From IMG/VR virus record IMGVR_UViG_3300026530_000001, positions 1 to 62,106 of that record: a DNA stretch of 62,106 nt; one strand, 5' to 3'. The notes beneath the pieces were generated by a model. It saw nothing but the letters and a program-made list of their open reading frames with translations, did not search any database and had not been told where the DNA came from. The translations under genes and the position numbers were made by a program. The stretch's first letter is position 1. Every line of letters starts with the position of its first letter. Below are positions 1-62,106 of the stretch, piece after piece. This DNA comes from a virus (taxonomy: Duplodnaviria; Caudoviricetes).

Positions 1-99
1 ACTGCGAGAGCGGTTTGAAAAGTCAGCGGCGGCTCAGGATAGCAATGGCGCGATCAAAAGTGGAGTCGTCAACATTAGCGTAGCGAAACGTCGTCACGA
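1..99. repeat. Terminal direct repeat, identical to 62008-62106; indicates a circular contig
   Basis: Exact 99-bp match at both ends (ACTGCGAGAG...CGTCACGA); 99 is a common assembler k-mer size. Confidence 0.95.
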
Positions 100-1111
100 T
101 GGAAGAGTGGCCCAGAATGCGTGACACCTCAGCCAGTGGAAACCCGCCCTGCACTAATCGAGTGGCGCATGTATGTCTCAGGTCGTGGAACTTCAAATCT
201 TTGATGTCGGCAATCCGTTTAGCGGTCGCCCAGGATCGCTTTACTGTGTCGGTGATGCCAAACACTCGCGTCGCCGCATCGCGTTGCGGCAAGCCTTTAA
301 GTTCTTTCAGTAATCGGGGAGTAATCGGGACCGCTCGCGCCCGCAAGGTTTTAGTGTTCATAGCGTGGATGTTGATGCGATTGTTTTCAAAGTCAACGTC
401 GCGCCAGCGCAGCGAAAGAATCTCGCCCCGCCTCATGCCGGTATCGAGCGCACATATGATGATCGCCCGTAGCCGCTCGCGCGGACCGTCGCAAGCATCC
501 AGTAACAAGTCCTCTTCGGCGCGCGAGATTACGCGAGTGCGTTTCGTTTCGTCGGAGGTAGAGATGATCGTATCGGAGCCTGAGAACGGATGCCGGAGTA
601 TCCAGCCTTCGCGGAAAGCAATACTCAGCATTCTACGAAGCACCGTTAATTCCCTGTTCACGGTTGCGATTGATCGTTGCCGTGAGGGCGCTTTCTTAAA
701 CTTTACTTTCGCGTCGAGACGGCTGGCCCTGAATTGAAGGATATCGCCGTGCGTGATTGATCGAAGACGTTTAGAACCAAAATGACTTGTCAACACTTCA
801 ACGATTCGCTTCACTTCGGTATGGGACCGGAGGCCGCTTATCTTTCGGCTCTCAATGAATTGGGCGGGCGTGGCATAGCGTTCTTTGTAGTGTTTGGCGA
901 GTTGTGCAAATGTGAGGCGCGACGAATCGAGCGAGTCTTCGCCGCGCTCTTCAATCTCGCTCAGAAGCTCTTTGATGAGCTGGCGCGCGTGAGTTCGACT
1001 GAAGGCTTTGCGCTTAACGTCGCGTCGTTTTCCAAACTCATCGGTGAAGGTGATGCGGGCGAATATCTGCCCGTTAGATTTGAAGATCGATCCGGTACGA
1101 GGTCGGCCCAT
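23..1111 (-). CDS. int: Tyrosine integrase
   Basis: Catalytic motifs TGMRRGEI, FHDLRHT, LGHS and RY; N-terminal arm-binding region; adjacent to a tRNA-like attP. Confidence 0.95.
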   Translation of the reverse strand: MGRPRTGSIFKSNGQIFARITFTDEFGKRRDVKRKAFSRTHARQLIKELLSEIEERGEDSLDSSRLTFAQLAKHYKERYATPAQFIESRKISGLRSHTEVKRIVEVLTSHFGSKRLRSITHGDILQFRASRLDAKVKFKKAPSRQRSIATVNRELTVLRRMLSIAFREGWILRHPFSGSDTIISTSDETKRTRVISRAEEDLLLDACDGPRERLRAIIICALDTGMRRGEILSLRWRDVDFENNRINIHAMNTKTLRARAVPITPRLLKELKGLPQRDAATRVFGITDTVKRSWATAKRIADIKDLKFHDLRHTCATRLVQGGFPLAEVSRILGHSSIVTTFRYANVDDSTFDRAIAILSRR

Positions 1112-1148
1112 TTATTCCACAAAAAACTACACAAACAGAGTGCGCGCG

Positions 1149-1177
1149 ATGCTACAATATCCCGCAGATTGCGGCAA
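1149..1177 (-). promoter_or_regulatory. Sigma70-type promoter for int
   Basis: Minus strand TTGCCG-17 nt-TAGCAT upstream of the int ATG. Confidence 0.55.
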
Positions 1178-1276
1178 GAAGTCGGAGCGTTAAGTGGTGA
1201 CGAGAACGGTTTTATCTTTGAACAGGCAGCAGGTCGCGGCAACGGTCCGCAGAGGGCCGCAGACGGCTTCCGAACC

Positions 1277-1318
1277 CTTTTAACCAGTGGGTCGCAGGTT
1301 CGAGTCCTGCTCGGCTCA
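1277..1318 (+). other. attP core: 3' half of a tRNA-Lys gene
   Basis: CTTTTAA anticodon loop, then CCAGTGGGTC, a GCAGG-TTCGAGT-CCTGC T-arm and TCGGCTCA; no 5' half; lies just upstream of int. Confidence 0.85.
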
Positions 1319-1390
1319 ATTCCCTTCCCACTTAATTTCCACAAACTACGTCCGCAAACTAATCCCAAATTCAGCGCAGAGGTCTATCTA

Positions 1391-1567
1391 ATGGGCTGGG
1401 CAATCTTCATCGGCGGAATCTTATTGATCGCGGTGGTCGTCGTTTGCGTCCGCTATGCGATGCGTTCCACCGCGAAAGAGTGCGTCAACATTGCCTTAGC
1501 TCATGCCAGTGTAGAAGGAGTCGCGGAGAGGATCGCAGATGATATTCAAGAACGATTTGGAGTGTGA
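1391..1567 (+). CDS. Small membrane protein
   Basis: MGWAIFIGGILLIAVVVVC hydrophobic N-terminus; likely true start inside the 782-1567 ORF. Confidence 0.6.
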   Translation: MGWAIFIGGILLIAVVVVCVRYAMRSTAKECVNIALAHASVEGVAERIADDIQERFGV

Positions 1568-1570
1568 AAG

Positions 1571-1732
1571 ATGAACGATCCTGAACGCTGTCCATTCTGC
1601 GGGACACCTTATAGCCAACGGAGTTGGGCTTGTGATCGACTGATGTGCAAAGAGCCAGCTTCCCTCGTCAGATATCCTGAGAAGGTTCCTGAAGCTGTTG
1701 GCGAAGAGAGGAAGGATAAAGAATTTGCTTAA
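1571..1732 (+). CDS. Small Cys-rich protein, 53 aa, not in ORF track
   Basis: MNDPERCPFCGTPYSQRSWACDRLMCKE..., directly after the previous stop. Confidence 0.5.
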   Translation: MNDPERCPFCGTPYSQRSWACDRLMCKEPASLVRYPEKVPEAVGEERKDKEFA

Positions 1733-2240
1733 CTGCCGAAACACCCACGTTGTATTCCCGCGCAAGCCGCGGAGCGCCACAGCGCCAAGGGATAAAGCGA
1801 CTGCGAATTTCACCGACTTGTCGGGCGGTCAGCTTGTGGCAGTGGCTCGGTTTTCTAAACGGCACGGATTCCGCGATGTTGGCGCTATGAGTGTCCCATC
1901 GAAGATTTATCAGGCGTGCATCTTCTCGTTTATGGTTATTGTGGCATCCGTCAAAAGCCTTACCAGTGCGCTTGGGACGTGGGCCTTTAAACGATTCCAG
2001 AACCAAGATGTGAACCAGCTTCTGAAAGCGACCCGCGTCATTGGTGAGGGTTACAGACGTATATCCCCGCGATGCTGGAGCGGGCGTCAGGAAGTTTGGT
2101 TCACGCCTTCTTTGGATTCCTCTGTATCCTCGAAACGTGCGTACGCGGCCAAGGCTGCTGACTTCATAATCGACAAACCCTTCGATTGGTCGCCATTCTT
2201 CGTTTTCAAGTTCTTCTGCGGTAAATTCTTGAGTAGCCAT
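1668..2240 (-). CDS. NUMOD4-HNH homing endonuclease
   Basis: EEWRPIEGFVDYEVSSLGRVR (NUMOD4), VHILVLESF...CHNN...NLRWDTHSAN (HNH); AAGGAG RBS. Confidence 0.9.
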   Translation of the reverse strand: MATQEFTAEELENEEWRPIEGFVDYEVSSLGRVRTFRGYRGIQRRREPNFLTPAPASRGYTSVTLTNDAGRFQKLVHILVLESFKGPRPKRTGKAFDGCHNNHKREDARLINLRWDTHSANIAESVPFRKPSHCHKLTARQVGEIRSRFIPWRCGAPRLAREYNVGVSAVKQILYPSSLRQQLQEPSQDI

Positions 2241-2516
2241 TGCGAGTTCTCCTTATCCGAGAATGAGTTTTGGCAAGGCTCGTTCGGTGGTTCGCGCCAT
2301 CGTTCGAGCCGTTCGTATTTTAACACGGAATCGGTGCGCCGCATTCCTTCCTTCGCAGGTGGTTGTGGCGCGTCGATAAGGCTCGACCATCCCCATGTGG
2401 TCGGGCCTTCTAAGTTTTGAAGATTTAGGGATCGAAGCCACGGGCGTTCACGGACGACCGATTAGCAAGGGTTCGTGGCCCACTATTTGTTCGCAAAAGA
2501 AAGAGAAAGGAGCGAG

Positions 2517-2690
2517 ATGGCGGACACAATCGCAATAGAGAACGCGGTGAGGGGCCTTTACGAGTTCGGCCAGCGCATTGAGCAGCATCGAGACGCAGTT
2601 AGGGAGATGGAGCTAAAGCCAATCGCGGAACGGATCGCTAAGTTAGAAAGCGAAGAGGAGAGGGATGACACAACGAAGTTGGAGATGTGA
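2517..2690 (+). CDS. Hypothetical protein
   Basis: AAGGAG RBS before ATG 2517. Confidence 0.6.
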   Translation: MADTIAIENAVRGLYEFGQRIEQHRDAVREMELKPIAERIAKLESEEERDDTTKLEM

Positions 2691-3264
2691 TGACGGCGCG
2701 CACAGTCGATGTTCGCAGATGTCTTGTCGCTGTTTCTGTCACTTGTTTGATCGGGACATCTTCAGGTTTGGCACTGGCATTAAATGGCTGGTGCAGACCT
2801 TGGTTCGAGCACCTTATTGCTATGTCCGGGAATCGTTTCCTCTGCGCCGTGATGTGACGTGTCGGCGGGCAATAACGAAGGCGCAGGGCGAGCGCGATCA
2901 ACGAATCCGCGATCTGAACGCGCAGCATCGAAAAGAAATGGAAGCGGAGCGCGCGCAACTCGACAATCTTTTGCCGAAACTTATCAAGGTGACCGGGGGC
3001 TATCAGCGCGACAAGTTTTCAGGACGTTTCACTGTAATGACCGCGCTGTCTGAGGACTTTGTTTATCAAGTGCTGTCGGGCTACGCAAGAGACAATCGCG
3101 CAATGGACTACGTCGGGGAGCGAATGGCCTATGACATCGTGCGGCAAATCAGAACGATAGACTTCTCAAGGGTGAGGGCGTTAGCGGAATTCGACAATGG
3201 CCATCGCGAACGAATTTCGTGGATGAACCCTGACGGGTTGGACTTTCCACCAACACGAACCTAG
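2665..3264 (+). CDS. Hypothetical protein with coiled coil
   Basis: GGAGAGG RBS; operon-like packing. Confidence 0.6.
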   Translation: MTQRSWRCDDGAHSRCSQMSCRCFCHLFDRDIFRFGTGIKWLVQTLVRAPYCYVRESFPLRRDVTCRRAITKAQGERDQRIRDLNAQHRKEMEAERAQLDNLLPKLIKVTGGYQRDKFSGRFTVMTALSEDFVYQVLSGYARDNRAMDYVGERMAYDIVRQIRTIDFSRVRALAEFDNGHRERISWMNPDGLDFPPTRT

Positions 3265-3295
3265 ACCGCGCAAGCGGCCAACAGAAGGGAGAGAG

Positions 3296-3529
3296 ATGGC
3301 GAAAACTGTGACGCTGCCGATTCAGGATGCCGACGGCGCAATTTGGGAAGTTCACAGCGACATTCTCGCTGATGAGGTTGGCGAGTTTATGTGTACTGCG
3401 TGCTTCACGGTTGATGATGCGATGCTGACTCAGCGGTATTTAATGCTGACTTCTCACGCGCAGCGGCTTGTTCAACGGTGCGTCGCTCGCATGGCGCTGT
3501 GCATTCACCGGTCAGAGGTCGAGCAATGA
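3296..3529 (+). CDS. Hypothetical protein
   Basis: GGGAGAG RBS; ATGA coupling to the next gene. Confidence 0.55.
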   Translation: MAKTVTLPIQDADGAIWEVHSDILADEVGEFMCTACFTVDDAMLTQRYLMLTSHAQRLVQRCVARMALCIHRSEVEQ

Positions 3530-3909
3530 CGCCTGAAAAGTTTTGCGCCGCGATGGATGAATGGGCGGCACTCATGTCCGATCAGTCGAGCGGTCGCATT
3601 GCTAACCGTGAAGAATTCGCCGCCGCATGGCGAACGGTGCGGCTTGCGATTGATAAGAGTTGCCTTTTGAGTCGCACGATTTATGGAGGCGAGAAGCCGA
3701 GCCAAACGCCGTGTCCCATTCACCAAGGCAAATGGTCGGGCTGTCATTTTGGCCGCATCCCTCAAGAATGGATCGACGCTGGATGCCGATGTTCCCAGCA
3801 CCGCTCATGCGAGTGCACAACGGGATGGCAACCAGACGAAGCGTGTGGGTGCGTTAGCAACGCGCAACTTGATGCGACCGTTTCGGCGCTTCCCACGATC
3901 TCTGAATAG
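3526..3909 (+). CDS. Cys-rich hypothetical protein
   Basis: ATGA overlap; multiple Cys residues. Confidence 0.55.
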   Translation: MTPEKFCAAMDEWAALMSDQSSGRIANREEFAAAWRTVRLAIDKSCLLSRTIYGGEKPSQTPCPIHQGKWSGCHFGRIPQEWIDAGCRCSQHRSCECTTGWQPDEACGCVSNAQLDATVSALPTISE

Positions 3910-3925
3910 AAGGGTTCTGTGCAGC

Positions 3926-4033
3926 ATGCAAACTGAATACGAATGGAATTCAATCCCCCGCAGGCGACGGTACGGTAGAAGATTACTAATTTCTTTGGCT
4001 GTGGGGATGATTGCTTGGTGGTGGACGAAATGA
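3926..4033 (+). CDS. Small membrane peptide, 35 aa
   Basis: Basic stretch followed by LLISLAVGMIAWWW; ATGA-coupled to 4030. Confidence 0.4.
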   Translation: MQTEYEWNSIPRRRRYGRRLLISLAVGMIAWWWTK

Positions 4034-4827
4034 ATGTCAGCAAAGCGCTTGGAAAAACGTTTAGTGAGGGTCGCAAGCGGCGTCAGCGAGAGGGCTTCGC
4101 GCGGCTAAAGGCAGAGGGCCGCAAGTTCGGGGCGCCCGCCCACCCTTTGACTCACACAGAGACGCGGGTGTGTCGGTTGCCGACGTGTGGTATTGAATTC
4201 CCTTTTCGAGTGCGCCCTAAAACCGATCCGAGAGCGGGGCGTTATTGTCGCCAGAAACATGCTGTTCAGCATATCGCTATCCTGCGAATGAAAGTACCGG
4301 ATGATTACGATCTGCTTCTCGATTTGTACGTTACGAAAAGAATGAGCACGCCGGAGATCGGAGAGATGTTTGACACGACCCACGGTGCAGTTCGGCACCG
4401 ATTGAAGTATTTGGGAATTCTCACGCGCAAGGTTGGACACTCAAGGCACGTGACCTGCAAAGTCGAGGGCTGTCGCGTTCCGGTCTTCAGACTAAAGCAT
4501 CCGCAAAACGGCAGCAACTACGGAACGAGATGCGAAAAGCATTATTGGGAGCATCGCAAGTTTCTTCGCGTGTCTTGGTACACACGAAAGCAGCAATCAC
4601 GGGGCAACATTCCTGACGCTATCTGCCGCGTCCTCGTGAGCGGCGTTAGTTCCAGCGCGGAGATCGCGAAGCGATTGGGCGTAACGACTAAAACTGTTTC
4701 GACCACAATAGGCCACCTCAGACGAAACGGAAGAGTCGAACCCGCCGATACGATCCGTAACACCAAAGACAGGATGACGCGCCTTTTGTGGCGACTCACG
4801 CAAGAGCGAGGGGAATTAGCAGCATGA
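4030..4827 (+). CDS. DNA-binding protein with Zn-finger-like and two HTH segments
   Basis: CRLPTC and CKVEGC motifs; STPEIGEMFDTTHGAVRHRL and SSAEIAKRLGVTTKTVS helix-turn-helix patterns. Confidence 0.65.
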   Translation: MNVSKALGKTFSEGRKRRQREGFARLKAEGRKFGAPAHPLTHTETRVCRLPTCGIEFPFRVRPKTDPRAGRYCRQKHAVQHIAILRMKVPDDYDLLLDLYVTKRMSTPEIGEMFDTTHGAVRHRLKYLGILTRKVGHSRHVTCKVEGCRVPVFRLKHPQNGSNYGTRCEKHYWEHRKFLRVSWYTRKQQSRGNIPDAICRVLVSGVSSSAEIAKRLGVTTKTVSTTIGHLRRNGRVEPADTIRNTKDRMTRLLWRLTQERGELAA

Positions 4828-5678
4828 ACGCGAGCGAACGATTAACGACATCGCTATGGCCGAATCCTGACAATCCGCGCCGGGATATTAGAGACGATCC
4901 CGACTTCGCAGGATTCGTCGCGTCGATCAGAAGTGAGGGGATTATTCAGCCGCTTCTGATCCGAGACGATGGCATGATCTGGGCCGGGCATCGACGTCTC
5001 GAGGCCGCGCTGGAGGTTGGGCTAGAGCGCGTTCCTGTAATGGTTCTGGCCGACTCGGATAATCGCGTGCTCATACCGCTGATTGAAAATCTTCAGCGTT
5101 CCGATCTTGACGTGTTAGAGGTTGCGGAATATTTGAAGCAGTGCAGCCGCGCTCACGGAATGACTCTCACGGCAATATCGGAAGTCACAGGTATTAGCGC
5201 CTCTACGATTGGTAAATACATCAAGCTTGCCGAAGCGCCGCTTGAACTGCGCGAGCGGATCGACCGCGATGAGATTCCATTAACCGCGGCGTTTGAATTG
5301 CTACGCCACGATGAAGCGTTTATCAAAGACGTTGTGGCCACGCCGCGTCTCACCAAAAAGATTGTTCGTGAGCGCGCGCAGAGAGTTTCCCCGGTTGTTG
5401 TCGATCATGAGGATTCACAACCGCGGATTTCTGGAATGACCACCGGAAGAAGGCAGCGCTGTCCGACGGAGCGGCACGCGCACTTGCGACACGCGATCAC
5501 CACGGTCGAAGAGTTGCTATGCGCCGCTCCAGACGAGGCTTTTGCGGCTCGCTACACCCGATGGCTTAATTTAATGAAGACCGATCTTGCTGAATACAAA
5601 AGCGCACTTGAAGATCCGACATTTCGAGGTGCGGTAAACGCTTTCCAACGGCAACCGCTCATCAGGACGCGCGCATAG
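4824..5678 (+). CDS. ParB/RepB/Spo0J-family protein
   Basis: NPDNPRR, GIIQPLLI, AGHRRLEAA, LIENLQRSDL and an HTH. Confidence 0.85.
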   Translation: MNASERLTTSLWPNPDNPRRDIRDDPDFAGFVASIRSEGIIQPLLIRDDGMIWAGHRRLEAALEVGLERVPVMVLADSDNRVLIPLIENLQRSDLDVLEVAEYLKQCSRAHGMTLTAISEVTGISASTIGKYIKLAEAPLELRERIDRDEIPLTAAFELLRHDEAFIKDVVATPRLTKKIVRERAQRVSPVVVDHEDSQPRISGMTTGRRQRCPTERHAHLRHAITTVEELLCAAPDEAFAARYTRWLNLMKTDLAEYKSALEDPTFRGAVNAFQRQPLIRTRA

Positions 5679-5711
5679 TTCTGCAATCAACGGAGACGAT
5701 CCAAAGACGAA

Positions 5712-6083
5712 ATGAACACAATCCAACGAATCGAATTCACCGTCCCGATCCGCACTGTCAGTGAGATGAATTCCCGCGATCATTGGCGAGTAAAGAACGC
5801 TCGCAAGAAAGCACAGCAGGAAGAGGTTGCGATAGCGATGCACAACGCAATGGTTCGGAGCCGGATCGAACTGCCGTGCAGCGTAAGAATGATCCGCTAC
5901 GGCCAGAAGGCGCTCGATTCGGACAACCTCGCAAGTTCATTCAAGGGCTGTCAGGACGTGATCGCGCAGAAGCTCGGTGTTGATGACGGCGACACGGCAA
6001 AGGTGAAGTGGCTTTACGAACAACAACCGACTGGCACGCGGAACTATTTCGTTCGAGTTGAAATCTGTTCGATTGGACGTTAA
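5712..6083 (+). CDS. RusA-like Holliday junction resolvase
   Basis: DSDNL..SFK...D......GVDD motif. Confidence 0.7.
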   Translation: MNTIQRIEFTVPIRTVSEMNSRDHWRVKNARKKAQQEEVAIAMHNAMVRSRIELPCSVRMIRYGQKALDSDNLASSFKGCQDVIAQKLGVDDGDTAKVKWLYEQQPTGTRNYFVRVEICSIGR

Positions 6084-6096
6084 GGGAGTTCAGATA

Positions 6097-6345
6097 ATGG
6101 CAGACGCGATCACCAAAGCAGAATTGAAGATGCTGGAAAAGATGTTCGCCTCAGAGATCGAGCAGGCATGTCACCATAAGAGTCTGCCGCGCTGCTTTCA
6201 ATCGAAAGCAAAGATTCTCGACGTGATGAAAGATAAGGGATTGGTTGAGCCCGTCGAATTCACCTTGGGCGGCCGCTTCCCAGTGACGATTAGCGGTTGG
6301 GTGCTGACGCACTTAGGCCGCATGAGTTATTGCGAAACGTGTTGA
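6097..6345 (+). CDS. Small winged-helix-like protein
   Basis: KGLVE...WVLTHLGR wing pattern; GGGAG RBS. Confidence 0.5.
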   Translation: MADAITKAELKMLEKMFASEIEQACHHKSLPRCFQSKAKILDVMKDKGLVEPVEFTLGGRFPVTISGWVLTHLGRMSYCETC

Positions 6346-6444
6346 AAAGCAAAAAGACGCCAGAGAGCTGATAACTCCCTAGCGTCTGTCCTGACCGTGC
6401 TATTTGAGTGCCAACGAAATCTAGCACGGAGGGCAAAGATAAAA

Positions 6445-7482
6445 ATGGGAACAGTTCACAAGATGGCTGCGGCGCAACTGGATCCGCCGCCGGAGAAATG
6501 GTTTCGCCGTGAGAAGGATGGCGGAATTGTCTTCGCGGGTGAGACCTATGAAGATCACGTTGACGCTTGGGGCGACGCGCAAGTCCAGGTTGATGCTGGG
6601 CTGTGGGGGCAAGCCCAGATCGCCGCTTCTCTTTCGACCAACTACAACGAGCGAACGGTGATGCGGTTTGCGCATGATGTCCACCGAAGCGCGGCGTGGA
6701 TTTGGCAATTAGCACGCACGTACCGTGCCTTCCCTGAAAAACAAAGTCGCCTTGATTATTTGAGTTTCAGCCACCATGTAGAGGCGGCGAAGGCCGGCAC
6801 TAGCGGGGCAAGGGTTAAGGATCCGGTGAAAGCTCTGAACAAGGCTCACGACAAGGAATGGAGCACCAGAGAACTCGCGGAATACGTGGAGACGGGCGTA
6901 GAGCCTGGGCTAAAGGTTCAGAAGACGGTGAAGCTGCCGCCAGAGCTTCAGAAGCTGTACGATCGAGCGGTCAGAGAGCATCTGGACGCCACGATCGGGG
7001 CGGTGAGGCAACAGGCCGAGACGCCGCCGGATCCATTGCTTGGCTCCGTGTACCGGAAGGTGATCGAGATCATGGAGTGGCAGCGCGACCGGAATCTCGA
7101 GACCGATTGCATGGCGATAATGAAAATCTTCACGGCGGAAGAGGGAGCGGAGTCGCCTGAATCAGTGAGCGACGATTACATTGCCGCATGGCTGAACTCG
7201 CACGGCTGGATCATGGGTGACGCGGAACTCGATTCTCGCCTTGAATTGCTGGTCAAGCTTCGGATGGTGAGGATGCAGTCACGAGAGGGCAGTCGCGGGC
7301 CAACGCAACGAGGATCTATTCCTATCGTGTACGCCGCTGATGACGGCTATGCCGAGATACTTGATCGCGTATCATTGAACCCGCGGGCTCCAGAAAGATT
7401 GCTGGCAATTCGGAAGGACTGGATTGCTAGATTGACGCGACATGCGCCTGAGCTGCTGCCGAAAGAATCCGTCGCCGCTTAA
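6445..7482 (+). CDS. Putative transcription regulator (LmbU-like motif); candidate late activator
   Basis: LSFSHHVEA and WSTREL motifs; last gene of the early rightward operon, in the position usually held by Q. Confidence 0.45.
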   Translation: MGTVHKMAAAQLDPPPEKWFRREKDGGIVFAGETYEDHVDAWGDAQVQVDAGLWGQAQIAASLSTNYNERTVMRFAHDVHRSAAWIWQLARTYRAFPEKQSRLDYLSFSHHVEAAKAGTSGARVKDPVKALNKAHDKEWSTRELAEYVETGVEPGLKVQKTVKLPPELQKLYDRAVREHLDATIGAVRQQAETPPDPLLGSVYRKVIEIMEWQRDRNLETDCMAIMKIFTAEEGAESPESVSDDYIAAWLNSHGWIMGDAELDSRLELLVKLRMVRMQSREGSRGPTQRGSIPIVYAADDGYAEILDRVSLNPRAPERLLAIRKDWIARLTRHAPELLPKESVAA

Positions 7483-7550
7483 TTGAAGATTCAGCCTATG
7501 GTGAGATAAATGATCGTCGAATAGATATACATTTAACGGGAATTATATAC

Positions 7551-7579
7551 TTGACTTCCCGCTTTCTTTCGTGTATAGT
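7551..7579 (+). promoter_or_regulatory. Near-consensus sigma70 promoter overlapping the IS left end
   Basis: TTGACT-17 nt-TATAGT. Confidence 0.75.
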
Positions 7580-7654
7580 CTCTTTTGTTAGGAAAACACA
7601 GGCCGACGCTGAATCAGTCGGGGCGCTCGAAAGAGCAAAAAGGGAGATAAAACA

Positions 7655-8098
7655 GTGAAACTTACCAGCGAAACAACCACGAACGAAGAAACCTTCAGAT
7701 TCACGCTTGACCTCAACGACGAGGGCGAGATTACCGAAGCCACTCAGATTACCTATCACTGCCGCGCTTGCGGCGAGGAAGTCTCCGGCCCGAACGATAT
7801 AGAGGTTGCGGCCTGTGACGAACACCCCGACGCGATTATTGACAGCGTAATCAGTAAGGTCGAGCTGGTTGACACGCCCACCGCGATTGGCGACGAATCC
7901 GACACGGACGTTGTTTTGTTCACTTACGATAGCGCAACACTTGCGGGTTCCTTTGGCTTGCAGGTGCGCGACGAAGACGGCGGGTTGAAAGCGATTTGCG
8001 ACCTTGACGGCGAGACGATTTCCAGCAAGACCTCGTTTATTATTCCTGACAAGGTTCCTGCGAAGATCGCAGAGTACGCGCAAGCGATTTGCAGTTAA
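7655..8098 (+). CDS. Acidic passenger protein with a CxxC motif
   Basis: GGGAG RBS and GTG start downstream of the promoter; CRAC motif. Confidence 0.65.
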   Translation: MKLTSETTTNEETFRFTLDLNDEGEITEATQITYHCRACGEEVSGPNDIEVAACDEHPDAIIDSVISKVELVDTPTAIGDESDTDVVLFTYDSATLAGSFGLQVRDEDGGLKAICDLDGETISSKTSFIIPDKVPAKIAEYAQAICS

Positions 8099-8185
8099 TC
8101 TTATCCCCGTCCCAAGTCTCCAACGCGAATGCGTGAGCGGCACGGGCCGCTCGCTTGGGACGGGGGCCAACCTTCGGAGGTCGTC

Positions 8186-8560
8186 GTGAGCAAAAGCACA
8201 ATCAGCACTTTCCAACTTTTCGAGCGGTTCCCGAATCAGGAGGCCGCTCGCGTTTATCTTGAGAGCCGTCTGTGGCCCGACGGTGTTCGCTGTCCGTGGT
8301 GCAAAGGCAGCGAGCGCATCACCATTCGTAAGGACGGATTCTATTCCTGCAATCCCTGTGGCAAAGCTAAGTTCACGGTTCGCACCGGCACGATATTCGA
8401 GCGCAGCCACGTTCCTCTGCACAAGTGGGTTTACGCGATGTACCTGCTCGTCACGGCGCGGAAGGGCATTAGCTCGCTGCAACTGGGCAAAGAGATCGGA
8501 ATCACTCAAAAGTCGGCGTGGTTCATGCTTCAACGATTGCGCGAGGCGTGTGCGCCATGA
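8186..8560 (+). pseudogene. Truncated IS1595 transposase (Zn ribbon and HTH, no DDE domain)
   Basis: RWPDGVRCPWC-like, FTVRTGTIFERSHVPLHKW and KGISSLQL...SAWFMLQRLRE motifs; stops after 124 aa. Confidence 0.85.
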
Positions 8561-8703
8561 AGGACGAAGCCAAGCTGCATCAGATCGTGGATATAGTTCT
8601 CGCCTATCGCCCGGCGTCGAAAGGAAAGCCGCCGCGCAAGCCGAAGCCGCGCAAGAAACCTGCGAAGAAGAAAAGCAAAGAAACGACAGCGGAAAGCTCG
8701 TAA
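8557..8703 (+). CDS. Small basic IS-associated protein
   Basis: ATGA-coupled; IVDIVLAYRP followed by a Lys/Pro-rich tail. Confidence 0.55.
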   Translation: MKDEAKLHQIVDIVLAYRPASKGKPPRKPKPRKKPAKKKSKETTAESS

Positions 8704-8705
8704 TC

Positions 8706-8879
8706 TCAACTTATAGCGTTTTCAAATCGCATCTCAATATCTTCCCGAGCATCACGCCTCAGCTTATCCAGATGTGCGAAATGATGAGGTTTGCATCGAA
8801 CGAATGGAGACTTAACCATTCGCGTGCAATCTAAGCACTTCGCTTTCGTTCGCTTCTGTTTCGGGCTACGTTGTTTCAT
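8706..8879 (-). CDS. Small Zn-finger-like protein, 57 aa, not in ORF track
   Basis: MKQRSPKQKRTKAKCLDCTRMVKSPFVRCKPHH...; AAGGG upstream. Confidence 0.5.
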   Translation of the reverse strand: MKQRSPKQKRTKAKCLDCTRMVKSPFVRCKPHHFAHLDKLRRDAREDIEMRFENAIS

Positions 8880-9563
8880 CGCTTACCCTTACCGCTTAGT
8901 TGGTGAACGGTGGACACACTGAGACCTACCTGCGTGGTCTCAGGAATACCGCTCAGTATGGAGCCACGGAGTTGTTTCCTGACGGGTTCTCTCAGCGGTG
9001 TAGACGCTTATTGTTCTTCACGTCCGGTCCGAATGATTTAACGTGCCTGTCCTGAGACGCGGGGCCGAATCTCTACTGACTGTTTATGCGCCCACAGAAT
9101 GAACCACGGCGGCTTAGAACTATGGCGTCAGCGAGCTTTTCGGCTTCGTATGCCGTAAGCGCTACCTTGACACGGTGATTAGTGGATTCGTAACTGGCTG
9201 GATAATCAGGCAGGGAATCCATTCTTTCAAACAACAATCACGAAATCAGGGTAGGCCAGAGTTGGACTTCGGCGTTAGACCAGTCGCTCCCAATCGCGAT
9301 GTTCAGTTGCTCGTCCCGCAGATGTTTCGGCCTTCTGAAGGAAAAGATTTGAAGTGCAAGGTGGTTGATAGTAAAGGTCGCGACGTGCGCCTTCATCTCC
9401 AACATATCATGGTACGCTTCCGGTAACACTTCAGGATTTGGTGTGATGTCTACCGCCTGAGCGCTGTAGCGCTGATCCTTCTTCTCATTACACTTGTACG
9501 AAGTCCGGTTGGCTCAAAAGTCAGCGCAGCGCATGGCCTCTGCTGTCATCGGGAAGCCCGTCG

Positions 9564-9591
9564 AAATTAAAGAGAACTGGGCGAATAGAAT
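9564..9591 (+). promoter_or_regulatory. TAAA-N14-TAnnnT promoter for tRNA-Pro
   Basis: AAATTAAA-14 nt-TAGAAT, 12 nt before the tRNA. Confidence 0.5.
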
Positions 9592-9603
9592 CAAGCCGTA
9601 AAT

Positions 9604-9680
9604 CGGGAAGTAGCGCAGTCAGGCAGCGCACTTGCCTTGGGAGCAAGGGGTCGAAGGTTCAAATCCTTCCTTCCCGACCA
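9604..9680 (+). tRNA. tRNA-Pro (anticodon TGG)
   Basis: Full cloverleaf: CGGGAAG/CTTCCCG acceptor, GCGC D-stem, CTTGC-CTTGGGA-GCAAG anticodon arm, GAAGG-TTCAAAT-CCTTC T-arm, ACCA end. Confidence 0.97.
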
Positions 9681-9704
9681 GATTGACGCTTACGGCGTCT
9701 AATG

Positions 9705-9753
9705 CACGTCGGTGCTAAGGCCATCAGGGAAACTTGGTGGCCTGACGTGTTTT
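9705..9753 (+). terminator. Hairpin or terminator after the tRNA
   Basis: AGGCCATCAGG-GAAA-CTTGGTGGCCT stem, outer CACGTC/GACGTG pair, then TTTT. Confidence 0.55.
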
Positions 9754-9766
9754 CACCTTCCCCGCC

Positions 9767-9794
9767 AACGTAAATCCTGAGTCCCGCCTATTCT
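9767..9794 (+). promoter_or_regulatory. Putative late promoter for the lysis operon
   Basis: AACGTAAA-14 nt-TATTCT, 8 nt before the endolysin ATG. Confidence 0.6.
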
Positions 9795-9802
9795 GAAGGG
9801 AC

Positions 9803-10423
9803 ATGGCATGGCGTCTAGCGAAATCTCTAATCCAACTGCGCACTCAACTAAACGAGCAGTATCCGAATCGTGACCGAGTGAGCGACGGAAGTATTGGCGA
9901 CGCTGCCCACCAGGCGCGCAAGAGTGACCACGACCCAAATAGCGCCGGAGTCGTGACAGCTATCGACATCACGCATGACCCGAGACATCTCGACGGTAAG
10001 GTTCTCAGCCGCCAGTTAATCAAAGACTCACGAGTCAAATACGTCATTTTCTCAGGCAAAATCTACCGCAGCTATAAGCCTCAGATGGATTGGGCTGTAT
10101 ATACGGGTCCGAATGCCCACGAGCATCACGTTCACGTCTCGGTGCTCGGAGACGCAAGCAAGTACGACGATGCGGCGCCGTGGGATCTGGGTTCAACGCC
10201 TGCCCTTACGGGAGGGCAAGTTACACGCCCGATTCTGAAACATGGCGACCGTGGGCCGGACGTAGTGGAGTTACAGGCAGCTCTGGGGATGCCGACTGAG
10301 ACGATTGATGGCGTCTTCGGAAACAACACGGAGCATGCGGTGCGAGAGTTTCAGTCTGCGAACCATCTTAGGATTGATGGGATTTTCGGGCCTAAGTGCT
10401 GGGCCGCGATGCTGAAAAAATAA
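9803..10423 (+). CDS. Endolysin: M15-like Zn peptidase with C-terminal peptidoglycan-binding domain
   Basis: SDH, AIDI and HEHHVHVS motifs; C-terminal G.DV..LQ..L...IDGVFG..T..AVREFQ...L.IDGIFG repeat. Confidence 0.9.
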   Translation: MAWRLAKSLIQLRTQLNEQYPNRDRVSDGSIGDAAHQARKSDHDPNSAGVVTAIDITHDPRHLDGKVLSRQLIKDSRVKYVIFSGKIYRSYKPQMDWAVYTGPNAHEHHVHVSVLGDASKYDDAAPWDLGSTPALTGGQVTRPILKHGDRGPDVVELQAALGMPTETIDGVFGNNTEHAVREFQSANHLRIDGIFGPKCWAAMLKK

Positions 10424-10435
10424 AGGGGAATTTTT

Positions 10436-10726
10436 ATGGACACATCGACATCTGAATTAGTAAAGAACGCGGCCGGATCGTTTGTGCGCTGGATGCTGGT
10501 ATTGATTGCCGGAATTCTGGTGAAGAAAGGCATCATCACCAATGCTCAGGGCGAAACCTACGTTGCGACGGCGTTGCCGGTAGCGATAGGCGGTGTGATG
10601 GCCCTTATCGCGCTTGGATGGTCGCTCTATCAAAAGAAACTGGCGAACAAGAAGATCGACGTGGCGTTGACGTTACCCGCTGGCGCGAATCGCACCGTGC
10701 TTGAGAACAAGGTCGCAAGTCAGTAA
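10436..10726 (+). CDS. Holin
   Basis: Two TM segments and a basic C-terminus, directly after the endolysin. Confidence 0.7.
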   Translation: MDTSTSELVKNAAGSFVRWMLVLIAGILVKKGIITNAQGETYVATALPVAIGGVMALIALGWSLYQKKLANKKIDVALTLPAGANRTVLENKVASQ

Positions 10727-11082
10727 TGGAGACGATCCTTCGATGGGTTGCGCGATGGCTCGCCGCCATTCTAAACAAATATGGCGATCCGCAACTTCAA
10801 GCGAAGCTCGACAAGTACAAGGCTGATGCTGCGGCGCTATCGCAAAAGGTCAAAGAGGCCCAGGAAGCCGCAGTAGAATCAGCTCTCGAATACGACAACT
10901 CGGTAAAAAGTCGCACTGAATGGGAGAAGCTACTAAGAGAGTCTCGAGCGAAAGAGGATGCTCTAGAGCAGCAGTTGAGGTCCAGTCAGGATCGAGTCAA
11001 CCAGATTACCAATGAGGCGTCGAATCTCAAGAAAGCTATTGATTCTCGGTCTGATGCTGACGTGCTACGCGACCGGCTCTAA
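10726..11082 (+). CDS. Coiled-coil lysis protein (i-spanin-like)
   Basis: Amphipathic N-terminus and coiled coil after the holin; overlaps the next gene. Confidence 0.5.
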   Translation: METILRWVARWLAAILNKYGDPQLQAKLDKYKADAAALSQKVKEAQEAAVESALEYDNSVKSRTEWEKLLRESRAKEDALEQQLRSSQDRVNQITNEASNLKKAIDSRSDADVLRDRL

Positions 11083-11554
11083 GGCGCAAGCGGTTCGCGT
11101 GGTCGAAGCGTTGCCCGATGATTCGTTCATCGTTGAGATAAACGGCAAAGAGTATCGGGCCCTGAATGCCGATAAGGTTCGGGAGATCCAGAAGCAGAAG
11201 ATCGATCTTGATGCGGCCCAAAAGTTCAACGCGGAAAAGGATTCGCAAATTGCGACACTCAATCGCATGGTTCTTGTCCAGACAGAAAATGCGGAATTGC
11301 AGAAGCGGATCGCCGACTCATTCAAGGCTGATTTTGAACGCTCGCAGGTTGATTCAAAACGGAACTTTTCCCTGTTCATGAGCGAGCGAGATTTAAGAAT
11401 CGAGGGGCAGCAATTCATCCCGAAGGGCAACGCACACGGTTTCTGGGGAAAGACGCTGGACTTTCTCAATTCACAGGCGGGACAGGTCGGATTCAAATTT
11501 GTCCCGCCATTGGCGACGGCGGTGAGGGTATTCACTGCGAGGTGTCCGCAATGA
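11012..11554 (+). CDS. Exported coiled-coil lysis protein (spanin partner candidate)
   Basis: MRRRISRKLLILGLMLTC signal-like N-terminus; 71-bp overlap resembling Rz/Rz1. Confidence 0.5.
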   Translation: MRRRISRKLLILGLMLTCYATGSKAQAVRVVEALPDDSFIVEINGKEYRALNADKVREIQKQKIDLDAAQKFNAEKDSQIATLNRMVLVQTENAELQKRIADSFKADFERSQVDSKRNFSLFMSERDLRIEGQQFIPKGNAHGFWGKTLDFLNSQAGQVGFKFVPPLATAVRVFTARCPQ

Positions 11555-11727
11555 TCGACGTTCACAGACTCAGAACACTCAACGAGGACATCGAAAAGTT
11601 CACGATCGAAGTCTGTGAAGGATTGTCACCCGCTGCTACTGCTGACCTCTTAGAAGCTGAAACTGTGTTCAAAGAGAAGTTGGCTGATGCAATTCTTTTG
11701 ACGACGAAACAGGATCAAGCGGAATAG
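11551..11727 (+). CDS. Hypothetical protein
   Basis: GAGGTG RBS; ATGA coupling. Confidence 0.55.
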   Translation: MIDVHRLRTLNEDIEKFTIEVCEGLSPAATADLLEAETVFKEKLADAILLTTKQDQAE

Positions 11728-11733
11728 AAATGA

Positions 11734-12153
11734 ATGTACTCCCGACTCCGAAAGTTCTTTGAAAGACAGGCAGTCGTCCCGTTCGAGACCATGCTTGCGT
11801 TTTGGTTCAGCTATGCAGCTATCGTAGCTATGGCGCATTTTGGGATTACCGTTAGTCCTCTTGCCAAGCTGATCGGGCCAAAGCTCGCAATAGGCTGTTA
11901 TTTGACTTATTTAGTAGCTGGACAGGCGTTGTATTTTGGGATCGGGCTCAGACGGGCCGACATAGAAGGGTTTGGGCTAATTCTACTGATCACGTTTCTA
12001 ATTGTGGTGACGATAGCAAACAGCTACTTCTTTGGCCTGACCGCGATGGCTGTTAATAGCTACGTGCTGAACGGCGCATTCGTATTTGCCTGCATGATCA
12101 GATTGAGAATGATTTGGAGGGGTCAACAAGCGCTTAACAATGGCACGTCATGA
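11734..12153 (+). CDS. Multi-pass membrane protein
   Basis: About four hydrophobic segments. Confidence 0.7.
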   Translation: MYSRLRKFFERQAVVPFETMLAFWFSYAAIVAMAHFGITVSPLAKLIGPKLAIGCYLTYLVAGQALYFGIGLRRADIEGFGLILLITFLIVVTIANSYFFGLTAMAVNSYVLNGAFVFACMIRLRMIWRGQQALNNGTS

Positions 12154-12413
12154 TCAGTCGCGAAGTCATAATCACGAGCATTACAGTTGTCGGTGGTGGT
12201 GGCTTGCTTACCGCGATCGTGGCGCTATTAAAATTCAGGCCGGAAGCCGGTCAGATCATGGTCACGACAGCCCAGGGAGTCGTAATTGTTCAAACCGGAG
12301 TAATAGAGACCTTACGAACTGAGATGGAGCGCCTTAGTGATGAACTTGCAGAGTTGAGAACGGAAAACGCGACGCTGAGAGCGCGCATCCACGAGCTTGA
12401 GGCTAAACCATGA
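12150..12413 (+). CDS. Membrane-anchored coiled-coil protein
   Basis: VVGGGGLLTAIVALL followed by a heptad tail; typical of lysis cassettes. Confidence 0.65.
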   Translation: MISREVIITSITVVGGGGLLTAIVALLKFRPEAGQIMVTTAQGVVIVQTGVIETLRTEMERLSDELAELRTENATLRARIHELEAKP

Positions 12414-12619
12414 AGCCAGAGTATTTGAAAGATTGAGAGAGAGGCGGCTGGAAGCCCGCAAGCCTCCAGCCAGCCGCAACGCACCCGGCCAACTTGTGAC
12501 GGCTAACCGGGAACGTGCGGACGCAAGATAACCAATCCCCGCGAATGGGAGCAAAGAAAAACAGGGAATAATTACCAGATGACAACCCAACGTCTGTTTC
12601 CTGATTTCAAGATGAGCGC

Positions 12620-13084
12620 ATGAAAACGAATGCGAATGTACTTCACGGAACCCAGTGGGCGGCAACGCCGAGCGATAACGAAACCGGGCAAAGGTTGCCA
12701 AAATCGCAGCAAAGCCTACTTGGGAGAATTGCATCGAAGTTTCGATGGGAGGCGCTTATCGTGAGCGGGCGTGAGGTCAAGGGGTTTGTAGTAACGCCAG
12801 CTATGGCGGTAACGATCTGCGTCGTGCTTCTGACTACGTTCCTTGGCGCACTCGGATGGGCCTACAAATCCAGCACAGCAGATTCGCGCGAGACCAGGGA
12901 CTCCGTGATTCGCATGGAGACATTGCTGAATGAGCGCACCCGTAATTTCGAGCGTCAGCAGGACAAGGCAGAGGCGGATCTGAAAGACGAACGCAATCTC
13001 GCTAAACTACAGCGCGACAACCAAGACAAGAAATTAACCCAGATGGAATATGCCCTTAAATCGAAGGGCATTCATTTCGAATAA
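12620..13084 (+). CDS. Membrane-anchored coiled-coil protein (start uncertain)
   Basis: One TM segment and a coiled coil. Confidence 0.55.
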   Translation: MKTNANVLHGTQWAATPSDNETGQRLPKSQQSLLGRIASKFRWEALIVSGREVKGFVVTPAMAVTICVVLLTTFLGALGWAYKSSTADSRETRDSVIRMETLLNERTRNFERQQDKAEADLKDERNLAKLQRDNQDKKLTQMEYALKSKGIHFE

Positions 13085-13097
13085 GGAGAATCCCCCG

Positions 13098-13349
13098 ATG
13101 GCAAATGGTGGAACTGAACCCTGTCCGGCCTGTGAAGAAAAGGTAATTCAAAACGGCGACGTGGCAGCGCGAGTTTTGGATGTGGTATGTGAGGCTATCG
13201 AGCGACATCTGGCAAACAACGGTACGTTTCCACATCCACTCAAACTGGTTGAGATGGCTAACAAGCTTGAGGACGACGCCTTCGCGTTTCAGAAGGAAGT
13301 TCTGAGCCAGATCGGATTCAAAGGGCCGTGGCCGAAGTCGATGGCCTAG
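13098..13349 (+). CDS. Hypothetical protein
   Basis: AAGGAG RBS; CPAC motif. Confidence 0.55.
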   Translation: MANGGTEPCPACEEKVIQNGDVAARVLDVVCEAIERHLANNGTFPHPLKLVEMANKLEDDAFAFQKEVLSQIGFKGPWPKSMA

Positions 13350-13394
13350 GCGGGGCGGGCCAGCGGCCTAGTGCTTTGTGAGAAGGGAGAAAGC

Positions 13395-13553
13395 ATGATT
13401 GCATTTCTATCACTCATTGTTTGCGTCATTGGATTGATAATCTACTTGGCGACAAACGGAAAACTGTCTGACGTTGGGCGGATTATGTTCGGGGCTGGGC
13501 TTCTCGCCTTCTTACTCGGATCGGCTGAGAAGATGGTTACGCTGCTTCGGTAA
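13395..13553 (+). CDS. Small two-TM membrane protein
   Basis: GGGAG RBS; two hydrophobic helices. Confidence 0.6.
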   Translation: MIAFLSLIVCVIGLIIYLATNGKLSDVGRIMFGAGLLAFLLGSAEKMVTLLR

Positions 13554-13558
13554 AGACG

Positions 13559-14824
13559 ATGGCATTTCTAACAAGACGCAAGCCGTGGGACGAGACTTTA
13601 CCGGACGGTCGAAACGTCTATGAGGCTGTGCGTGATCTATCTCGCCATCGCGACGAGCACCCAGTTGAGACGACGATACTTCCACCGATTAACACTCCAC
13701 TAATGCGCCAGCCGATTGAGACGCCGGCCGCCATAGTTCCTAGTGAGCCTGATTACGCTCCCGTTCTTAGTCGCCCACAACCCGTACTATCTCAGATGGC
13801 CCCCCCTCCTGTGATGATGCTCGAACGAGGCGGGCACGCAGTGAGCGCGACAGGAGGGATCGATCCGTTGGAAGCGGATCAAACACTCTTGAGGACGCAG
13901 CAAGCCGAGATTCCGCAACGTGAATCAAAGAAGCAAGTTTTGTTGAGAACTTTGGGCGGGTTAGTTTTTGGTGGCGTGCCGGGGGCTATCGGGACTCTTG
14001 CCACTGACCTGTCAGATCGGAGGGCACTGGACCGAGGACGAATCAATCAAAATATTGCGAGGACGCAGGGACAGATCAATCAAGGCATTCTAAGCCGGAG
14101 GGCTGCAACACAAGACGACTTGATTCGTTCTCAGATTCAAGAGAACCAGGCCCAGGCTTATGGAGCGTTGTCGCGAGCGAATCAACCTCCGAAATCAGAT
14201 TCTAAGTTTATCGAGCGTGGTGATGGGGTTTACGAAGTTTCCACTGCTTACCCTGACGGTCGGAAGGTGGGTAGCATCCCGCCAGAGGCGAAGACGAAGA
14301 ATGCAAACCCAACACGATATTTTGAACGCCCTGAAGGTGTTTACGGAATTAACGATGCACATCCTGAAGGCTTCAAAGTAGAGGGTGTTCCGGGTACGCC
14401 GGTTCCGAGTCTCACGCCTTATCAAACCGAGCAACTTAACCGAGAGGATGCAATACGCGGGAGTAAAGGTGAAGCACTCCGACAACAATCAGCAAGCGCG
14501 CGATCATTAGGCGACGCCCTGGACAAGCAACTCCGCGATGCTGGCGGTCTTTATGAACAGAGAGCGCAAGTTCAGACCGCGCTGGGCCGAGAAGGCGACG
14601 TAACCACGCCTGAGCAGAGAGTTGCCCACAGTACCTTAATGACTCAGCTATCCGCGTTGAATTCTCGCATTGCCCAGATCGAGCAAGGCCGAAACATTCA
14701 CTATTCACAAGCAGATAAACTGCGAGGGCAGGCCGCTGAATTCAATTCGTTGCCACAAACGCGCGGAAGTAAGTATGTAGCACCGAAAGTAAGCGCAGAT
14801 CGACTGCGAGAGCTTATGCAGTGA
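13559..14824 (+). CDS. Putative internal virion/ejection protein
   Basis: Gln/Arg-rich with a Gly-rich hydrophobic segment; precedes the SLT protein. Confidence 0.55.
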   Translation: MAFLTRRKPWDETLPDGRNVYEAVRDLSRHRDEHPVETTILPPINTPLMRQPIETPAAIVPSEPDYAPVLSRPQPVLSQMAPPPVMMLERGGHAVSATGGIDPLEADQTLLRTQQAEIPQRESKKQVLLRTLGGLVFGGVPGAIGTLATDLSDRRALDRGRINQNIARTQGQINQGILSRRAATQDDLIRSQIQENQAQAYGALSRANQPPKSDSKFIERGDGVYEVSTAYPDGRKVGSIPPEAKTKNANPTRYFERPEGVYGINDAHPEGFKVEGVPGTPVPSLTPYQTEQLNREDAIRGSKGEALRQQSASARSLGDALDKQLRDAGGLYEQRAQVQTALGREGDVTTPEQRVAHSTLMTQLSALNSRIAQIEQGRNIHYSQADKLRGQAAEFNSLPQTRGSKYVAPKVSADRLRELMQ

Positions 14825-14827
14825 AAC

Positions 14828-17800
14828 ATGACACCTCAAGAACAACTCACCCGTCAAAGCCCACCTCCACAGATTGATCTTGATTCTGCGATCGAACAGC
14901 TCCGCACTAAATTCAAAGTTCCGGCCATTGTTGTACAGCGCATGGTCAATCAAGAGTCAGGCGGTAACACGTCTGCTGTATCTCCAGTTGGCGCTTTTGG
15001 ACGTTTTCAGGTGATGCCAGAAACACTCAAAACGATCAATCAACAGACCGGAAAGAATCTCGATAACAGTAACCCTCTCGACAATGCGTATGCGGGTTTG
15101 TATTTGCTCAAACAGAACTATGACAAGTTTCGCCAGGGTGCGCCATCTGAACGAGGCGCATGGATGAGGGCGGTAGCTGCTTACCATGCCGGGGTCGGTA
15201 ATGTTCAGAAAGACCTGGCGAGTGGCGGGATGGGAATTCCCGATGTTGGGGATGGCTTAATAAACACTCGGGACCATGTTTTCAATATCTTTGAAGGGAC
15301 GAAGCCGGAAGATTTCGGACAAGCGGAGCGACCGGTCGATCAACCCAAACTGTTAACACCAAAGACAAGTGTAAGTCTTGGTGAGGGTGCTATTGACGAA
15401 ACGGTTAAACCTGAGCCGATTAAGTTCACGCCCGCGGATTCAACCGAATCGAATCTGAATCGACTGGCCCGGTCATCACAAAACTTAGCAGAGGTGGTTC
15501 GCGCTCAAGGCATTCAGTTGCCTGCGAACCATCCTGATCTTTTAGGGAAGCACATCGAGGCACGATTCGATCAACAACCTACCGCAGAGCAGGTTGACGA
15601 TGCGCTTCTGGAGAAGTTGGGAAAAGGCTATGGTGACGTCGCCCAGCGGTTCCGCGCAGAGATGGGCGTTCCGTTGAGTAGCGGGGCCGCGGTCGAGCAA
15701 CAGCCAGACGGATCATTTGTCGCGCACGCACGACCGACGCAGGGATTTATTGACGCTGTTAATGCTTATGCGCTCGGGGGTCGGCAGGCTTACGAAGCGA
15801 CTTTGAATGCGCAGACCGTAGGCAGGGCGGCGGTTGCTCGCGATATGCGGGCTGAATTGAAGCGCGGGGAAGGTATCGCGCAAGACATCGGGCAAGCCGG
15901 AACTCGGGAAACTCTAAGGTCGGCGCAATTCATGCAGAACCTTGCTGACCTCGCGCGATTGAAATCCCCTGAAGACGATCCGAACGCCCAAGCTATTGCG
16001 AGAGCGGCACAAACCATTCCTCAGCCGACAACGTGGACGGGATCGGGAGCCGAAGCGGGCCTTGGGACGCTGGGAGCAATGAACCGTGCGGAGGCTTTAG
16101 GCGGCGGTGCGGGCTTCCCAGCCAGTCAGGCGATTGAAGCATCTCAGAGAGGCCCAGAAGCCGCATACAAGGCTGGAATCCTGAGTCTGCCGATAATCGC
16201 TGCTCCGGCCATCGGGAGTGCCGTAGAAGCTAACTTGCTCACTCCGGCGCAGCGCCAAGTATTACTGCGGACTGCGGGTAGTGCAGGGCTGGCAGGCGGC
16301 GCGGCGGCTGGTGGTGCTACTCCACGCGAGATCGCTGAATCCGCGCTCACGGGCGCGGCATTTCCGGTTGGCGCCCGCGAAGGCAATCCTGACGTACCAA
16401 TGGACATTGCCGCTCGGGAAGCAACGACTCTCGGGGTTAATAGAGCGCAAACCGTGCCTGATTTCCAGCGTGAGATCGCGGCTCGTGAAGCATCCGTTAA
16501 TTCCCTGCCGAGTCCACGTGGCGTCAGAGTTCGCGATCAGTTGCGTGGCGTTCAGCCGGCAGAAATCTCAACGACACCGACACGACCTCCGGCGATGGAG
16601 CAAGTTCCTGAAAGTCTCGGAGTAGTTGGGCCAACGAAACCGGTTGTTCCCGTTGAGGAAGGTGCAAAACTAAATCGTTGGCAACATCGAGATTTCGGGT
16701 TGGTTACTGAATCAGCAAGTCAATCAGGGGTAACGCGCGGCAAGGTTCGAGTGCTCGCTGAGGACGGATCGGAGCATGTAATTCAGCGTCCGAACATGCG
16801 CGGCGAGGGCAATCAGATTGCCGTTCCGGTTAGGCAAAAGCCGATTGACGCTAGAGCCGAAGATACAGCAGCGCAGGCTGCGGAGAATGATCCGTTTAAG
16901 GTTATCGACCGCAGAATGTCCGCTCAGCCTGAAGCACCGCCAGAGACTTCAATTCAACCCGCACAATCCACGTCGCAAGAGGCTGTTCCCGTCGCAGCCT
17001 CCACGCCTTCTGAGGGTGGAGTATCTGTACCTCCAAAGACTGAAGGCAAACCTGTTGAGCCTGCGGTGCGCGCCCCTGAGCCGTTAACGCGCCAACGAAG
17101 CCTTCCCCAGACCCTAGAACGAGCGGGCTTGCAAGGCGGTACAGATCGAGACTACACGGTCGTGACAAATCCCGAAGCCTTGCAGCGCGCAACTCAGAGA
17201 ATAGAAACTGACGGAGTTGATCGTGCAGCGTCAGACTTGGCGGTTAAGAAAGACATTGGCGCAGAAGATACTGCGACCGGAATTCTATTGATCCGCCAAC
17301 TCCAAGAGCAAGGGAAGTTGGAAAAGGCTGTTGACGTTGCTAGTGATCTCTCTCGGAAACTGACGCAAGCGGGACAGGCAACCCAAGCCGCGTCAATCGT
17401 GTCTCGACTGTCCCCCGAAGGCGTGTTGCTTACCGTTCAAAGACAGTTACCCGAAGGGCAGAAATTAACCCGAGGGCAAACTCAGTCGTTAATAACGCAA
17501 GCTAAAGCCGTCGAGTCCGCAGAATCCCGAGTTGCTGCAACTGAGAAGGCGATACAAGACTCCGGCGCTTTACCTGTTACAGAAAGTGCGGCAAAGCAGA
17601 GGATCGGAAATCTTCAAGAGCGGTTAACCAGAATGGAACAGGAAGCCCGCGCGCGACTTGATGCTCGGAAGGCTCAAATGATTGCCGCCACCAAAGGGCC
17701 GAGGGGCCAGCGCGGAGCCGCCGTGAATCCTGCCGCAGTTGCGTTGGACATTGGAGACTATGCTGTTATTGGCGCTGCGAAGATAGCTCGAAAAGGAATT

Positions 17801-19273
17801 GATTACGGTCAATGGACCGCCGAGATGTTGAAAGACTTCGGCGACGATATCAGACCGCACTTGCGCCGAATCTATACTGATTCTTTTAGGCTCTACGAGG
17901 ATCAGCGAAAGCAGTTTCTTCAAGAGTCGAGGACTCGGGGCGCACTCAGAGCGCAGCCGGACGCGAAGAATATTCAGGCGGTTATCAACGACAGATTGGA
18001 TGCACAAACTGCCGCAAGAAAAGCCAGGGCAGACTTGGCGCGGACGTTCCGCGATCTCACCGCGACTCCTCTTCAGAGATTGGGACGCACGATCGTTGAC
18101 GTTACAGGATTGACGCGAGCATTGACGACGACCGCCGATCTTTCGTTCGGATTTCGTCAAGGTAAGATGGGTCTTGCGCGTCATCCTCGCATTTGGGCTG
18201 ATGCTTTTGTGAAGCAATTTAAGGCACTGAACACGAAACAATATGAACGATTGGTTTCCCAACTTGAAACTGATCCCGACTTCAAATATGCCCGCCGATT
18301 TGGGTTAGACATGACATCGGTGGGAGCTTCTGAACACGCGCCGCTAGGAGTCAGAGAAGAAGCGTTTCAATCGCGTTTTGTCCAAAAGTTGCCGATTGTT
18401 CGTCAATCCGAACAGGCATATTCCACGATGGCCGATCATCTTCGGATGGGGTGGTTCAAAGATTACATGGGGAATCTCAGGAAGCTTGGTCTTGATCCTG
18501 ATAACCCAAACGATCGTCCAGCATTTGAAGAGGGCGTGAGCCTAATCAACAATGCAACAGGAAGAGGCAATCTTGGAAAGAGATTACAGGGCGCATCCCC
18601 GGCTTTAGCTACTGTAGCTTTCAGTCCGCGATTCTGGGCCTCTCGATTGAAGATGTTGAGCCTTCCATTTGATCCGCGCACGTACACAACGATGTCTCGG
18701 CCGGCGCGCGTGGAAGCTTTCAAGACCTTGTTTGCTTACGGTGCTTTGGTCAGTTCACAACTTGCCCTAGCTAAAGCTTCTGGCGCTGAAGTGGATACAG
18801 ATCCAAACTCACCTGACTTTCTCAAAGCCCGTTGGGGTAAGTTGCACGTTGATTTCTCGGCCGGGTTTCAAAGTCATATTCGAGTGGCGTTGCGATTGAT
18901 GCGCGCCTTCTACGAGCGACAACAAGGGCGACCAAGTAAGACCGAACCACTGGACGTGCTGGAGCACTACGCGAGAGGTAAAGAGTCTCCTAACTTCTCA
19001 CTCATTCACGACCTATTCTTGAGTAAGAAAACGAAAGTCAGAGGCGAGACTTACGGAACTGATTTCAAGGGCGATCCCACTTCATTGGTTGGCGTTCCCG
19101 GCAATCGCAGAGATACGAGTGCTTTGGCTAATCGCCTTATCCCAATGGTTATTTCAGATGCTTCTGATGCTTATGATCAATCTGGCTTGACTGGCGTTGC
19201 GGAGGTATTGCCTTTGTCTGTTATCGGTGAAGGCGTTTCAACTTACGATCCGAAGAAAAAGCGCGGACATTAA
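14828..19273 (+). CDS. Large ejection protein with N-terminal lytic transglycosylase (SLT) domain
   Basis: QESGG, GAFGRFQVMPET and AYHAG SLT motifs; 1481 aa, largely helical. Confidence 0.8.
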   Translation: MTPQEQLTRQSPPPQIDLDSAIEQLRTKFKVPAIVVQRMVNQESGGNTSAVSPVGAFGRFQVMPETLKTINQQTGKNLDNSNPLDNAYAGLYLLKQNYDKFRQGAPSERGAWMRAVAAYHAGVGNVQKDLASGGMGIPDVGDGLINTRDHVFNIFEGTKPEDFGQAERPVDQPKLLTPKTSVSLGEGAIDETVKPEPIKFTPADSTESNLNRLARSSQNLAEVVRAQGIQLPANHPDLLGKHIEARFDQQPTAEQVDDALLEKLGKGYGDVAQRFRAEMGVPLSSGAAVEQQPDGSFVAHARPTQGFIDAVNAYALGGRQAYEATLNAQTVGRAAVARDMRAELKRGEGIAQDIGQAGTRETLRSAQFMQNLADLARLKSPEDDPNAQAIARAAQTIPQPTTWTGSGAEAGLGTLGAMNRAEALGGGAGFPASQAIEASQRGPEAAYKAGILSLPIIAAPAIGSAVEANLLTPAQRQVLLRTAGSAGLAGGAAAGGATPREIAESALTGAAFPVGAREGNPDVPMDIAAREATTLGVNRAQTVPDFQREIAAREASVNSLPSPRGVRVRDQLRGVQPAEISTTPTRPPAMEQVPESLGVVGPTKPVVPVEEGAKLNRWQHRDFGLVTESASQSGVTRGKVRVLAEDGSEHVIQRPNMRGEGNQIAVPVRQKPIDARAEDTAAQAAENDPFKVIDRRMSAQPEAPPETSIQPAQSTSQEAVPVAASTPSEGGVSVPPKTEGKPVEPAVRAPEPLTRQRSLPQTLERAGLQGGTDRDYTVVTNPEALQRATQRIETDGVDRAASDLAVKKDIGAEDTATGILLIRQLQEQGKLEKAVDVASDLSRKLTQAGQATQAASIVSRLSPEGVLLTVQRQLPEGQKLTRGQTQSLITQAKAVESAESRVAATEKAIQDSGALPVTESAAKQRIGNLQERLTRMEQEARARLDARKAQMIAATKGPRGQRGAAVNPAAVALDIGDYAVIGAAKIARKGIDYGQWTAEMLKDFGDDIRPHLRRIYTDSFRLYEDQRKQFLQESRTRGALRAQPDAKNIQAVINDRLDAQTAARKARADLARTFRDLTATPLQRLGRTIVDVTGLTRALTTTADLSFGFRQGKMGLARHPRIWADAFVKQFKALNTKQYERLVSQLETDPDFKYARRFGLDMTSVGASEHAPLGVREEAFQSRFVQKLPIVRQSEQAYSTMADHLRMGWFKDYMGNLRKLGLDPDNPNDRPAFEEGVSLINNATGRGNLGKRLQGASPALATVAFSPRFWASRLKMLSLPFDPRTYTTMSRPARVEAFKTLFAYGALVSSQLALAKASGAEVDTDPNSPDFLKARWGKLHVDFSAGFQSHIRVALRLMRAFYERQQGRPSKTEPLDVLEHYARGKESPNFSLIHDLFLSKKTKVRGETYGTDFKGDPTSLVGVPGNRRDTSALANRLIPMVISDASDAYDQSGLTGVAEVLPLSVIGEGVSTYDPKKKRGH

Positions 19274-19479
19274 GCTCGGGATTTTGTGGCGAGGTAAGCG
19301 AAGAAGGTAACGAGCGCGACGGCGGCGATTTGAATAAAGAGTAACGAGACGTTCACGCTCTGACTGCCGGTTCGATAGAAAAAGTGGTATCCATAGGGAT
19401 AATGCCAGGGTGGGAACAAGAGCATTAGAGCTATGATCCCAGCTCCGATTAGGAATATCGCACGTTGCGCCTTTGTCAC
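19270..19479 (-). CDS. Small two-TM moron protein
   Basis: Opposite strand to its neighbours; own promoter; two TM segments. Confidence 0.65.
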   Translation of the reverse strand: MTKAQRAIFLIGAGIIALMLLFPPWHYPYGYHFFYRTGSQSVNVSLLFIQIAAVALVTFFAYLATKSRA

Positions 19480-19488
19480 GAGGACAGA

Positions 19489-19517
19489 AGAGTATTCCCA
19501 CCCGCATTCTCTGTCAA
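19489..19517 (-). promoter_or_regulatory. Sigma70 promoter for the moron
   Basis: TTGACA-17 nt-TACTCT, 9 nt before GTG. Confidence 0.7.
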
Positions 19518-19558
19518 ATTTCTTCCGCCATGGCGGACACTTTTCGTCTCGGTTCCAA

Positions 19559-19586
19559 GAAATAAAGGTAGAGAATCGGCTAGGCT
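19559..19586 (+). promoter_or_regulatory. Putative late promoter for the terminase operon
   Basis: GAAATAAA-14 nt-TAGGCT, 6 nt before GTG 19593. Confidence 0.5.
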
Positions 19587-19592
19587 TTTAGG

Positions 19593-20045
19593 GTGACGGA
19601 AGTTACACATAAAAGAGCCCGCAAAGGGCCAATGTTTCTTAAGGAATTGCGCGAGAATGGTGGGTTTGTTGGGAAAGCCTGCGAAGCTGTTGATGTCTCG
19701 AAACAGTCGGTTTACAGGTGGCGCGCAGAGGATAGTGAGTTCGCTGCTGATTGGGATCGCGCCGTTGACTTTGCGACCGAAGACCTAGAAAAAGAGGCGC
19801 GACGGCGTGCGCTTCACGGTGTTGATGAGCCCGTTTTTTATAAGGGAGAGCAATGTGGGCTGATTCGCAAGTATTCAGACACTCTGCTTATGTTCGCAAT
19901 TAAGGCTCGCAAACCTGAGTACCGCGACAGCATCAAGCTCACGATCGAAGATGCTGACAAGCTAATCGACAGTGCCGCGAAAACGCACGGATTACCCTTA
20001 CCTGAGACCTTCGGCGGCGAGCCGTTAGAGAAACCCGAAATGTAA
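19593..20045 (+). CDS. terS: Terminase small subunit
   Basis: HTH (AC...VSKQSVYRWR), LEKEARRRA..GV.EPVFY.G and KYSDTLLMF..KA..PEYRD; upstream of TerL. Confidence 0.85.
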   Translation: MTEVTHKRARKGPMFLKELRENGGFVGKACEAVDVSKQSVYRWRAEDSEFAADWDRAVDFATEDLEKEARRRALHGVDEPVFYKGEQCGLIRKYSDTLLMFAIKARKPEYRDSIKLTIEDADKLIDSAAKTHGLPLPETFGGEPLEKPEM

Positions 20046-20088
20046 GTCTCCCGCCTGTGGCGACCCGTAAGAACGCTCAGTAAAATGG

Positions 20089-21885
20089 ATGATTCCGCAA
20101 ATCCAACTAGGCCCGGATGTGAACACATGGCCGGAGCCTCTACGGAACCGATATTTCGAGAGGCTGAGAGCAAGTCGGTCGTCCATCACTGGCTATTCTC
20201 CGCACACTCCAACTCCCCGCCAGCAACTCTTTCTTGACCTCGAAGACCTTGAGGCTTTCTATGGCGGCGCGGCTGGCGGCGGTAAAACAGACGCCTTGTT
20301 AATGGCCGCACTTCAGTATGTTGATGTTCCCGGCTATTCAGCACTGTTGTTAATGAAAAGCTTTGCTGACCTGTCGAAGCCGGGAGCGTTGATGGATCGG
20401 GCGCATGAATGGCTAACAGGAACCGGCGCGCAGTGGCATTCACTAACGAAGAGTTGGGAGTTTCCGAACGTCGGAGGCAAGGCCGCGACCCTTAGTTTTG
20501 GCTATCTTCAGAATGACGCCGACAAGTACAATTACAGAACTGCGGAATATCAATTCATTGGAATAGACGAACTCACTCGCTTCCTCGAAAAGACCTACAC
20601 ATATCTCTTCTCTCGCCTGCGCCGATTAAAAACAGCTTCGCAAGTGCCAATCAGAATGCGGTCGGCTTCTAATCCCGCCCAACCTGGAGAGCCGGGGATG
20701 CAATGGGTTGAGGGTCGATTCATCCCGGAAGACTTCGATCCGCAAGTCGAAGCTCGATTGGCGCCGAGAGTGTTGACGAAGGAAGGTGTTGACGATCGAA
20801 CCAGTCGAGTGATTACGCGATCGTTCGTGTTCGCCCGTGTCGAAGACAATCCTTATCTCGACGCTGCTGAATACGATCTAGCCTTGTCGGAACTAGACGC
20901 GGTGAGTCATGCGCAGTTGCGTGAAGGTGACTGGAAGATCCGAGCGCGGGGCGACATCTACTGGATGTTCGATCCGCAGTATGTATTTGTCCCGTGGAGT
21001 CGATGGCAAGCAGCGATTGGAGTCAACCAGATTCCTGATCATTGGCTGCTTACAGTGTCTCAGGATCAAGGAACTTCAGATGAGCATATCGGCGCGACGG
21101 GATGGTTCGCTACTGCGGCAAAGGACAGTCCGGTACAAGATTTAGTTGCGATGTACCGGGCTCACATGGTCGTTGAGCAGTCCCCTTCCGAAGTTGGCGA
21201 CGCGATTCTAACGATGATGGGCGCGCGAACTCCGCAGGAAACAGTAAATGCTGCATTGCGCCCTGATGGCTTTGGAGGCACCGCGGAACGCTCTCGCGCA
21301 ACTCGCTGGCTGAACTCACACGAAGCCAAGTCAGAACGACTTGAATATCGGAAGATAGGAATTAACTTCTCGTCATGGGTTGCGGGTCCAAATATCGGCA
21401 TTGCCCAGATGCGCAACTACTTGGCAATCGTAGATCGAGATAAGCCGAACCCGTTCTTTCCTGAGGTGATGGGTCGATCTCGTTTCGTTTGCGTGGTTCC
21501 TGATGAAGACTGGCCGCGACGCCGGCCCGATTCTGTGTGGGCCAGAGTCGAAGCAGAGTTTTCAGCCTATCACTACAAGCAATTGACTTCGGGTGAGCCA
21601 ACTGCCCAAGTGGTGCCGCATCCGCTATTTAATGATTTCATGGACGTGATTCGAGAAGCCGCCTATTCAGCTTTCCCGCCAATCGTCCCTCTTACTCAGG
21701 CCCAACAGAACGAAGAAAAACTACGGCCGGAAATAAGACTCCCGGCGATTCGCAAGGAGGAAGACCCGCTAATTCAGCAGGCAAAGATACAAAGTCGTGA
21801 CTTATATCTGAAGAGAATGGAAGCGGAACAAGGGCGCGCAAAACATAAAACGGTGGTTCCCATTAAAATTCAGTTCCGTAGATAG
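20089..21885 (+). CDS. terL: Terminase large subunit
   Basis: YGGAAGGGKT Walker A, FIGIDELT Walker B, SASNP motif and DNPYLD. Confidence 0.92.
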   Translation: MIPQIQLGPDVNTWPEPLRNRYFERLRASRSSITGYSPHTPTPRQQLFLDLEDLEAFYGGAAGGGKTDALLMAALQYVDVPGYSALLLMKSFADLSKPGALMDRAHEWLTGTGAQWHSLTKSWEFPNVGGKAATLSFGYLQNDADKYNYRTAEYQFIGIDELTRFLEKTYTYLFSRLRRLKTASQVPIRMRSASNPAQPGEPGMQWVEGRFIPEDFDPQVEARLAPRVLTKEGVDDRTSRVITRSFVFARVEDNPYLDAAEYDLALSELDAVSHAQLREGDWKIRARGDIYWMFDPQYVFVPWSRWQAAIGVNQIPDHWLLTVSQDQGTSDEHIGATGWFATAAKDSPVQDLVAMYRAHMVVEQSPSEVGDAILTMMGARTPQETVNAALRPDGFGGTAERSRATRWLNSHEAKSERLEYRKIGINFSSWVAGPNIGIAQMRNYLAIVDRDKPNPFFPEVMGRSRFVCVVPDEDWPRRRPDSVWARVEAEFSAYHYKQLTSGEPTAQVVPHPLFNDFMDVIREAAYSAFPPIVPLTQAQQNEEKLRPEIRLPAIRKEEDPLIQQAKIQSRDLYLKRMEAEQGRAKHKTVVPIKIQFRR

Positions 21886-21930
21886 AACCCTCGAAGCGTT
21901 AAATCAGTAAACCACGGGAGATTAAAGAAA

Positions 21931-22425
21931 ATGGCAAAGACGAAAGCAGCATCGAAGAAACCAGTACCGGGCACACCGGGAGATCCGACCGATCATTCCA
22001 AGCCAGCAACCGCGATTGCGGCCCAGGTTGATCCGAAGGGGACATCGGGTGCCACGATTAACGCCAAAAGTACGGCAGCGACCGCGGTGAGCCGGGAAGA
22101 CCAAGCCGCCAAAGACAAGAAGAGCATGGAAGAGGATCAATCAATCGCCGGGAAGATTCTACGCTCTGGACTGTATTTCGTTCGCGACCATAGCACGGGC
22201 GAAGATTATGTGGGCATTAGTCCGCAAAACAATCCAGACTCGTCAGAAGCTTCCAAGCTGCGATCTGCGGTGACGCCGCTGGGTGTGGTCGCTCCTCGAA
22301 CCGGCATGGTGGTCAGACCGAAGGATGGGCCAGCGTTCACGATCGGTGAAGGGTTCGGCCCTGGCTCGAATCCGGGTGACTGGGCCAGGGTAACGAATCC
22401 CGACGGTAAGCCCCTGTTTGCGTAA
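21931..22425 (+). CDS. Hypothetical protein
   Basis: GGGAG RBS; within the head operon. Confidence 0.6.
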   Translation: MAKTKAASKKPVPGTPGDPTDHSKPATAIAAQVDPKGTSGATINAKSTAATAVSREDQAAKDKKSMEEDQSIAGKILRSGLYFVRDHSTGEDYVGISPQNNPDSSEASKLRSAVTPLGVVAPRTGMVVRPKDGPAFTIGEGFGPGSNPGDWARVTNPDGKPLFA

Positions 22426-22605
22426 ATGCCGAAAGACAGTCTTCATCGGTTTACTGACGCCGAGCATCGGCAGGCAATGAAGATCAGGGCGTCCTACATT
22501 AAGCGCGGTGTTTCAGAGGAAGAAGCCGAACGCCGCGCTTGGGCGACGGTGAACGCCGAGAAATCAGAAAAGAAGATCGGGTTAGGGAGTTTGAGAAAGA
22601 AATGA
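22426..22605 (+). CDS. Small ChaB-like basic protein, 59 aa, not in ORF track
   Basis: MPKDSLHRFTDAEHRQA...EAERRAWATVN. Confidence 0.65.
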   Translation: MPKDSLHRFTDAEHRQAMKIRASYIKRGVSEEEAERRAWATVNAEKSEKKIGLGSLRKK

Positions 22606-22907
22606 GACTCCCGCGCTTTATTCTAAATCCTTCCGTTCGTCCGTGGATTCTTTTATGGCAACGGGAGCGGAGAGCGAATGCTCGTCTTCGCGCAGAGTTG
22701 CGGGAGTGGCAAGGGAAATTCCTTGAGAAAGTGAACACGCGCCCGCTATTCACGCCTGCCCCGAAACCAATAGACCTGGTTGATCGTCCGCCGATTGGCC
22801 CCACGGCGAAAGCGGCATATCTAAAAACTCACGTTTCGCCAAACGCCGTGCCTACTGCGGAAGACATTCTCGCAAGCGCGGAGAGAGCGAAGAATGGTAA
22901 CGGATGA
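22602..22907 (+). CDS. Hypothetical protein
   Basis: ATGA-coupled on both sides. Confidence 0.55.
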   Translation: MRLPRFILNPSVRPWILLWQRERRANARLRAELREWQGKFLEKVNTRPLFTPAPKPIDLVDRPPIGPTAKAAYLKTHVSPNAVPTAEDILASAERAKNGNG

Positions 22908-25447
22908 CGCCAGCGGCACAATTTGAGACTCACGCCGGGGCGCTTGCGCCTCGCAATCCTAATGAGCCTAAAGACCGTCTTGAGCAAGAGCGCGCAGAAG
23001 AGCGAGTCACCGCGCCCAAACTCCACGCTTACCTGAATCGGACACTCGATTCAATTGCCAATCTGGATCAAAGCGAAAATCTTAAGATTCATAACACGAT
23101 GATCCGTGCCGTTGCTTACTACGACGGGCGCTGTGACGGACAGATTCGCAATGGCGAGTGGGTTGATAATTCACCCATCACAGGTGAAATTCTGCCTAAA
23201 GATAATGAGGTCAAACGACAAGTTGACAAGCTCCAGATGGAGATGTGCCGAGGTCGGATTGAATACCATCCCGAAGCAGTAAACAAGTTTAGCGCAGAGA
23301 TGCGCGAAGCGGCCCAATTTGCCGAACGAAGGATCAGGGTCAATCAGGATCGGATCGAAACAGAGCCTTTTATCCAGCGGGAAAATATGTCGCTTCTGTT
23401 GAAGACGTGGGCATTGAGATACACATTTTTCGATCAGGATGCCGACAGCCAGGAAAAGACCGTAGAGATGCGGGCCATGCGGCAAATGACCGCTGGCTCG
23501 CAGATGCAGGTGTGCCGAACGTGTGGGATTACCAAAACAGAACCGGTCTGTCCTAACTGTGGCGACACAGAAGCCAAGGTTCTTTCCTCTCCCGACTCGG
23601 AAGGCATCAAGACTGAGCAGAGCCAAAAGTCGGCAGGACGGGTTGTTACGGTGCAACCTGATGCCACAATGGTTCAGCTTGATCTGAATGGTCGAGATGT
23701 TGAATCAAGCTCTTTTGTTCGCTGGCGATTAGTCCTTAGACGGTGCGACTGGGAAGCGTTTTTCCCCAATACTCGAATTCCTTCCAGTGATGAATCGACA
23801 GAGGCGCGACATCGCGCAGAAAATCAAAACCAACCATCCCAGTCGAATTGGGGCGTCTCTTCTGAATACAGTTCAGGGGGCGATCAGTTTGAGAAGATTG
23901 AAGGCGAGTTAGTTTGGCTCGATCCGAAAGTCTATCAGCGATATGTCAATAAAGAAACCGAGACTTTAGGTAATGGTCGGACACTTCCAGCGGGCACGAA
24001 GTACGTTGAGCAGTACCCCTCGGGGTGTTGTGTTGCGCGCATCGGCAAGACAATTCTTGACGTTTTCCCTTCCAACAAAAACAAGTGCTGGACGATGTGT
24101 GTCTACGGACTCAGAGAACACGCCCTGCACGGATCGGGAATTACGGCGCTGCTTGGTCTTCAGGACATTATCAACGAGGAAAATGCGGCAATCATAGCAA
24201 GCCATATCTACGGAGCTGCTGGCCGGGAGTTGATTCGCTCAGGCGCGATTCAGGGCGGGCAACTTCCAGCGTTGGATCAGGTAGCGTACATTGACGCACC
24301 GCCGGACGTTATGAATATCGCGCAGTGGGCAGCGGGAAGAATACAGCCGAATCCCCTGACCGGCGACGTTTATGGCTTCCGCGAAGCTGTGCGGGGAAGC
24401 CTTCAGGATGCTGCCGGCACGTCGTCCCTTTCTCTCCAGGGCGCCGCGGACATAAAGGCTTTGGGTACGGCTACGGGGGTCGAAGCCTCTCGCGATCAAG
24501 CTGTCGGCCGGATGATCCCAAATCGTAAACTTCAGGCTTCCATGGGCACGGACTGGATCAAGCAAGTGCTCGACTTGGAACGCGAGCACTACTCGCCTGA
24601 GATGTTTCTTGAGATGGCTGGTAAGTGCGATGAAAAGGGCGAGATTGAATACACGGAACGGGGAGTAAGAGCATTCTTTGAATGCGAGGTCAGAAACGAT
24701 CTAATCATCAAGCCTGTCGAGGGGTCTTGGATGCCAACTACCGCGGCCCAAGAGAGAGCGAACGCGGCGGGATTTGCGCAGGCTGTTTCGCAGGTAAAAG
24801 ACCCGCAACTTATCTCCGTGCTGGCGCCGAGCTTTGGGGTTGATTTCTCCGTTGATGAGTGGGGGGCGGCCCAAAGAAACGCCAGCATGAGACTGGAAGA
24901 ATACGCTCGCGTATCAAAGATCGTCTCTGGTGGTGGCTATACAGCTTCGCCGGAAATGGTTCAGGTTGTGCTGGCGAATATTCGCGAGTGGGCCAGAGTT
25001 GATCCGTTGATGGACGATCATCCGGCATTCAGAGACTTCTATCAGGATTGGTGGATATCCGACGAGGGCCGCAACGCCGACTCTCTGTTGCGATTAGTGG
25101 TTAAGACCGTCCACGGCCTCCACCTGAACAAAGGCATGGTTGCCCAAGCTCAGGAACAAAGCGCAGCCTCAATCGCCGCCAAAGCGCCAGAAATGGCTAT
25201 GCAGGAGCAGATGGCAAACCAGCAGAAAGACCAGCAAGCCGCAGAGACGGCCCAAGCTGACGATCAGGGTAAACAGGATGTGGTCACTCAGGCTATTGGT
25301 CAGCAGATGCTCAAGGAAAGAGATCGCGAGCACGAGGCCCAGACACAAGCCGAGTTGAAGGATCACGAAACAGAAAGTCAATCGGATTTGGCTACTCATC
25401 AAGCAATGCTGGACGCCGCACAAGGAGGAAATCATGCCCAAGGGTAA
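22904..25447 (+). CDS. Portal protein
   Basis: 847 aa downstream of TerL; GTATG motif; Gln-rich helical C-terminal tail; internal CxxC...CxxC. Confidence 0.75.
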   Translation: MTPAAQFETHAGALAPRNPNEPKDRLEQERAEERVTAPKLHAYLNRTLDSIANLDQSENLKIHNTMIRAVAYYDGRCDGQIRNGEWVDNSPITGEILPKDNEVKRQVDKLQMEMCRGRIEYHPEAVNKFSAEMREAAQFAERRIRVNQDRIETEPFIQRENMSLLLKTWALRYTFFDQDADSQEKTVEMRAMRQMTAGSQMQVCRTCGITKTEPVCPNCGDTEAKVLSSPDSEGIKTEQSQKSAGRVVTVQPDATMVQLDLNGRDVESSSFVRWRLVLRRCDWEAFFPNTRIPSSDESTEARHRAENQNQPSQSNWGVSSEYSSGGDQFEKIEGELVWLDPKVYQRYVNKETETLGNGRTLPAGTKYVEQYPSGCCVARIGKTILDVFPSNKNKCWTMCVYGLREHALHGSGITALLGLQDIINEENAAIIASHIYGAAGRELIRSGAIQGGQLPALDQVAYIDAPPDVMNIAQWAAGRIQPNPLTGDVYGFREAVRGSLQDAAGTSSLSLQGAADIKALGTATGVEASRDQAVGRMIPNRKLQASMGTDWIKQVLDLEREHYSPEMFLEMAGKCDEKGEIEYTERGVRAFFECEVRNDLIIKPVEGSWMPTTAAQERANAAGFAQAVSQVKDPQLISVLAPSFGVDFSVDEWGAAQRNASMRLEEYARVSKIVSGGGYTASPEMVQVVLANIREWARVDPLMDDHPAFRDFYQDWWISDEGRNADSLLRLVVKTVHGLHLNKGMVAQAQEQSAASIAAKAPEMAMQEQMANQQKDQQAAETAQADDQGKQDVVTQAIGQQMLKERDREHEAQTQAELKDHETESQSDLATHQAMLDAAQGGNHAQG

Positions 25448-25592
25448 AGGACATCAATTCAGCCAGAAGCAGGATCGTCAGGCGCAGCACGTCAAACAGT
25501 CGGAAGAGAAATCCGGCAAGTCGGCGAAAGAAGCTGAGCGGATAGCTTACGCGACGGTCAACAAACAGAAGAGCAGCAAAGGTAAGAAATGA
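25434..25592 (+). CDS. Second ChaB-like basic protein, 52 aa, not in ORF track
   Basis: AGGAGG RBS; FSQKQDRQAQHV...EAERIAYATVNK. Confidence 0.7.
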   Translation: MPKGKGHQFSQKQDRQAQHVKQSEEKSGKSAKEAERIAYATVNKQKSSKGKK

Positions 25593-25922
25593 GACATCGC
25601 CGACGAACTACCAAGCGGTGTCTATGTCGTCATTGTCTTGAGTTTGAAGAGGACGAGGACGGCTAAGTCTTTGGATCAGGAGTCCAGTCCAAGTCAAAAG
25701 TAACAGTACGTTCTGCGTTGGCCTACTTTCGTGACCTTCCAGGTAAGCCCTTGCGTTGGCTCCGCTTTCGGTAAGAACTCCGGCGACAATAAACCCATCG
25801 CTACTAATTCCTCGGTGTCATAGCACCGTCCGGTGATTATCCTTTTCGTATCGCCCGCGCCCATCGACTCGTAGACAGGCGCAGAGCCGTCACCGTCGCC
25901 CGTCCTCAAAACCACACGTAAA

Positions 25923-25950
25923 AACGTAAATCCCAATTTCGTGGTTTCCT
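25923..25950 (+). promoter_or_regulatory. Putative late promoter for the scaffold/capsid operon
   Basis: AACGTAAATCC identical to 9767 and 37310; imperfect -10 (TTTCCT) at N14. Confidence 0.45.
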
Positions 25951-25997
25951 TCTGGCGACATGAATTCTGCCCCGCTTGATGCGGAAAGGGATTACAA

Positions 25998-27218
25998 ATG
26001 CCAGAAAATGCCACTTGGGAATCAGCCGCGACTCCGACGCCCGAACCCGTTGCTCCGGTAACGGAAACTCCGGTAGTTGAAGCACCTGTTGTTCCCGCCG
26101 CTGAAGCCGCAACGCTTGAAACAACGGTAGCCCCTCAGCTTGAAGTTGAGCCTGCTGCCGCGCGTGAGACTGTAAGCGAACCGCAGATCACCGAACCCGA
26201 AAAGGTAGAAACAAAGCCAAAGGATGATTACGTTGCGGAGACGGACGATCCGCCCGAGATTGCCGCGCTATCAAGTGCCGCCTCAAAGCGGTGGGCAAAG
26301 CGACAATTCAAGGACGCTGTTCCTGTTCACAACTTCCTCGACTTTGAGAAGCCTATTTCGACCGTAGGGGACGATCTGCACCGCCTTTCGCCGTCTCGGT
26401 ACACCGAGCATGTAAACGACATCTTCAGACGCCACAGCAAAGACTTGCTTGGCGTGCCTTTTGACGAGGTAAAGATTCGGTTACAGACGAACGGCCAACC
26501 CGCCACTACCACTCCAGCGACTGCTGAAGCCATATCTTCGCGGTCTGTTTCTCTGCCTACTGAGGCCGAACTAAGCCAAATGACTGATGAGCAAGTTGCT
26601 CAGCGGTTTGCTCAAGTTCAAGAGCAGGCAAAACAGCAAGCAGCGACTGAATTCCAAAAGCAAATTGACGATCTCAAGTCACAGTTTGACGCTGTGAATG
26701 GGGAGGTTAAGACGCAGAAGGAATCAGCCGTGCAAGCAGAGATCGGGCAAAAGCAGCACGAGCTTTACACGAAAGTTTGGAGCGTGGTTGAGGACGGGAT
26801 TCGCGATTCTGGATTGGAAGTCTTACCAACCGATCCGCCGAAGATTGCCAGCCTGAAACGGGCCGCATCCGGGCTTCTGGACAAACACAACGTAGAGGCC
26901 GCCTTTGATGCCGTTGACGACAACACAAAGCTCGTCAAGTACGTGTATGAAGCAACGAACCGCAGGGAATTTCAGAACGCTTTCCGCGAGGAAGACAACC
27001 TGAAAGTTCGTGCGCGCGCGGCTTTTGAAACTGTGAAGCAAAGTCCAGAGGTCAAAGCAATCCTTGATGAGATCGAAGCGTATGCCAACCAGTCTAAAGG
27101 AAATTCACGCGCGGCTAATCCTATCCCGCCCGCTCCAGGTTCAAGTTTAGGAGTCACAATTAAGGCTCCGATAAGCTGGGACGAGGCAGAGCGAGCGCCA
27201 TCGGTCATAGCTGCCTAA
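25998..27218 (+). CDS. Scaffolding protein
   Basis: Acidic, Pro-rich N-terminus and coiled coil immediately before the capsid gene. Confidence 0.65.
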   Translation: MPENATWESAATPTPEPVAPVTETPVVEAPVVPAAEAATLETTVAPQLEVEPAAARETVSEPQITEPEKVETKPKDDYVAETDDPPEIAALSSAASKRWAKRQFKDAVPVHNFLDFEKPISTVGDDLHRLSPSRYTEHVNDIFRRHSKDLLGVPFDEVKIRLQTNGQPATTTPATAEAISSRSVSLPTEAELSQMTDEQVAQRFAQVQEQAKQQAATEFQKQIDDLKSQFDAVNGEVKTQKESAVQAEIGQKQHELYTKVWSVVEDGIRDSGLEVLPTDPPKIASLKRAASGLLDKHNVEAAFDAVDDNTKLVKYVYEATNRREFQNAFREEDNLKVRARAAFETVKQSPEVKAILDEIEAYANQSKGNSRAANPIPPAPGSSLGVTIKAPISWDEAERAPSVIAA

Positions 27219-27237
27219 CTTTAGGGAGAATTCAAAC

Positions 27238-28506
27238 ATGGCATTCACAGTTGCGAACGCCTCGATCGTAATGACCGAGAAGATCGAACCCGTACTGCGA
27301 AATGCGTTCTTGATTGGCACAGACCTTGAAGCCCCAACCTTCGATCTCTTTATGAAGGGCGAGAAGGAACGGACCAACGAACTCGGCCGGCGAGTTCCGA
27401 TCATGGTCGTGCCGAACGCGTCGTATGGTGCAATCACTGAAGGTGGTCAACTCCCGCTCGCGGGAACTCCGGCCATCGTCCAACTCAGAATCTACTACCT
27501 CAATCAGTTCATGATGGGGGAAATCAACCGCTCCGTTCTCGATCAGGAAACGGAAAGCGATCTGATCAAGTTTGCCCGCTTCCCGATGGAAGCCGATCAG
27601 AAGAAGTTCCGCCACTGGCAGAACCTCTGGATGCACGGCACTGGAAATGGCGCACTCGGAGTGGCCGGAACCGTCGTTACCGGCGCATCGGGCACCGTCA
27701 CCTTCGTAGGAGACTACGGCGCAGAGAATATCGACATCGGCGCGCGGCTGGTGTTCTATTCGTCCGCCGGCGTTGCTCATAACCAGTCAGGGGCCGTTAC
27801 CGTTTCGACGGTGACAGCGATTGCGGGTGATGTGGTTACGTTCGACACCGTTCCTACTGATGCTGTAGCCACGGACACTGCCCACCACTATGGCTCTTAC
27901 GGCTTGATGCCTCACGGCATTGCCTACCACGTCAGCGCGGTCTCTTCCACCTATCTTGGGGTCAACACTGCGACCTACGGCGGCATCAAGTCCACCACGA
28001 TTGACGCTGGAGCGGCCACGGGTACGGGCGGAACGGCATTGACACCAGGCATGTTGGATTTGATGGCGGCACGGCGCCGGAGAATGAGCGGTGCGAACGT
28101 AAGCAAGGAAGGCCGAACTTACATCTCTCACTCAACTCAGGAGTTCAATTACCGCCAGCTCGGCTACACCTCCACTTACGGCATCCAGCGGATCATCGGA
28201 ATGAACCAGGGCAAGTTCGACTTGGGCATTGGTGTTGCGTCGCACAATGGGCAGGCGTGGATCGTGGATAATCAGGCTCCGAAGTCTGTTATCTGGGATC
28301 TCTATCTGCCTGACTGGACCGTTGAGTATGTCAAGTTGCCGAGCTTCTACGACGACGGCAACGGCAACAAGATGTGGATGAAGAGCGGGTCCGGTGCTCC
28401 CTATGACGCACTTCAGTACGGCGTCTATGCGAGGTACGATTTGCTCTGCAAAAACAGATCGAATCAGTCGGCGATTCTTAACCTGCCGTATGTCAGCGGC
28501 TTCTAA
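27238..28506 (+). CDS. Major capsid protein
   Basis: 422 aa after the scaffold; EGGQLP..G and W.HGTG.G patterns; strong RBS. Confidence 0.75.
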   Translation: MAFTVANASIVMTEKIEPVLRNAFLIGTDLEAPTFDLFMKGEKERTNELGRRVPIMVVPNASYGAITEGGQLPLAGTPAIVQLRIYYLNQFMMGEINRSVLDQETESDLIKFARFPMEADQKKFRHWQNLWMHGTGNGALGVAGTVVTGASGTVTFVGDYGAENIDIGARLVFYSSAGVAHNQSGAVTVSTVTAIAGDVVTFDTVPTDAVATDTAHHYGSYGLMPHGIAYHVSAVSSTYLGVNTATYGGIKSTTIDAGAATGTGGTALTPGMLDLMAARRRRMSGANVSKEGRTYISHSTQEFNYRQLGYTSTYGIQRIIGMNQGKFDLGIGVASHNGQAWIVDNQAPKSVIWDLYLPDWTVEYVKLPSFYDDGNGNKMWMKSGSGAPYDALQYGVYARYDLLCKNRSNQSAILNLPYVSGF

Positions 28507-28526
28507 TCACCTGAAGGAGAGACAAA

Positions 28527-29060
28527 ATGCCAAGTCCGTTTAATGACACTACCGGCGCTCTCGCTACGGGTGCGCGAAACAAATCAGTTCAGGCGGCTTT
28601 TACTCGCCCGGCTGACACGACCGCTTATACAAGCGGTGATGCGGTCAACAACTCAACTACTGCGCCAGTCCCGCTGACCTTTTCAAGCGTTGTCGATAAG
28701 GTCGGCGGCACGGGAACGATCCGCGGAGCGCAGATACTGACAAACAACTTAACGGTCACTAACGGAGATTTTGAACTCATCATCTCCAAGCTGACCTATA
28801 CGCCTGCAAACGATAACGCGGTGGCAACCATTCTGACTTACGCTCGGGCCGCCAACATCGTTGCTCGTCTTACATTGCCAACTCTAACCGTTAACGCGGC
28901 GGGCGGCGACTCAGCTTATGCTCAAGTCGATTCCAAGGTGATTCCGTTCGTTGCGGCGGCGGGCGACACTGCCCTGTACGGGTTTCTTGTCGCTAAGGGC
29001 GCATACACTCCGGCGAGCGCGCAGACGTTTACCGTCACGTTGCTGGTGGAGCGTGACTAA
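28527..29060 (+). CDS. Putative capsid decoration protein
   Basis: TRPADTTAYT.GD...AYTPAS, beta-rich; AAGGAG RBS; follows the capsid gene. Confidence 0.55.
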   Translation: MPSPFNDTTGALATGARNKSVQAAFTRPADTTAYTSGDAVNNSTTAPVPLTFSSVVDKVGGTGTIRGAQILTNNLTVTNGDFELIISKLTYTPANDNAVATILTYARAANIVARLTLPTLTVNAAGGDSAYAQVDSKVIPFVAAAGDTALYGFLVAKGAYTPASAQTFTVTLLVERD

Positions 29061-29093
29061 CTTCACGTTGCTTTGAAACGTGGTCGTGGGATC

Positions 29094-29126
29094 GTGGCGA
29101 TTCATCGGGGATCGCCACTTCCCTTT
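29094..29126 (+). terminator. Terminator after the capsid genes
   Basis: GTGGCGATTC/GGATCGCCAC stem followed by a pyrimidine tract. Confidence 0.5.
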
Positions 29127-29131
29127 AACTC

Positions 29132-29416
29132 ATGCACAGCTTACAGAACGCACTCGTAGAGCAGTGGTGCAAGGTCACAGTGAATGACGCTGTAAAGCTC
29201 TTTCATAAGGCCAGAACTCATCCCGACAACGAAGCTGACTCTTTGGAACAGATTGCCATCCGCTGCGCCAACTCTGCCTTTGCTCACGTCTCAGCAACGA
29301 TTGTTGGGGACAAAGACGCGACAGCCAGGAGGTATGGCGAGCTTTGTTATGCAAGGTTCAGACGGGAGATTCAGAAGGTAATCACTGAACCGGAAGCTGA
29401 GGAATTGGTGTGCTAG
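29132..29416 (+). CDS. Hypothetical protein
   Basis: ORF within the virion operon. Confidence 0.5.
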   Translation: MHSLQNALVEQWCKVTVNDAVKLFHKARTHPDNEADSLEQIAIRCANSAFAHVSATIVGDKDATARRYGELCYARFRREIQKVITEPEAEELVC

Positions 29417-30156
29417 CGATCCCTGAGATACATCCCGACCTTCCAGAGACTCACATTGTTCTCACTGAGGATGACGTGATCAGCCAGACCGAAGCCGCAT
29501 GGTTTCGCAGGCAACTAAAGAGGATTGCGGGGAAGAACCGTTTTGGTAAATCAAATCTTCGCATGGTCTGGGGACCAACGCATGAAGACGAAATGGAGAT
29601 AGATCGTCCAATCAAGTACCAGGACTTCACCGATGGTCTTGGTCGGGTCTTCGGTGAGCGAAGATTCTTCATTGAGATATGGAGATCGCCTGAATTCCTC
29701 CGCAGAAGCAGCCGGTACAAGGTCATCAATGATCCCGACGTTGTAGTGGAGTTCTACTTCTGCAAAGCCTGTGACGCGCAGATTGAATGTGACAAGCAGG
29801 CTTTGGAAATGATGGGCAGCGTTCCCGCGTGCCCCAGATGTGGATCGACGCGCTCACGAACTGAACTAATCCGCGAGGCAGGGAAAGGCCAGTTCTTATG
29901 TGAGTTTCCAAACCAAGGCTGTTACGACTATTGGTTGCGACTTGAGCGGGCAGACTTAACCTATCATCCGCCGGATAACGAAATTCTTGAGATCGCCAAA
30001 GCTCTTTGGAAGTTTGAACAATTACCCCAGAACCAAAGAGACGCGCTTGAACAAGCTGACAGGGAGATTGAGCGCCGGATGATGATTGCGGCCCAGAGAC
30101 AAAACGGAACAATCTATACCGGGGCTGTCCATCCGCTAATGATTCCAACTCTTTAA
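29410..30156 (+). CDS. Hypothetical protein with a Zn ribbon
   Basis: CKAC...CPRC. Confidence 0.6.
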   Translation: MLAIPEIHPDLPETHIVLTEDDVISQTEAAWFRRQLKRIAGKNRFGKSNLRMVWGPTHEDEMEIDRPIKYQDFTDGLGRVFGERRFFIEIWRSPEFLRRSSRYKVINDPDVVVEFYFCKACDAQIECDKQALEMMGSVPACPRCGSTRSRTELIREAGKGQFLCEFPNQGCYDYWLRLERADLTYHPPDNEILEIAKALWKFEQLPQNQRDALEQADREIERRMMIAAQRQNGTIYTGAVHPLMIPTL

Positions 30157-30164
30157 GGAGATAT

Positions 30165-31079
30165 ATGCAAACACAGACCGCTATTCCAACTGAACTGCCA
30201 CCGATGGGAAGTTTGACCCCTCAACAGAGTGCCACCAAAAGCCAAACGCATTGGGTGTGGACGCCCTACAAAGACATCACCAATATGGGGCCGTTCGGCA
30301 TCAACTCTCAATTGGGGTACAGAGACCAGCGATGGGCTGAACTCAAGCGGTGTGTTCCTTACCCGTTGGGCAACTTGATTTCATACGAGACTGATCGTTC
30401 CATCGCGGCCGAACAATCTACATCGATGCTGCTCGACGCCGAGTCACTGCCGAAGATCGAATACGTCAAATATGCCCGCGATCAAGCCGTTGAATTGACG
30501 GACAACTACAAAGACGTGGGACTTCGGATTCTCATTCCGCTGATGGGCATGAACGATCCTGAATTAGTAAATCAGATCGTGCAGACCGTCCAGCCTTTTC
30601 AGTACCTAATTCACGAAATGGCTTATGAGTTCTCAGAAGGCGCTGAGAAGCGAATCCGTAAGAGTAATCTGTCGGATGAGGACAAAGATAAAGCCCGCGA
30701 GCTGGCGAAGATTATGCTTAACGGCTCGAGAGATGCCGAGACCAAGGGTCTGGCCGAGTATGAAGCCCTGATCTCTTCAATGAGCGACAAGATGGCCGGT
30801 CAGCCGGGTATTGCCAATCCCACAAAGTTCCACGAGTGGATTTGTCGGCAATTAGACAAACCCGTTCCCGCGCGAATTGATCGGACTGGCGGACAGACTA
30901 ACCAAAGCACCGCAATTGACATTCTGGCAAAACGAGCATTGCAGGAAGAGTCTGCAGCCGAGTCAATGGCGGCACAGCTCGCCGAGGAGCGCGCCGCGAG
31001 ATTACGCCTTGAGAAGCAAGTAGCTGAATTGGCCGCGCAGCAGGAAACGTCGAAGTCCGGCAAGCAAGCAAGAGTATGA
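30165..31079 (+). CDS. Hypothetical virion-operon protein
   Basis: AAGGAG RBS; C-terminal coiled coil. Confidence 0.6.
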   Translation: MQTQTAIPTELPPMGSLTPQQSATKSQTHWVWTPYKDITNMGPFGINSQLGYRDQRWAELKRCVPYPLGNLISYETDRSIAAEQSTSMLLDAESLPKIEYVKYARDQAVELTDNYKDVGLRILIPLMGMNDPELVNQIVQTVQPFQYLIHEMAYEFSEGAEKRIRKSNLSDEDKDKARELAKIMLNGSRDAETKGLAEYEALISSMSDKMAGQPGIANPTKFHEWICRQLDKPVPARIDRTGGQTNQSTAIDILAKRALQEESAAESMAAQLAEERAARLRLEKQVAELAAQQETSKSGKQARV

Positions 31080-31774
31080 GCGTTTTACGATCTCAATTAG
31101 TTGGAGAGGTCTATGAATATTGCGGCAATCCTGATGATTGTCCGCTGAAGGATAAGGGTCTTCCTCAGCAATTTGTCTTTCAAGTTCTAACGGAAAATGA
31201 AGACGAGCTATTGAGAGACCTGGAACTCTCCAATCAAGGGAGAAGGATCGCAAAGCAGGAAGTCGAACTCTCGGAAAACAACTTTGAGTTTACGCTTAAT
31301 GCCGATGCGGTCGCCCCTGCTTATGCCTTATTGCAAACCGACCCCTCATCGAACATTTGGTATCCAGTGGAGATTGTTACGCCTGACGCTCTGGCGCAAG
31401 CAAGCGCGAACGGGGTCATGGCGGTGACATTTCGAGGTAATCAAGCTGAAGTGTCGTGGCAACCAGATTCCAATCACAATCTGGTTGTTTGGTACGAGCG
31501 ATCAAGAGACGACAATCCGCAGTTAGCAGCCTCGACTGAATTGGGCAATCTCTACGATTCCTATTTGAAACTGAGGACGGCTGCTCAATGCCGAGAGATG
31601 ATGGGGTTGCCCGTGGGAACAATTCTCAGTTCTCGGATCGAACAAAGTGAGAGTCAATGGCAACGATATTCCCGCCGAGGTAATCAACGAGGATTGGCAA
31701 CCAAGACTCCGGTATTCAGGACGCGAGCTTGGCGATATCCATTTGTTGATCGGACTAGATTCTTCATTCCGTAG
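31076..31774 (+). CDS. Putative head-tail adaptor
   Basis: Size and position; helical N-terminus with beta-rich core. Confidence 0.45.
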   Translation: MSVLRSQLVGEVYEYCGNPDDCPLKDKGLPQQFVFQVLTENEDELLRDLELSNQGRRIAKQEVELSENNFEFTLNADAVAPAYALLQTDPSSNIWYPVEIVTPDALAQASANGVMAVTFRGNQAEVSWQPDSNHNLVVWYERSRDDNPQLAASTELGNLYDSYLKLRTAAQCREMMGLPVGTILSSRIEQSESQWQRYSRRGNQRGLATKTPVFRTRAWRYPFVDRTRFFIP

Positions 31775-31780
31775 GAGGCC

Positions 31781-32086
31781 ATGATGCCGCGAGTCAGCGT
31801 ACCAGCCGACGCCACTAATAAGAACGTCCAGACACTGCTCGGGGCTAGTGCTCCGATCACCGGATGGGTGACAGGCCAGATACTTTCCGATCCAGACAAC
31901 ACAGAGCCTGTGACATTGAAGATCGGGAGTTCAACGATGACTGCGACTAACTACGACAACGAGCTAGCCCCAGGAGAAAGTGCGCCGTTAAGCCAAAACG
32001 GGCTGCCGATGTTTTTGCCGTCGCTCTACGTTCGGAACGATGGTGCTGCGGCGGTCGATGTCGTTTTCAACATTAAAAACACCTGA
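31781..32086 (+). CDS. Small beta-rich virion protein
   Basis: AGGAGG RBS. Confidence 0.5.
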   Translation: MMPRVSVPADATNKNVQTLLGASAPITGWVTGQILSDPDNTEPVTLKIGSSTMTATNYDNELAPGESAPLSQNGLPMFLPSLYVRNDGAAAVDVVFNIKNT

Positions 32087-32095
32087 AGGTGATCT

Positions 32096-32788
32096 GTGGC
32101 GATTACGAGATGTGACCTAATAAAGGTTCACGGCCGCTTGATCGCTGCCGTCAATGCTGCGCCGGCGGCGACGTGGGCAACGACCATTTCGTCAGCAAAC
32201 GATGGGCGCAGAAATGACACTGAACTCGACAACATCATCCTTGCTGCTGATGCACGTATTTGCGCCGCCAGAGCGTCTAAAGTTGGAGATGGCTATCGCT
32301 CGCTCTTCCTCGGCCTTTCGGACAGTATAGCCCATGCAGGGATGATTCCTGACCATCTGGGGCCAATCGAACAAGTCACCATCAAAGCCGCAACTATTGA
32401 CCCTACATATCGCGCGGGGAAGTTCGATGCTTCTTTGTCTCTCGCTGACATTGAGCGATGGCGGGCCAATCTTGGCAATCGGTACACGATCGATCATGGG
32501 ATTACTAATTCGCCGCTTGCGGGCTATTACCTCCGCCGTGGAAACCAGCTTTTCTATACAGGCGCCGACGCTAAATGCCTGATAGCGACGTTTACACGCT
32601 CTGGGGCTTGTCAGGCGCCCGAGACGGATGAAGACATGCTCTTAGGTCTGTCTCTCGGTGACGCCTTAAAGGAGGGCGATACGGGGCCATTTATCGCAAC
32701 GATAGTGGCGGACGCTCGGGCGGAGTACGCAATGCTTCTCAAGCAGGACGAACCAGCGCCAAGCGAAACATTGGTCTTAGCAGCTTAA
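32096..32788 (+). CDS. Putative adaptor/tail protein
   Basis: Position in the tail module. Confidence 0.45.
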   Translation: MAITRCDLIKVHGRLIAAVNAAPAATWATTISSANDGRRNDTELDNIILAADARICAARASKVGDGYRSLFLGLSDSIAHAGMIPDHLGPIEQVTIKAATIDPTYRAGKFDASLSLADIERWRANLGNRYTIDHGITNSPLAGYYLRRGNQLFYTGADAKCLIATFTRSGACQAPETDEDMLLGLSLGDALKEGDTGPFIATIVADARAEYAMLLKQDEPAPSETLVLAA

Positions 32789-33349
32789 ATGAGCTACACG
32801 GAAACGACATTAGTGAACGATGTTTATGAGCGTCTGCGCTCATCGGGCGCGAATGTTCCCGTGTCGATCATCCCGCGTCTCATTACCCTCATTCCCTCCG
32901 CGCTTCGGATGCTTCCGATAAGAGTGAGAGAGCGATTTGGTGAAGCGGAAGCAGAACTTTATCGGAAAGATTACGCCGTTGCTTTAACGAGCGGGGCGGG
33001 TACTCTTTCACCCCATACAGACTTAACAAGCGAACCAATGATCCCTTCAGAGATCGTAAAGGTCACTCATCCTGATGTTGTTTCCGGCACGAACACTGAA
33101 GGAAAATTGAGACGACTGGGAAGTTCGAGTGCGCTGGATCTGTCGCGTTCAACTGAATACTCGTATTTCGCGATTGAAAACAACACCCTATTCACGATGA
33201 GCAATAATGATCGATCTATGTTGTCAGGAGATGCGACGGCGCGAGCTGCTTTCCCTCCGCTAATTGCAAATGTGAAATTTTCGCATGAACCCATGTTGCT
33301 GGAATTGATGGTCGAACTCTCGCAAGGACTGCTCGCCAAGGCTGCGTGA
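32789..33349 (+). CDS. Putative adaptor/tail protein
   Basis: Position; abuts the previous gene. Confidence 0.45.
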   Translation: MSYTETTLVNDVYERLRSSGANVPVSIIPRLITLIPSALRMLPIRVRERFGEAEAELYRKDYAVALTSGAGTLSPHTDLTSEPMIPSEIVKVTHPDVVSGTNTEGKLRRLGSSSALDLSRSTEYSYFAIENNTLFTMSNNDRSMLSGDATARAAFPPLIANVKFSHEPMLLELMVELSQGLLAKAA

Positions 33350-33951
33350 TGGCAAAGACGTTTAATCATCCGATCTGGCTTACCGGCACTCCCGAAGAAC
33401 AAGCCGCCGAAGAGAAAAAACAGGCGCTACTTAGGGCGTCGTTCACTCGCGCCAGGATGACCGACGAAGAAAGACTGGTCGGGCGCGGGGCATTGTTAGA
33501 AGCCACGGCCAGGGGCAATCTCGATCAGTCAAAAGGCAAGAACAAAGAGGCGCGAATACTCGCCGAGAATCAGTTGGCTGATGCGATGGCCGACCAGGGA
33601 AAGTTTGCTGAAGCTGCCAAGACTCACCACGACAAACACAAACGAAAGTATTTCCGCGACGTTATCAAGGCGATAGAGAAATCAGATGACGAGAAATGTT
33701 CCTGCAAGGACAGCAAAGCAAAGATTGGCGATACAGAGATCGCGGTCACGCCTCGTTTTGAGCGAGCAAGAATCTTTTCGCCCTTACACGGCGAACTCGT
33801 AAGCCTGATTGAGTGCCACAAGTGCGGACATTTGAATGCTCGATTACCGCGATCCAGATTGTTACCAATGCAAGCCGCGTTGAGTCAGAGCGAGGCTCTG
33901 AAACGGCCAGTGCTCAACGATGTTCAGGTGCTAAGTGCAACCGCTAAGTGA
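33346..33951 (+). CDS. Hypothetical protein with a Zn-binding motif
   Basis: CSC...CHKCGH. Confidence 0.55.
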   Translation: MMAKTFNHPIWLTGTPEEQAAEEKKQALLRASFTRARMTDEERLVGRGALLEATARGNLDQSKGKNKEARILAENQLADAMADQGKFAEAAKTHHDKHKRKYFRDVIKAIEKSDDEKCSCKDSKAKIGDTEIAVTPRFERARIFSPLHGELVSLIECHKCGHLNARLPRSRLLPMQAALSQSEALKRPVLNDVQVLSATAK

Positions 33952-35719
33952 AACCGTATTTAATCATTACCTCAGTAACGCCAGCCTGATCGGTGGCGAG
34001 CGCGGGGCGTGTAGTCCGGGCTCAAAGAACCTCATCTTCTTAGGCGGAGGCCGATCGCAAGCATTCAAGGGTCCCGCAATCATAAATTCAGTCAGCGGAT
34101 CACGCCTCATGTTCAATGTCATCGACGGCGGCTATGCGGGTTTGGGAAATCCAACGACCGCAGGCATCGGAAATATCATCGGCCTCATTGCTCGCGCTCT
34201 CGGAATCATCGGAAGCGGACAGGTTTTTATCAACGGCGTCGATCGATCCATCTCCGCATCTACCGCCTTACAACTTCTTCTTTATGTGTCAGGCTCATAT
34301 TCTGGCGCTGGCACTGGCCCATTTACTGCTGGTCTATCTCAATCTACAGCACCAACACTGGCGGTCACGCCCACCGCATCAACGATCATGGCCGGCACTT
34401 ACTCTGCTGTGATCTGGTTTGTTCGTGGAGCGACGGGAGGTCGAGGCCGTCGCAGTCTACCTTCAGCGGTCATCGTCAATTCAGGTTTTAAGATGCGACT
34501 AACGGTCGCGGGCGCAGACTTAACCACCGCCTCAACAAATGGCTATGATCGGATCGGGATTGGGGTTACTGCTGCCGGGTTCGGCGCTACGGGTCCGCAC
34601 TACGAAGAAACAGAGATTGCTATCTCGTCTTTAACAACCGTTGACACAGTTGCAAATTCGGTTGAATTGGAATGGTCTGATGGGTCTTTAGTCGGCAAAG
34701 ACCTTGCCCCTATTCTTGACTATCCTCCTCCTGCCGCTCCGTTTGCTGCTGCACTTGAAGATGTTGTCGCGGTGATTGGTTGTTATGGCGATATTGGAAC
34801 TCCAGTAACTTCGACAACCCCAGGTACGGCAATATCGGTCAGCCTGCCGGTATTCATTGAATCCTTTCCGCCTGACTCCCTTCTCTTTTTACCAGCACCA
34901 CCAAAGGGTGTTTTGTCCCGCGCTGCTGATGGTTATGTGTTCATCGGAGGCGAAGGGTATGTAGCGGCACTCTTGTACACGGGCGGGAAGAATCCGTTGT
35001 CATTGAGAGTCATCTGGCCGACTACTGGAATTCAAAACGCTAACAATTGGTTTCTTGGGGAAGGCGGGAGATTGTATGCAGCCACGGCTAAACGTGGACT
35101 CGTAAGGATCGACGCTTCGGGCGAGCCAGATACAAGCTTTGCAGAGGATGTTGTAGACGATACCGCATCGTGGACAATGGCTAATGTTATCGGCGGCTTC
35201 GATGCAGATCATAATCGAGACGTTTTCGGACATGCTCAAACTCTGTTTTGCTTCAATCCGCAAAGGGAAAAGTGGGACACGCCGATCGACCTGAGTTCAA
35301 AGATAACTGGAAACCTTTGCGCCTGCGTCCCTGTTTCTGGTGGACTGCTGTTAGCCGCGAACGATGGCGCAACCATCCGTCTCTACACATTCAATTCAAG
35401 CACTGGCATGACATACACAGCGATAGGTGAGGTTCATCTGTCTCAAGCCGAAGCGGATCAACTATTGAGGGTCGAAATCGGGGTGCGCTCCGATACTACA
35501 AATGCAATCACGGTCAAGATTTTCACTAACGGTGATCTGACTACCGCGAAAGATACGCGGACGATTACGCCTACGGCGACACGTCAACATCTGCCAACTC
35601 AGCGTCCTAATGTCCGCTCTGCAAAGTCACATCAAATATCAATTTCCCAAGCTTGTGGAACCGGCGATGCGGGCGTTGATTTCGTAAGGGTAAAAGGCGT
35701 TAGTTCCAATGTGGTTTAG
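33935..35719 (+). CDS. Tail nozzle/stabilisation-type protein
   Basis: 594 aa, beta-propeller-like; precedes the GNAT and pilot genes as in short-tailed phages. Confidence 0.55.
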   Translation: MQPLSETVFNHYLSNASLIGGERGACSPGSKNLIFLGGGRSQAFKGPAIINSVSGSRLMFNVIDGGYAGLGNPTTAGIGNIIGLIARALGIIGSGQVFINGVDRSISASTALQLLLYVSGSYSGAGTGPFTAGLSQSTAPTLAVTPTASTIMAGTYSAVIWFVRGATGGRGRRSLPSAVIVNSGFKMRLTVAGADLTTASTNGYDRIGIGVTAAGFGATGPHYEETEIAISSLTTVDTVANSVELEWSDGSLVGKDLAPILDYPPPAAPFAAALEDVVAVIGCYGDIGTPVTSTTPGTAISVSLPVFIESFPPDSLLFLPAPPKGVLSRAADGYVFIGGEGYVAALLYTGGKNPLSLRVIWPTTGIQNANNWFLGEGGRLYAATAKRGLVRIDASGEPDTSFAEDVVDDTASWTMANVIGGFDADHNRDVFGHAQTLFCFNPQREKWDTPIDLSSKITGNLCACVPVSGGLLLAANDGATIRLYTFNSSTGMTYTAIGEVHLSQAEADQLLRVEIGVRSDTTNAITVKIFTNGDLTTAKDTRTITPTATRQHLPTQRPNVRSAKSHQISISQACGTGDAGVDFVRVKGVSSNVV

Positions 35720-35721
35720 CC

Positions 35722-36339
35722 ATGCAATCAGGATACGAAGCTCCAGACATTGATACGACCATAGCTCAGCGAATCGCCGGAGCTAACGAGGATGCGGTTG
35801 CGAACTTTGTTGCGCCGCGCTCTGTCGTTTCAGGGACGGGAGTGTTGAGCACTGGCAATCGCGCCTCAAAACCATCGGGCGCCGCACTCAACGATCTCTA
35901 CTTTGAAACTGACACCCTGACTTTGTATTACTGGGCCGGAACTGCGTGGAAATATCTCGCCGGGGTGAATAGCGGAACTGATGCGGCACGAGCGGCCATA
36001 ACCGTGACGGCAAATGATAATGGCGCCTGGTTCTTCACTAACGATCAAAACAAACTCTGGAGAGTAGAAGGTGGCGCTTGGGTTGATAAGTTCACCACTC
36101 TGGACTTAGCGACATCTTTGAAAATTGCCGGGACGAAGGTTATCGGTGCTCGTGAGACTGGCTGGACAGCAGGAACGGGAACGGCCAACAAGGGGGCGTA
36201 TGCCACCTATGCAGGCCAAGCAGTATCCGCTGCTTATGTACAGGCGGAAGCGCAACAGACCGATGACGCGACCAAGGCCAATTCTCAGCGAATCAAAGCC
36301 CTTGAGGACGCGGTGAGAACACACGGGTTAATAAATTGA
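35722..36339 (+). CDS. Tail needle/fibre-like protein
   Basis: LYFETDTL.LYYW and KVIGARETGWTA.TGT...ALEDAVRTHGLI fibre-type motifs. Confidence 0.6.
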   Translation: MQSGYEAPDIDTTIAQRIAGANEDAVANFVAPRSVVSGTGVLSTGNRASKPSGAALNDLYFETDTLTLYYWAGTAWKYLAGVNSGTDAARAAITVTANDNGAWFFTNDQNKLWRVEGGAWVDKFTTLDLATSLKIAGTKVIGARETGWTAGTGTANKGAYATYAGQAVSAAYVQAEAQQTDDATKANSQRIKALEDAVRTHGLIN

Positions 36340-36698
36340 AGATTGAACTTCTACCAGTTGAGCGTTGGCCGGAACTCCGGCGTGCGTTTACTGAGTGCCG
36401 ATCTGAAGATCCGCTGCCGCTACCTAAACCTGAGCATTCGATTATTCTTGGAGCGTTTGAAGGTGATCGGATTATAGGAGTTGCCGGAGCTGAGAGAACT
36501 TGGCAAGTATCGCCATTCTGGATTGACAAAGAGCATCGCGGGAATGGCCTTGCCGTACATCTCGCAACTGAGATCGAAAAGCAGAACGTAGAAGGTTTTG
36601 ACGAGTTGCTGGTGACGACGAATCCGCATATTGAATCGCTCGTCTACCGTATGGGCTTTCTCCCCGTGCCGGGAGTGATTTGGAGACGTAGTAAATGA
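36336..36698 (+). CDS. GNAT-family acetyltransferase
   Basis: WIDKEHRGNGLA motif A; YRMGF. Confidence 0.75.
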   Translation: MKIELLPVERWPELRRAFTECRSEDPLPLPKPEHSIILGAFEGDRIIGVAGAERTWQVSPFWIDKEHRGNGLAVHLATEIEKQNVEGFDELLVTTNPHIESLVYRMGFLPVPGVIWRRSK

Positions 36699-37309
36699 AG
36701 AATCGCACAGACACGAAAAAACTCGCATTACTTGAACAGCAGCAGGCTGAAGATCGCGCTCGCGCTGTCGCCGCTCAAACCGCTGCTGCCGCACCTAAAC
36801 CTCTGGAAACCGCGCTCGACACTCAATCTCAGGACTGGCTGAACGCCACATCAGGAAAGAATGGGCCGTTAGACATCACAACGCTCTCGGCGATGAAGCC
36901 GAATCTATCCTTGTACGACAACGCCGTAAACAGACAGCAAGGCGAGCGAATGGGCATAGGGGCTCTTGCTCTCGGCGCGCAGAATACCAATCCAGGCTTG
37001 GGCCAACTACTTCGCCAACAGTCTGAGGACCAAAGACAGCAGGCAGCAGCAGGCCAGTTGGAAAACGCTTATCGAACTACGGATGCGCAAATGCGCGGCA
37101 GCATTCTTCCGCTTCTCGGTTTACAGCAGAATCGCACTATGGGACTTGCTGGTTTGGCGTCAAACGCCTCGCAGAACGCAACAAATCAATATGCCAACTT
37201 CCGGCCAGCCCCCTCGTTTTGGAGCCAACTCCTCCTAAGTGGGATCGGCGGCGCTGCTCAGATCGGTCAGGGAATGGCAACCGGCGGCACAGGATTGTTC
37301 AGACCGTAA
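36695..37309 (+). CDS. DNA pilot/ejection protein
   Basis: Gln/Ala/Gly-rich with a Gly-rich hydrophobic C-terminus; follows the GNAT gene. Confidence 0.55.
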   Translation: MKNRTDTKKLALLEQQQAEDRARAVAAQTAAAAPKPLETALDTQSQDWLNATSGKNGPLDITTLSAMKPNLSLYDNAVNRQQGERMGIGALALGAQNTNPGLGQLLRQQSEDQRQQAAAGQLENAYRTTDAQMRGSILPLLGLQQNRTMGLAGLASNASQNATNQYANFRPAPSFWSQLLLSGIGGAAQIGQGMATGGTGLFRP

Positions 37310-37337
37310 AACGTAAATCCTCCGTTTGAATTAGGCT
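37310..37337 (+). promoter_or_regulatory. Putative late promoter for the fibre genes
   Basis: AACGTAAA-14 nt-TAGGCT, 7 nt before GTG 37345. Confidence 0.6.
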
Positions 37338-37344
37338 GTGAGCC

Positions 37345-39039
37345 GTGAAAATTAAACGGCTACTCGGCGCTCTTATTCTTCTCGGAGTCGCGATCACTGC
37401 TCACGCAACTACGATCACGATTTCCTCTACTACGGTCGGTAACTCAACAAACTATCCCGGCTCAACTTGCACTCTGAGGATTTATAGTTCGATCACTTTC
37501 ACCGCCTCTGATGGAACCGTAGTCATGGCCGGTACGCCGGGAAGTGGCGCGTTTTTCAAGTCAGTAGCCTGCACGATCTCCGCTGGAATAATCTCGATCC
37601 CGTCATTTACGATCCCTTCAACCACTGATGCCAGTGATAACCAAAACGCGAAGTACACGGCCGTATTCTTCGACTCGAAGGGTGTTAAGAGAGACACGTT
37701 CTTTGCTGATTTTCCCCTAACCAACACACTGGGGACAACGGTGACGTGGGGACAGATCAGGGTTTACAAGGCTGGGCAGCAACCATTAAGGGACACGTCG
37801 GTCTATACGAAGATTCAAACTGACTTTCAGATTTTGACAGCATTGGGAACGGCTAATGATGCGTCAGATACAGTTAAAGGTCGGACGAAACTCAGCGTTG
37901 CGCCTGCGGTTGCTGCTAATCCGATTGCGGTCGGTAACAACGATCCGCTCTTTACGGGCTCCGCCCAAAAATCCGCAAACCTTTCCGATTTGGCGAGCGC
38001 GTCAACGGCGCGAACGAATTTAGGACTCGGCAACTCTGCCACAAAAAACGTCGGAACAACCGCAGGAACCGTAGCGGCGGGCGATGACTCGCGCATTACA
38101 GGCGCAGCAAACAACACGCTTTCGAATCTCGGAACGACGGCCGTGAACGCGGACTTGCTGCCGGGATCGGCCGACTCGGTTTCTGTTGGCGCGCAAGCAA
38201 ATCGCCTCCTGAGCGTGTCGGCAGACCGGCTCAAGGCTGGAAATCGGGTGAACCATGACCCCGCGCTCATGCCGTCACCCTACGCCTTTTTACCGTCTAC
38301 GTTGCAGGTGTGGGCGAACGATTCAAGTCCGGGCTTAAGTAACAGTAATTGGCTGGTTTGGTTCAGATGTGAAAGCGTTGCCGTCAATAATGAATGTCTA
38401 TTCAGACATCAACATTTCTCGTCAACCCAGGTTCCGCAGCCCATCTTCGCGTTCCTTGCAGCACGCGGGACCGCCGACGTTCCGGTCGGGCTCGTATCAG
38501 GTGATTACCTCGGCATCCTTGACGGTCGAGGGTTCGACGGCTCAGCAGTAGCAACTGCGGAGTACGCCCCAGGCTGGTCAGACACTTCTGCCCAGATGGC
38601 TTTCCAGGCCACGGGAACGTGGAGCGGTACTTCACACCCTTCACGGATAATGTTTAAGACGACCGCGAGCGGATCGATTTCCCCGGTTGAACGAATGGTC
38701 ATCAGCCCCAGCGGCAATGTCGGCATTGGAGATTGGAGCGGCGGCGATCCGGGATCGTCCTTATCCGTCATAGGCTCGGTCACGATGTATACGGGTCACT
38801 TTAATTTCGGCGAAACTCCCAACGACAACGCGGGAACGCTCGTTATTAGCAGCGCAACATCCGTTACCAAAACCTTTGCGAGCGCCTTCAATTCAGCCCC
38901 CGCGTGTACCGTGACCCCGTTGCAAGATATGAGTACGGTGCGTTACTGGATTTCACGGGGCACGACGACAATGACGATCAACGTCTCGTCAAGCGGGACT
39001 TACACGTTCGATTTTCATTGCCTTGGAAATCCTTTCTAA
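37345..39039 (+). CDS. Tail-fibre-like protein with N-terminal signal peptide
   Basis: NLSDLASASTARTNLGLG, VGTTAGTVAAGDDSRI and ERMVISPSGNVGIG fibre motifs; MKIKRLLGALILLGVAITAHA leader. Confidence 0.75.
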   Translation: MKIKRLLGALILLGVAITAHATTITISSTTVGNSTNYPGSTCTLRIYSSITFTASDGTVVMAGTPGSGAFFKSVACTISAGIISIPSFTIPSTTDASDNQNAKYTAVFFDSKGVKRDTFFADFPLTNTLGTTVTWGQIRVYKAGQQPLRDTSVYTKIQTDFQILTALGTANDASDTVKGRTKLSVAPAVAANPIAVGNNDPLFTGSAQKSANLSDLASASTARTNLGLGNSATKNVGTTAGTVAAGDDSRITGAANNTLSNLGTTAVNADLLPGSADSVSVGAQANRLLSVSADRLKAGNRVNHDPALMPSPYAFLPSTLQVWANDSSPGLSNSNWLVWFRCESVAVNNECLFRHQHFSSTQVPQPIFAFLAARGTADVPVGLVSGDYLGILDGRGFDGSAVATAEYAPGWSDTSAQMAFQATGTWSGTSHPSRIMFKTTASGSISPVERMVISPSGNVGIGDWSGGDPGSSLSVIGSVTMYTGHFNFGETPNDNAGTLVISSATSVTKTFASAFNSAPACTVTPLQDMSTVRYWISRGTTTMTINVSSSGTYTFDFHCLGNPF

Positions 39040-39061
39040 AGAATGCTGGAAGGCTAACCCA

Positions 39062-39709
39062 ATGAAACGACTTACAATTCTAATCTTCATTCTTGCCTGT
39101 GCAGGGACGGTATCGGCGCAGAATGCAAGTAAAAACGCTCGCCGCCTCCCTGATAAAAACGGCGTTCCGAGTGGAGCATGTGTCTCTGGGCCTCCGTTCG
39201 TTGATGTGCAACTTGATATTAGTACGACCCCACCGACGCTCCATGTTTGCAAGGCAGGATCGTTTACAGCGACAGCGGGCGGCATCCTCGACGTGGACCA
39301 AACGGCGTGGGCTTCGTGGGCGCCTACATGGACGAATCTAACCGTAGGAAACGGAACCGTCGTTGCGAAGTACAAGCAGATTGGCAAGACGGTTTATTGC
39401 CGTCTCTCAATTGTGCTGGGTAGCACGAGTTCAATCAGCGGCTATGTTCAATTTACACTGCCCGTAACGAGTGTGAGTTATCCAGGTGCCGGCGGGAGTG
39501 GTACGAGCCTAGGTGACGCTGTTATGAACGATGCTGGCGTTGGTGGCTATTCAGGGCACGTACATTGGGTGTCAACGACAACGGTGGGCGTGGTCGCTCT
39601 CGTCGCCAGCGGCACCTATTTAACCTATACAGGAATTTCGGCGACCGTTCCGTTCACCTTCGGCACGAGCGATGAAATCAACGTCCAGTTTTTCTATGAA
39701 GCTGCATAA
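39062..39709 (+). CDS. Fibre-tip-like protein with N-terminal signal peptide
   Basis: W.PTWT....GNG...AKYKQIGKTV...FTLPV fibre-tip pattern; MKRLTILIFILACAGTVSA leader. Confidence 0.7.
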   Translation: MKRLTILIFILACAGTVSAQNASKNARRLPDKNGVPSGACVSGPPFVDVQLDISTTPPTLHVCKAGSFTATAGGILDVDQTAWASWAPTWTNLTVGNGTVVAKYKQIGKTVYCRLSIVLGSTSSISGYVQFTLPVTSVSYPGAGGSGTSLGDAVMNDAGVGGYSGHVHWVSTTTVGVVALVASGTYLTYTGISATVPFTFGTSDEINVQFFYEAA

Positions 39710-40722
39710 GGTGAGAACCATCCCGTCCGCCGAGACAGAGAGCGCACCAGCGCCGAAAGCGTAAAGACTAGCCCGCCATTTCGATAATAGGCGGGTATCC
39801 GTCTAGCGAGCGCCTGCGGGTATATTCCCTGAGCGGCTAATTCGTTTTCCACTTGCTGAACGTCCCACTCTAGAACTCGATCCATGTGTGGTGAAGCCGT
39901 AACTTCAGAGACAATCCCAGACGCTGCCGCAAAGCATGAGCGTCCCGCTAAAAGATGCGCGTGAGCCAATCGGACAAACAGAGGCCAGAAGCCCTCGTAT
40001 GATCTGCCAGCGGCATCCATCAACCGAGTCGTTTCACCAACGGACAATTGCCGCAGATCAACTGCAAGCCTTTCGGGTGGAATCGGTCTTACGACCTTGA
40101 ATCCCACTGTTCCACCAGAGGCTGGCCCGTGCGCGATCTCAAAATATTCTTTCAAGAACTCCATCTGCAAGTGTATCCACGGACAGCCGTAATGGAAGTA
40201 GTCTTGCTGAACGACGATCGCGCCCGGAATTAACGCGCGAAAGAATTCTCGATTGATATGGTTATGAATGTCCCAGTCTTTGTCACAATCGATGAACAGA
40301 AGCTCTATCGGCCCACCTTCCCAGCGTTCCTTTGTAATATCACCTGAATGAATCTCGATGATTTCGCGATACATTGAAGTGTTTTCAAGGAACAGCGGCA
40401 AGAGACTGTCGCCTTGCTTCAGTGTGGACCGTGGTAAAAGTCGCTCCTTAAAATCTGGGAAATATTCAAACAGATCGTAGCTGTGAATGCGCTTTTTGTC
40501 GGGTACTCTGTCGTTATTTGCGAGGCCCGAGGCAAGCGATACGGTCGATCCTCCCAGTAGTGGCCCGGCATCAACTATTTCGCCGTGGCCCTGGTAAACC
40601 TCTCGGGCCAACCAGTGAAGATAGAGCGATTCATCTTCGCAAATCATTGAGGGAATTGGATTGACGCCGTGAACGCCCATTTGAAGCCACGGCGTCGGAT
40701 GGTTTGGGAGTTTAGAAACCAC
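39694..40722 (-). CDS. Class I SAM-dependent methyltransferase (Methyltransf_24-like) moron
   Basis: VDAGPLLGGST, SYDLF, IELLFIDC and VVQQDY motifs. Confidence 0.8.
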   Translation of the reverse strand: MVSKLPNHPTPWLQMGVHGVNPIPSMICEDESLYLHWLAREVYQGHGEIVDAGPLLGGSTVSLASGLANNDRVPDKKRIHSYDLFEYFPDFKERLLPRSTLKQGDSLLPLFLENTSMYREIIEIHSGDITKERWEGGPIELLFIDCDKDWDIHNHINREFFRALIPGAIVVQQDYFHYGCPWIHLQMEFLKEYFEIAHGPASGGTVGFKVVRPIPPERLAVDLRQLSVGETTRLMDAAGRSYEGFWPLFVRLAHAHLLAGRSCFAAASGIVSEVTASPHMDRVLEWDVQQVENELAAQGIYPQALARRIPAYYRNGGLVFTLSALVRSLSRRTGWFSPYAAS

Positions 40723-40756
40723 GGGTTCGGATGCTACCTCTTACTCTCGATTTCAA

Positions 40757-41230
40757 TCAAGCTCGGTCAGCTTCAGAGCGGAGAGCAATGTGTTCTTTGG
40801 CGAGTTGCCGCACCCACGATAAAACGTAGTCGGCGTGGAGGTCTTTATTTGTGACGATAGCCGCATCTCCGAGCGCAGGGATGATCGCCACCAACATCTG
40901 CATTAGTTGCTCCGCGATCCATGTCTCGCCTTCCTGAAGCCTCTCAATCTCTTCTGCTTGTTCAGTTACGAGAGTTGAGAGGCGGCGGAGGTCTTTAGGT
41001 GCGTGGGCGATTAACTTAGCGTTGGCTGCGTGTTCTTTCTCGTCGCGGGCACTGTCATCAAATCCGGGCCACGCAACCACGGCACAACTATCACCATTAG
41101 AGCGAACCTCATTGATGCGGGTTCCAAACTGCGGGCGCAATTTCCCTCGACAGTGCTCCCATGTTCCAGGTGTTGCCTTCTCAAGTCTCGCTCTAACTTC
41201 TTGTAGCCACTTCTCATCTTCAGGATTCAT
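40757..41230 (-). CDS. Ead/Ea22-like hypothetical protein
   Basis: KATPGTW...ANAKLIAHAP.D motif. Confidence 0.6.
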   Translation of the reverse strand: MNPEDEKWLQEVRARLEKATPGTWEHCRGKLRPQFGTRINEVRSNGDSCAVVAWPGFDDSARDEKEHAANAKLIAHAPKDLRRLSTLVTEQAEEIERLQEGETWIAEQLMQMLVAIIPALGDAAIVTNKDLHADYVLSWVRQLAKEHIALRSEADRA

Positions 41231-41658
41231 GGTTGCTCCGTTTCTGTTTGGGTGGTGATCGTTCGGGTTAAGATGCGAAACCCCAGAATCTTCAAGCCTC
41301 GAATTGGCTTATCAAATATCAGCCCTTCTGCCGCAAATTTGTAGGCGCGGGATTTTATTAAATCTGCCTGTTCGGGTGTCGGCTTCTCTGTGAAGTGGAT
41401 TGCCACGCTATTGTTCTCGTGAAAGTTTGGTGGTGTGCACTCTAAGTGCTGAGGCATCATCCATCCATGATCGCCGATTGGCCGCAATTCAATTACATCA
41501 TCCTGAAATGGATCATCTGCAACTTCACGCTCAAATACCGCCGCCTGATCGCCACCGTGCGTTTCCTCATCCCAAACACCTGTCACATAGCCACACAGCT
41601 CGCGCTCGAAATTGCCGGCGTACAGGTTGGTGTCTATCACAAAATCATATTCAACCAT
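41227..41658 (-). CDS. Hypothetical protein
   Basis: AAGGAG RBS; ATGA coupling. Confidence 0.6.
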   Translation of the reverse strand: MVEYDFVIDTNLYAGNFERELCGYVTGVWDEETHGGDQAAVFEREVADDPFQDDVIELRPIGDHGWMMPQHLECTPPNFHENNSVAIHFTEKPTPEQADLIKSRAYKFAAEGLIFDKPIRGLKILGFRILTRTITTQTETEQP

Positions 41659-41702
41659 TACAATTTCTCCTTAGCTCGCCACTCGCGGATGGCTTGCATT
41701 GC

Positions 41703-42857
41703 TTAAAGAGGCATCCATCTATCTATCTCACGGCGCAATATTTCTCTGTGAGCGTGATCGAACCATCCGTCAAAAGGTGGTTGGCACTCTCCACTATAAT
41801 CCTGTGCCCAATGCCCTTCGACTGTTGATCCGTCTTTCAATTTCAAGAGTACATAAGTAGCATTCTTCGGTGCTGACTCCATCGATTGCCACGCCCTCTC
41901 TACTTCATCATCAGCGGTGGAGGCGGCTATTCTTTCAATGTCCGCAAGGCTCACTGGTTGAATCTGTTTCTGTTTGCCAACCTGAACGACTTGATTGAAC
42001 GTAACTCCCGCCTCTGACAAGTTAGATAGCCAACGTCGAAGGTCAGAGCGAGCGGCTATGTCAGCACGGGCGGCGATGTCCCAACTCTTCCTGTGCCAGT
42101 CGGACAGGCGTTCGTCCATTTGTGCTTCTGTTTCAGGGTTGCAGTGGAGGTTCTTAACGCATTCCAGATAGAAGTCTAGCCATCGTCTGCGAAATCGCTC
42201 ATCAGGATGTTTGTAGCCGAGAATCTCGCAGCCAAGCATTAAGTGCTGATAGCCATGATGAGGCAAACCATCAACGCCATCGAAGAAGTCGGCTACATCC
42301 TGTGACCACAGCACATCGTCAGCAAACCGATCCAGACTCATAAAGGAATCAGCCTTCTCTCCATAGTCAAGTAGTCGGCCACACTTCGCAGCCTTGAATA
42401 CGGTCGCTCGATAAGCGCGTTGAATAGCCTTACAACGATGTACTTTCTCGATTCCATCCGAACCACGCGCACCTAAAAACAGCACGCTCTGTTGCTGCAA
42501 AGGCAAACTCAGACACCATTCCGGCTGAACTGAAATTCGCTCTGGCGGCGGTGCGTCGGGTACTGTGCTACATCGTTCGCACGGATCGCTTTCAGTGAAT
42601 CCTAATCCTTCACGACATACAGAGCATTTGCGACGTTTGTATCCCGCGTCGGGTACTGTGTTACTCGCTACTGGTTTTTGAGGTGTTGGCTCAATTGTCT
42701 CTTTGCATATTCGCCGCGCATCTTCGATGTTGTTAGCTAGAACACGTGACCACGCTTTGCCCCAATCCTTCGTCTCGCCTCCCTGCGAAATGAAAAAGTC
42801 CAAGTCTTTAACGAAGCATGCACCAGCCCAATTCTTATGAACCATGAAAACAGGCAT
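41703..42857 (-). CDS. Mosaic hypothetical protein with DUF551-like C-terminus
   Basis: WQSMESAPK...WMPL; duplicated STVPDA junction. Confidence 0.6.
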   Translation of the reverse strand: MPVFMVHKNWAGACFVKDLDFFISQGGETKDWGKAWSRVLANNIEDARRICKETIEPTPQKPVASNTVPDAGYKRRKCSVCREGLGFTESDPCERCSTVPDAPPPERISVQPEWCLSLPLQQQSVLFLGARGSDGIEKVHRCKAIQRAYRATVFKAAKCGRLLDYGEKADSFMSLDRFADDVLWSQDVADFFDGVDGLPHHGYQHLMLGCEILGYKHPDERFRRRWLDFYLECVKNLHCNPETEAQMDERLSDWHRKSWDIAARADIAARSDLRRWLSNLSEAGVTFNQVVQVGKQKQIQPVSLADIERIAASTADDEVERAWQSMESAPKNATYVLLKLKDGSTVEGHWAQDYSGECQPPFDGWFDHAHREILRREIDRWMPL

Positions 42858-43180
42858 TAGATTCTCTTCTTTCCGCCGTGATGGTAGCCACGGCCTCGAT
42901 TAACTTTCAGTTTTGCGGCCACAGTCGCGTCGAAATCAGGATCGACAGCAACAACACAGTCAAGAACTCTAATAAGCACGTCTGCCATTTCCTCCTTGAA
43001 ATGCTCAACGTCGCCTTCGCGGAACGCTTCAAGTGCCTCGGCTGCTTCCGAGACGATCAACATCAACACAGCAGGAAATTTATACTTATCCGCAAACTCT
43101 TCAGCCTTCGTTACGCTCCAGCCATTCGCTGCGTTAATTTCTCGAATCTCGTTAGCTAATTGCTGTAACGGTTTGCTCAT
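42857..43180 (-). CDS. MazG-like nucleotide pyrophosphohydrolase
   Basis: EAAEALEA...EEMADVLIRVLD. Confidence 0.85.
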   Translation of the reverse strand: MSKPLQQLANEIREINAANGWSVTKAEEFADKYKFPAVLMLIVSEAAEALEAFREGDVEHFKEEMADVLIRVLDCVVAVDPDFDATVAAKLKVNRGRGYHHGGKKRI

Positions 43181-43265
43181 CTATTTCTCCTTGTCAATCA
43201 AACGCACTCGGCATTCGTAGGCGTCAGTTAATCCGCCCCGACCGCGCGCTTGTCACCGCTTGCCT

Positions 43266-43532
43266 TCATAGGCCCATTGCGGCCAACGCATCGCTTGCTA
43301 ATTGCAGGCTCAGTGAGTCTTTCACGTGCCGCGTTACTGCGTACATTGTCCATCCGCAGTTTGTTTTGCTCGGCCTAGAAAGAGCTTTCGATAGACGCTC
43401 GCGATCTTGCCGCGACATCCCCTTGATTTTTGAATCGACGGCAATCAGCATCTTGCAATATTCTTCATCGAAAGGGCGCAGGATGTCTTTCCACGTCTGC
43501 CGCTTCTGGCGAATCTTTTTCTTGGCTGTCAT
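43266..43532 (-). CDS. Hypothetical protein
   Basis: RBS; leftward operon. Confidence 0.55.
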   Translation of the reverse strand: MTAKKKIRQKRQTWKDILRPFDEEYCKMLIAVDSKIKGMSRQDRERLSKALSRPSKTNCGWTMYAVTRHVKDSLSLQLASDALAAMGL

Positions 43533-43552
43533 TTCCTTCTCCCCTCGCCGCT

Positions 43553-44089
43553 TCAGCGGCTGCGTATCAAAATCAGATCAAAGTTAATGCTGCCGTGGTC
43601 TAGCACGTGTAGCAAGTACAGCGCATCCTCGATTTCCTCGGCAGTCAAGTCACGTTTCCGCGCGTCCTCGGTTAGTCCGATTGAAAACACGATATTTCCG
43701 TGACGTGGCCCCATGCCGTATCGATGATCTTCGCGCTGATCTCCGAAACTGTCGTAATTTTTGACGCCGATGTATTTCTCTTTTAGTTTGGCGGGCGATT
43801 CGGCGAGTAATTGCTTTGCGTAGGCGATTGCGTTTGGGCGAGTATCGCGGCCGTGCGTTCCGTCTCGGTCGAGAACGGCCTTGGTGCTGTCGCCGCTCAC
43901 GCGAAGAACCTTGCAGGCGCGATCTATGCGCATAACGTCAACGCCCTGCGTTAATAGCGATGTTCGCTGAATAAGTTCGGATATATGGGCTTCATAGGCA
44001 GCTAACCACGATTGATGTTCAGCGGTGCGCTTGTCTTTCTCGCGGAGCAAATCCGCCTTGGCTCGTTCAATTTCAGCAAATGTATTCAT
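43553..44089 (-). CDS. Hypothetical protein
   Basis: GGAGG RBS; KNYDSF.DQR.D..YGMGP.HG.IVF.I motif. Confidence 0.6.
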   Translation of the reverse strand: MNTFAEIERAKADLLREKDKRTAEHQSWLAAYEAHISELIQRTSLLTQGVDVMRIDRACKVLRVSGDSTKAVLDRDGTHGRDTRPNAIAYAKQLLAESPAKLKEKYIGVKNYDSFGDQREDHRYGMGPRHGNIVFSIGLTEDARKRDLTAEEIEDALYLLHVLDHGSINFDLILIRSR

Positions 44090-44159
44090 CTCTCTACCTC
44101 CGGCGCAAAGCGCCCTCAATTACTTTCCAGAATCGGTCGTCCTAATCGACCCTTTGGTT

Positions 44160-44420
44160 TCAGACCTCGAATCCCTTGAACTCGCTTTCGCTCGAAATCT
44201 CAGTAACAACATCCCCCCGAAGTCGCAGAGCGTAGCCAGTGAGTCTGCCGCCGCTTGTCAGTAGTACGTCCTCGCCACGCTCAAGCGCAGCGTCCGCTTC
44301 GCAGCAAGCCAACTCGTTCACGGCAATTCCGCGTCCGGCATGGAACTCAAGCAGAACACCCTCACTCCATTTAACGTATTCAGCGCGTTCTACTGTTAGC
44401 GCCCGCATTGCTGTTGCCAT
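44160..44420 (-). CDS. Hypothetical protein
   Basis: GAGGAG RBS. Confidence 0.55.
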   Translation of the reverse strand: MATAMRALTVERAEYVKWSEGVLLEFHAGRGIAVNELACCEADAALERGEDVLLTSGGRLTGYALRLRGDVVTEISSESEFKGFEV

Positions 44421-44473
44421 CTTTCCTCCTCGCGCGTTCACGCGCACAAACTTACTTTCACAATAACGGGCGT

Positions 44474-44854
44474 CTAAGAATGCCCTTTGGTTTCATTCCC
44501 TGAATCTGTCTTTACCGCTGCTAGAGCCTTGCGAGCGGCGTCCCGCGCTTGCGCGTTATATACAGAGCCGAACGGATTAATCATCGCGGCCTTTTCCAGT
44601 GCTGCTACTACTTCATCAAAGTGGGCGTCTCGGTTTACTGCGCGAACGATCAACTCCGCGTTGGCTTTCGATGTGTGGCCATATTTATTTTCGTAGGTGT
44701 GATGAACTTCGCACACGTCGCTAGCGGACTTATCCGTAGCCGACTTAATGAAGTAGCGATCCCCTGAGCGCGGACTTTCGTGGTCAAGGCGATGCTGCGC
44801 ATCTTCTGGCATCAACCCGAATGTCCACGGTCGCGGTGTTGCTTTATCTGTCAT
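44474..44854 (-). CDS. Hypothetical phage protein
   Basis: ATPRPW...ANAELIVRAVN motif. Confidence 0.6.
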   Translation of the reverse strand: MTDKATPRPWTFGLMPEDAQHRLDHESPRSGDRYFIKSATDKSASDVCEVHHTYENKYGHTSKANAELIVRAVNRDAHFDEVVAALEKAAMINPFGSVYNAQARDAARKALAAVKTDSGNETKGHS

Positions 44855-45102
44855 GATTGCTCCTCAACCTTTCCTTGCGCGCTCAACAACTTCCCTTCAA
44901 TTAACTTCAATCCTTTGTCTGTAACTACTGCCTGCGATCCTTCTCTTTCAATCAAGCCCCTCTCCAAGAAGTCATGGATGATCGCATTAGAGATGAATCG
45001 GTTAGGTTTTATGAATCCTGTATCGGCATAGACAATCTCGGCGGGACCGCGATCAGCAATTAACGATAGGATTTCTAAGCGTCCGTTGAGAGGTTTGCTC
45101 AT
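44851..45102 (-). CDS. Small winged-helix protein
   Basis: LERGLIE...VTDKG. Confidence 0.55.
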   Translation of the reverse strand: MSKPLNGRLEILSLIADRGPAEIVYADTGFIKPNRFISNAIIHDFLERGLIEREGSQAVVTDKGLKLIEGKLLSAQGKVEEQS

Positions 45103-45539
45103 GCTGCTTTCTTTGCGGCCTCCATCGCCGGAGTGATCATTCCGCCGTGTCGATTGATGGCGTGCATGACGGCAACTTCCATCGTTTCATGGTCGTATTT
45201 CTCGTCCAAAATTCTATGAACCTTTCGGCATCCCAGGGCCACGGCGTAGATGTCGTCACCCTCCATTTCGCGACGCTTCTTTGAGTGGCACGGATCGAGC
45301 GGTCCCTCGCATTCATGGATGATGAAATCGAATTCACAATGCGTTCTGCCGGCAGCTTCGAGACGGGGCTTCAACCAAGCCCAGACGCGACGCCATTCCT
45401 TCATGCGACGCCCCGCACCGATGCGCCTTGCCCGCTCAGGGCGTCCATTTCGCGGAAGGGACTCGGTAGCCTTGCGACGGGCTAGAGCCTTCTCAAGAGC
45501 CGCTTTGTAATCGAGTTTTTGGAATCCGCTGCGTTTCAT
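45099..45539 (-). CDS. HNH-like/recombination-associated Zn protein
   Basis: C...C.GPLDPCHSKKRR...GCRKVH. Confidence 0.55.
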   Translation of the reverse strand: MKRSGFQKLDYKAALEKALARRKATESLPRNGRPERARRIGAGRRMKEWRRVWAWLKPRLEAAGRTHCEFDFIIHECEGPLDPCHSKKRREMEGDDIYAVALGCRKVHRILDEKYDHETMEVAVMHAINRHGGMITPAMEAAKKAA

Positions 45540-45617
45540 TTATGCGCAACCAAAGGGAACTCTCAAGGCGTCCGTTTACTGTCTAGTTGTGTGGCGAGCT
45601 TTCCGCTCGCAAAGTCC

Positions 45618-46487
45618 TCACTTGCCGCAGAGCAACCCGCAGCTTGTTAAGGCAATCTCCGTGTCGCCAGTCTCACCCCACAGATTCACCGTGAACCATT
45701 GTTGAATTTCTAAGGCAACCTCTTTCGCGCGGCGATCAAGAATCTGCTTTCTGCGGTTTACGATTTCATCGAAGAAATATCCATCACGAAACGAGTAGGA
45801 ATTCTTGCGCCGTTTCCCCGTTGTGCGCTCAAGCCAGCTTGTTCGCCACAGTAAGTCAGGGTGCGTTTCGGCAAGCCAAAGAATTTCGTACTGACGTTGA
45901 TAAAAACAAAAGAAGCAATTCGCGCGAGTCCGTCCTGAAAATAGTTGTCTGAATTTCCATTCGGGCAACTCGTCGCAATAATGAGCACCAAACCAAAGCA
46001 ATTCTTTGACGCGGTAGTAAAGCGAAGTCCAAAAGAAATCTGGCGGCAATAACCCTTGATTCTTAAGGATTAGCCAAACACCATTCAGATCGATTCCTGA
46101 TTCCATGAGAGGATAAATGTGTGTCCAGCCGTCTGAGGGGCGCGCGCCAACGCGATTTTCATCGGCTCTTAGGCCGTAATAAACCGTCACGTCCGACTTG
46201 CCGTAGTAGCGCTCCATTGGTTCGATCTTGCTTCGCCGCGTACAAAACCGAATCTGGCTGGACGGCAACATATCCTCGTCTTGAATGATCGCCTCCAGCG
46301 ACTTCCCGATGCGCGTTAAAGTCCATCCGGTCTGAATCTCAACCCGATCTAGCCAGTCGTAGGTTTCGGGCAATTCACAACCTGTATCATTAAAGAAAAA
46401 CTCGTAAGGCAAGTCGGGTTGCCGCGCGGTTTGGATCAACGCGCAAGCAAGTGAGTCTTTTCCTGAAATTGGAATTAGATGGCGCAC
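45618..46487 (-). CDS. PAPS-reductase-family protein
   Basis: ISGKDS, DTGCE.PETY, RFCT...KIEP, GLRADE and CFFCFYQ motifs. Confidence 0.85.
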   Translation of the reverse strand: MRHLIPISGKDSLACALIQTARQPDLPYEFFFNDTGCELPETYDWLDRVEIQTGWTLTRIGKSLEAIIQDEDMLPSSQIRFCTRRSKIEPMERYYGKSDVTVYYGLRADENRVGARPSDGWTHIYPLMESGIDLNGVWLILKNQGLLPPDFFWTSLYYRVKELLWFGAHYCDELPEWKFRQLFSGRTRANCFFCFYQRQYEILWLAETHPDLLWRTSWLERTTGKRRKNSYSFRDGYFFDEIVNRRKQILDRRAKEVALEIQQWFTVNLWGETGDTEIALTSCGLLCGK

Positions 46488-46488
46488 C

Positions 46489-46647
46489 TTAATAACTTCT
46501 TTCGCGGCGTCCGCAAAGCCGACAAACGCTTAACGTAAATTCCTTTGAGTAGAATAAATGGCCCCACTTGTCGCGGTAGGGCATCGGCCCCACGACATCA
46601 AAATGACCAAACAAAAAACAGATTTCTTTAATCAGCGCCTTCAACAT
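46489..46647 (-). CDS. Small DUF1660-like Zn protein, 52 aa, not in ORF track
   Basis: ICFLFGH...CRLCGR. Confidence 0.55.
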   Translation of the reverse strand: MLKALIKEICFLFGHFDVVGPMPYRDKWGHLFYSKEFTLSVCRLCGRRERSY

Positions 46648-46792
46648 CGTAATCACACGCGCAACAATGGCCTTCCACGAACGCTAATTCATTGCACATC
46701 GGGCAGTAATCTTCCTTTTCATCTTCTGGCTCGCTCTCGTCCAGAAAATGTGGATCGTTATCAGTTACGCCCGCAGGATAATTGCCGCTCAT
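46628..46792 (-). CDS. Small acidic Cys-rich protein, 54 aa, not in ORF track
   Basis: MSGNYPAGVTDNDPHF...CPMC...CCAC; GAGGT RBS. Confidence 0.6.
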   Translation of the reverse strand: MSGNYPAGVTDNDPHFLDESEPEDEKEDYCPMCNELAFVEGHCCACDYDVEGAD

Positions 46793-47047
46793 TTGCTTTA
46801 CCTCTGCCGTTTACGGCTCGTGCTCCCCAAAGGCAACCACGCGCCCTAATCCACCGCGGTGTTCTACACTGCTTCTCTCTCTGCTCTACGTGCGAAAAAC
46901 TACTATTCAAGTTAATGCTGCAAACTACCCTCGGCTGCTATCGTCGTTATCCCCGCGTCCCGCGCTTCAGCCCGTAACGACGATCTGACGTGTCGTTTAG
47001 CTTGTGGCGTTTGAAGCCCTTTTGTTTGAATGTGCTATTGAAACGAT

Positions 47048-47374
47048 TCATACGAGATTGCCTTCGTAGTCCACCTGGAAATTAACAACTCGCTTCACGC
47101 CGCGAACGTTTTCAAGTGGCTTGATCGTGTCAAGAATCTGGCGGGATTCCTCGCTGTCCCACCACGCAGCGTGTTCTTTGCTTCCCATGAACTTTGAAGG
47201 GATGCCGCCATTCGGCGCGAGCGTGATTAGCCACGGCGGGCCTTGCGCGTCGATGCGGATAAAGCATCGGTGCTTATCTGAGTACCCATAGCCGAGACGA
47301 AAGCCGCGCAGAACACTCCCGAACGTGACAAACCGTTCAGCCATGCCGCCCTTAAACGGTGGGTGCTTTGCCAT
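47048..47374 (-). CDS. Hypothetical protein
   Basis: Abuts the upstream stop codon. Confidence 0.55.
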   Translation of the reverse strand: MAKHPPFKGGMAERFVTFGSVLRGFRLGYGYSDKHRCFIRIDAQGPPWLITLAPNGGIPSKFMGSKEHAAWWDSEESRQILDTIKPLENVRGVKRVVNFQVDYEGNLV

Positions 47375-47677
47375 CTAAGCTGCCTTCCTCTTTGCTCTTT
47401 GCGCTCTCTTAACTGCATGTTGGTAGACCTTCGCAATGTGATAACAAGCATTTCCAAAAACGTAAGCCTCACAATCGCATGAGACGTGAAGCGTCGATCC
47501 GGCAATTGAGAATTGAACGAAGTGTGGACGCCATGCTTTATCTTTGTCCGTCGGCCGACGAGCTGCTCGATACAGTCCTTCTCCGACCCGTCGAATCCAG
47601 GGACGACGAATTTTCGCGTGAGCAAGCGCCGCTTCCCATCGTTCTCTGTGGTTGGAAATGAAGTAATCGAGATTCAT
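47375..47677 (-). CDS. SWIM zinc-finger protein
   Basis: CDCEAYVFGNACYHI. Confidence 0.75.
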   Translation of the reverse strand: MNLDYFISNHRERWEAALAHAKIRRPWIRRVGEGLYRAARRPTDKDKAWRPHFVQFSIAGSTLHVSCDCEAYVFGNACYHIAKVYQHAVKRAQRAKRKAA

Positions 47678-47758
47678 CTATTGACCGTTAGCCTCAATTC
47701 CGCGAATGATTTTCTTGAGCAGTTTTTTCCTTGCGTTACGCACGGGCGCGTCCGGTAG

Positions 47759-48772
47759 TCATGCCTTCTCTCCGAAGCGATTTACCTCGTAAAGAACCTC
47801 ACCGGCTAAAAATCCGATCTTGTGTGGATAGTCAGGATTCGGCCATGCGTACATATCCGACTTCTTAATTTTGATTGCGATGTATTTGTCGCCATTCCTA
47901 CTGCGAAATTCGTCGCAGAAGTAGGGGCGCGAACAGGCGTGGTATTTACCCGCTCCGCACTCTTGCGATTTAAGATCGGGATTCGGGTGTTTCAACTTTG
48001 CGCCGACGCCCCACAGGGTTTCCCACGGTTGACCTTCCTGCGTTTTGAAGTCGGCAGAAACTCGCTTGAAGAGGATCACTGACGCAGCGGGTTTGATAGC
48101 CTGAGATTCCAGCCAACCGCCCGTTCCCTTGACCTGAACAGGAACGATGATCGTGGCCGTCTTGGACTTCTTTTGAATCTTGGCTTTGACGAGATTGAAG
48201 GCACAGGCGAATGCGAACAGCAGGACGGTTGCATAATCAGAATGAACGTGAACCGCAACCGATCCCCTCGCTACGACGTGAGACGATCCCCACGCTTCGA
48301 CGTGAGACGATCCCCACGCTTCGACGTGAGACGATCCCCACGCTTCGACGTGAGACGATCCCCTCGCTACGACGTGAGACGATTCCCTCGCTTCGACGTG
48401 AGACGATTCCCACGCTTCGACGTGAGACGATCCCCACGCTACGACGTGAGACGATCCCCTCGCTACGACGTGAGACGATCCCCTCGCTTCGACGTGAGAC
48501 GATTCCCACGCTTCGACGTGAGACGATCCCCTCGCTTCGACGTGAGACGATTCCCTCGCTTCGACGTGAGACGATTCCCACGCTTCGACGTGAGACGATC
48601 CCCACGCTTCGACGTGAGACGATCCCCACGCTACGACGTGAGCGTTCTCTATTTGCCGATTCACACTCAGTTGAATGCTCGAGTCCGACTTGATATAAAC
48701 GTAAGTGAACTCGTCAAACTTCGCCGGAAGGGCGTCGAATTCTTTTTGGGTTGTAACTGTAACTTCTGCCAT
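47759..48772 (-). CDS. Octapeptide-repeat (beta-solenoid-like) protein
   Basis: 16 x HV(V/E)A(W/R)(G/E)SS; C-terminal CGAG.YHAC domain. Confidence 0.8.
   Translation of the reverse strand: MAEVTVTTQKEFDALPAKFDEFTYVYIKSDSSIQLSVNRQIENAHVVAWGSSHVEAWGSSHVEAWESSHVEARESSHVEARGSSHVEAWESSHVEARGSSHVVARGSSHVVAWGSSHVEAWESSHVEARESSHVVARGSSHVEAWGSSHVEAWGSSHVEAWGSSHVVARGSVAVHVHSDYATVLLFAFACAFNLVKAKIQKKSKTATIIVPVQVKGTGGWLESQAIKPAASVILFKRVSADFKTQEGQPWETLWGVGAKLKHPNPDLKSQECGAGKYHACSRPYFCDEFRSRNGDKYIAIKIKKSDMYAWPNPDYPHKIGFLAGEVLYEVNRFGEKA
48260..48643. repeat. Tandem repeat, 16 x 24 bp
   Basis: Unit CGAT(C/T)CCC(T/A)CGCT(A/T)CGACGTGAGA, with no spacers. Confidence 0.95.
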
Positions 48773-48782
48773 GTTCCCTTTC

Positions 48783-49010
48783 CTACGCGGCTACTGCCCC
48801 GCTTTGCAACCGTTCATTGTCATCTGCGTCGAATTCTTGTTCGCACCAGACACACCGGACGATCTCTTTCGCTCCGATTCGATCCTGAGCTTCAATCGAA
48901 AACTCATCGGTAATTGTCTCGAGGTTTCCGCCACAAGGGCAGATGATTCCCACTTTGCTGCCTTCCCAGTCGGGAAGTTCGCTAACTGCTGAAAGCATTT
49001 CCATTATCAT
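48783..49010 (-). CDS. Small Zn-ribbon protein
   Basis: CPCG...CVWC. Confidence 0.55.
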   Translation of the reverse strand: MIMEMLSAVSELPDWEGSKVGIICPCGGNLETITDEFSIEAQDRIGAKEIVRCVWCEQEFDADDNERLQSGAVAA

Positions 49011-49228
49011 GATGTTTGTCTTTGAACCTCCAACACGGCGTCGAGATGTGATTCGTTGGTGTGTTCGCCGATCACCGCGTATTCCGTTCCCGCAGCAAGT
49101 CCGGCCGTTCTGCCTTTGAGCCAGCCAAGTGCATAGATTGCTCGCACCGTCGCAGAGCCTTTCAGTAAAGCCTTGTCTCGCTGATAGTCCTCTTCTATGC
49201 GCCGATCTAATTCGTCAGGTGTGTCCAT
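49007..49228 (-). CDS. Hypothetical protein
   Basis: GGAGG RBS; ATGA coupling. Confidence 0.55.
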   Translation of the reverse strand: MDTPDELDRRIEEDYQRDKALLKGSATVRAIYALGWLKGRTAGLAAGTEYAVIGEHTNESHLDAVLEVQRQTS

Positions 49229-49714
49229 TTATGCAGCCTCCCGTTTCGCTTCGCGCTGCCCCTCAAGAAATCCCTTCGCGCCGGCCAGTGTGTTTTGCGC
49301 TTGCCTTAGCCCGCCGTTCATGCACGGAAAGAATCCGCTATAGCCGTAGATTCTGGCCTTCGTGATGATTGAATTCTCGCGCTCAGTCAGTTCAGGAAAA
49401 CTCCAGATCGGAGAAGGAACGGGCAGATATCCAAACTCGATCTGTGACTTCGCGCAGTCATCGCAAACTTGTATTCGGAATCGCCCCGGCGTGTAGGGCT
49501 CCTCAACCGTCTGCGTGGCCCGATTCGGACACCGATCCTCGCCTTCGCGAAGCTCGCAACGATCATCGTCGCAGGGGTGCACCCCCCCGTTGCTGAACTC
49601 AACGCACCCGCAATCCAGTTCTCGCGCTTCCGGCTCATCATCATTTGCGCTTGCCAAATTAAAATGAGGATCGTTATCGGATACGCCTGCTGGATACATA
49701 GAATCTTGTGGCAT
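49229..49714 (-). CDS. Acidic Cys-rich hypothetical protein
   Basis: AAGGAG RBS; YPAGVSDNDPHF N-terminus. Confidence 0.65.
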   Translation of the reverse strand: MPQDSMYPAGVSDNDPHFNLASANDDEPEARELDCGCVEFSNGGVHPCDDDRCELREGEDRCPNRATQTVEEPYTPGRFRIQVCDDCAKSQIEFGYLPVPSPIWSFPELTERENSIITKARIYGYSGFFPCMNGGLRQAQNTLAGAKGFLEGQREAKREAA

Positions 49715-49723
49715 CGTTTCTCC

Positions 49724-49828
49724 TTAATGTCCGCAGCACGGATAATCTTCACAGTTGCAAGGTCGATAACCTTCATCGTCTTGCGGGTACTCGTCGTCGT
49801 ATGCGGTTTCGGTTTGGTTGGTACTCAT
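49724..49828 (-). CDS. 34-aa acidic peptide ending CEDYPCCGH, not in ORF track
   Basis: MSTNQTETAYDDEYPQDDEGYRPCNCEDYPCCGH; just downstream of the strong leftward promoter. Confidence 0.6.
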   Translation of the reverse strand: MSTNQTETAYDDEYPQDDEGYRPCNCEDYPCCGH

Positions 49829-49892
49829 TAGCTGCTCGCTTCCCTTTCAGGCTGCTGCCTCTTCGCAAGTCCGTCGTGGCATGGCAAGGACT

Positions 49893-49921
49893 ACTATATG
49901 CGCTGAAACGCAGTGTGTCAA
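49893..49921 (-). promoter_or_regulatory. Strong leftward promoter with overlapping operator
   Basis: TTGACA-17 nt-TATAGT; spacer contains an ACGCAGT half-site. Confidence 0.8.
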
Positions 49922-49982
49922 CTAAAATCGTTGAGTAGAACGCAACGTCATAATAGGCGGGCAGTTTACCTCAGAATAATGC

Positions 49983-50011
49983 TTGCGCACTGCGTCAAAA
50001 CGCAGTACCCT
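49983..50011 (+). promoter_or_regulatory. Rightward promoter with palindromic operator
   Basis: TTGCGC-17 nt-TACCCT; perfect ACTGCGT-N4-ACGCAGT at 49989-50006. Confidence 0.7.
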
Positions 50012-50019
50012 AGCGGGCT

Positions 50020-50208
50020 ATGGATAACCGATGGGGCACAGTCAAGGACGCGGCAAAGTTAATGGGCTGCGAAGTGCGGTGGGTGCAGACCCTTCTCAAA
50101 GCGGGCGACAAGCGCCTACGCTATGAGCGGCTAGGTCGTCAGTATCTAGTGTGGCTGCCTTCTGCTCGCGCCTTTAAGAACGGACGCGGGAAGCGAGCTA
50201 CGGCTTAA
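50020..50208 (+). CDS. Small HTH (HTH_17/Xis-like) DNA-binding protein
   Basis: TVKDAAKLMGCEVRWVQTLLKAG...RLGRQYLV. Confidence 0.75.
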   Translation: MDNRWGTVKDAAKLMGCEVRWVQTLLKAGDKRLRYERLGRQYLVWLPSARAFKNGRGKRATA

Positions 50209-50350
50209 TAGCAATCGTGACTAGGCCGACAATCAGGCTCAGCGGAATCGGGGAGCTTGACTCGGCGCATGGAGGCGAGTTGGTGTCGCCAGCAAACAGC
50301 ACAGTTGAGAATGTCAGAATTAGCAGGGCAGTCAGGGTTAGCTTTTTCAT
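50198..50350 (-). CDS. 50-aa secreted peptide precursor (putative signalling propeptide), not in ORF track
   Basis: MKKLTLTALLILTFSTVLFA-GDTNSPPCAESSSPIPLSLIVGLVTIAIKP; Sec-type leader; TAAAAT 6 nt upstream of the ATG. Confidence 0.75.
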   Translation of the reverse strand: MKKLTLTALLILTFSTVLFAGDTNSPPCAESSSPIPLSLIVGLVTIAIKP

Positions 50351-50356
50351 GCGGAG

Positions 50357-50384
50357 ATTTTAGATAGAGACGGGAGTTTATTTT
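50357..50384 (-). promoter_or_regulatory. Peptide-gene promoter, TAAA-N14-TAnnnT class
   Basis: Minus strand AAAATAAA-14 nt-TAAAAT-6 nt-ATG. Confidence 0.6.
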
Positions 50385-50746
50385 TGCCGAAACGAATTCA
50401 GAGAAAGCGAACTAAAGGCTGGAGAATGCCGCGGAACACTGTTTATGTCGGGCGTCCGGGCGCATGGGGAAACCCGTTCCGATTGGGCGATTTCGTTCTT
50501 AAGGGCGATCCCGATCCGAACTATCGCGGACAGTTTGCGATGCTGTATGTGAAGACTTCAGCGAAACACGCGGACGCGCGATTTACCGAACTCAAGACAG
50601 GCGAGCAAGTGCTGGAATGGTATCGCTGGTATATGAGCGTTACCACGCACCCGCTGGCCTTACTGCGCGGCAAAGACTTGGCTTGCTGGTGCAAGGAAGG
50701 ATCGCCGTGTCACGCGGATATTCTTTTAGAGTTAGCGAACCGATGA
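50384..50746 (+). CDS. DUF4326-domain protein
   Basis: RIQRKR.KGWR.P..TVYVGRP..WGNPF...LRGKDLACWC...CHADILL. Confidence 0.85.
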   Translation: MPKRIQRKRTKGWRMPRNTVYVGRPGAWGNPFRLGDFVLKGDPDPNYRGQFAMLYVKTSAKHADARFTELKTGEQVLEWYRWYMSVTTHPLALLRGKDLACWCKEGSPCHADILLELANR

Positions 50747-51627
50747 TCGCAGCGACCACAGAAGAATTAACCGGAGTTGAAGGTGAAGTCCGCTCGCTGA
50801 TTGCTCGGGCCGTTGCTCTACGAATGGCCGGCGATTCTCAAGGATCGTTTGATCTACTTACAGCATCGGAGCGATTAGTTGAATCTGTTTCGGTAAGTCG
50901 TCAAGGGCGCTTCTATAATCAACGCGCATTAGCCCTCAAAGACCTGAAGGAATACGACCGCGCCATTCTCGAGTTCGACCGCGCGGCCTATTGCTTTGAA
51001 GAATCGGGCGAGGTTGAGTTGCAGGGAATGGTTCATAACAATATCGCTCGCGCGTATTCCCTGTCAGGCAACTATACTCGCGCTCGCGAAAGCGTTAACA
51101 AGGCGATCGGGCTTACGACAAATCCAACGCTACTGGCCCAGTGGGGCGATCAGTTGGCGAATGTTTTACTTGACGAGGGGAAATTTGAACTTGCGGAAAT
51201 CGAGGTTGACAAAGCCCTGTCGCTACTAGTTGACAGGGAACAGGTTGCCCTACTTGCGGAATGCTTAGATACCAAAAATCGGTGCATGCAACAAAAAAAT
51301 GGCACTTGCAGGGATTCTGTGTACATGGTAAGCACTAACTCTCGATTATCTTCTAATTTGTTTCGCAGCCCCCGAGGTGAACAAATGCCCCGCACGATCC
51401 TCGAATGCGCTCAACGAATTATTCGCGACGATCATGAACTTGCCATGCCTCTACTTACGTTAATGGCTTTAGCCGTCGATCCAAACGGAGATCCCGATCG
51501 CTACGGGTCCGCAGATGAGGCAATGCAATTTCTGGCCGTTAAGACGCCGGACGGTGAGGCGTTTTGTCGTTCGTTGATTGACTCGCTGGCGAATAGTCCG
51601 CAGGAAATAAGCGATTCTAGCTCCTAG
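50743..51627 (+). CDS. Tetratricopeptide-repeat protein (Rap/RRNPP-like receptor candidate)
   Basis: TPR patterns RFYNQRALAL..LKEYDRAI..F..A, VHNNIARAY...GNY..A..S..KA and LANVLLDEGKFELA...VDKAL; ATGA-coupled start at 50743. Confidence 0.8.
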   Translation: MIAATTEELTGVEGEVRSLIARAVALRMAGDSQGSFDLLTASERLVESVSVSRQGRFYNQRALALKDLKEYDRAILEFDRAAYCFEESGEVELQGMVHNNIARAYSLSGNYTRARESVNKAIGLTTNPTLLAQWGDQLANVLLDEGKFELAEIEVDKALSLLVDREQVALLAECLDTKNRCMQQKNGTCRDSVYMVSTNSRLSSNLFRSPRGEQMPRTILECAQRIIRDDHELAMPLLTLMALAVDPNGDPDRYGSADEAMQFLAVKTPDGEAFCRSLIDSLANSPQEISDSSS

Positions 51628-52009
51628 CAGTCCTTCTCTGGATATCGCGTTTTACCACATCGATTAAGACGCGCACTTCTTTCTTGTCGGTCTCGGATTC
51701 CAATCGCTCGCATTCCTGATAGAGAGCGAAGGCCGCACTCTTTTTGAATCCAGTATCTGAGGGAACAATCCGCCCGAGATAGATGGCGAGTAGGTCTTCT
51801 ACGGGCTCTCCCAAGCCCAAAGACAGGCTGTAGATCATGTCGATGCTTGGGCTCTTGACGTGCCCCTGGATTATAGAATTGACATAGCCAGGGCTCAGCT
51901 CCCCGCCTAGTTTCTTCGCTCTTTGGGCAACTTTAACGTGAGAGAGACCCTTCTCCGCGATGACGCGGCGCACGTAATCTTGTGGAGTTTCGCCTGTGGT
52001 TTTTGGCAA
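51617..52009 (-). CDS. XRE-family repressor (CI/ImmR-like, no S24 peptidase domain)
   Basis: EKGLS...VA......LSPGYVNSII.G....PSID.I..LSLGLG HTH; probable leaderless TTG start 7 nt after TAGTCT; divergent from a cro-like gene. Confidence 0.75.
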   Translation of the reverse strand: MPKTTGETPQDYVRRVIAEKGLSHVKVAQRAKKLGGELSPGYVNSIIQGHVKSPSIDMIYSLSLGLGEPVEDLLAIYLGRIVPSDTGFKKSAAFALYQECERLESETDKKEVRVLIDVVKRDIQRRTARS

Positions 52010-52068
52010 GCCGCACAGACTAGCATCTCGCCCGCCTAAATAATTATCTTTTATAGATACGATTGTTG

Positions 52069-52097
52069 TTGCATCCATCAGAATTCCATGCTAGGGT
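52069..52097 (+). promoter_or_regulatory. PR-like promoter
   Basis: TTGCAT-17 nt-TAGGGT with extended -10 TG. Confidence 0.6.
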
Positions 52098-52111
52098 GCG
52101 CCTACCATCGT

Positions 52112-52405
52112 ATGCGGAACACATCAGATATTAGGCAGCGCTACCGAGGCGACCTATTGATTTGGCGGGCGAACCAGCTTGGTCTGAACTATCAGGCCGT
52201 ATCTCGAATTATCGCCGCTCAGCCAAACGATCTCATAGTCAACGGCGCGACAGTCAAGCGGATCTTCTCAGGCGCGAACGCGACATTTGACACCGTTTGG
52301 GCAATCGCCGACGCGCTGAATATCGACCGTCATGCGATGACTGATTTCAAATTGAAAGAGCGTGATTTCTCTCGTGCGGTAGTCAATGGAAAGGCTGCGC
52401 GATGA
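52112..52405 (+). CDS. Cro-like XRE HTH protein
   Basis: ATVKRIFSG.NATFDTVWAIADALNI; first gene of the rightward early operon. Confidence 0.7.
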   Translation: MRNTSDIRQRYRGDLLIWRANQLGLNYQAVSRIIAAQPNDLIVNGATVKRIFSGANATFDTVWAIADALNIDRHAMTDFKLKERDFSRAVVNGKAAR

Positions 52406-52443
52406 GGGGCGGGGTGGTCTCTGGCCGAGCTGCCCCGTTTTTT
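52406..52443 (+). terminator. tR1-like intrinsic terminator
   Basis: GGGGCGG...CTGCCCC stem followed by GTTTTTT. Confidence 0.65.
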
Positions 52444-52529
52444 GAATACCGCAGGGTAACACGGGAACGCGGCCAGCACACATAAGAATCTACTTTAACT
52501 TCCAGAGACGAGAACGTAAGGAGAATCGG

Positions 52530-52763
52530 ATGATGCGCGAGCGATTCAAACTCATGTCCATGCTTCACGCGGCTGCGGCATTCTTTGGCTTTCGGCAGGC
52601 CGTGCAGCAGTTAGCGCCCGAACCGGCCCCTCATGACGAGTTTCACCATTCACGAGGTAATCGGCAACTGCATAGCGCGGCACATATTCGCAAACATCGG
52701 CGTGAGCGAAATATCCGAAACGAAATAGCATTTCAGTCGCGCAAGCGTAATCGAGCCAACTGA
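52530..52763 (+). CDS. Basic hypothetical protein
   Basis: AAGGAG RBS; Arg-rich C-terminus. Confidence 0.55.
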   Translation: MMRERFKLMSMLHAAAAFFGFRQAVQQLAPEPAPHDEFHHSRGNRQLHSAAHIRKHRRERNIRNEIAFQSRKRNRAN

Positions 52764-52869
52764 AGGCAGAAGTAACTCGGGCGGTTGAGTGTTTGGAGCC
52801 GGAGGCGGGGAGGGAACGACCTGACCCAAAGTTACGAAACGCGGTAGCAGCCTTAAAGGAGAAAAGACA

Positions 52870-53979
52870 ATGCTACGAATCACAAAATCAACAGAACCGA
52901 TCACGGTAGATCGGTTAATCGTCACCATTTATTCCCCGCCAGGAGTGGGTAAAACCTCTCTCGCCTTTACGGCTGAAAAGCCTTTGCTGCTGGATTTTGA
53001 CGGCGGCGCATATCGAGCAGCGAATCGAGCGGACATCGTTGCTATCAATTCGTGGTCAGATGTTGGCGCAATCAACGCTGCGGATTTGGCCGGGTACAAA
53101 ACTCTAGTTATCGACACCGCCGGTCGCGCTCTTGACTGCCTGACCGCTGACATCATCGCGGGCAATCCGAAGCTTGGACGAAGCGGCGGCGCCCTGACCT
53201 TGCAGGGGTTTGGTGAACTGAAGTCTCGCTTTATCTCATTCACGAAATTAGTCCGTTCGTTTGGGTTGGATCTCGTTTTACTAGCGCACTCTGATGAGCA
53301 GCGCAATGGCGACGAGTTGATCGAGCGAATCGACGTGCAGGGCGGATCGAAGAATGAGATATACAAAGCCGCCGATGTCATGGGGCGGCTGCGAATAACC
53401 AACGGCAAGCGCCTTCTGAATTTCAGCCCAACGGACACGGCGTTTGGAAAGAATCCTGCCGGCCTGGGTGAGTTGAATGTCCCAGTCTTTACTGACGAAC
53501 CGGGTTTTCTCGCGAGCGTTATCGGCCAGATCAAGTCTTCACTAAACAGGCTCACCGCCGATCAGCAGACAGCGGCGAACGAAATGGCTGACTGGCAAAA
53601 GAAGTTTGAGGCCACGTCATCGCCGGCGGAACTGAATGCGCTCATTGCCACCATTGCCGATGATGTTGATCCGAACATCAAGCGATTGTTGGTTAAGACC
53701 GGCAAGGTCAAAGGCTTTGAGTGGGACAAAGACGCCAAACACTTCAAGTCGAACGGCAACGGCTTCGACCCGCTATCCAAAACCGCTAAGGATGGAGTTA
53801 CCTCCAAGCAAGCAAAGCAGATTATGACGCTGACCGGAGAACTCGAGATTGACCCGGACGAGGCGGTTTCAAAGCTGTTCAAGCTTCCGGTCAAAGTTGA
53901 CGAGATTTCCAAAGAAGCTGCGGATCGGTTTATCGCCGACCTGACTACGCGGGCAGACAACCTCGGGGAGGCGTTCTAA
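52870..53979 (+). CDS. AAA_24 / Sak4-like recombination ATPase
   Basis: YSPPGVGKTS Walker A, LLLDFDGG, LVIDT and LLAH motifs; upstream of the nuclease and SSB. Confidence 0.8.
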   Translation: MLRITKSTEPITVDRLIVTIYSPPGVGKTSLAFTAEKPLLLDFDGGAYRAANRADIVAINSWSDVGAINAADLAGYKTLVIDTAGRALDCLTADIIAGNPKLGRSGGALTLQGFGELKSRFISFTKLVRSFGLDLVLLAHSDEQRNGDELIERIDVQGGSKNEIYKAADVMGRLRITNGKRLLNFSPTDTAFGKNPAGLGELNVPVFTDEPGFLASVIGQIKSSLNRLTADQQTAANEMADWQKKFEATSSPAELNALIATIADDVDPNIKRLLVKTGKVKGFEWDKDAKHFKSNGNGFDPLSKTAKDGVTSKQAKQIMTLTGELEIDPDEAVSKLFKLPVKVDEISKEAADRFIADLTTRADNLGEAF

Positions 53980-54602
53980 TGCGAATCTCAGTCAGCGACC
54001 TTGACACCTACCGGTACTACAAGGCTGCGGAGGAAATGACGCTTGAGGACTGTCTGGCGCGACTGCGCAGAGAGACCCCGCCAACTCCCGCAATGCTCGC
54101 TGGTCGTGCGCTCCACGGCATTCTCGAACACTCTAGCTATGACGACGAGGCTATGTCCGTGGAATGTGACGGGTTTCGATTTTACTTTGACTGCGAAGTC
54201 GATTTGGAGGTGCCACTCGTTCGCGAACTGAAAGGCGAGCTTGAAATCGCAACGCCTTCGGGTCCGGTGACGCTGGTTGGTGTCGTAGACGCAATGGACA
54301 CGTCGGTCTATGACTACAAGCTTACCGGCCGATTCGACGCCGAACGGTTCGCCGATAGCTATCAATGGCGATGCTACCTCTCGATGTTTGGACGCAACCG
54401 GTTTGTCTATCGCGTCTTTGTTGGGCAAGAGAATTCGGCGGGAGCAGGCTTCGATGGTCGACCATTTTCTGAGTGGACGATTCGCGAGTACCACGAGCTT
54501 CCCGTCTACCGATATCCAGGCATGGAGCAAGACGTGATCAGGGAAGTGACGGAGTTTGCCGCGTTCATTAAGCAACACCTGAGACTAGCGGAGGCGGCAT
54601 GA
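53979..54602 (+). CDS. PD-(D/E)XK (Cas4-like) exonuclease
   Basis: GRALH...GVVD...DYK...SYQWRCY. Confidence 0.75.
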   Translation: MRISVSDLDTYRYYKAAEEMTLEDCLARLRRETPPTPAMLAGRALHGILEHSSYDDEAMSVECDGFRFYFDCEVDLEVPLVRELKGELEIATPSGPVTLVGVVDAMDTSVYDYKLTGRFDAERFADSYQWRCYLSMFGRNRFVYRVFVGQENSAGAGFDGRPFSEWTIREYHELPVYRYPGMEQDVIREVTEFAAFIKQHLRLAEAA

Positions 54603-55024
54603 GCTTCAACAAAATCACCATCGTCGGAAACCTCGGGCGCGATCCTGAACTTCGCTACACGCCGCAAGGGACTCCTGTTTGTTCTTTCAGCATGGCAAGC
54701 AATGAGAAGCGGAAGAATCGCGATACCGGAGACGCCGACGAGGTTGTGACTTGGTTTCGCATAACTCTGTGGGGGCGACAAGCTGAAACCGCCTCTCAGT
54801 ATCTAACCAAAGGCAAGCCCGTTTACATTGAAGGCCGCTTGCGCGTCGAAGAATTCACCGACCGCGATGGCAACAAGCGGCATTCCCTGGAAGTCAACGC
54901 AACCGATATGCAGTTCATCGGCGGCGGAGACCGCGGGCAAACGGCAGCGCCACAATCAACACGAACCGAAGCGAAGCCGGCGGCTAAGCCTGATCCGGTT
55001 GACGATGACGATATTCCGTTTTGA
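54599..55024 (+). CDS. ssb: Single-stranded DNA-binding protein
   Basis: NKITIVGNLGRDPELRYT...KGKPVYIEGRL...DDDIPF. Confidence 0.97.
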   Translation: MSFNKITIVGNLGRDPELRYTPQGTPVCSFSMASNEKRKNRDTGDADEVVTWFRITLWGRQAETASQYLTKGKPVYIEGRLRVEEFTDRDGNKRHSLEVNATDMQFIGGGDRGQTAAPQSTRTEAKPAAKPDPVDDDDIPF

Positions 55025-55032
55025 GGATTGAA

Positions 55033-55318
55033 ATCTGACGGCCAAGGGGAAACCGTCAGATCGGGGAGCGCGGGCCACCTGGGGTACGCGGCTCGCGCTC
55101 CAAGGATATTTGAAATCAGTTTGCAGTCCGTGCTGGTGCTGGCCGATTACCCGAAACGAGTTGAGAGACTTCGCGGTAGGTTGAGCGCGACGAGCACTAG
55201 AGTCTGAGCAGACCAAACGTAAAGTCGCGGCGGGCTGCAATTCATCTTTGACGAGTTTGCGCGGCTTGGAGCCAAAGCGATAAGCACCTCGAAAGAGAGG
55301 CTGTGAAGGGTCGCGCAA
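55033..55318 (+). ncRNA. Candidate structured RNA cluster including a kink-turn element
   Basis: Four consecutive stem structures in an intergenic gap; see findings. Confidence 0.5.
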
Positions 55319-55343
55319 TTCAATTTCTGAACGTTCAGAACCC

Positions 55344-55529
55344 ATGTGTCACAAACGAGGCCACGAAAGCAGAGGAAAGGCTGAGGCTCACATTCGATCA
55401 CTATTACGAGCACAACCTTTCAATCGGGATTGGAAAGACCCTGAGAAGCTGCATGTTTACATCTGCGCTGACTCTCGATGCCGAGCGCGGCCCTACAAAG
55501 TTGGTCACGGTAAGCGAGTGAAAACGTAA
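55344..55529 (+). CDS. Small Zn-finger-like protein
   Basis: CHKR.H...A..H...YIC...C....YKVGH. Confidence 0.5.
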   Translation: MCHKRGHESRGKAEAHIRSLLRAQPFNRDWKDPEKLHVYICADSRCRARPYKVGHGKRVKT

Positions 55530-55578
55530 ACAGTCGAAAGGTTGTAGAAGAATGAAGTTGACAAATTGGCCGGTTGAA

Positions 55579-55694
55579 TTGGGAAGCGACCGCGACTGAG
55601 ACCCCTTAGCGGGGTGCTCTGGTTACTAATTCTTATCTTCGGATTTGAATTGCTTCCCAAAGCGCCAGGCATCTCGCTAAGGGGTTTTTGTTTT
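55579..55694 (+). promoter_or_regulatory. Attenuator-like leader with alternative pairings
   Basis: 17-bp stem 55601-55617/55669-55685 plus T tract; 55579-55589 is complementary to loop segment 55650-55660. Confidence 0.55.
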
Positions 55695-55696
55695 AT

Positions 55697-55888
55697 ATGG
55701 AAACGGCAACGAATAGGTGCGGTCATGCGTTGCGGGAGCCTAAGTGCAAAGGATGCACCGGCCTCGTGGTCAAGCGGCCTCGACCTGCCACTAACTACAA
55801 AAAATTAGTGTCCGAAGCTCCAGTTGTTTCGTGTGGACACTTGGAATGCGCAAGAGCGCTCGGATGCCTGAAGTGTGGGCGGAAATGA
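55697..55888 (+). CDS. Small Cys-rich protein
   Basis: Two CGH...CxxC-like repeats. Confidence 0.45.
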   Translation: METATNRCGHALREPKCKGCTGLVVKRPRPATNYKKLVSEAPVVSCGHLECARALGCLKCGRK

Positions 55889-55895
55889 TCGCGGC

Positions 55896-56264
55896 ATGAA
55901 AGACAAACTGCCCGCAGTCCTTTGGTATGCAAGTGACTGGCTCGGAAGCAATACGCGAGCGCGAATGACGCATCAACAGCGGGACGTTTACCTGACACTT
56001 TTGTTCCGCTCTTGGTATGAGGAGCCAATCGGCACGCTCCCAAACATTCCCGAAGAACTGGCTCTGATGGGCGGCGTAGATTTTGAAACATGGGAACAAA
56101 TCAAGGGGCCGATTATTGCGAAATTTACAAGCGACGGCAACGGTCGGGTATTCAATCCGCGCATGTTGAAAGAGGCCCGCAAAGTACGCGGACGCCAAAT
56201 GGCGGGGGCGATTGGCGGCAAGCAAACGCAAAGCAAACCGTCAAGCAAAAAGAAAGCAAAGTGA
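55896..56264 (+). CDS. DUF1376/YdaU-like replication initiator N-terminal domain
   Basis: LP...WY..DWL......MT..Q..VY..LL..SW...F.....G..FNPRM..E. Confidence 0.75.
   Translation: MKDKLPAVLWYASDWLGSNTRARMTHQQRDVYLTLLFRSWYEEPIGTLPNIPEELALMGGVDFETWEQIKGPIIAKFTSDGNGRVFNPRMLKEARKVRGRQMAGAIGGKQTQSKPSSKKKAK
56220..56260 (+). repeat. Putative origin iterons
   Basis: AAGCAAA at 56220, 56231, 56243 and 56254 (11-12 bp period), followed by an AT-rich gap. Confidence 0.5.
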
Positions 56265-56356
56265 GCGGCGAGTAGGGCGGCAAACATTCAACTTTTGCTT
56301 CAGCCTCTTGGTTTAACTTTAGATTGGATTAAGAAGATCAGGGGAACACGTTACTT

Positions 56357-57217
56357 ATGATTAACCTAGCACGAAGAGAGAGCAAAGCACCGTTATTGAA
56401 ACCGGGCGAACGAAACGGGAAACCTGTACAGGCAAAGTCCCGCCACCTGAAAGCGCCTCGCTACGAAGTTCTGAAAGACAAAATCAGAACGTGGTGGAAC
56501 GATCGGCTAAAGATCGGCGAAGCCCTTGCGGAGATAAGAGACGAAAAACTCTACAAGGCCGAGTATTCAACCTTTGAAGAATTCTGTACTGATGAATTCG
56601 GCCTCAAGCACTCTCAAGCCTACGGATTGATCGCCGCGGTAGCGGTTAAAGAGTCTCTAAAACCTTCCGCCATGGCGGACAAAATCACGAACGAGCGGCA
56701 GGCCCGAGCGCTCGCCGCCGTGCCCCAAGAAAAGCGCGTCGAGGTTTTAACCGAAGCCGCGAAAGCGCCAGGTCCGGTTACTGCGAAACGAATCACCGCA
56801 GCCGCAAAATCAAACGGTCACGTTGCGAAGGTGGAACCTCCGAAGCCCGCCGCGCGTCTCGACAAAACCGGATACGCGATCCCTGAAACGATTCTGGAAG
56901 ATTGGGATCGGGCTGAGGAAACCGCGCGGCGAATGCTGAGTGCGGTAAGCAGTCTCCGATCTGAATTGAAGAACGCGAAGGACGAGAACGATCCGATCTT
57001 CGCGGAAGTGACCAATTCCACCATTGCCGATCTCAACAACGCTTACACGAGTTTCAAGTGCGTCGTTCCGTATGCGGTTTGCACAAGCTGTCAAGGTCGT
57101 GCGCCGAAGAAATGCTCGCTCTGTCGCGGTCGCGGATTTATGAGTGAGTTTGCCTGGAGAAGTTATGTGCCGGCAGAGGCGAAGGCCATGCGCGAGGCGG
57201 TAAGCAAAAAGAAATGA
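56357..57217 (+). CDS. DNA-binding protein with DnaJ-type Zn finger
   Basis: IGEAL.EIRD.KLY..EY.TFEEFC and NERQARAL motifs; CTSCQG...CSLCRGRG. Confidence 0.65.
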   Translation: MINLARRESKAPLLKPGERNGKPVQAKSRHLKAPRYEVLKDKIRTWWNDRLKIGEALAEIRDEKLYKAEYSTFEEFCTDEFGLKHSQAYGLIAAVAVKESLKPSAMADKITNERQARALAAVPQEKRVEVLTEAAKAPGPVTAKRITAAAKSNGHVAKVEPPKPAARLDKTGYAIPETILEDWDRAEETARRMLSAVSSLRSELKNAKDENDPIFAEVTNSTIADLNNAYTSFKCVVPYAVCTSCQGRAPKKCSLCRGRGFMSEFAWRSYVPAEAKAMREAVSKKK

Positions 57218-58911
57218 GCGAAATCACCTTACGTCCGTATCAGCAAACAGCGGTCGCGGCTGCTTTTTCTGAGTGGGCCGACAACGACTCGACGTTGATC
57301 GTCATGCCGACCGGGACCGGAAAGTCCGTCGTGTTTGCTGACATCATTTCTCGCGTTCAACCAAAGCGCGTGTTAGTTCTGGCCCACCGTTCCGAACTGA
57401 TCGATCAAGCGCGTCGGCACGTAGAGAAAATCGGGTTGCCCGTCGCTGTTGAGATGGCAGATATGTACGCGGAGGATTGTTTCTGGGCAGACACGCCGAT
57501 CATCGTTTCGACTGTTCAAACTCAGATTGCCGGCAATGCTGGCGCTGGAAGAATGACGAGATTCGATCCATATGATTTTGGTTTAGTGATCTGTGACGAA
57601 GCCCACCACTTCACCGCGAAGAGTTTTGCCAAAGTTCTAAATCACTATCGTCAGAATCCCGATCTGAAAATCCTCGGAGTTACCGCCACGCCTGACCGAG
57701 CTGACGAGGCTGCGTTGGGTCAGGTCTTTCAAAGCGTCGCGTATGACTACGAGATTCTTGATGCGATCAATGACGGATGGTTAGTTCCGATCGAACAGCA
57801 AATGGTAACGATCGACGGGTTGGATTTTTCTCAGATTAGAACTACCGCAGGAGACTTAAACGGGGCAGACCTTGCGGCGATCATGGAGGCAGAAAAGAAC
57901 CTTCATGGAATCGTTTCTGCCTCACTCGACATCATCGGAGATCGGCGCACGTTGGTTTTCGCTGTGACCGTCAAGCAAGCCGAAATGTACGCGGAGATTT
58001 TCAATCGACATAAGCCGGGAATGGCTGATTGGGTTTGCGGCAAGACTCCGAAAGATCAGCGTCACGAGACGTTCAGAAAGTTCGGTAATGGGAACACTCA
58101 GATTCTCGTGAACGTCGGCGTTGCAACCGAGGGCTACGACAATCCAGCCGTCGAGGTAATCGTGCAAGCCAGGCCGACGAAGAGCCGGTGTCTCTATTCG
58201 CAGATGGTCGGACGTGCCACAAGACCGTTGCCGGGGATTGTCGATCGATACGACACGCCGGAAGAGCGCCGTTTCGCAATGGCGAATAGCGCGAAGCCAA
58301 ACTGTTTGGTGATTGATTTCGTGGGCAACTCAGGCCGTCACAAGCTGATGACGACCGCGGACATTCTCGGCGGTCGTGTATCGGACGAAGCAGTCGAACG
58401 AGCCATAGCAAAAGCAAAGGCCCAAGGGAAAGCCGTAAACATGGCCGAAGCGGTTGAAGATGAAGAGCGGATTCTCCGCGAAGAAGTTGAAGAACGAAAG
58501 AGACGCGAAGCCGCACGCAAGGCTCGGATAGTCGGCAAAGCGCAGTTCTCATCCCGATCAATCAATCCGTTTGATGTTTTCCAGTTGGAACCGGCAAGGT
58601 CACGAGGTTGGGATGATGGGAAAGTTCTAACCGAGAAACAGGCGAATCTTTTGCGTAAGCAAGGGATTGATCCAGCCGAGATGACCTACAGCCAAAGCCG
58701 CCAAGTAGTCAACGAAATGTTCCGACGCTGGAAAGGTGGTCTCTGTACTTTGAAGCAGGCGAACCTTTTGAACAAGCACGGCTATGAGACCAAGGACCTG
58801 ACGATGAAAGACGCCTCCGGCCTGATCGATGCGCTCGCAAAAAACGGATGGCGACGCCCGACGAATCCTCCGCCGATTGAAAGCAGACAGGAGGCTCCGC
58901 CGTGGGCATGA
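57214..58911 (+). CDS. SF2 DEAD/DEAH-box helicase
   Basis: LRPYQ, PTGTGKS, DEAHH, TATP, EGYD and QMVGRATR motifs. Confidence 0.93.
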   Translation: MSEITLRPYQQTAVAAAFSEWADNDSTLIVMPTGTGKSVVFADIISRVQPKRVLVLAHRSELIDQARRHVEKIGLPVAVEMADMYAEDCFWADTPIIVSTVQTQIAGNAGAGRMTRFDPYDFGLVICDEAHHFTAKSFAKVLNHYRQNPDLKILGVTATPDRADEAALGQVFQSVAYDYEILDAINDGWLVPIEQQMVTIDGLDFSQIRTTAGDLNGADLAAIMEAEKNLHGIVSASLDIIGDRRTLVFAVTVKQAEMYAEIFNRHKPGMADWVCGKTPKDQRHETFRKFGNGNTQILVNVGVATEGYDNPAVEVIVQARPTKSRCLYSQMVGRATRPLPGIVDRYDTPEERRFAMANSAKPNCLVIDFVGNSGRHKLMTTADILGGRVSDEAVERAIAKAKAQGKAVNMAEAVEDEERILREEVEERKRREAARKARIVGKAQFSSRSINPFDVFQLEPARSRGWDDGKVLTEKQANLLRKQGIDPAEMTYSQSRQVVNEMFRRWKGGLCTLKQANLLNKHGYETKDLTMKDASGLIDALAKNGWRRPTNPPPIESRQEAPPWA

Positions 58912-59714
58912 TTCGCGTCAACGCACGCAGAAAAATACTTTGCCCGATCTGTAATCACGGCGATTGGTGTGGACTCTCTGGGGATCGAAGCATTGCGATA
59001 TGTATGCGGATCGAATCAGACAAGCCAACACAAAACGGCGGATGGTTGCATAGATTGTCCGATCCGATCGCGTTTCAACCTAAGCCCGTTCCGCGTCCCG
59101 CGATTCAAGAACGCGCGCCGGACTTGATGAGCCTCTGGAATCGCTGGCAACGAGAAACCGATCCTTACTACCTGGACGGCTTTGCAATGACCCTGAACGT
59201 CGATACCGAAGCGTTACGTTCAATCGGCTGCGCGTGGACCGGCAGAGCGTGGGCCTTCCCGATGAAAGACGCGAGCGGAAAGATGATCGGGATTCGACTC
59301 AGAGCAGAGTCAGGATCGAAATGGGCCGTAACCGGATCACATCAAGGTCTTTTCTTTTCGGATATCGAGGACGCAAAAACAGTATTTCTCGTGGAAGGAC
59401 CGACAGACTTAGCGGCGGCATTGACACTCGGGTTGAAGGCTTTCGCACGTCCCGCCTGTCTCGGCCAAGAGCAAATGCTTCTCGATTACGTCCGACGTGT
59501 ACGCGCGAATCGACTGGTGATCGTTTCGGACAATGACTTGCCAGGGCTACGAGGTGCGGAAAAACTCCAAGGCATGTTGCCGATCATGAATTGCGTCTAC
59601 GTCCCGCCGGCGAAAGACCTCCGCGAGTTCGTTTCCCTTGGTGGAACGAAAGATTTAATCGAATCGAGTATCAGAGATTTGGTTTGGACCCGACCGAGGG
59701 CAATAGCAGCATGA
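58908..59714 (+). CDS. Primase-like protein (Zn finger plus TOPRIM)
   Basis: CPIC...DWC......CMR; VEGPTD and DND TOPRIM motifs. Confidence 0.8.
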   Translation: MIRVNARRKILCPICNHGDWCGLSGDRSIAICMRIESDKPTQNGGWLHRLSDPIAFQPKPVPRPAIQERAPDLMSLWNRWQRETDPYYLDGFAMTLNVDTEALRSIGCAWTGRAWAFPMKDASGKMIGIRLRAESGSKWAVTGSHQGLFFSDIEDAKTVFLVEGPTDLAAALTLGLKAFARPACLGQEQMLLDYVRRVRANRLVIVSDNDLPGLRGAEKLQGMLPIMNCVYVPPAKDLREFVSLGGTKDLIESSIRDLVWTRPRAIAA

Positions 59715-59908
59715 TCTGTCTTAACAATCACTCATTCCCTGAGTCCGACATCGGAGCAGTACAACTGGAAAGTGGTGCGCATCTTTGCGGTCGCTGTGTT
59801 GATGCTCTGCTGAGTAAGCCAGCTTATGACTCTATGCCTGAAAGAGTAACAAGAAGATCGGCAGAGTCTGTAGGTGGGGAAGTTAGATCGAGGCCGGTGG
59901 AGAAGTGA
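59711..59908 (+). CDS. Small Zn-finger protein
   Basis: ATGA-coupled; C...H...CGRC. Confidence 0.45.
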   Translation: MICLNNHSFPESDIGAVQLESGAHLCGRCVDALLSKPAYDSMPERVTRRSAESVGGEVRSRPVEK

Positions 59909-59993
59909 ATTCTTTGTTTCAAAGCCAAGGGCGGATTGAGTCGCCCGTTACGTTAATGATCGTGAGCGCGCTTCGCGCGAGGGGAAAAGAAAG

Positions 59994-60413
59994 ATGCCGT
60001 GTCGAACTGTCAAGGACGAGCAAAACCAGACGACGATGATCGTTTGTAGTCGCGGCCAGCAGAGTCAGAAATGCGAGATTTGCGGTGGCTATGGAGCCAC
60101 GCGCCTCTGTGATTATCCGACCAGCAAAGGCAAGACCTGTGATCGGCGCATGTGCCCGAATTGCAGTGCGCGACCCAAAGGCAAAGACGAGGACTACTGC
60201 CCCGACCACCGCGAGCGCGCAGGCCTCGGCAAGTCAGAACCGAAGTTTGATCTTGAGGGTGCGCGATCCATCGCGGCGCGTTACGACGGGCGATGCAAAA
60301 AGTGCCACGTAGAAGTTTGCGCGGGCGATCAAGTTTTCTACATGCCGCGCGAGAAGTCTGTGCTTTGCGAGCCGTGTACGGCTGAGACGGCGGGACAGGG
60401 ACGGTTGGCATGA
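59994..60413 (+). CDS. Cys-rich hypothetical protein
   Basis: LCDYP...KTCDRRMC..C...DYCPDH; ARYDGRCKKC. Confidence 0.6.
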   Translation: MPCRTVKDEQNQTTMIVCSRGQQSQKCEICGGYGATRLCDYPTSKGKTCDRRMCPNCSARPKGKDEDYCPDHRERAGLGKSEPKFDLEGARSIAARYDGRCKKCHVEVCAGDQVFYMPREKSVLCEPCTAETAGQGRLA

Positions 60414-60688
60414 GTGCACGAATCGGAACATCCACGTGTCATTGCTGCGGCGAGCCTGAATCTCGCGGCGGTTGCGTTCTCGGGTTCCGCTGCGACTGTC
60501 AGTCGCGCCCTGAATGCGATCTTTGTAAGCACTGCACGGATCACCATGTCGAGAATTGTTCCGAACAGATAAGGAATGTATTTGATGTCTTGATGATTAC
60601 AACCGTGTGCGAGTTCCGAAAGAAATACAACATCAACATCTTCGGGAGGCCAACCAATGTTTCACGTTCCAGAACCCTACCGACTTAG
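60410..60688 (+). CDS. Cys-rich hypothetical protein
   Basis: ATGA-coupled. Confidence 0.5.
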   Translation: MSARIGTSTCHCCGEPESRGGCVLGFRCDCQSRPECDLCKHCTDHHVENCSEQIRNVFDVLMITTVCEFRKKYNINIFGRPTNVSRSRTLPT

Positions 60689-61142
60689 GGGCGGGCCGAT
60701 GGCGACAGATCGCACTTACGGCAATAACGGAGCGTTCGCATTTCGATCTGTGATTGCTGGCCGCAATCTGGCAGTTATCGCTAGTGACGGCGCGGAATGG
60801 AAAGCGTCCGGCTTGGAAGGCGAGCCGTGGGAGCACGTAAGCGTTCACGTCTACCAAGGCAAGAAGGAATATACACCAACATGGATCGAGATGTGCCAAG
60901 CCAAAGATATGTTTTGGGACAAGGACGATCTCGTTATTCAGTTTCACCCGCGCGAGTCTGACTACGTTAACAACCACGCGCACACCTTGCATCTGTGGCG
61001 ACCGATTGGCCAAGAGATACCCGCGCCGCCGCCGCTAACCGTGGGCCTAAAGGACGCGGGCACGATCACGACGCGCGAGCAAGCGGCGAAATTAGTGAGA
61101 GACGTTCAGAGTCAGATTGCGAGCGAAAGCTCGCGGTCATGA
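60657..61142 (+). CDS. Conserved phage protein (WEHVSV/LHLWRP family)
   Basis: WEHVSV, PTW.EMC..K..FW and QFHP...YVNNH..TLHLWRP motifs; GGAGG RBS. Confidence 0.7.
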   Translation: MFHVPEPYRLRGGPMATDRTYGNNGAFAFRSVIAGRNLAVIASDGAEWKASGLEGEPWEHVSVHVYQGKKEYTPTWIEMCQAKDMFWDKDDLVIQFHPRESDYVNNHAHTLHLWRPIGQEIPAPPPLTVGLKDAGTITTREQAAKLVRDVQSQIASESSRS

Positions 61143-61277
61143 AAGAAGGAAACGGACGCCACAGTTAGCCCTTTGGTTGCAGAAAAAGAAAGATCGGATT
61201 CAGAGATTGAAGCCACGGTAGTTCGTCGGGGTTCGTTAAGGTCAAAGATTGAGCGGGGTAAAGCGGGAAGGGAAAAC

Positions 61278-61793
61278 ATGAGCGCGGCAGCACATCAACT
61301 CATAAATCAAACGAGCGGCGAGGTCGAGTACTACACGCCCGTTGAAATCATCGAGGCCGCGCGGCGCGTGATGGGGCGAATCGATCTCGATCCGGCAAGC
61401 AGTGAGAATGCAAACCGGATCGTCAGAGCATCGCGAATCTTCACTGAGGCTGATGACGGACTAGCTCAAGACTGGTTCGGCAAAGTATGGATGAATCACC
61501 CGTTTGGCCTCGTTCAAAATCGCAAATGGCCGACAAAGCTGGAGCGCGAATACTTTGAGGGCCGCGTGATTGAAGCGTGCTGCATCACCTATGCATGTAC
61601 GTCTGAGAACTGGTTTCAAATACTCGCCAAGCATCCGCAATGCTATCTGACGCCGCGCACGAACTACCGCCTACCGGATGGCACGATCAAGAAAGGCGTC
61701 TCAAAGGGAAGCGTGATCACGTACCACGGGAGCGATGTCGAGAAGTTTGCGAATGAGTTTCGCGCATTCGGACAGGTGAAGGTCGCAGTCTAG
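61278..61793 (+). CDS. Phage Dam-type DNA N6-adenine methyltransferase
   Basis: EYYTP, IDLDPAS, DGL.QDW.GKVWMNHPF motifs. Confidence 0.8.
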   Translation: MSAAAHQLINQTSGEVEYYTPVEIIEAARRVMGRIDLDPASSENANRIVRASRIFTEADDGLAQDWFGKVWMNHPFGLVQNRKWPTKLEREYFEGRVIEACCITYACTSENWFQILAKHPQCYLTPRTNYRLPDGTIKKGVSKGSVITYHGSDVEKFANEFRAFGQVKVAV

Positions 61794-61861
61794 CGGATAG
61801 TGAGTCACGAAACCAATTTGTAATGACAGGGTAGGACATGGGAGCAGTAAGAGGGTGAGTT

Positions 61862-62106
61862 ATGGAAGAAACCTTCACAGATAAAGAATTCTGTAAGCAA
61901 TGGAAGATTGATCGGGCTACGTCTTTACGTTGGCGTGACGACGGGATCGTTGGCTACATCAAACTTCCGAACGGGCAGATTCGATATCTGCAACGACACA
62001 TAGACGAACTGCGAGAGCGGTTTGAAAAGTCAGCGGCGGCTCAGGATAGCAATGGCGCGATCAAAAGTGGAGTCGTCAACATTAGCGTAGCGAAACGTCG
62101 TCACGA
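61862..62106 (+). CDS. xis: Excisionase-like HTH protein; continues across the circular junction to TGA at 122-124
   Basis: MEETFTDKEFCKQWKIDRATSLRWRDDGIVGYIKLPNGQIRYLQRHIDE; GAGGGTG RBS; converges on int. Confidence 0.75.
   Translation, partial: MEETFTDKEFCKQWKIDRATSLRWRDDGIVGYIKLPNGQIRYLQRHIDELRERFEKSAAAQDSNGAIKSGVVNISVAKRRH
62008..62106. repeat. Terminal direct repeat copy
   Basis: Identical to 1-99. Confidence 0.95.

What the first reader, a model, noticed from the sequence alone, without database searches (positions are those of the whole stretch)
50198..52405. Candidate arbitrium/Rap-Phr-like peptide communication system at the lysis-lysogeny switch of a probable diderm phage
Seen: (1) an unannotated 50-aa precursor, MKKLTLTALLILTFSTVLFA | GDTNSPPCAESSSP-IPLSLIVGLVTIAIKP, with a Sec leader, a short polar core and a hydrophobic tail; (2) about 390 bp away, a 294-aa TPR protein with Asn-bearing helices (FYNQRA, HNNIA, LANVL) and no N-terminal HTH; (3) its 3' end overlaps an XRE repressor lacking a RecA-cleavable S24 domain, which is divergent from cro; (4) the peptide promoter matches the late-type class. 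Established: RRNPP receptors bind peptide backbones via TPR Asn residues; AimP/AimR and RapI/PhrI/ImmR control mobile-element decisions in Bacillota. Inference: lytic cells release a GDTNSPP-type peptide that is sensed by the TPR protein, which modulates the repressor by protein contact. The layout (antisense peptide gene, core flanked by two hydrophobic segments, intervening DUF4326) differs from known systems.
Basis: partly seen in the sequence, partly recalled or inferred. Interest (0 to 1): 0.9.

Follow-up and report, generated by a model that had tools for sequence, protein, structure and literature searches.

The report
Phage-borne secreted-peptide and TPR-sensor gene pair
A temperate soil phage carries, next to its repressor, a small secreted-peptide gene paired with a sensor-like repeat protein, and the same pair turns out to be a large undescribed gene cassette of Acidobacteria, which makes peptide-based signalling in these bacteria and their phages a testable idea.

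Summary
The four genes are there as described. The 50-aa ORF is real. It recurs at the same place in a second phage-like contig. It also belongs to a family of small Sec-signal-peptide proteins sharing a post-cleavage motif (A|G-D/E-I/T...), a Pro/Thr/Ser-rich middle and a hydrophobic tail.

The key result is comparative. The phage TPR protein is homologous (hhalign 99.9%, E 2e-32) to the TPR part of Acidobacteriota regulators (TPR + C-terminal Fis-type HTH, some with a receiver domain). In 36 of 42 such regulators from 11 genomes, one of these peptide genes lies divergently upstream. That includes 11 of 11 in a set chosen by regulator alone. A stricter filter gave 30 of 42, against 0 of 130 control ORFs. 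All 6 virus-associated copies keep the peptide, and 3 of the 6 TPR proteins lack the HTH.

So the peptide-TPR pairing is strongly supported. RRNPP membership is not: the TPRs are generic, the domain order differs and the phylum differs. Peptide binding, export and re-import, any effect on lysogeny, and the "late promoter" remain untested.

Best reading (about 0.45): a captured peptide-sensor signalling cassette that acts by protein contacts at the lysis-lysogeny switch.

The parts
50198..50350 (-). Small secreted-peptide gene (50 aa). Signal peptide is aa 1-20 (nt 50350-50291). The family motif GDTNSPPC is aa 21-28 (50290-50267). The polar linker is aa 29-34. The hydrophobic tail IPLSLIVGLVTIAIKP is aa 35-50 (50248-50201).
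   Evidence: ORF. A syntenic homologue in L002 is 47% identical. A profile search of 1.84e9 proteins found P0011, P0012 and P0013 with the same motif. It fits the family signature seen in 35 of 38 host peptides. It is one of 2 of 1173 small ORFs in the window with this architecture. It has no SD.
50743..51627 (+). TPR sensor-like protein (294 aa). The TPR domain is about aa 8-190 (nt 50764-51312). A phage-specific C-terminal domain spans about aa 215-294 (51385-51624). No DNA-binding domain was detected.
   Evidence: Pfam TPR families. AF2 model. There are 7 homologues at 49-61% identity, all with the same C-terminal domain. hhalign against the host TPR-HTH_8 regulators gives prob 99.9, E 2e-32, over the TPR part only. 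All 42 host regulators hit the phage-family HMM, and 41 of them only within about positions 13-201; L043's envelope runs to 229.
50384..50746 (+). DUF4326 gene, translationally coupled to the TPR gene (ATGA overlap). It is probably an insertion and not part of the cassette.
   Evidence: Pfam PF14216 at 7e-20 and phrog_464. It is absent between the peptide and TPR genes in L002, L028 and L072-L074.
50020..50208 (+). Small HTH_17 / excisionase-family DNA-binding gene. Its 3' end overlaps the peptide gene's 3' end by 11 bp.
   Evidence: TIGR01764 at 1e-5 and PF12728 at 1.4e-4, both below the curated cut-offs. A homologue sits at the same place in L002. L074 has an XRE HTH gene in this position.
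51617..52078 (-). CI-like XRE repressor candidate (153 aa, no S24 domain). It is convergent with the TPR gene and overlaps it by 11 bp.
   Evidence: HTH_3 at 3.6e-4 and phrog_3 at 2.8e-5. It is 79% identical to the L002 gene, with the same 11-bp overlap. An unrelated XRE gene holds the same position in prophage-like locus L028.
52088..52405 (+). Cro-like gene (105 aa), divergent from the repressor.
   Evidence: Weak HTH_3 at 9e-4. The assignment rests on position.
23..1111 (-). Tyrosine integrase (context: the phage is temperate).
   Evidence: PF00589 at 107 bits, E 3.4e-32.

Best explanation
The locus is a phage-borne copy of a two-gene cassette that is widespread in one branch of Acidobacteriota. 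NCBI record names for the regulators read Pyrinomonadaceae and Blastocatellia. The cassette is a small Sec-exported peptide gene transcribed divergently from a cytoplasmic TPR sensor.

In bacteria the sensor carries a C-terminal Fis-type HTH, sometimes followed by a receiver domain, and is a transcription regulator. In this phage the sensor has lost the HTH and gained a phage-specific C-terminal domain.

Proposed mechanism (inferred):
1. The precursor is exported and cut after ...LFA.
2. A product containing the N-terminal G-D-T-N-S-P-P-C unit, and/or the hydrophobic tail, accumulates with the number of producing cells.
3. That product reaches the cytoplasm again and occupies the TPR groove.
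4. The TPR protein has no DNA-binding domain. It therefore passes the signal on by protein contact (Rap-like), either to a component of the adjacent CI/Cro switch or to the host's own TPR-HTH regulators. This biases lysis versus lysogeny.

Shown here: the gene pair, its conservation, the homology to host regulators and the position in the lysogeny region. Inferred: export, processing, re-import, binding, and the target.

My odds: a direct peptide-TPR relationship of some kind about 0.55; the whole communication mechanism about 0.35-0.45.
For: Evidence on the pairing:
1. In the first set, 25 of 31 regulators in 5 genomes have the divergent signal-peptide ORF. Those genomes were found through peptide hits, so this set is biased.
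2. In an independent set chosen by regulator only, 11 of 11 regulators in 6 further genomes have it.
3. With a strict filter (signal peptide + SD + P/T/S/G-rich middle + hydrophobic tail) the count is 30 of 42 regulators against 0 of 130 other long ORFs in the same loci.
4. Host peptide genes nearly all have AGGAG 5-9 nt before the ATG.

Evidence on homology:
5. hhalign of the phage TPR family against the regulators gives 99.9%, E 2e-32.
6. The phage clade is monophyletic (support 0.992). It is sister to the regulator of L028 (support 0.996, FastTree local support).

Evidence from viruses:
7. L028 lies in a prophage-like region collinear with this phage. The AAA_24 gene is 74% identical and the next gene 72.5%.
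8. All 6 virus-associated cassettes (window, L002, L028, L072, L073, L074) keep the peptide gene.
9. Three of the 6 TPR proteins (window, L002, L074) have no HTH_8. A TPR protein that cannot bind DNA still travels with the peptide gene. This argues for a protein-peptide relationship and against a mere regulator-target one.

Evidence from the peptides:
10. Paralogues within one genome differ in a short unit that starts at the predicted cleavage site and is often repeated: GETNTPPC x2-3, GDLPTAG x3, GNIPTTD-like x4, GEMGTGY x3, GNITTTS-like x7. This is what multi-copy, specificity-bearing signal precursors look like.
11. The phage unit GDTNSPPC occurs twice in the 94-aa P0013.

Evidence on regulation:
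12. The palindrome CTTGCAAG is exact in 10 of 38 peptide-upstream regions against 1 of 662 background windows. This fits regulator binding between the two genes.
Against: - No binding, export or expression data exist.
- The window's own peptide gene has no SD and no recognisable promoter, and only 33 bp of spacer.
- The TPR fold and sequence are generic.
- The hydrophobic tail could keep the product in a membrane and prevent its release.
- A route for a peptide back across two membranes is unknown in this phylum.
- 6 of 42 regulators have no such ORF.
- Divergent regulator-target pairs are common and would give the same adjacency in bacteria.
- Only two loci (window, L002) show the exact repressor-overlapping layout.
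- The contigs of the six other close TPR homologues (P0002-P0007) could not be fetched.
- The sister position of L028 may owe something to long branches; raw identities to several regulators are all about 30%.
Confidence: 0.45

Rival explanations
1. Regulator plus envelope effector. The small protein stays in the envelope, with its signal peptide cleaved and the tail embedded. There it is the output: for example superinfection exclusion, surface modification or membrane perturbation. In bacteria the TPR-HTH protein merely switches its gene on. The phage's HTH-less TPR protein acts as a dominant-negative or decoy that interferes with the host's regulators. No extracellular signal is sensed.
For: - The divergent layout and the enriched palindrome fit plain transcriptional control.
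- The tail is strongly hydrophobic, scoring 2.9-3.6 in the phage-type peptides.
- Prophages often carry small membrane proteins near the immunity region (recalled).
- The window's peptide lacks an SD.
Against: - Three of 6 viral cassettes keep the peptide gene beside a TPR protein that cannot regulate it by DNA binding.
- The tails are only 10-14 hydrophobic residues, short for a transmembrane helix. In the long type they are amphipathic with acidic residues.
- An inert effector has little reason to carry a variable unit repeated two to seven times directly after the cleavage site.
Confidence: 0.25
2. Secretion-coupled partner switch. The cytoplasmic TPR protein binds the precursor, by its tail or its signal peptide, before export. 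This is how TPR class-II secretion chaperones hold hydrophobic substrates and co-regulate transcription (recalled analogy: IpgC/MxiE, SicA/InvF). Regulation would then follow the export flux, not cell density.
For: - TPR domains often bind C-terminal or hydrophobic segments (recalled).
- The tails are conserved within clades, for example ..LNLLQS.L..F and ..VILTIISLV...
- No import route is needed.
Against: - Nothing links the cassette to a dedicated secretion system.
- Neighbours beyond the two genes are not conserved.
- The most variable, repeated part is the N-terminal unit, not the tail.
Confidence: 0.1
3. In this particular phage the small ORF is a decaying or silent remnant. Only the TPR protein is functional.
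For: There is no SD, no promoter-like site, a 33-bp spacer, and an antisense position inside a rightward transcription unit.
Against: - The ORF is intact with all three family features.
- L002 keeps it with a GGAGG SD.
- P0011 has the same short architecture.
- Chance ORFs of this architecture are rare: 2 of 1173.
Confidence: 0.07
4. It is a true, divergent member of the RRNPP superfamily (homologous to Rap, NprR, PlcR or AimR) that reached Acidobacteriota by transfer.
For: It combines a TPR receptor with an adjacent secreted propeptide. RapF appears in the PDB profile search at E 0.025.
Against: - Designed consensus TPRs, IFIT, HOP, LGN and kinesin light chains all score better than RapF.
- The domain order in cellular relatives is TPR then HTH_8.
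- The family is large and, by its record names, native to Acidobacteriota: at least 4037 clusters.
Confidence: 0.03

Closest known systems
Arbitrium (AimR-AimP-AimX) of Bacillus SPbeta-like phages
   Same: Both are in a temperate phage. A small gene for a Sec-exported propeptide lies next to a cytoplasmic TPR-type receptor in or beside the lysis-lysogeny control region. The related prophage-like locus L028 and viral contig L072 even have a TPR receptor with its own HTH.
   Different: - No sequence kinship was detected.
- The HTH is C-terminal and of the Fis type, or absent (as in the window).
- The peptide gene is divergent or antisense, not downstream.
- The conserved unit sits directly after the signal peptide and may be repeated, whereas the AimP signal is a C-terminal hexapeptide.
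- The precursor carries a hydrophobic tail.
- The host phylum is diderm.
- The function is untested.
(Arbitrium features are recalled. The abstract start and one Introduction passage of PMC10075063 were seen.)
Rap-Phr (including RapI-PhrI of ICEBs1)
   Same: A TPR protein without a DNA-binding domain that would have to act by protein contact, paired with a secreted peptide gene, on a mobile element.
   Different: - Rap's N-terminal three-helix bundle and its length of about 380 aa are not seen here.
- The phr gene lies downstream in the same operon.
- Rap-Phr occurs in Bacillota only.
- The match to RapF is no better than generic TPR similarity.
Phage-encoded homologue of a host quorum-sensing receptor (VqmA of vibriophage VP882; recalled)
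   Same: In both, a phage of a diderm host carries a homologue of a host receptor family and could listen to host signals. The phage unit GDTNSPPC equals the unit repeated in the bacterial-type peptide P0013.
   Different: VqmA is a PAS-HTH receptor of a small molecule, and that phage makes no signal. Here the phage carries both the peptide gene and the sensor, and the sensor lacks the HTH.
Acidobacteriota TPR-HTH_8(-REC) regulator with divergent peptide gene (family described here; no curated model)
   Same: The TPR domain is homologous. The divergent small signal-peptide ORF is present, with the A|G-D/E-I/T start, a P/T/S-rich middle and a hydrophobic tail.
   Different: The phage protein starts about 130 residues into the TPR array, lacks HTH_8 and REC, and has its own C-terminal domain. 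The peptide is the short type (50 aa, against a median of 78). The cassette is wedged against the phage repressor.

Membership tests
RRNPP / RRNPPA receptors | Specific sequence or fold kinship of the receptor with Rap, NprR, PlcR, PrgX, Rgg or AimR | tested here: not met
   In the profile search against PDB sequences the best hits are designed consensus TPRs (1e-11). RapF comes at E 0.025, below IFIT, HOP, LGN and LapB. The Foldseek top hits are kinesin light chain, LGN, NASP and CTPR, with no RRNPP entry in the list shown.
RRNPP / RRNPPA receptors | Adjacent small gene for an exported propeptide | tested here: met
   The 50-aa ORF with a signal peptide lies 393 bp from the TPR start. It is conserved in L002 and in all 6 viral cassettes.
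RRNPP / RRNPPA receptors | N-terminal HTH (or the Rap N-terminal helix bundle) followed by the TPR domain | tested here: not met
   The phage protein has no HTH. Cellular relatives have the HTH_8 C-terminal to the TPRs.
RRNPP / RRNPPA receptors | The mature peptide binds in the TPR groove after import by an oligopeptide permease | not testable with these tools
   This needs binding assays and genetics.
Arbitrium system | AimR-type dimeric HTH-TPR receptor that controls a downstream lysogeny regulator (aimX) | tested here: not met
   The window's protein has no HTH. No aimX-like target was identified. The position beside the CI/Cro-like genes is analogous only.
Acidobacteriota peptide + TPR-HTH_8 cassette (new, uncurated) | TPR domain homologous to the regulator family | tested here: met
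   hhalign gives 99.9%, E 2e-32. All 42 regulators are hit by the phage-family HMM.
Acidobacteriota peptide + TPR-HTH_8 cassette (new, uncurated) | Divergent small ORF with a signal peptide ending ..A|G[DE..][ITLM..], a P/T/S-rich middle and a hydrophobic C-terminal tail | tested here: met
   The window peptide shows ...LFA|GDT... and a tail score of 2.93. Among host peptides, 35 of 38 have the motif and 35 of 38 have the tail.
Acidobacteriota peptide + TPR-HTH_8 cassette (new, uncurated) | C-terminal Fis-type HTH (HTH_8) on the TPR protein | tested here: not met
   HTH_8 is absent in the window, L002 and L074. It is present in L028, L072 and in 5 of the 6 chromosomal regulators scanned; L024 and L037 show none at E <= 0.001, although their C-terminal sequences resemble the others.
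PEP-CTERM / other C-terminal sorting-signal proteins | Match to a curated sorting-domain model | tested here: not met
   NCBIfam gives nothing for the window peptide. For the L002 peptide there is only a 14-bit match of its signal peptide to TIGR04200 (cut-off 40). Eight host peptides scanned in NCBIfam and ten in Pfam gave no significant family.

The most novel reading that the evidence does not exclude
This is the first peptide-based, arbitrium-like communication module in phages of a diderm phylum. It was captured from a large and so far undescribed family of peptide quorum-sensing cassettes of Blastocatellia-type Acidobacteriota. Each cassette is a secreted multi-unit propeptide plus a cytoplasmic TPR receptor with a C-terminal Fis-type HTH. 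On this reading the family evolved independently of the RRNPP systems of Bacillota. Phage versions that lost the HTH would work as Rap-like or decoy sensors, letting the phage count its own kind or listen to its host.
Probability: 0.35. Interest if true: 0.92.

Novelty: new variant of a known kind. Interest (0 to 1): 0.8.

Why it matters
Genetically encoded peptide signals read by cytoplasmic TPR receptors are treated in the literature I could search as a trait of Gram-positive Bacillota and their mobile elements (abstract starts; Introduction passage of PMC10075063). Phage arbitrium systems are likewise known from Bacillus phages.

If the cassette found here signals, three things follow. It would extend peptide quorum sensing to a major, poorly studied soil phylum. 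It would show independent evolution of the same logic. And it would give a first case of peptide-guided lysis-lysogeny decisions in phages of diderm bacteria.

Even if it does not signal, the work defines a large unannotated two-gene family. There are at least 4037 regulator clusters at 90% identity, annotated only as 'CheY-like' or 'TPR repeat protein'. Phages have picked the family up repeatedly. The work also provides concrete peptides and proteins to test.

Tried and rejected
Searches that found little or nothing:
- Searching IMG/VR with the phage TPR family, the repressor and the GDT[NS]SPPC pattern gave no confirmed relatives.
- Genome contigs gave only a partial 32% TPR match (L001).
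- L003 (27%) was not followed up.
- The word-based search with the peptide profile found only the window's own protein.
- P0010 (3449 aa), a hit of the peptide profile, contains no G.T..PP unit. I dismissed it as low-complexity.
- Relatives of the repressor were found in 3 of 401 Acidobacteriota genomes, weakly and without a TPR neighbour.
- Of the 20 regions fetched around peptide-profile hits, 5 were chance signal-peptide matches with no regulator (L029, L033-L036). I used them only as control sequence.

Motif and family checks that were negative:
- A sigma-54 promoter pattern upstream of the peptide genes matched 0 of 29.
- In the phage, CTTGCAAG and GAAAC-N13-17-GTTTC each occur once, far from the switch and no more often than chance.
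- There are no notable inverted repeats around the phage cassette.
- PADLOC shows no defence-system match.
- The Atlas search with the TPR C-terminal part gave feature scores of 0.82 or less and TM of 0.44 or less, which is uninformative.
- I considered a lipoprotein or spanin reading of the peptide and rejected it. There is no Cys at +1 of a lipobox, and the NCBIfam and Pfam lipoprotein models are silent.

Jobs without a usable result:
- Co-folding of the TPR protein (alignment A1) with peptide residues 21-50 returned no verdict (score 0.01; controls were not run).
- Sequencing runs: no RNA holder is listed. There are five soil-metagenome DNA runs. Contigs laid on 49800-52500 were identical to the window, so they gave no variation to analyse.

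Could not be done:
- Supplements of papers were not consulted.

Literature:
- 0 papers hold both 'RRNPP' and 'Acidobacteri*'.
- Searches on Acidobacteria or Blastocatellia + quorum sensing + peptide or tetratricopeptide returned only unrelated papers.
- Searches on arbitrium, peptide quorum sensing and Gram-negative listed only Gram-positive systems or reviews. I saw listings and abstract starts only, except for passages of PMC10075063.

Full report
**What is in the window.**
The window is a complete virus record: 62,106 bp with direct terminal repeats, rated 100% complete. It carries a tyrosine integrase at 23-1111(-) (PF00589, 107 bits), so the phage is temperate. It also has a replication/recombination block to the right of the finding: AAA_24 at 52870-53979, SSB at 54599-55024 and a helicase at 57214-58911.

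The finding's genes are all present:
- an excisionase-family HTH_17 gene, 50020-50208(+);
- the 50-aa ORF, 50198-50350(-);
- DUF4326, 50384-50746(+);
- the 294-aa TPR protein, 50743-51627(+), whose start overlaps the DUF4326 stop (ATGA);
- a 153-aa XRE-type repressor candidate, 51617-52078(-), without an S24 domain, whose 3' end overlaps the TPR 3' end by 11 bp;
- a divergent Cro-like gene, 52088-52405(+).

No sigma-70-like site lies upstream of the small ORF. The only strong site in the region, at 49921->49893(-), serves the leftward operon. No upstream word recurs meaningfully elsewhere. The ORF has no Shine-Dalgarno sequence.

**Is the small ORF a gene?**
A metagenome contig (L002) has the same layout: HTH_17, then an antisense 56-aa ORF, then a 395-aa TPR protein, then the repressor with the same 11-bp overlap. 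It has no DUF4326. Between the two loci the peptides are 47% identical, the TPR proteins 49% and the repressors 79%. The L002 ORF has a GGAGG ribosome-binding site.

A profile of the two peptides was searched against 1.84 billion representative proteins. It returned the window's own protein, one low-complexity artefact and three small proteins, P0011-P0013 (E 1e-7 to 7e-5). All three have a signal peptide followed at once by [C-x-P]-G-[DEQ]-T-x-[ST]-P-P-C, once or twice, and a hydrophobic C-terminus. P0013 contains the phage's exact unit GDTNSPPC twice.

In the whole window only 2 of 1173 small start-ORF combinations have this architecture.

**The decisive comparison.**
Searching 401 Acidobacteriota genomes with the peptide profile gave strong hits in a few genomes: 6 in G035, and others in G347, G065 and G311. 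The phylum was chosen because the one weak genomic TPR relative came from a Bryobacterales MAG.

Next to these hits, on the other strand, lies a 440-670-aa protein with a long TPR array, a C-terminal Fis-type HTH (HTH_8) and, in the longer forms, a receiver domain. The phage TPR family is homologous to the TPR part of these regulators. hhalign gives probability 99.9%, E 2e-32. The window's residues about 1-185 align to regulator positions about 130-334, and the longer L002 form aligns from about position 19. All 42 regulators examined later are hit by the phage-family HMM, essentially over the TPR part only. The phage C-terminal domain (about residues 215-294) is conserved in all 8 family members and has no counterpart in the regulators.

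**How regular is the pairing?**
In the five genomes found through the peptide there are 31 full-length regulators. Of these, 25 have a divergent ORF of 51-97 aa that starts 19-370 bp upstream. Each such ORF has a signal peptide, a Pro/Thr/Ser-rich middle and a hydrophobic tail. Two loci have two such genes in tandem. Six regulators have none (L039, L040, L041, L042, L044 and one of two in L047). This set is biased by how it was found.

I therefore took the six further genomes that a regulator-only search picked out. In that search 11 of 401 genomes had the family at E <= 1e-60, and at most three candidates were scored per genome. There, 11 of 11 regulators have the ORF.

A stricter, fully automatic filter also demands an SD. 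It passes 30 of 42 regulators and 0 of 130 other long ORFs in the same loci.

Of the 38 host peptides, 35 have [AG]-G-[DENTIH]-[ITLMVQ] at the end of the signal peptide, and 35 have the hydrophobic tail. The median length is 78 aa. The phage peptide (..LFA|GDT..) fits.

The unit that begins at the predicted cleavage site differs between paralogues and is often repeated. Examples are GETNTPPC, GDLPTAG x3, GNIPTTD-like x4, GTITGSR x5, GEMGTGY x3 and GNITTTS-like x7. The tails are conserved within clades.

Neither Pfam nor NCBIfam has a family for the peptides. The regulators hit only generic TPR, HTH_8 and receiver models. The regulator family is large: at least 4037 clusters at E <= 1e-40 among the 8000 candidates scored. 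Record names include Pyrinomonadaceae, Blastocatellia and Acidobacteria bacterium, and the annotations are generic.

**Phages carry the cassette repeatedly.**
In a tree of the TPR region the eight phage-type proteins form one clade (support 0.992). That clade is sister to the regulator of locus L028 (support 0.996). These are FastTree local supports and the branches are long, so I treat the placement with care.

L028 lies in a prophage-like region of an Acidobacteriota genome that is collinear with this phage. Seven ORF regions match in the same order over about 52 kb. The AAA_24 gene is 74% identical and its neighbour 72.5%. No tyrosine integrase was found on that contig.

The layout there is: peptide (63 aa, short type, tail TILVTILLALLPK), then a TPR protein that keeps HTH_8 (454 aa), then a convergent XRE gene (HTH_3 at 4e-5), then the AAA_24 block.

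Scanning IMG/VR with the regulator alignment gave three more viral contigs, and all three have the divergent peptide gene. L072 and L073 sit beside Mu-type portal and F genes, and the L072 regulator has HTH_8. L074 has a 508-aa TPR protein without HTH_8 and an XRE gene in the order HTH(+) | peptide(-) | TPR(+), as in the window.

Thus 6 of 6 virus-associated cassettes keep the peptide, and 3 of 6 sensors lack the DNA-binding domain.

**What it most likely is.**
The conserved unit is the two-gene cassette, because the neighbours differ. In bacteria the adjacency alone would also fit a regulator and its target. The palindrome CTTGCAAG, exact in 10 of 38 peptide-upstream regions against 1 of 662 background windows, suggests that the regulators bind between the genes.

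Two things point to the peptide being what the TPR domain recognises. First, the peptide gene persists beside sensors that have lost their HTH. Second, the units vary between paralogues, start at the cleavage site and are often repeated.

I therefore favour a peptide-sensor signalling cassette. By function it is analogous to RRNPP and arbitrium. In this phage the HTH-less sensor would act Rap-like or decoy-like through its own C-terminal domain, on the adjacent CI/Cro switch or on host regulators. Export, processing, re-import across two membranes, binding and the target are all inferred.

The rivals are an envelope effector plus regulator or anti-regulator, a secretion-coupled partner switch, a silent remnant, and true RRNPP kinship. 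They are weighed in the fields above.

**Comparison with known systems.**
By sequence profile and by fold the TPR domain resembles generic TPR proteins (consensus designs, kinesin light chain, LGN) more than any RRNPP receptor. RapF comes at E 0.025. The domain order in the cellular relatives is the reverse of PlcR, NprR and AimR. It is therefore not a member of RRNPP, although it may work like one.

In the paper library, no paper joins RRNPP with Acidobacteria. The searches on peptide quorum sensing in Acidobacteria, Blastocatellia or Gram-negatives found nothing relevant. The RRNPP_Detector paper presents these systems as a Bacillota trait (passage seen). Supplements were not available to me.

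**Verdict.**
The finding leads to a large undescribed cassette family and deserves experimental follow-up.

Noticed in passing
host loci L031, L037, L043, L049, L051, L052, L057, L063, L064 and others (peptide-upstream regions): The 8-bp palindrome CTTGCAAG lies about 80-116 nt upstream of many peptide ATGs. It is exact in 10 of 38 regions and within one mismatch in 19 of 38. In background 200-nt windows the figures are 1 and 38 of 662. It is a candidate operator of the TPR-HTH_8 regulators.
   Followed up: partly
L020, L021, L023, L030 (upstream of the peptide genes of G035/G065): A conserved GAAAC-N15-GTTT(C) element lies about 35-60 nt upstream of the peptide start. It could be an inverted-repeat operator or an ECF-sigma-like promoter (TGAAAC...CGTT). 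I saw it by eye.
   Followed up: no
window 47759-48772 (-): A 337-aa protein (phrog_15773) consists largely of tandem 8-residue units (GSSHVEAW / ARGSSHVV...). The underlying 24-bp repeats keep long frames open on both strands.
   Followed up: no
L037 5699-5866 and 5992-6153; L051 1729-1968 and 2114-2347: Two cassettes have two tandem peptide genes upstream of one regulator. The units are slightly different.
   Followed up: no
L039, L041 (G035:C58 and G065:C27): Near-identical 'orphan' regulators in two genomes have no detectable peptide ORF upstream.
   Followed up: no
L019 6536-7774 (+): A multi-pass membrane protein with a ..PIVEESAKAL.. motif, reminiscent of PrsW-type intramembrane proteases (recalled), lies just downstream of one peptide gene. 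It is not conserved at other cassettes.
   Followed up: no
window 9604-9680 (+) and 45618-46487 (-): The phage carries a tRNA-Pro(TGG) and a PAPS-reductase-like gene (phrog_424, 1e-28).
   Followed up: no
window 52078-52088: Only 9 bp separate the annotated starts of the repressor and the Cro-like gene. The L002 repressor starts 23 codons further in, so the true starts, and hence the operator region, are probably placed differently from the longest ORFs.
   Followed up: no
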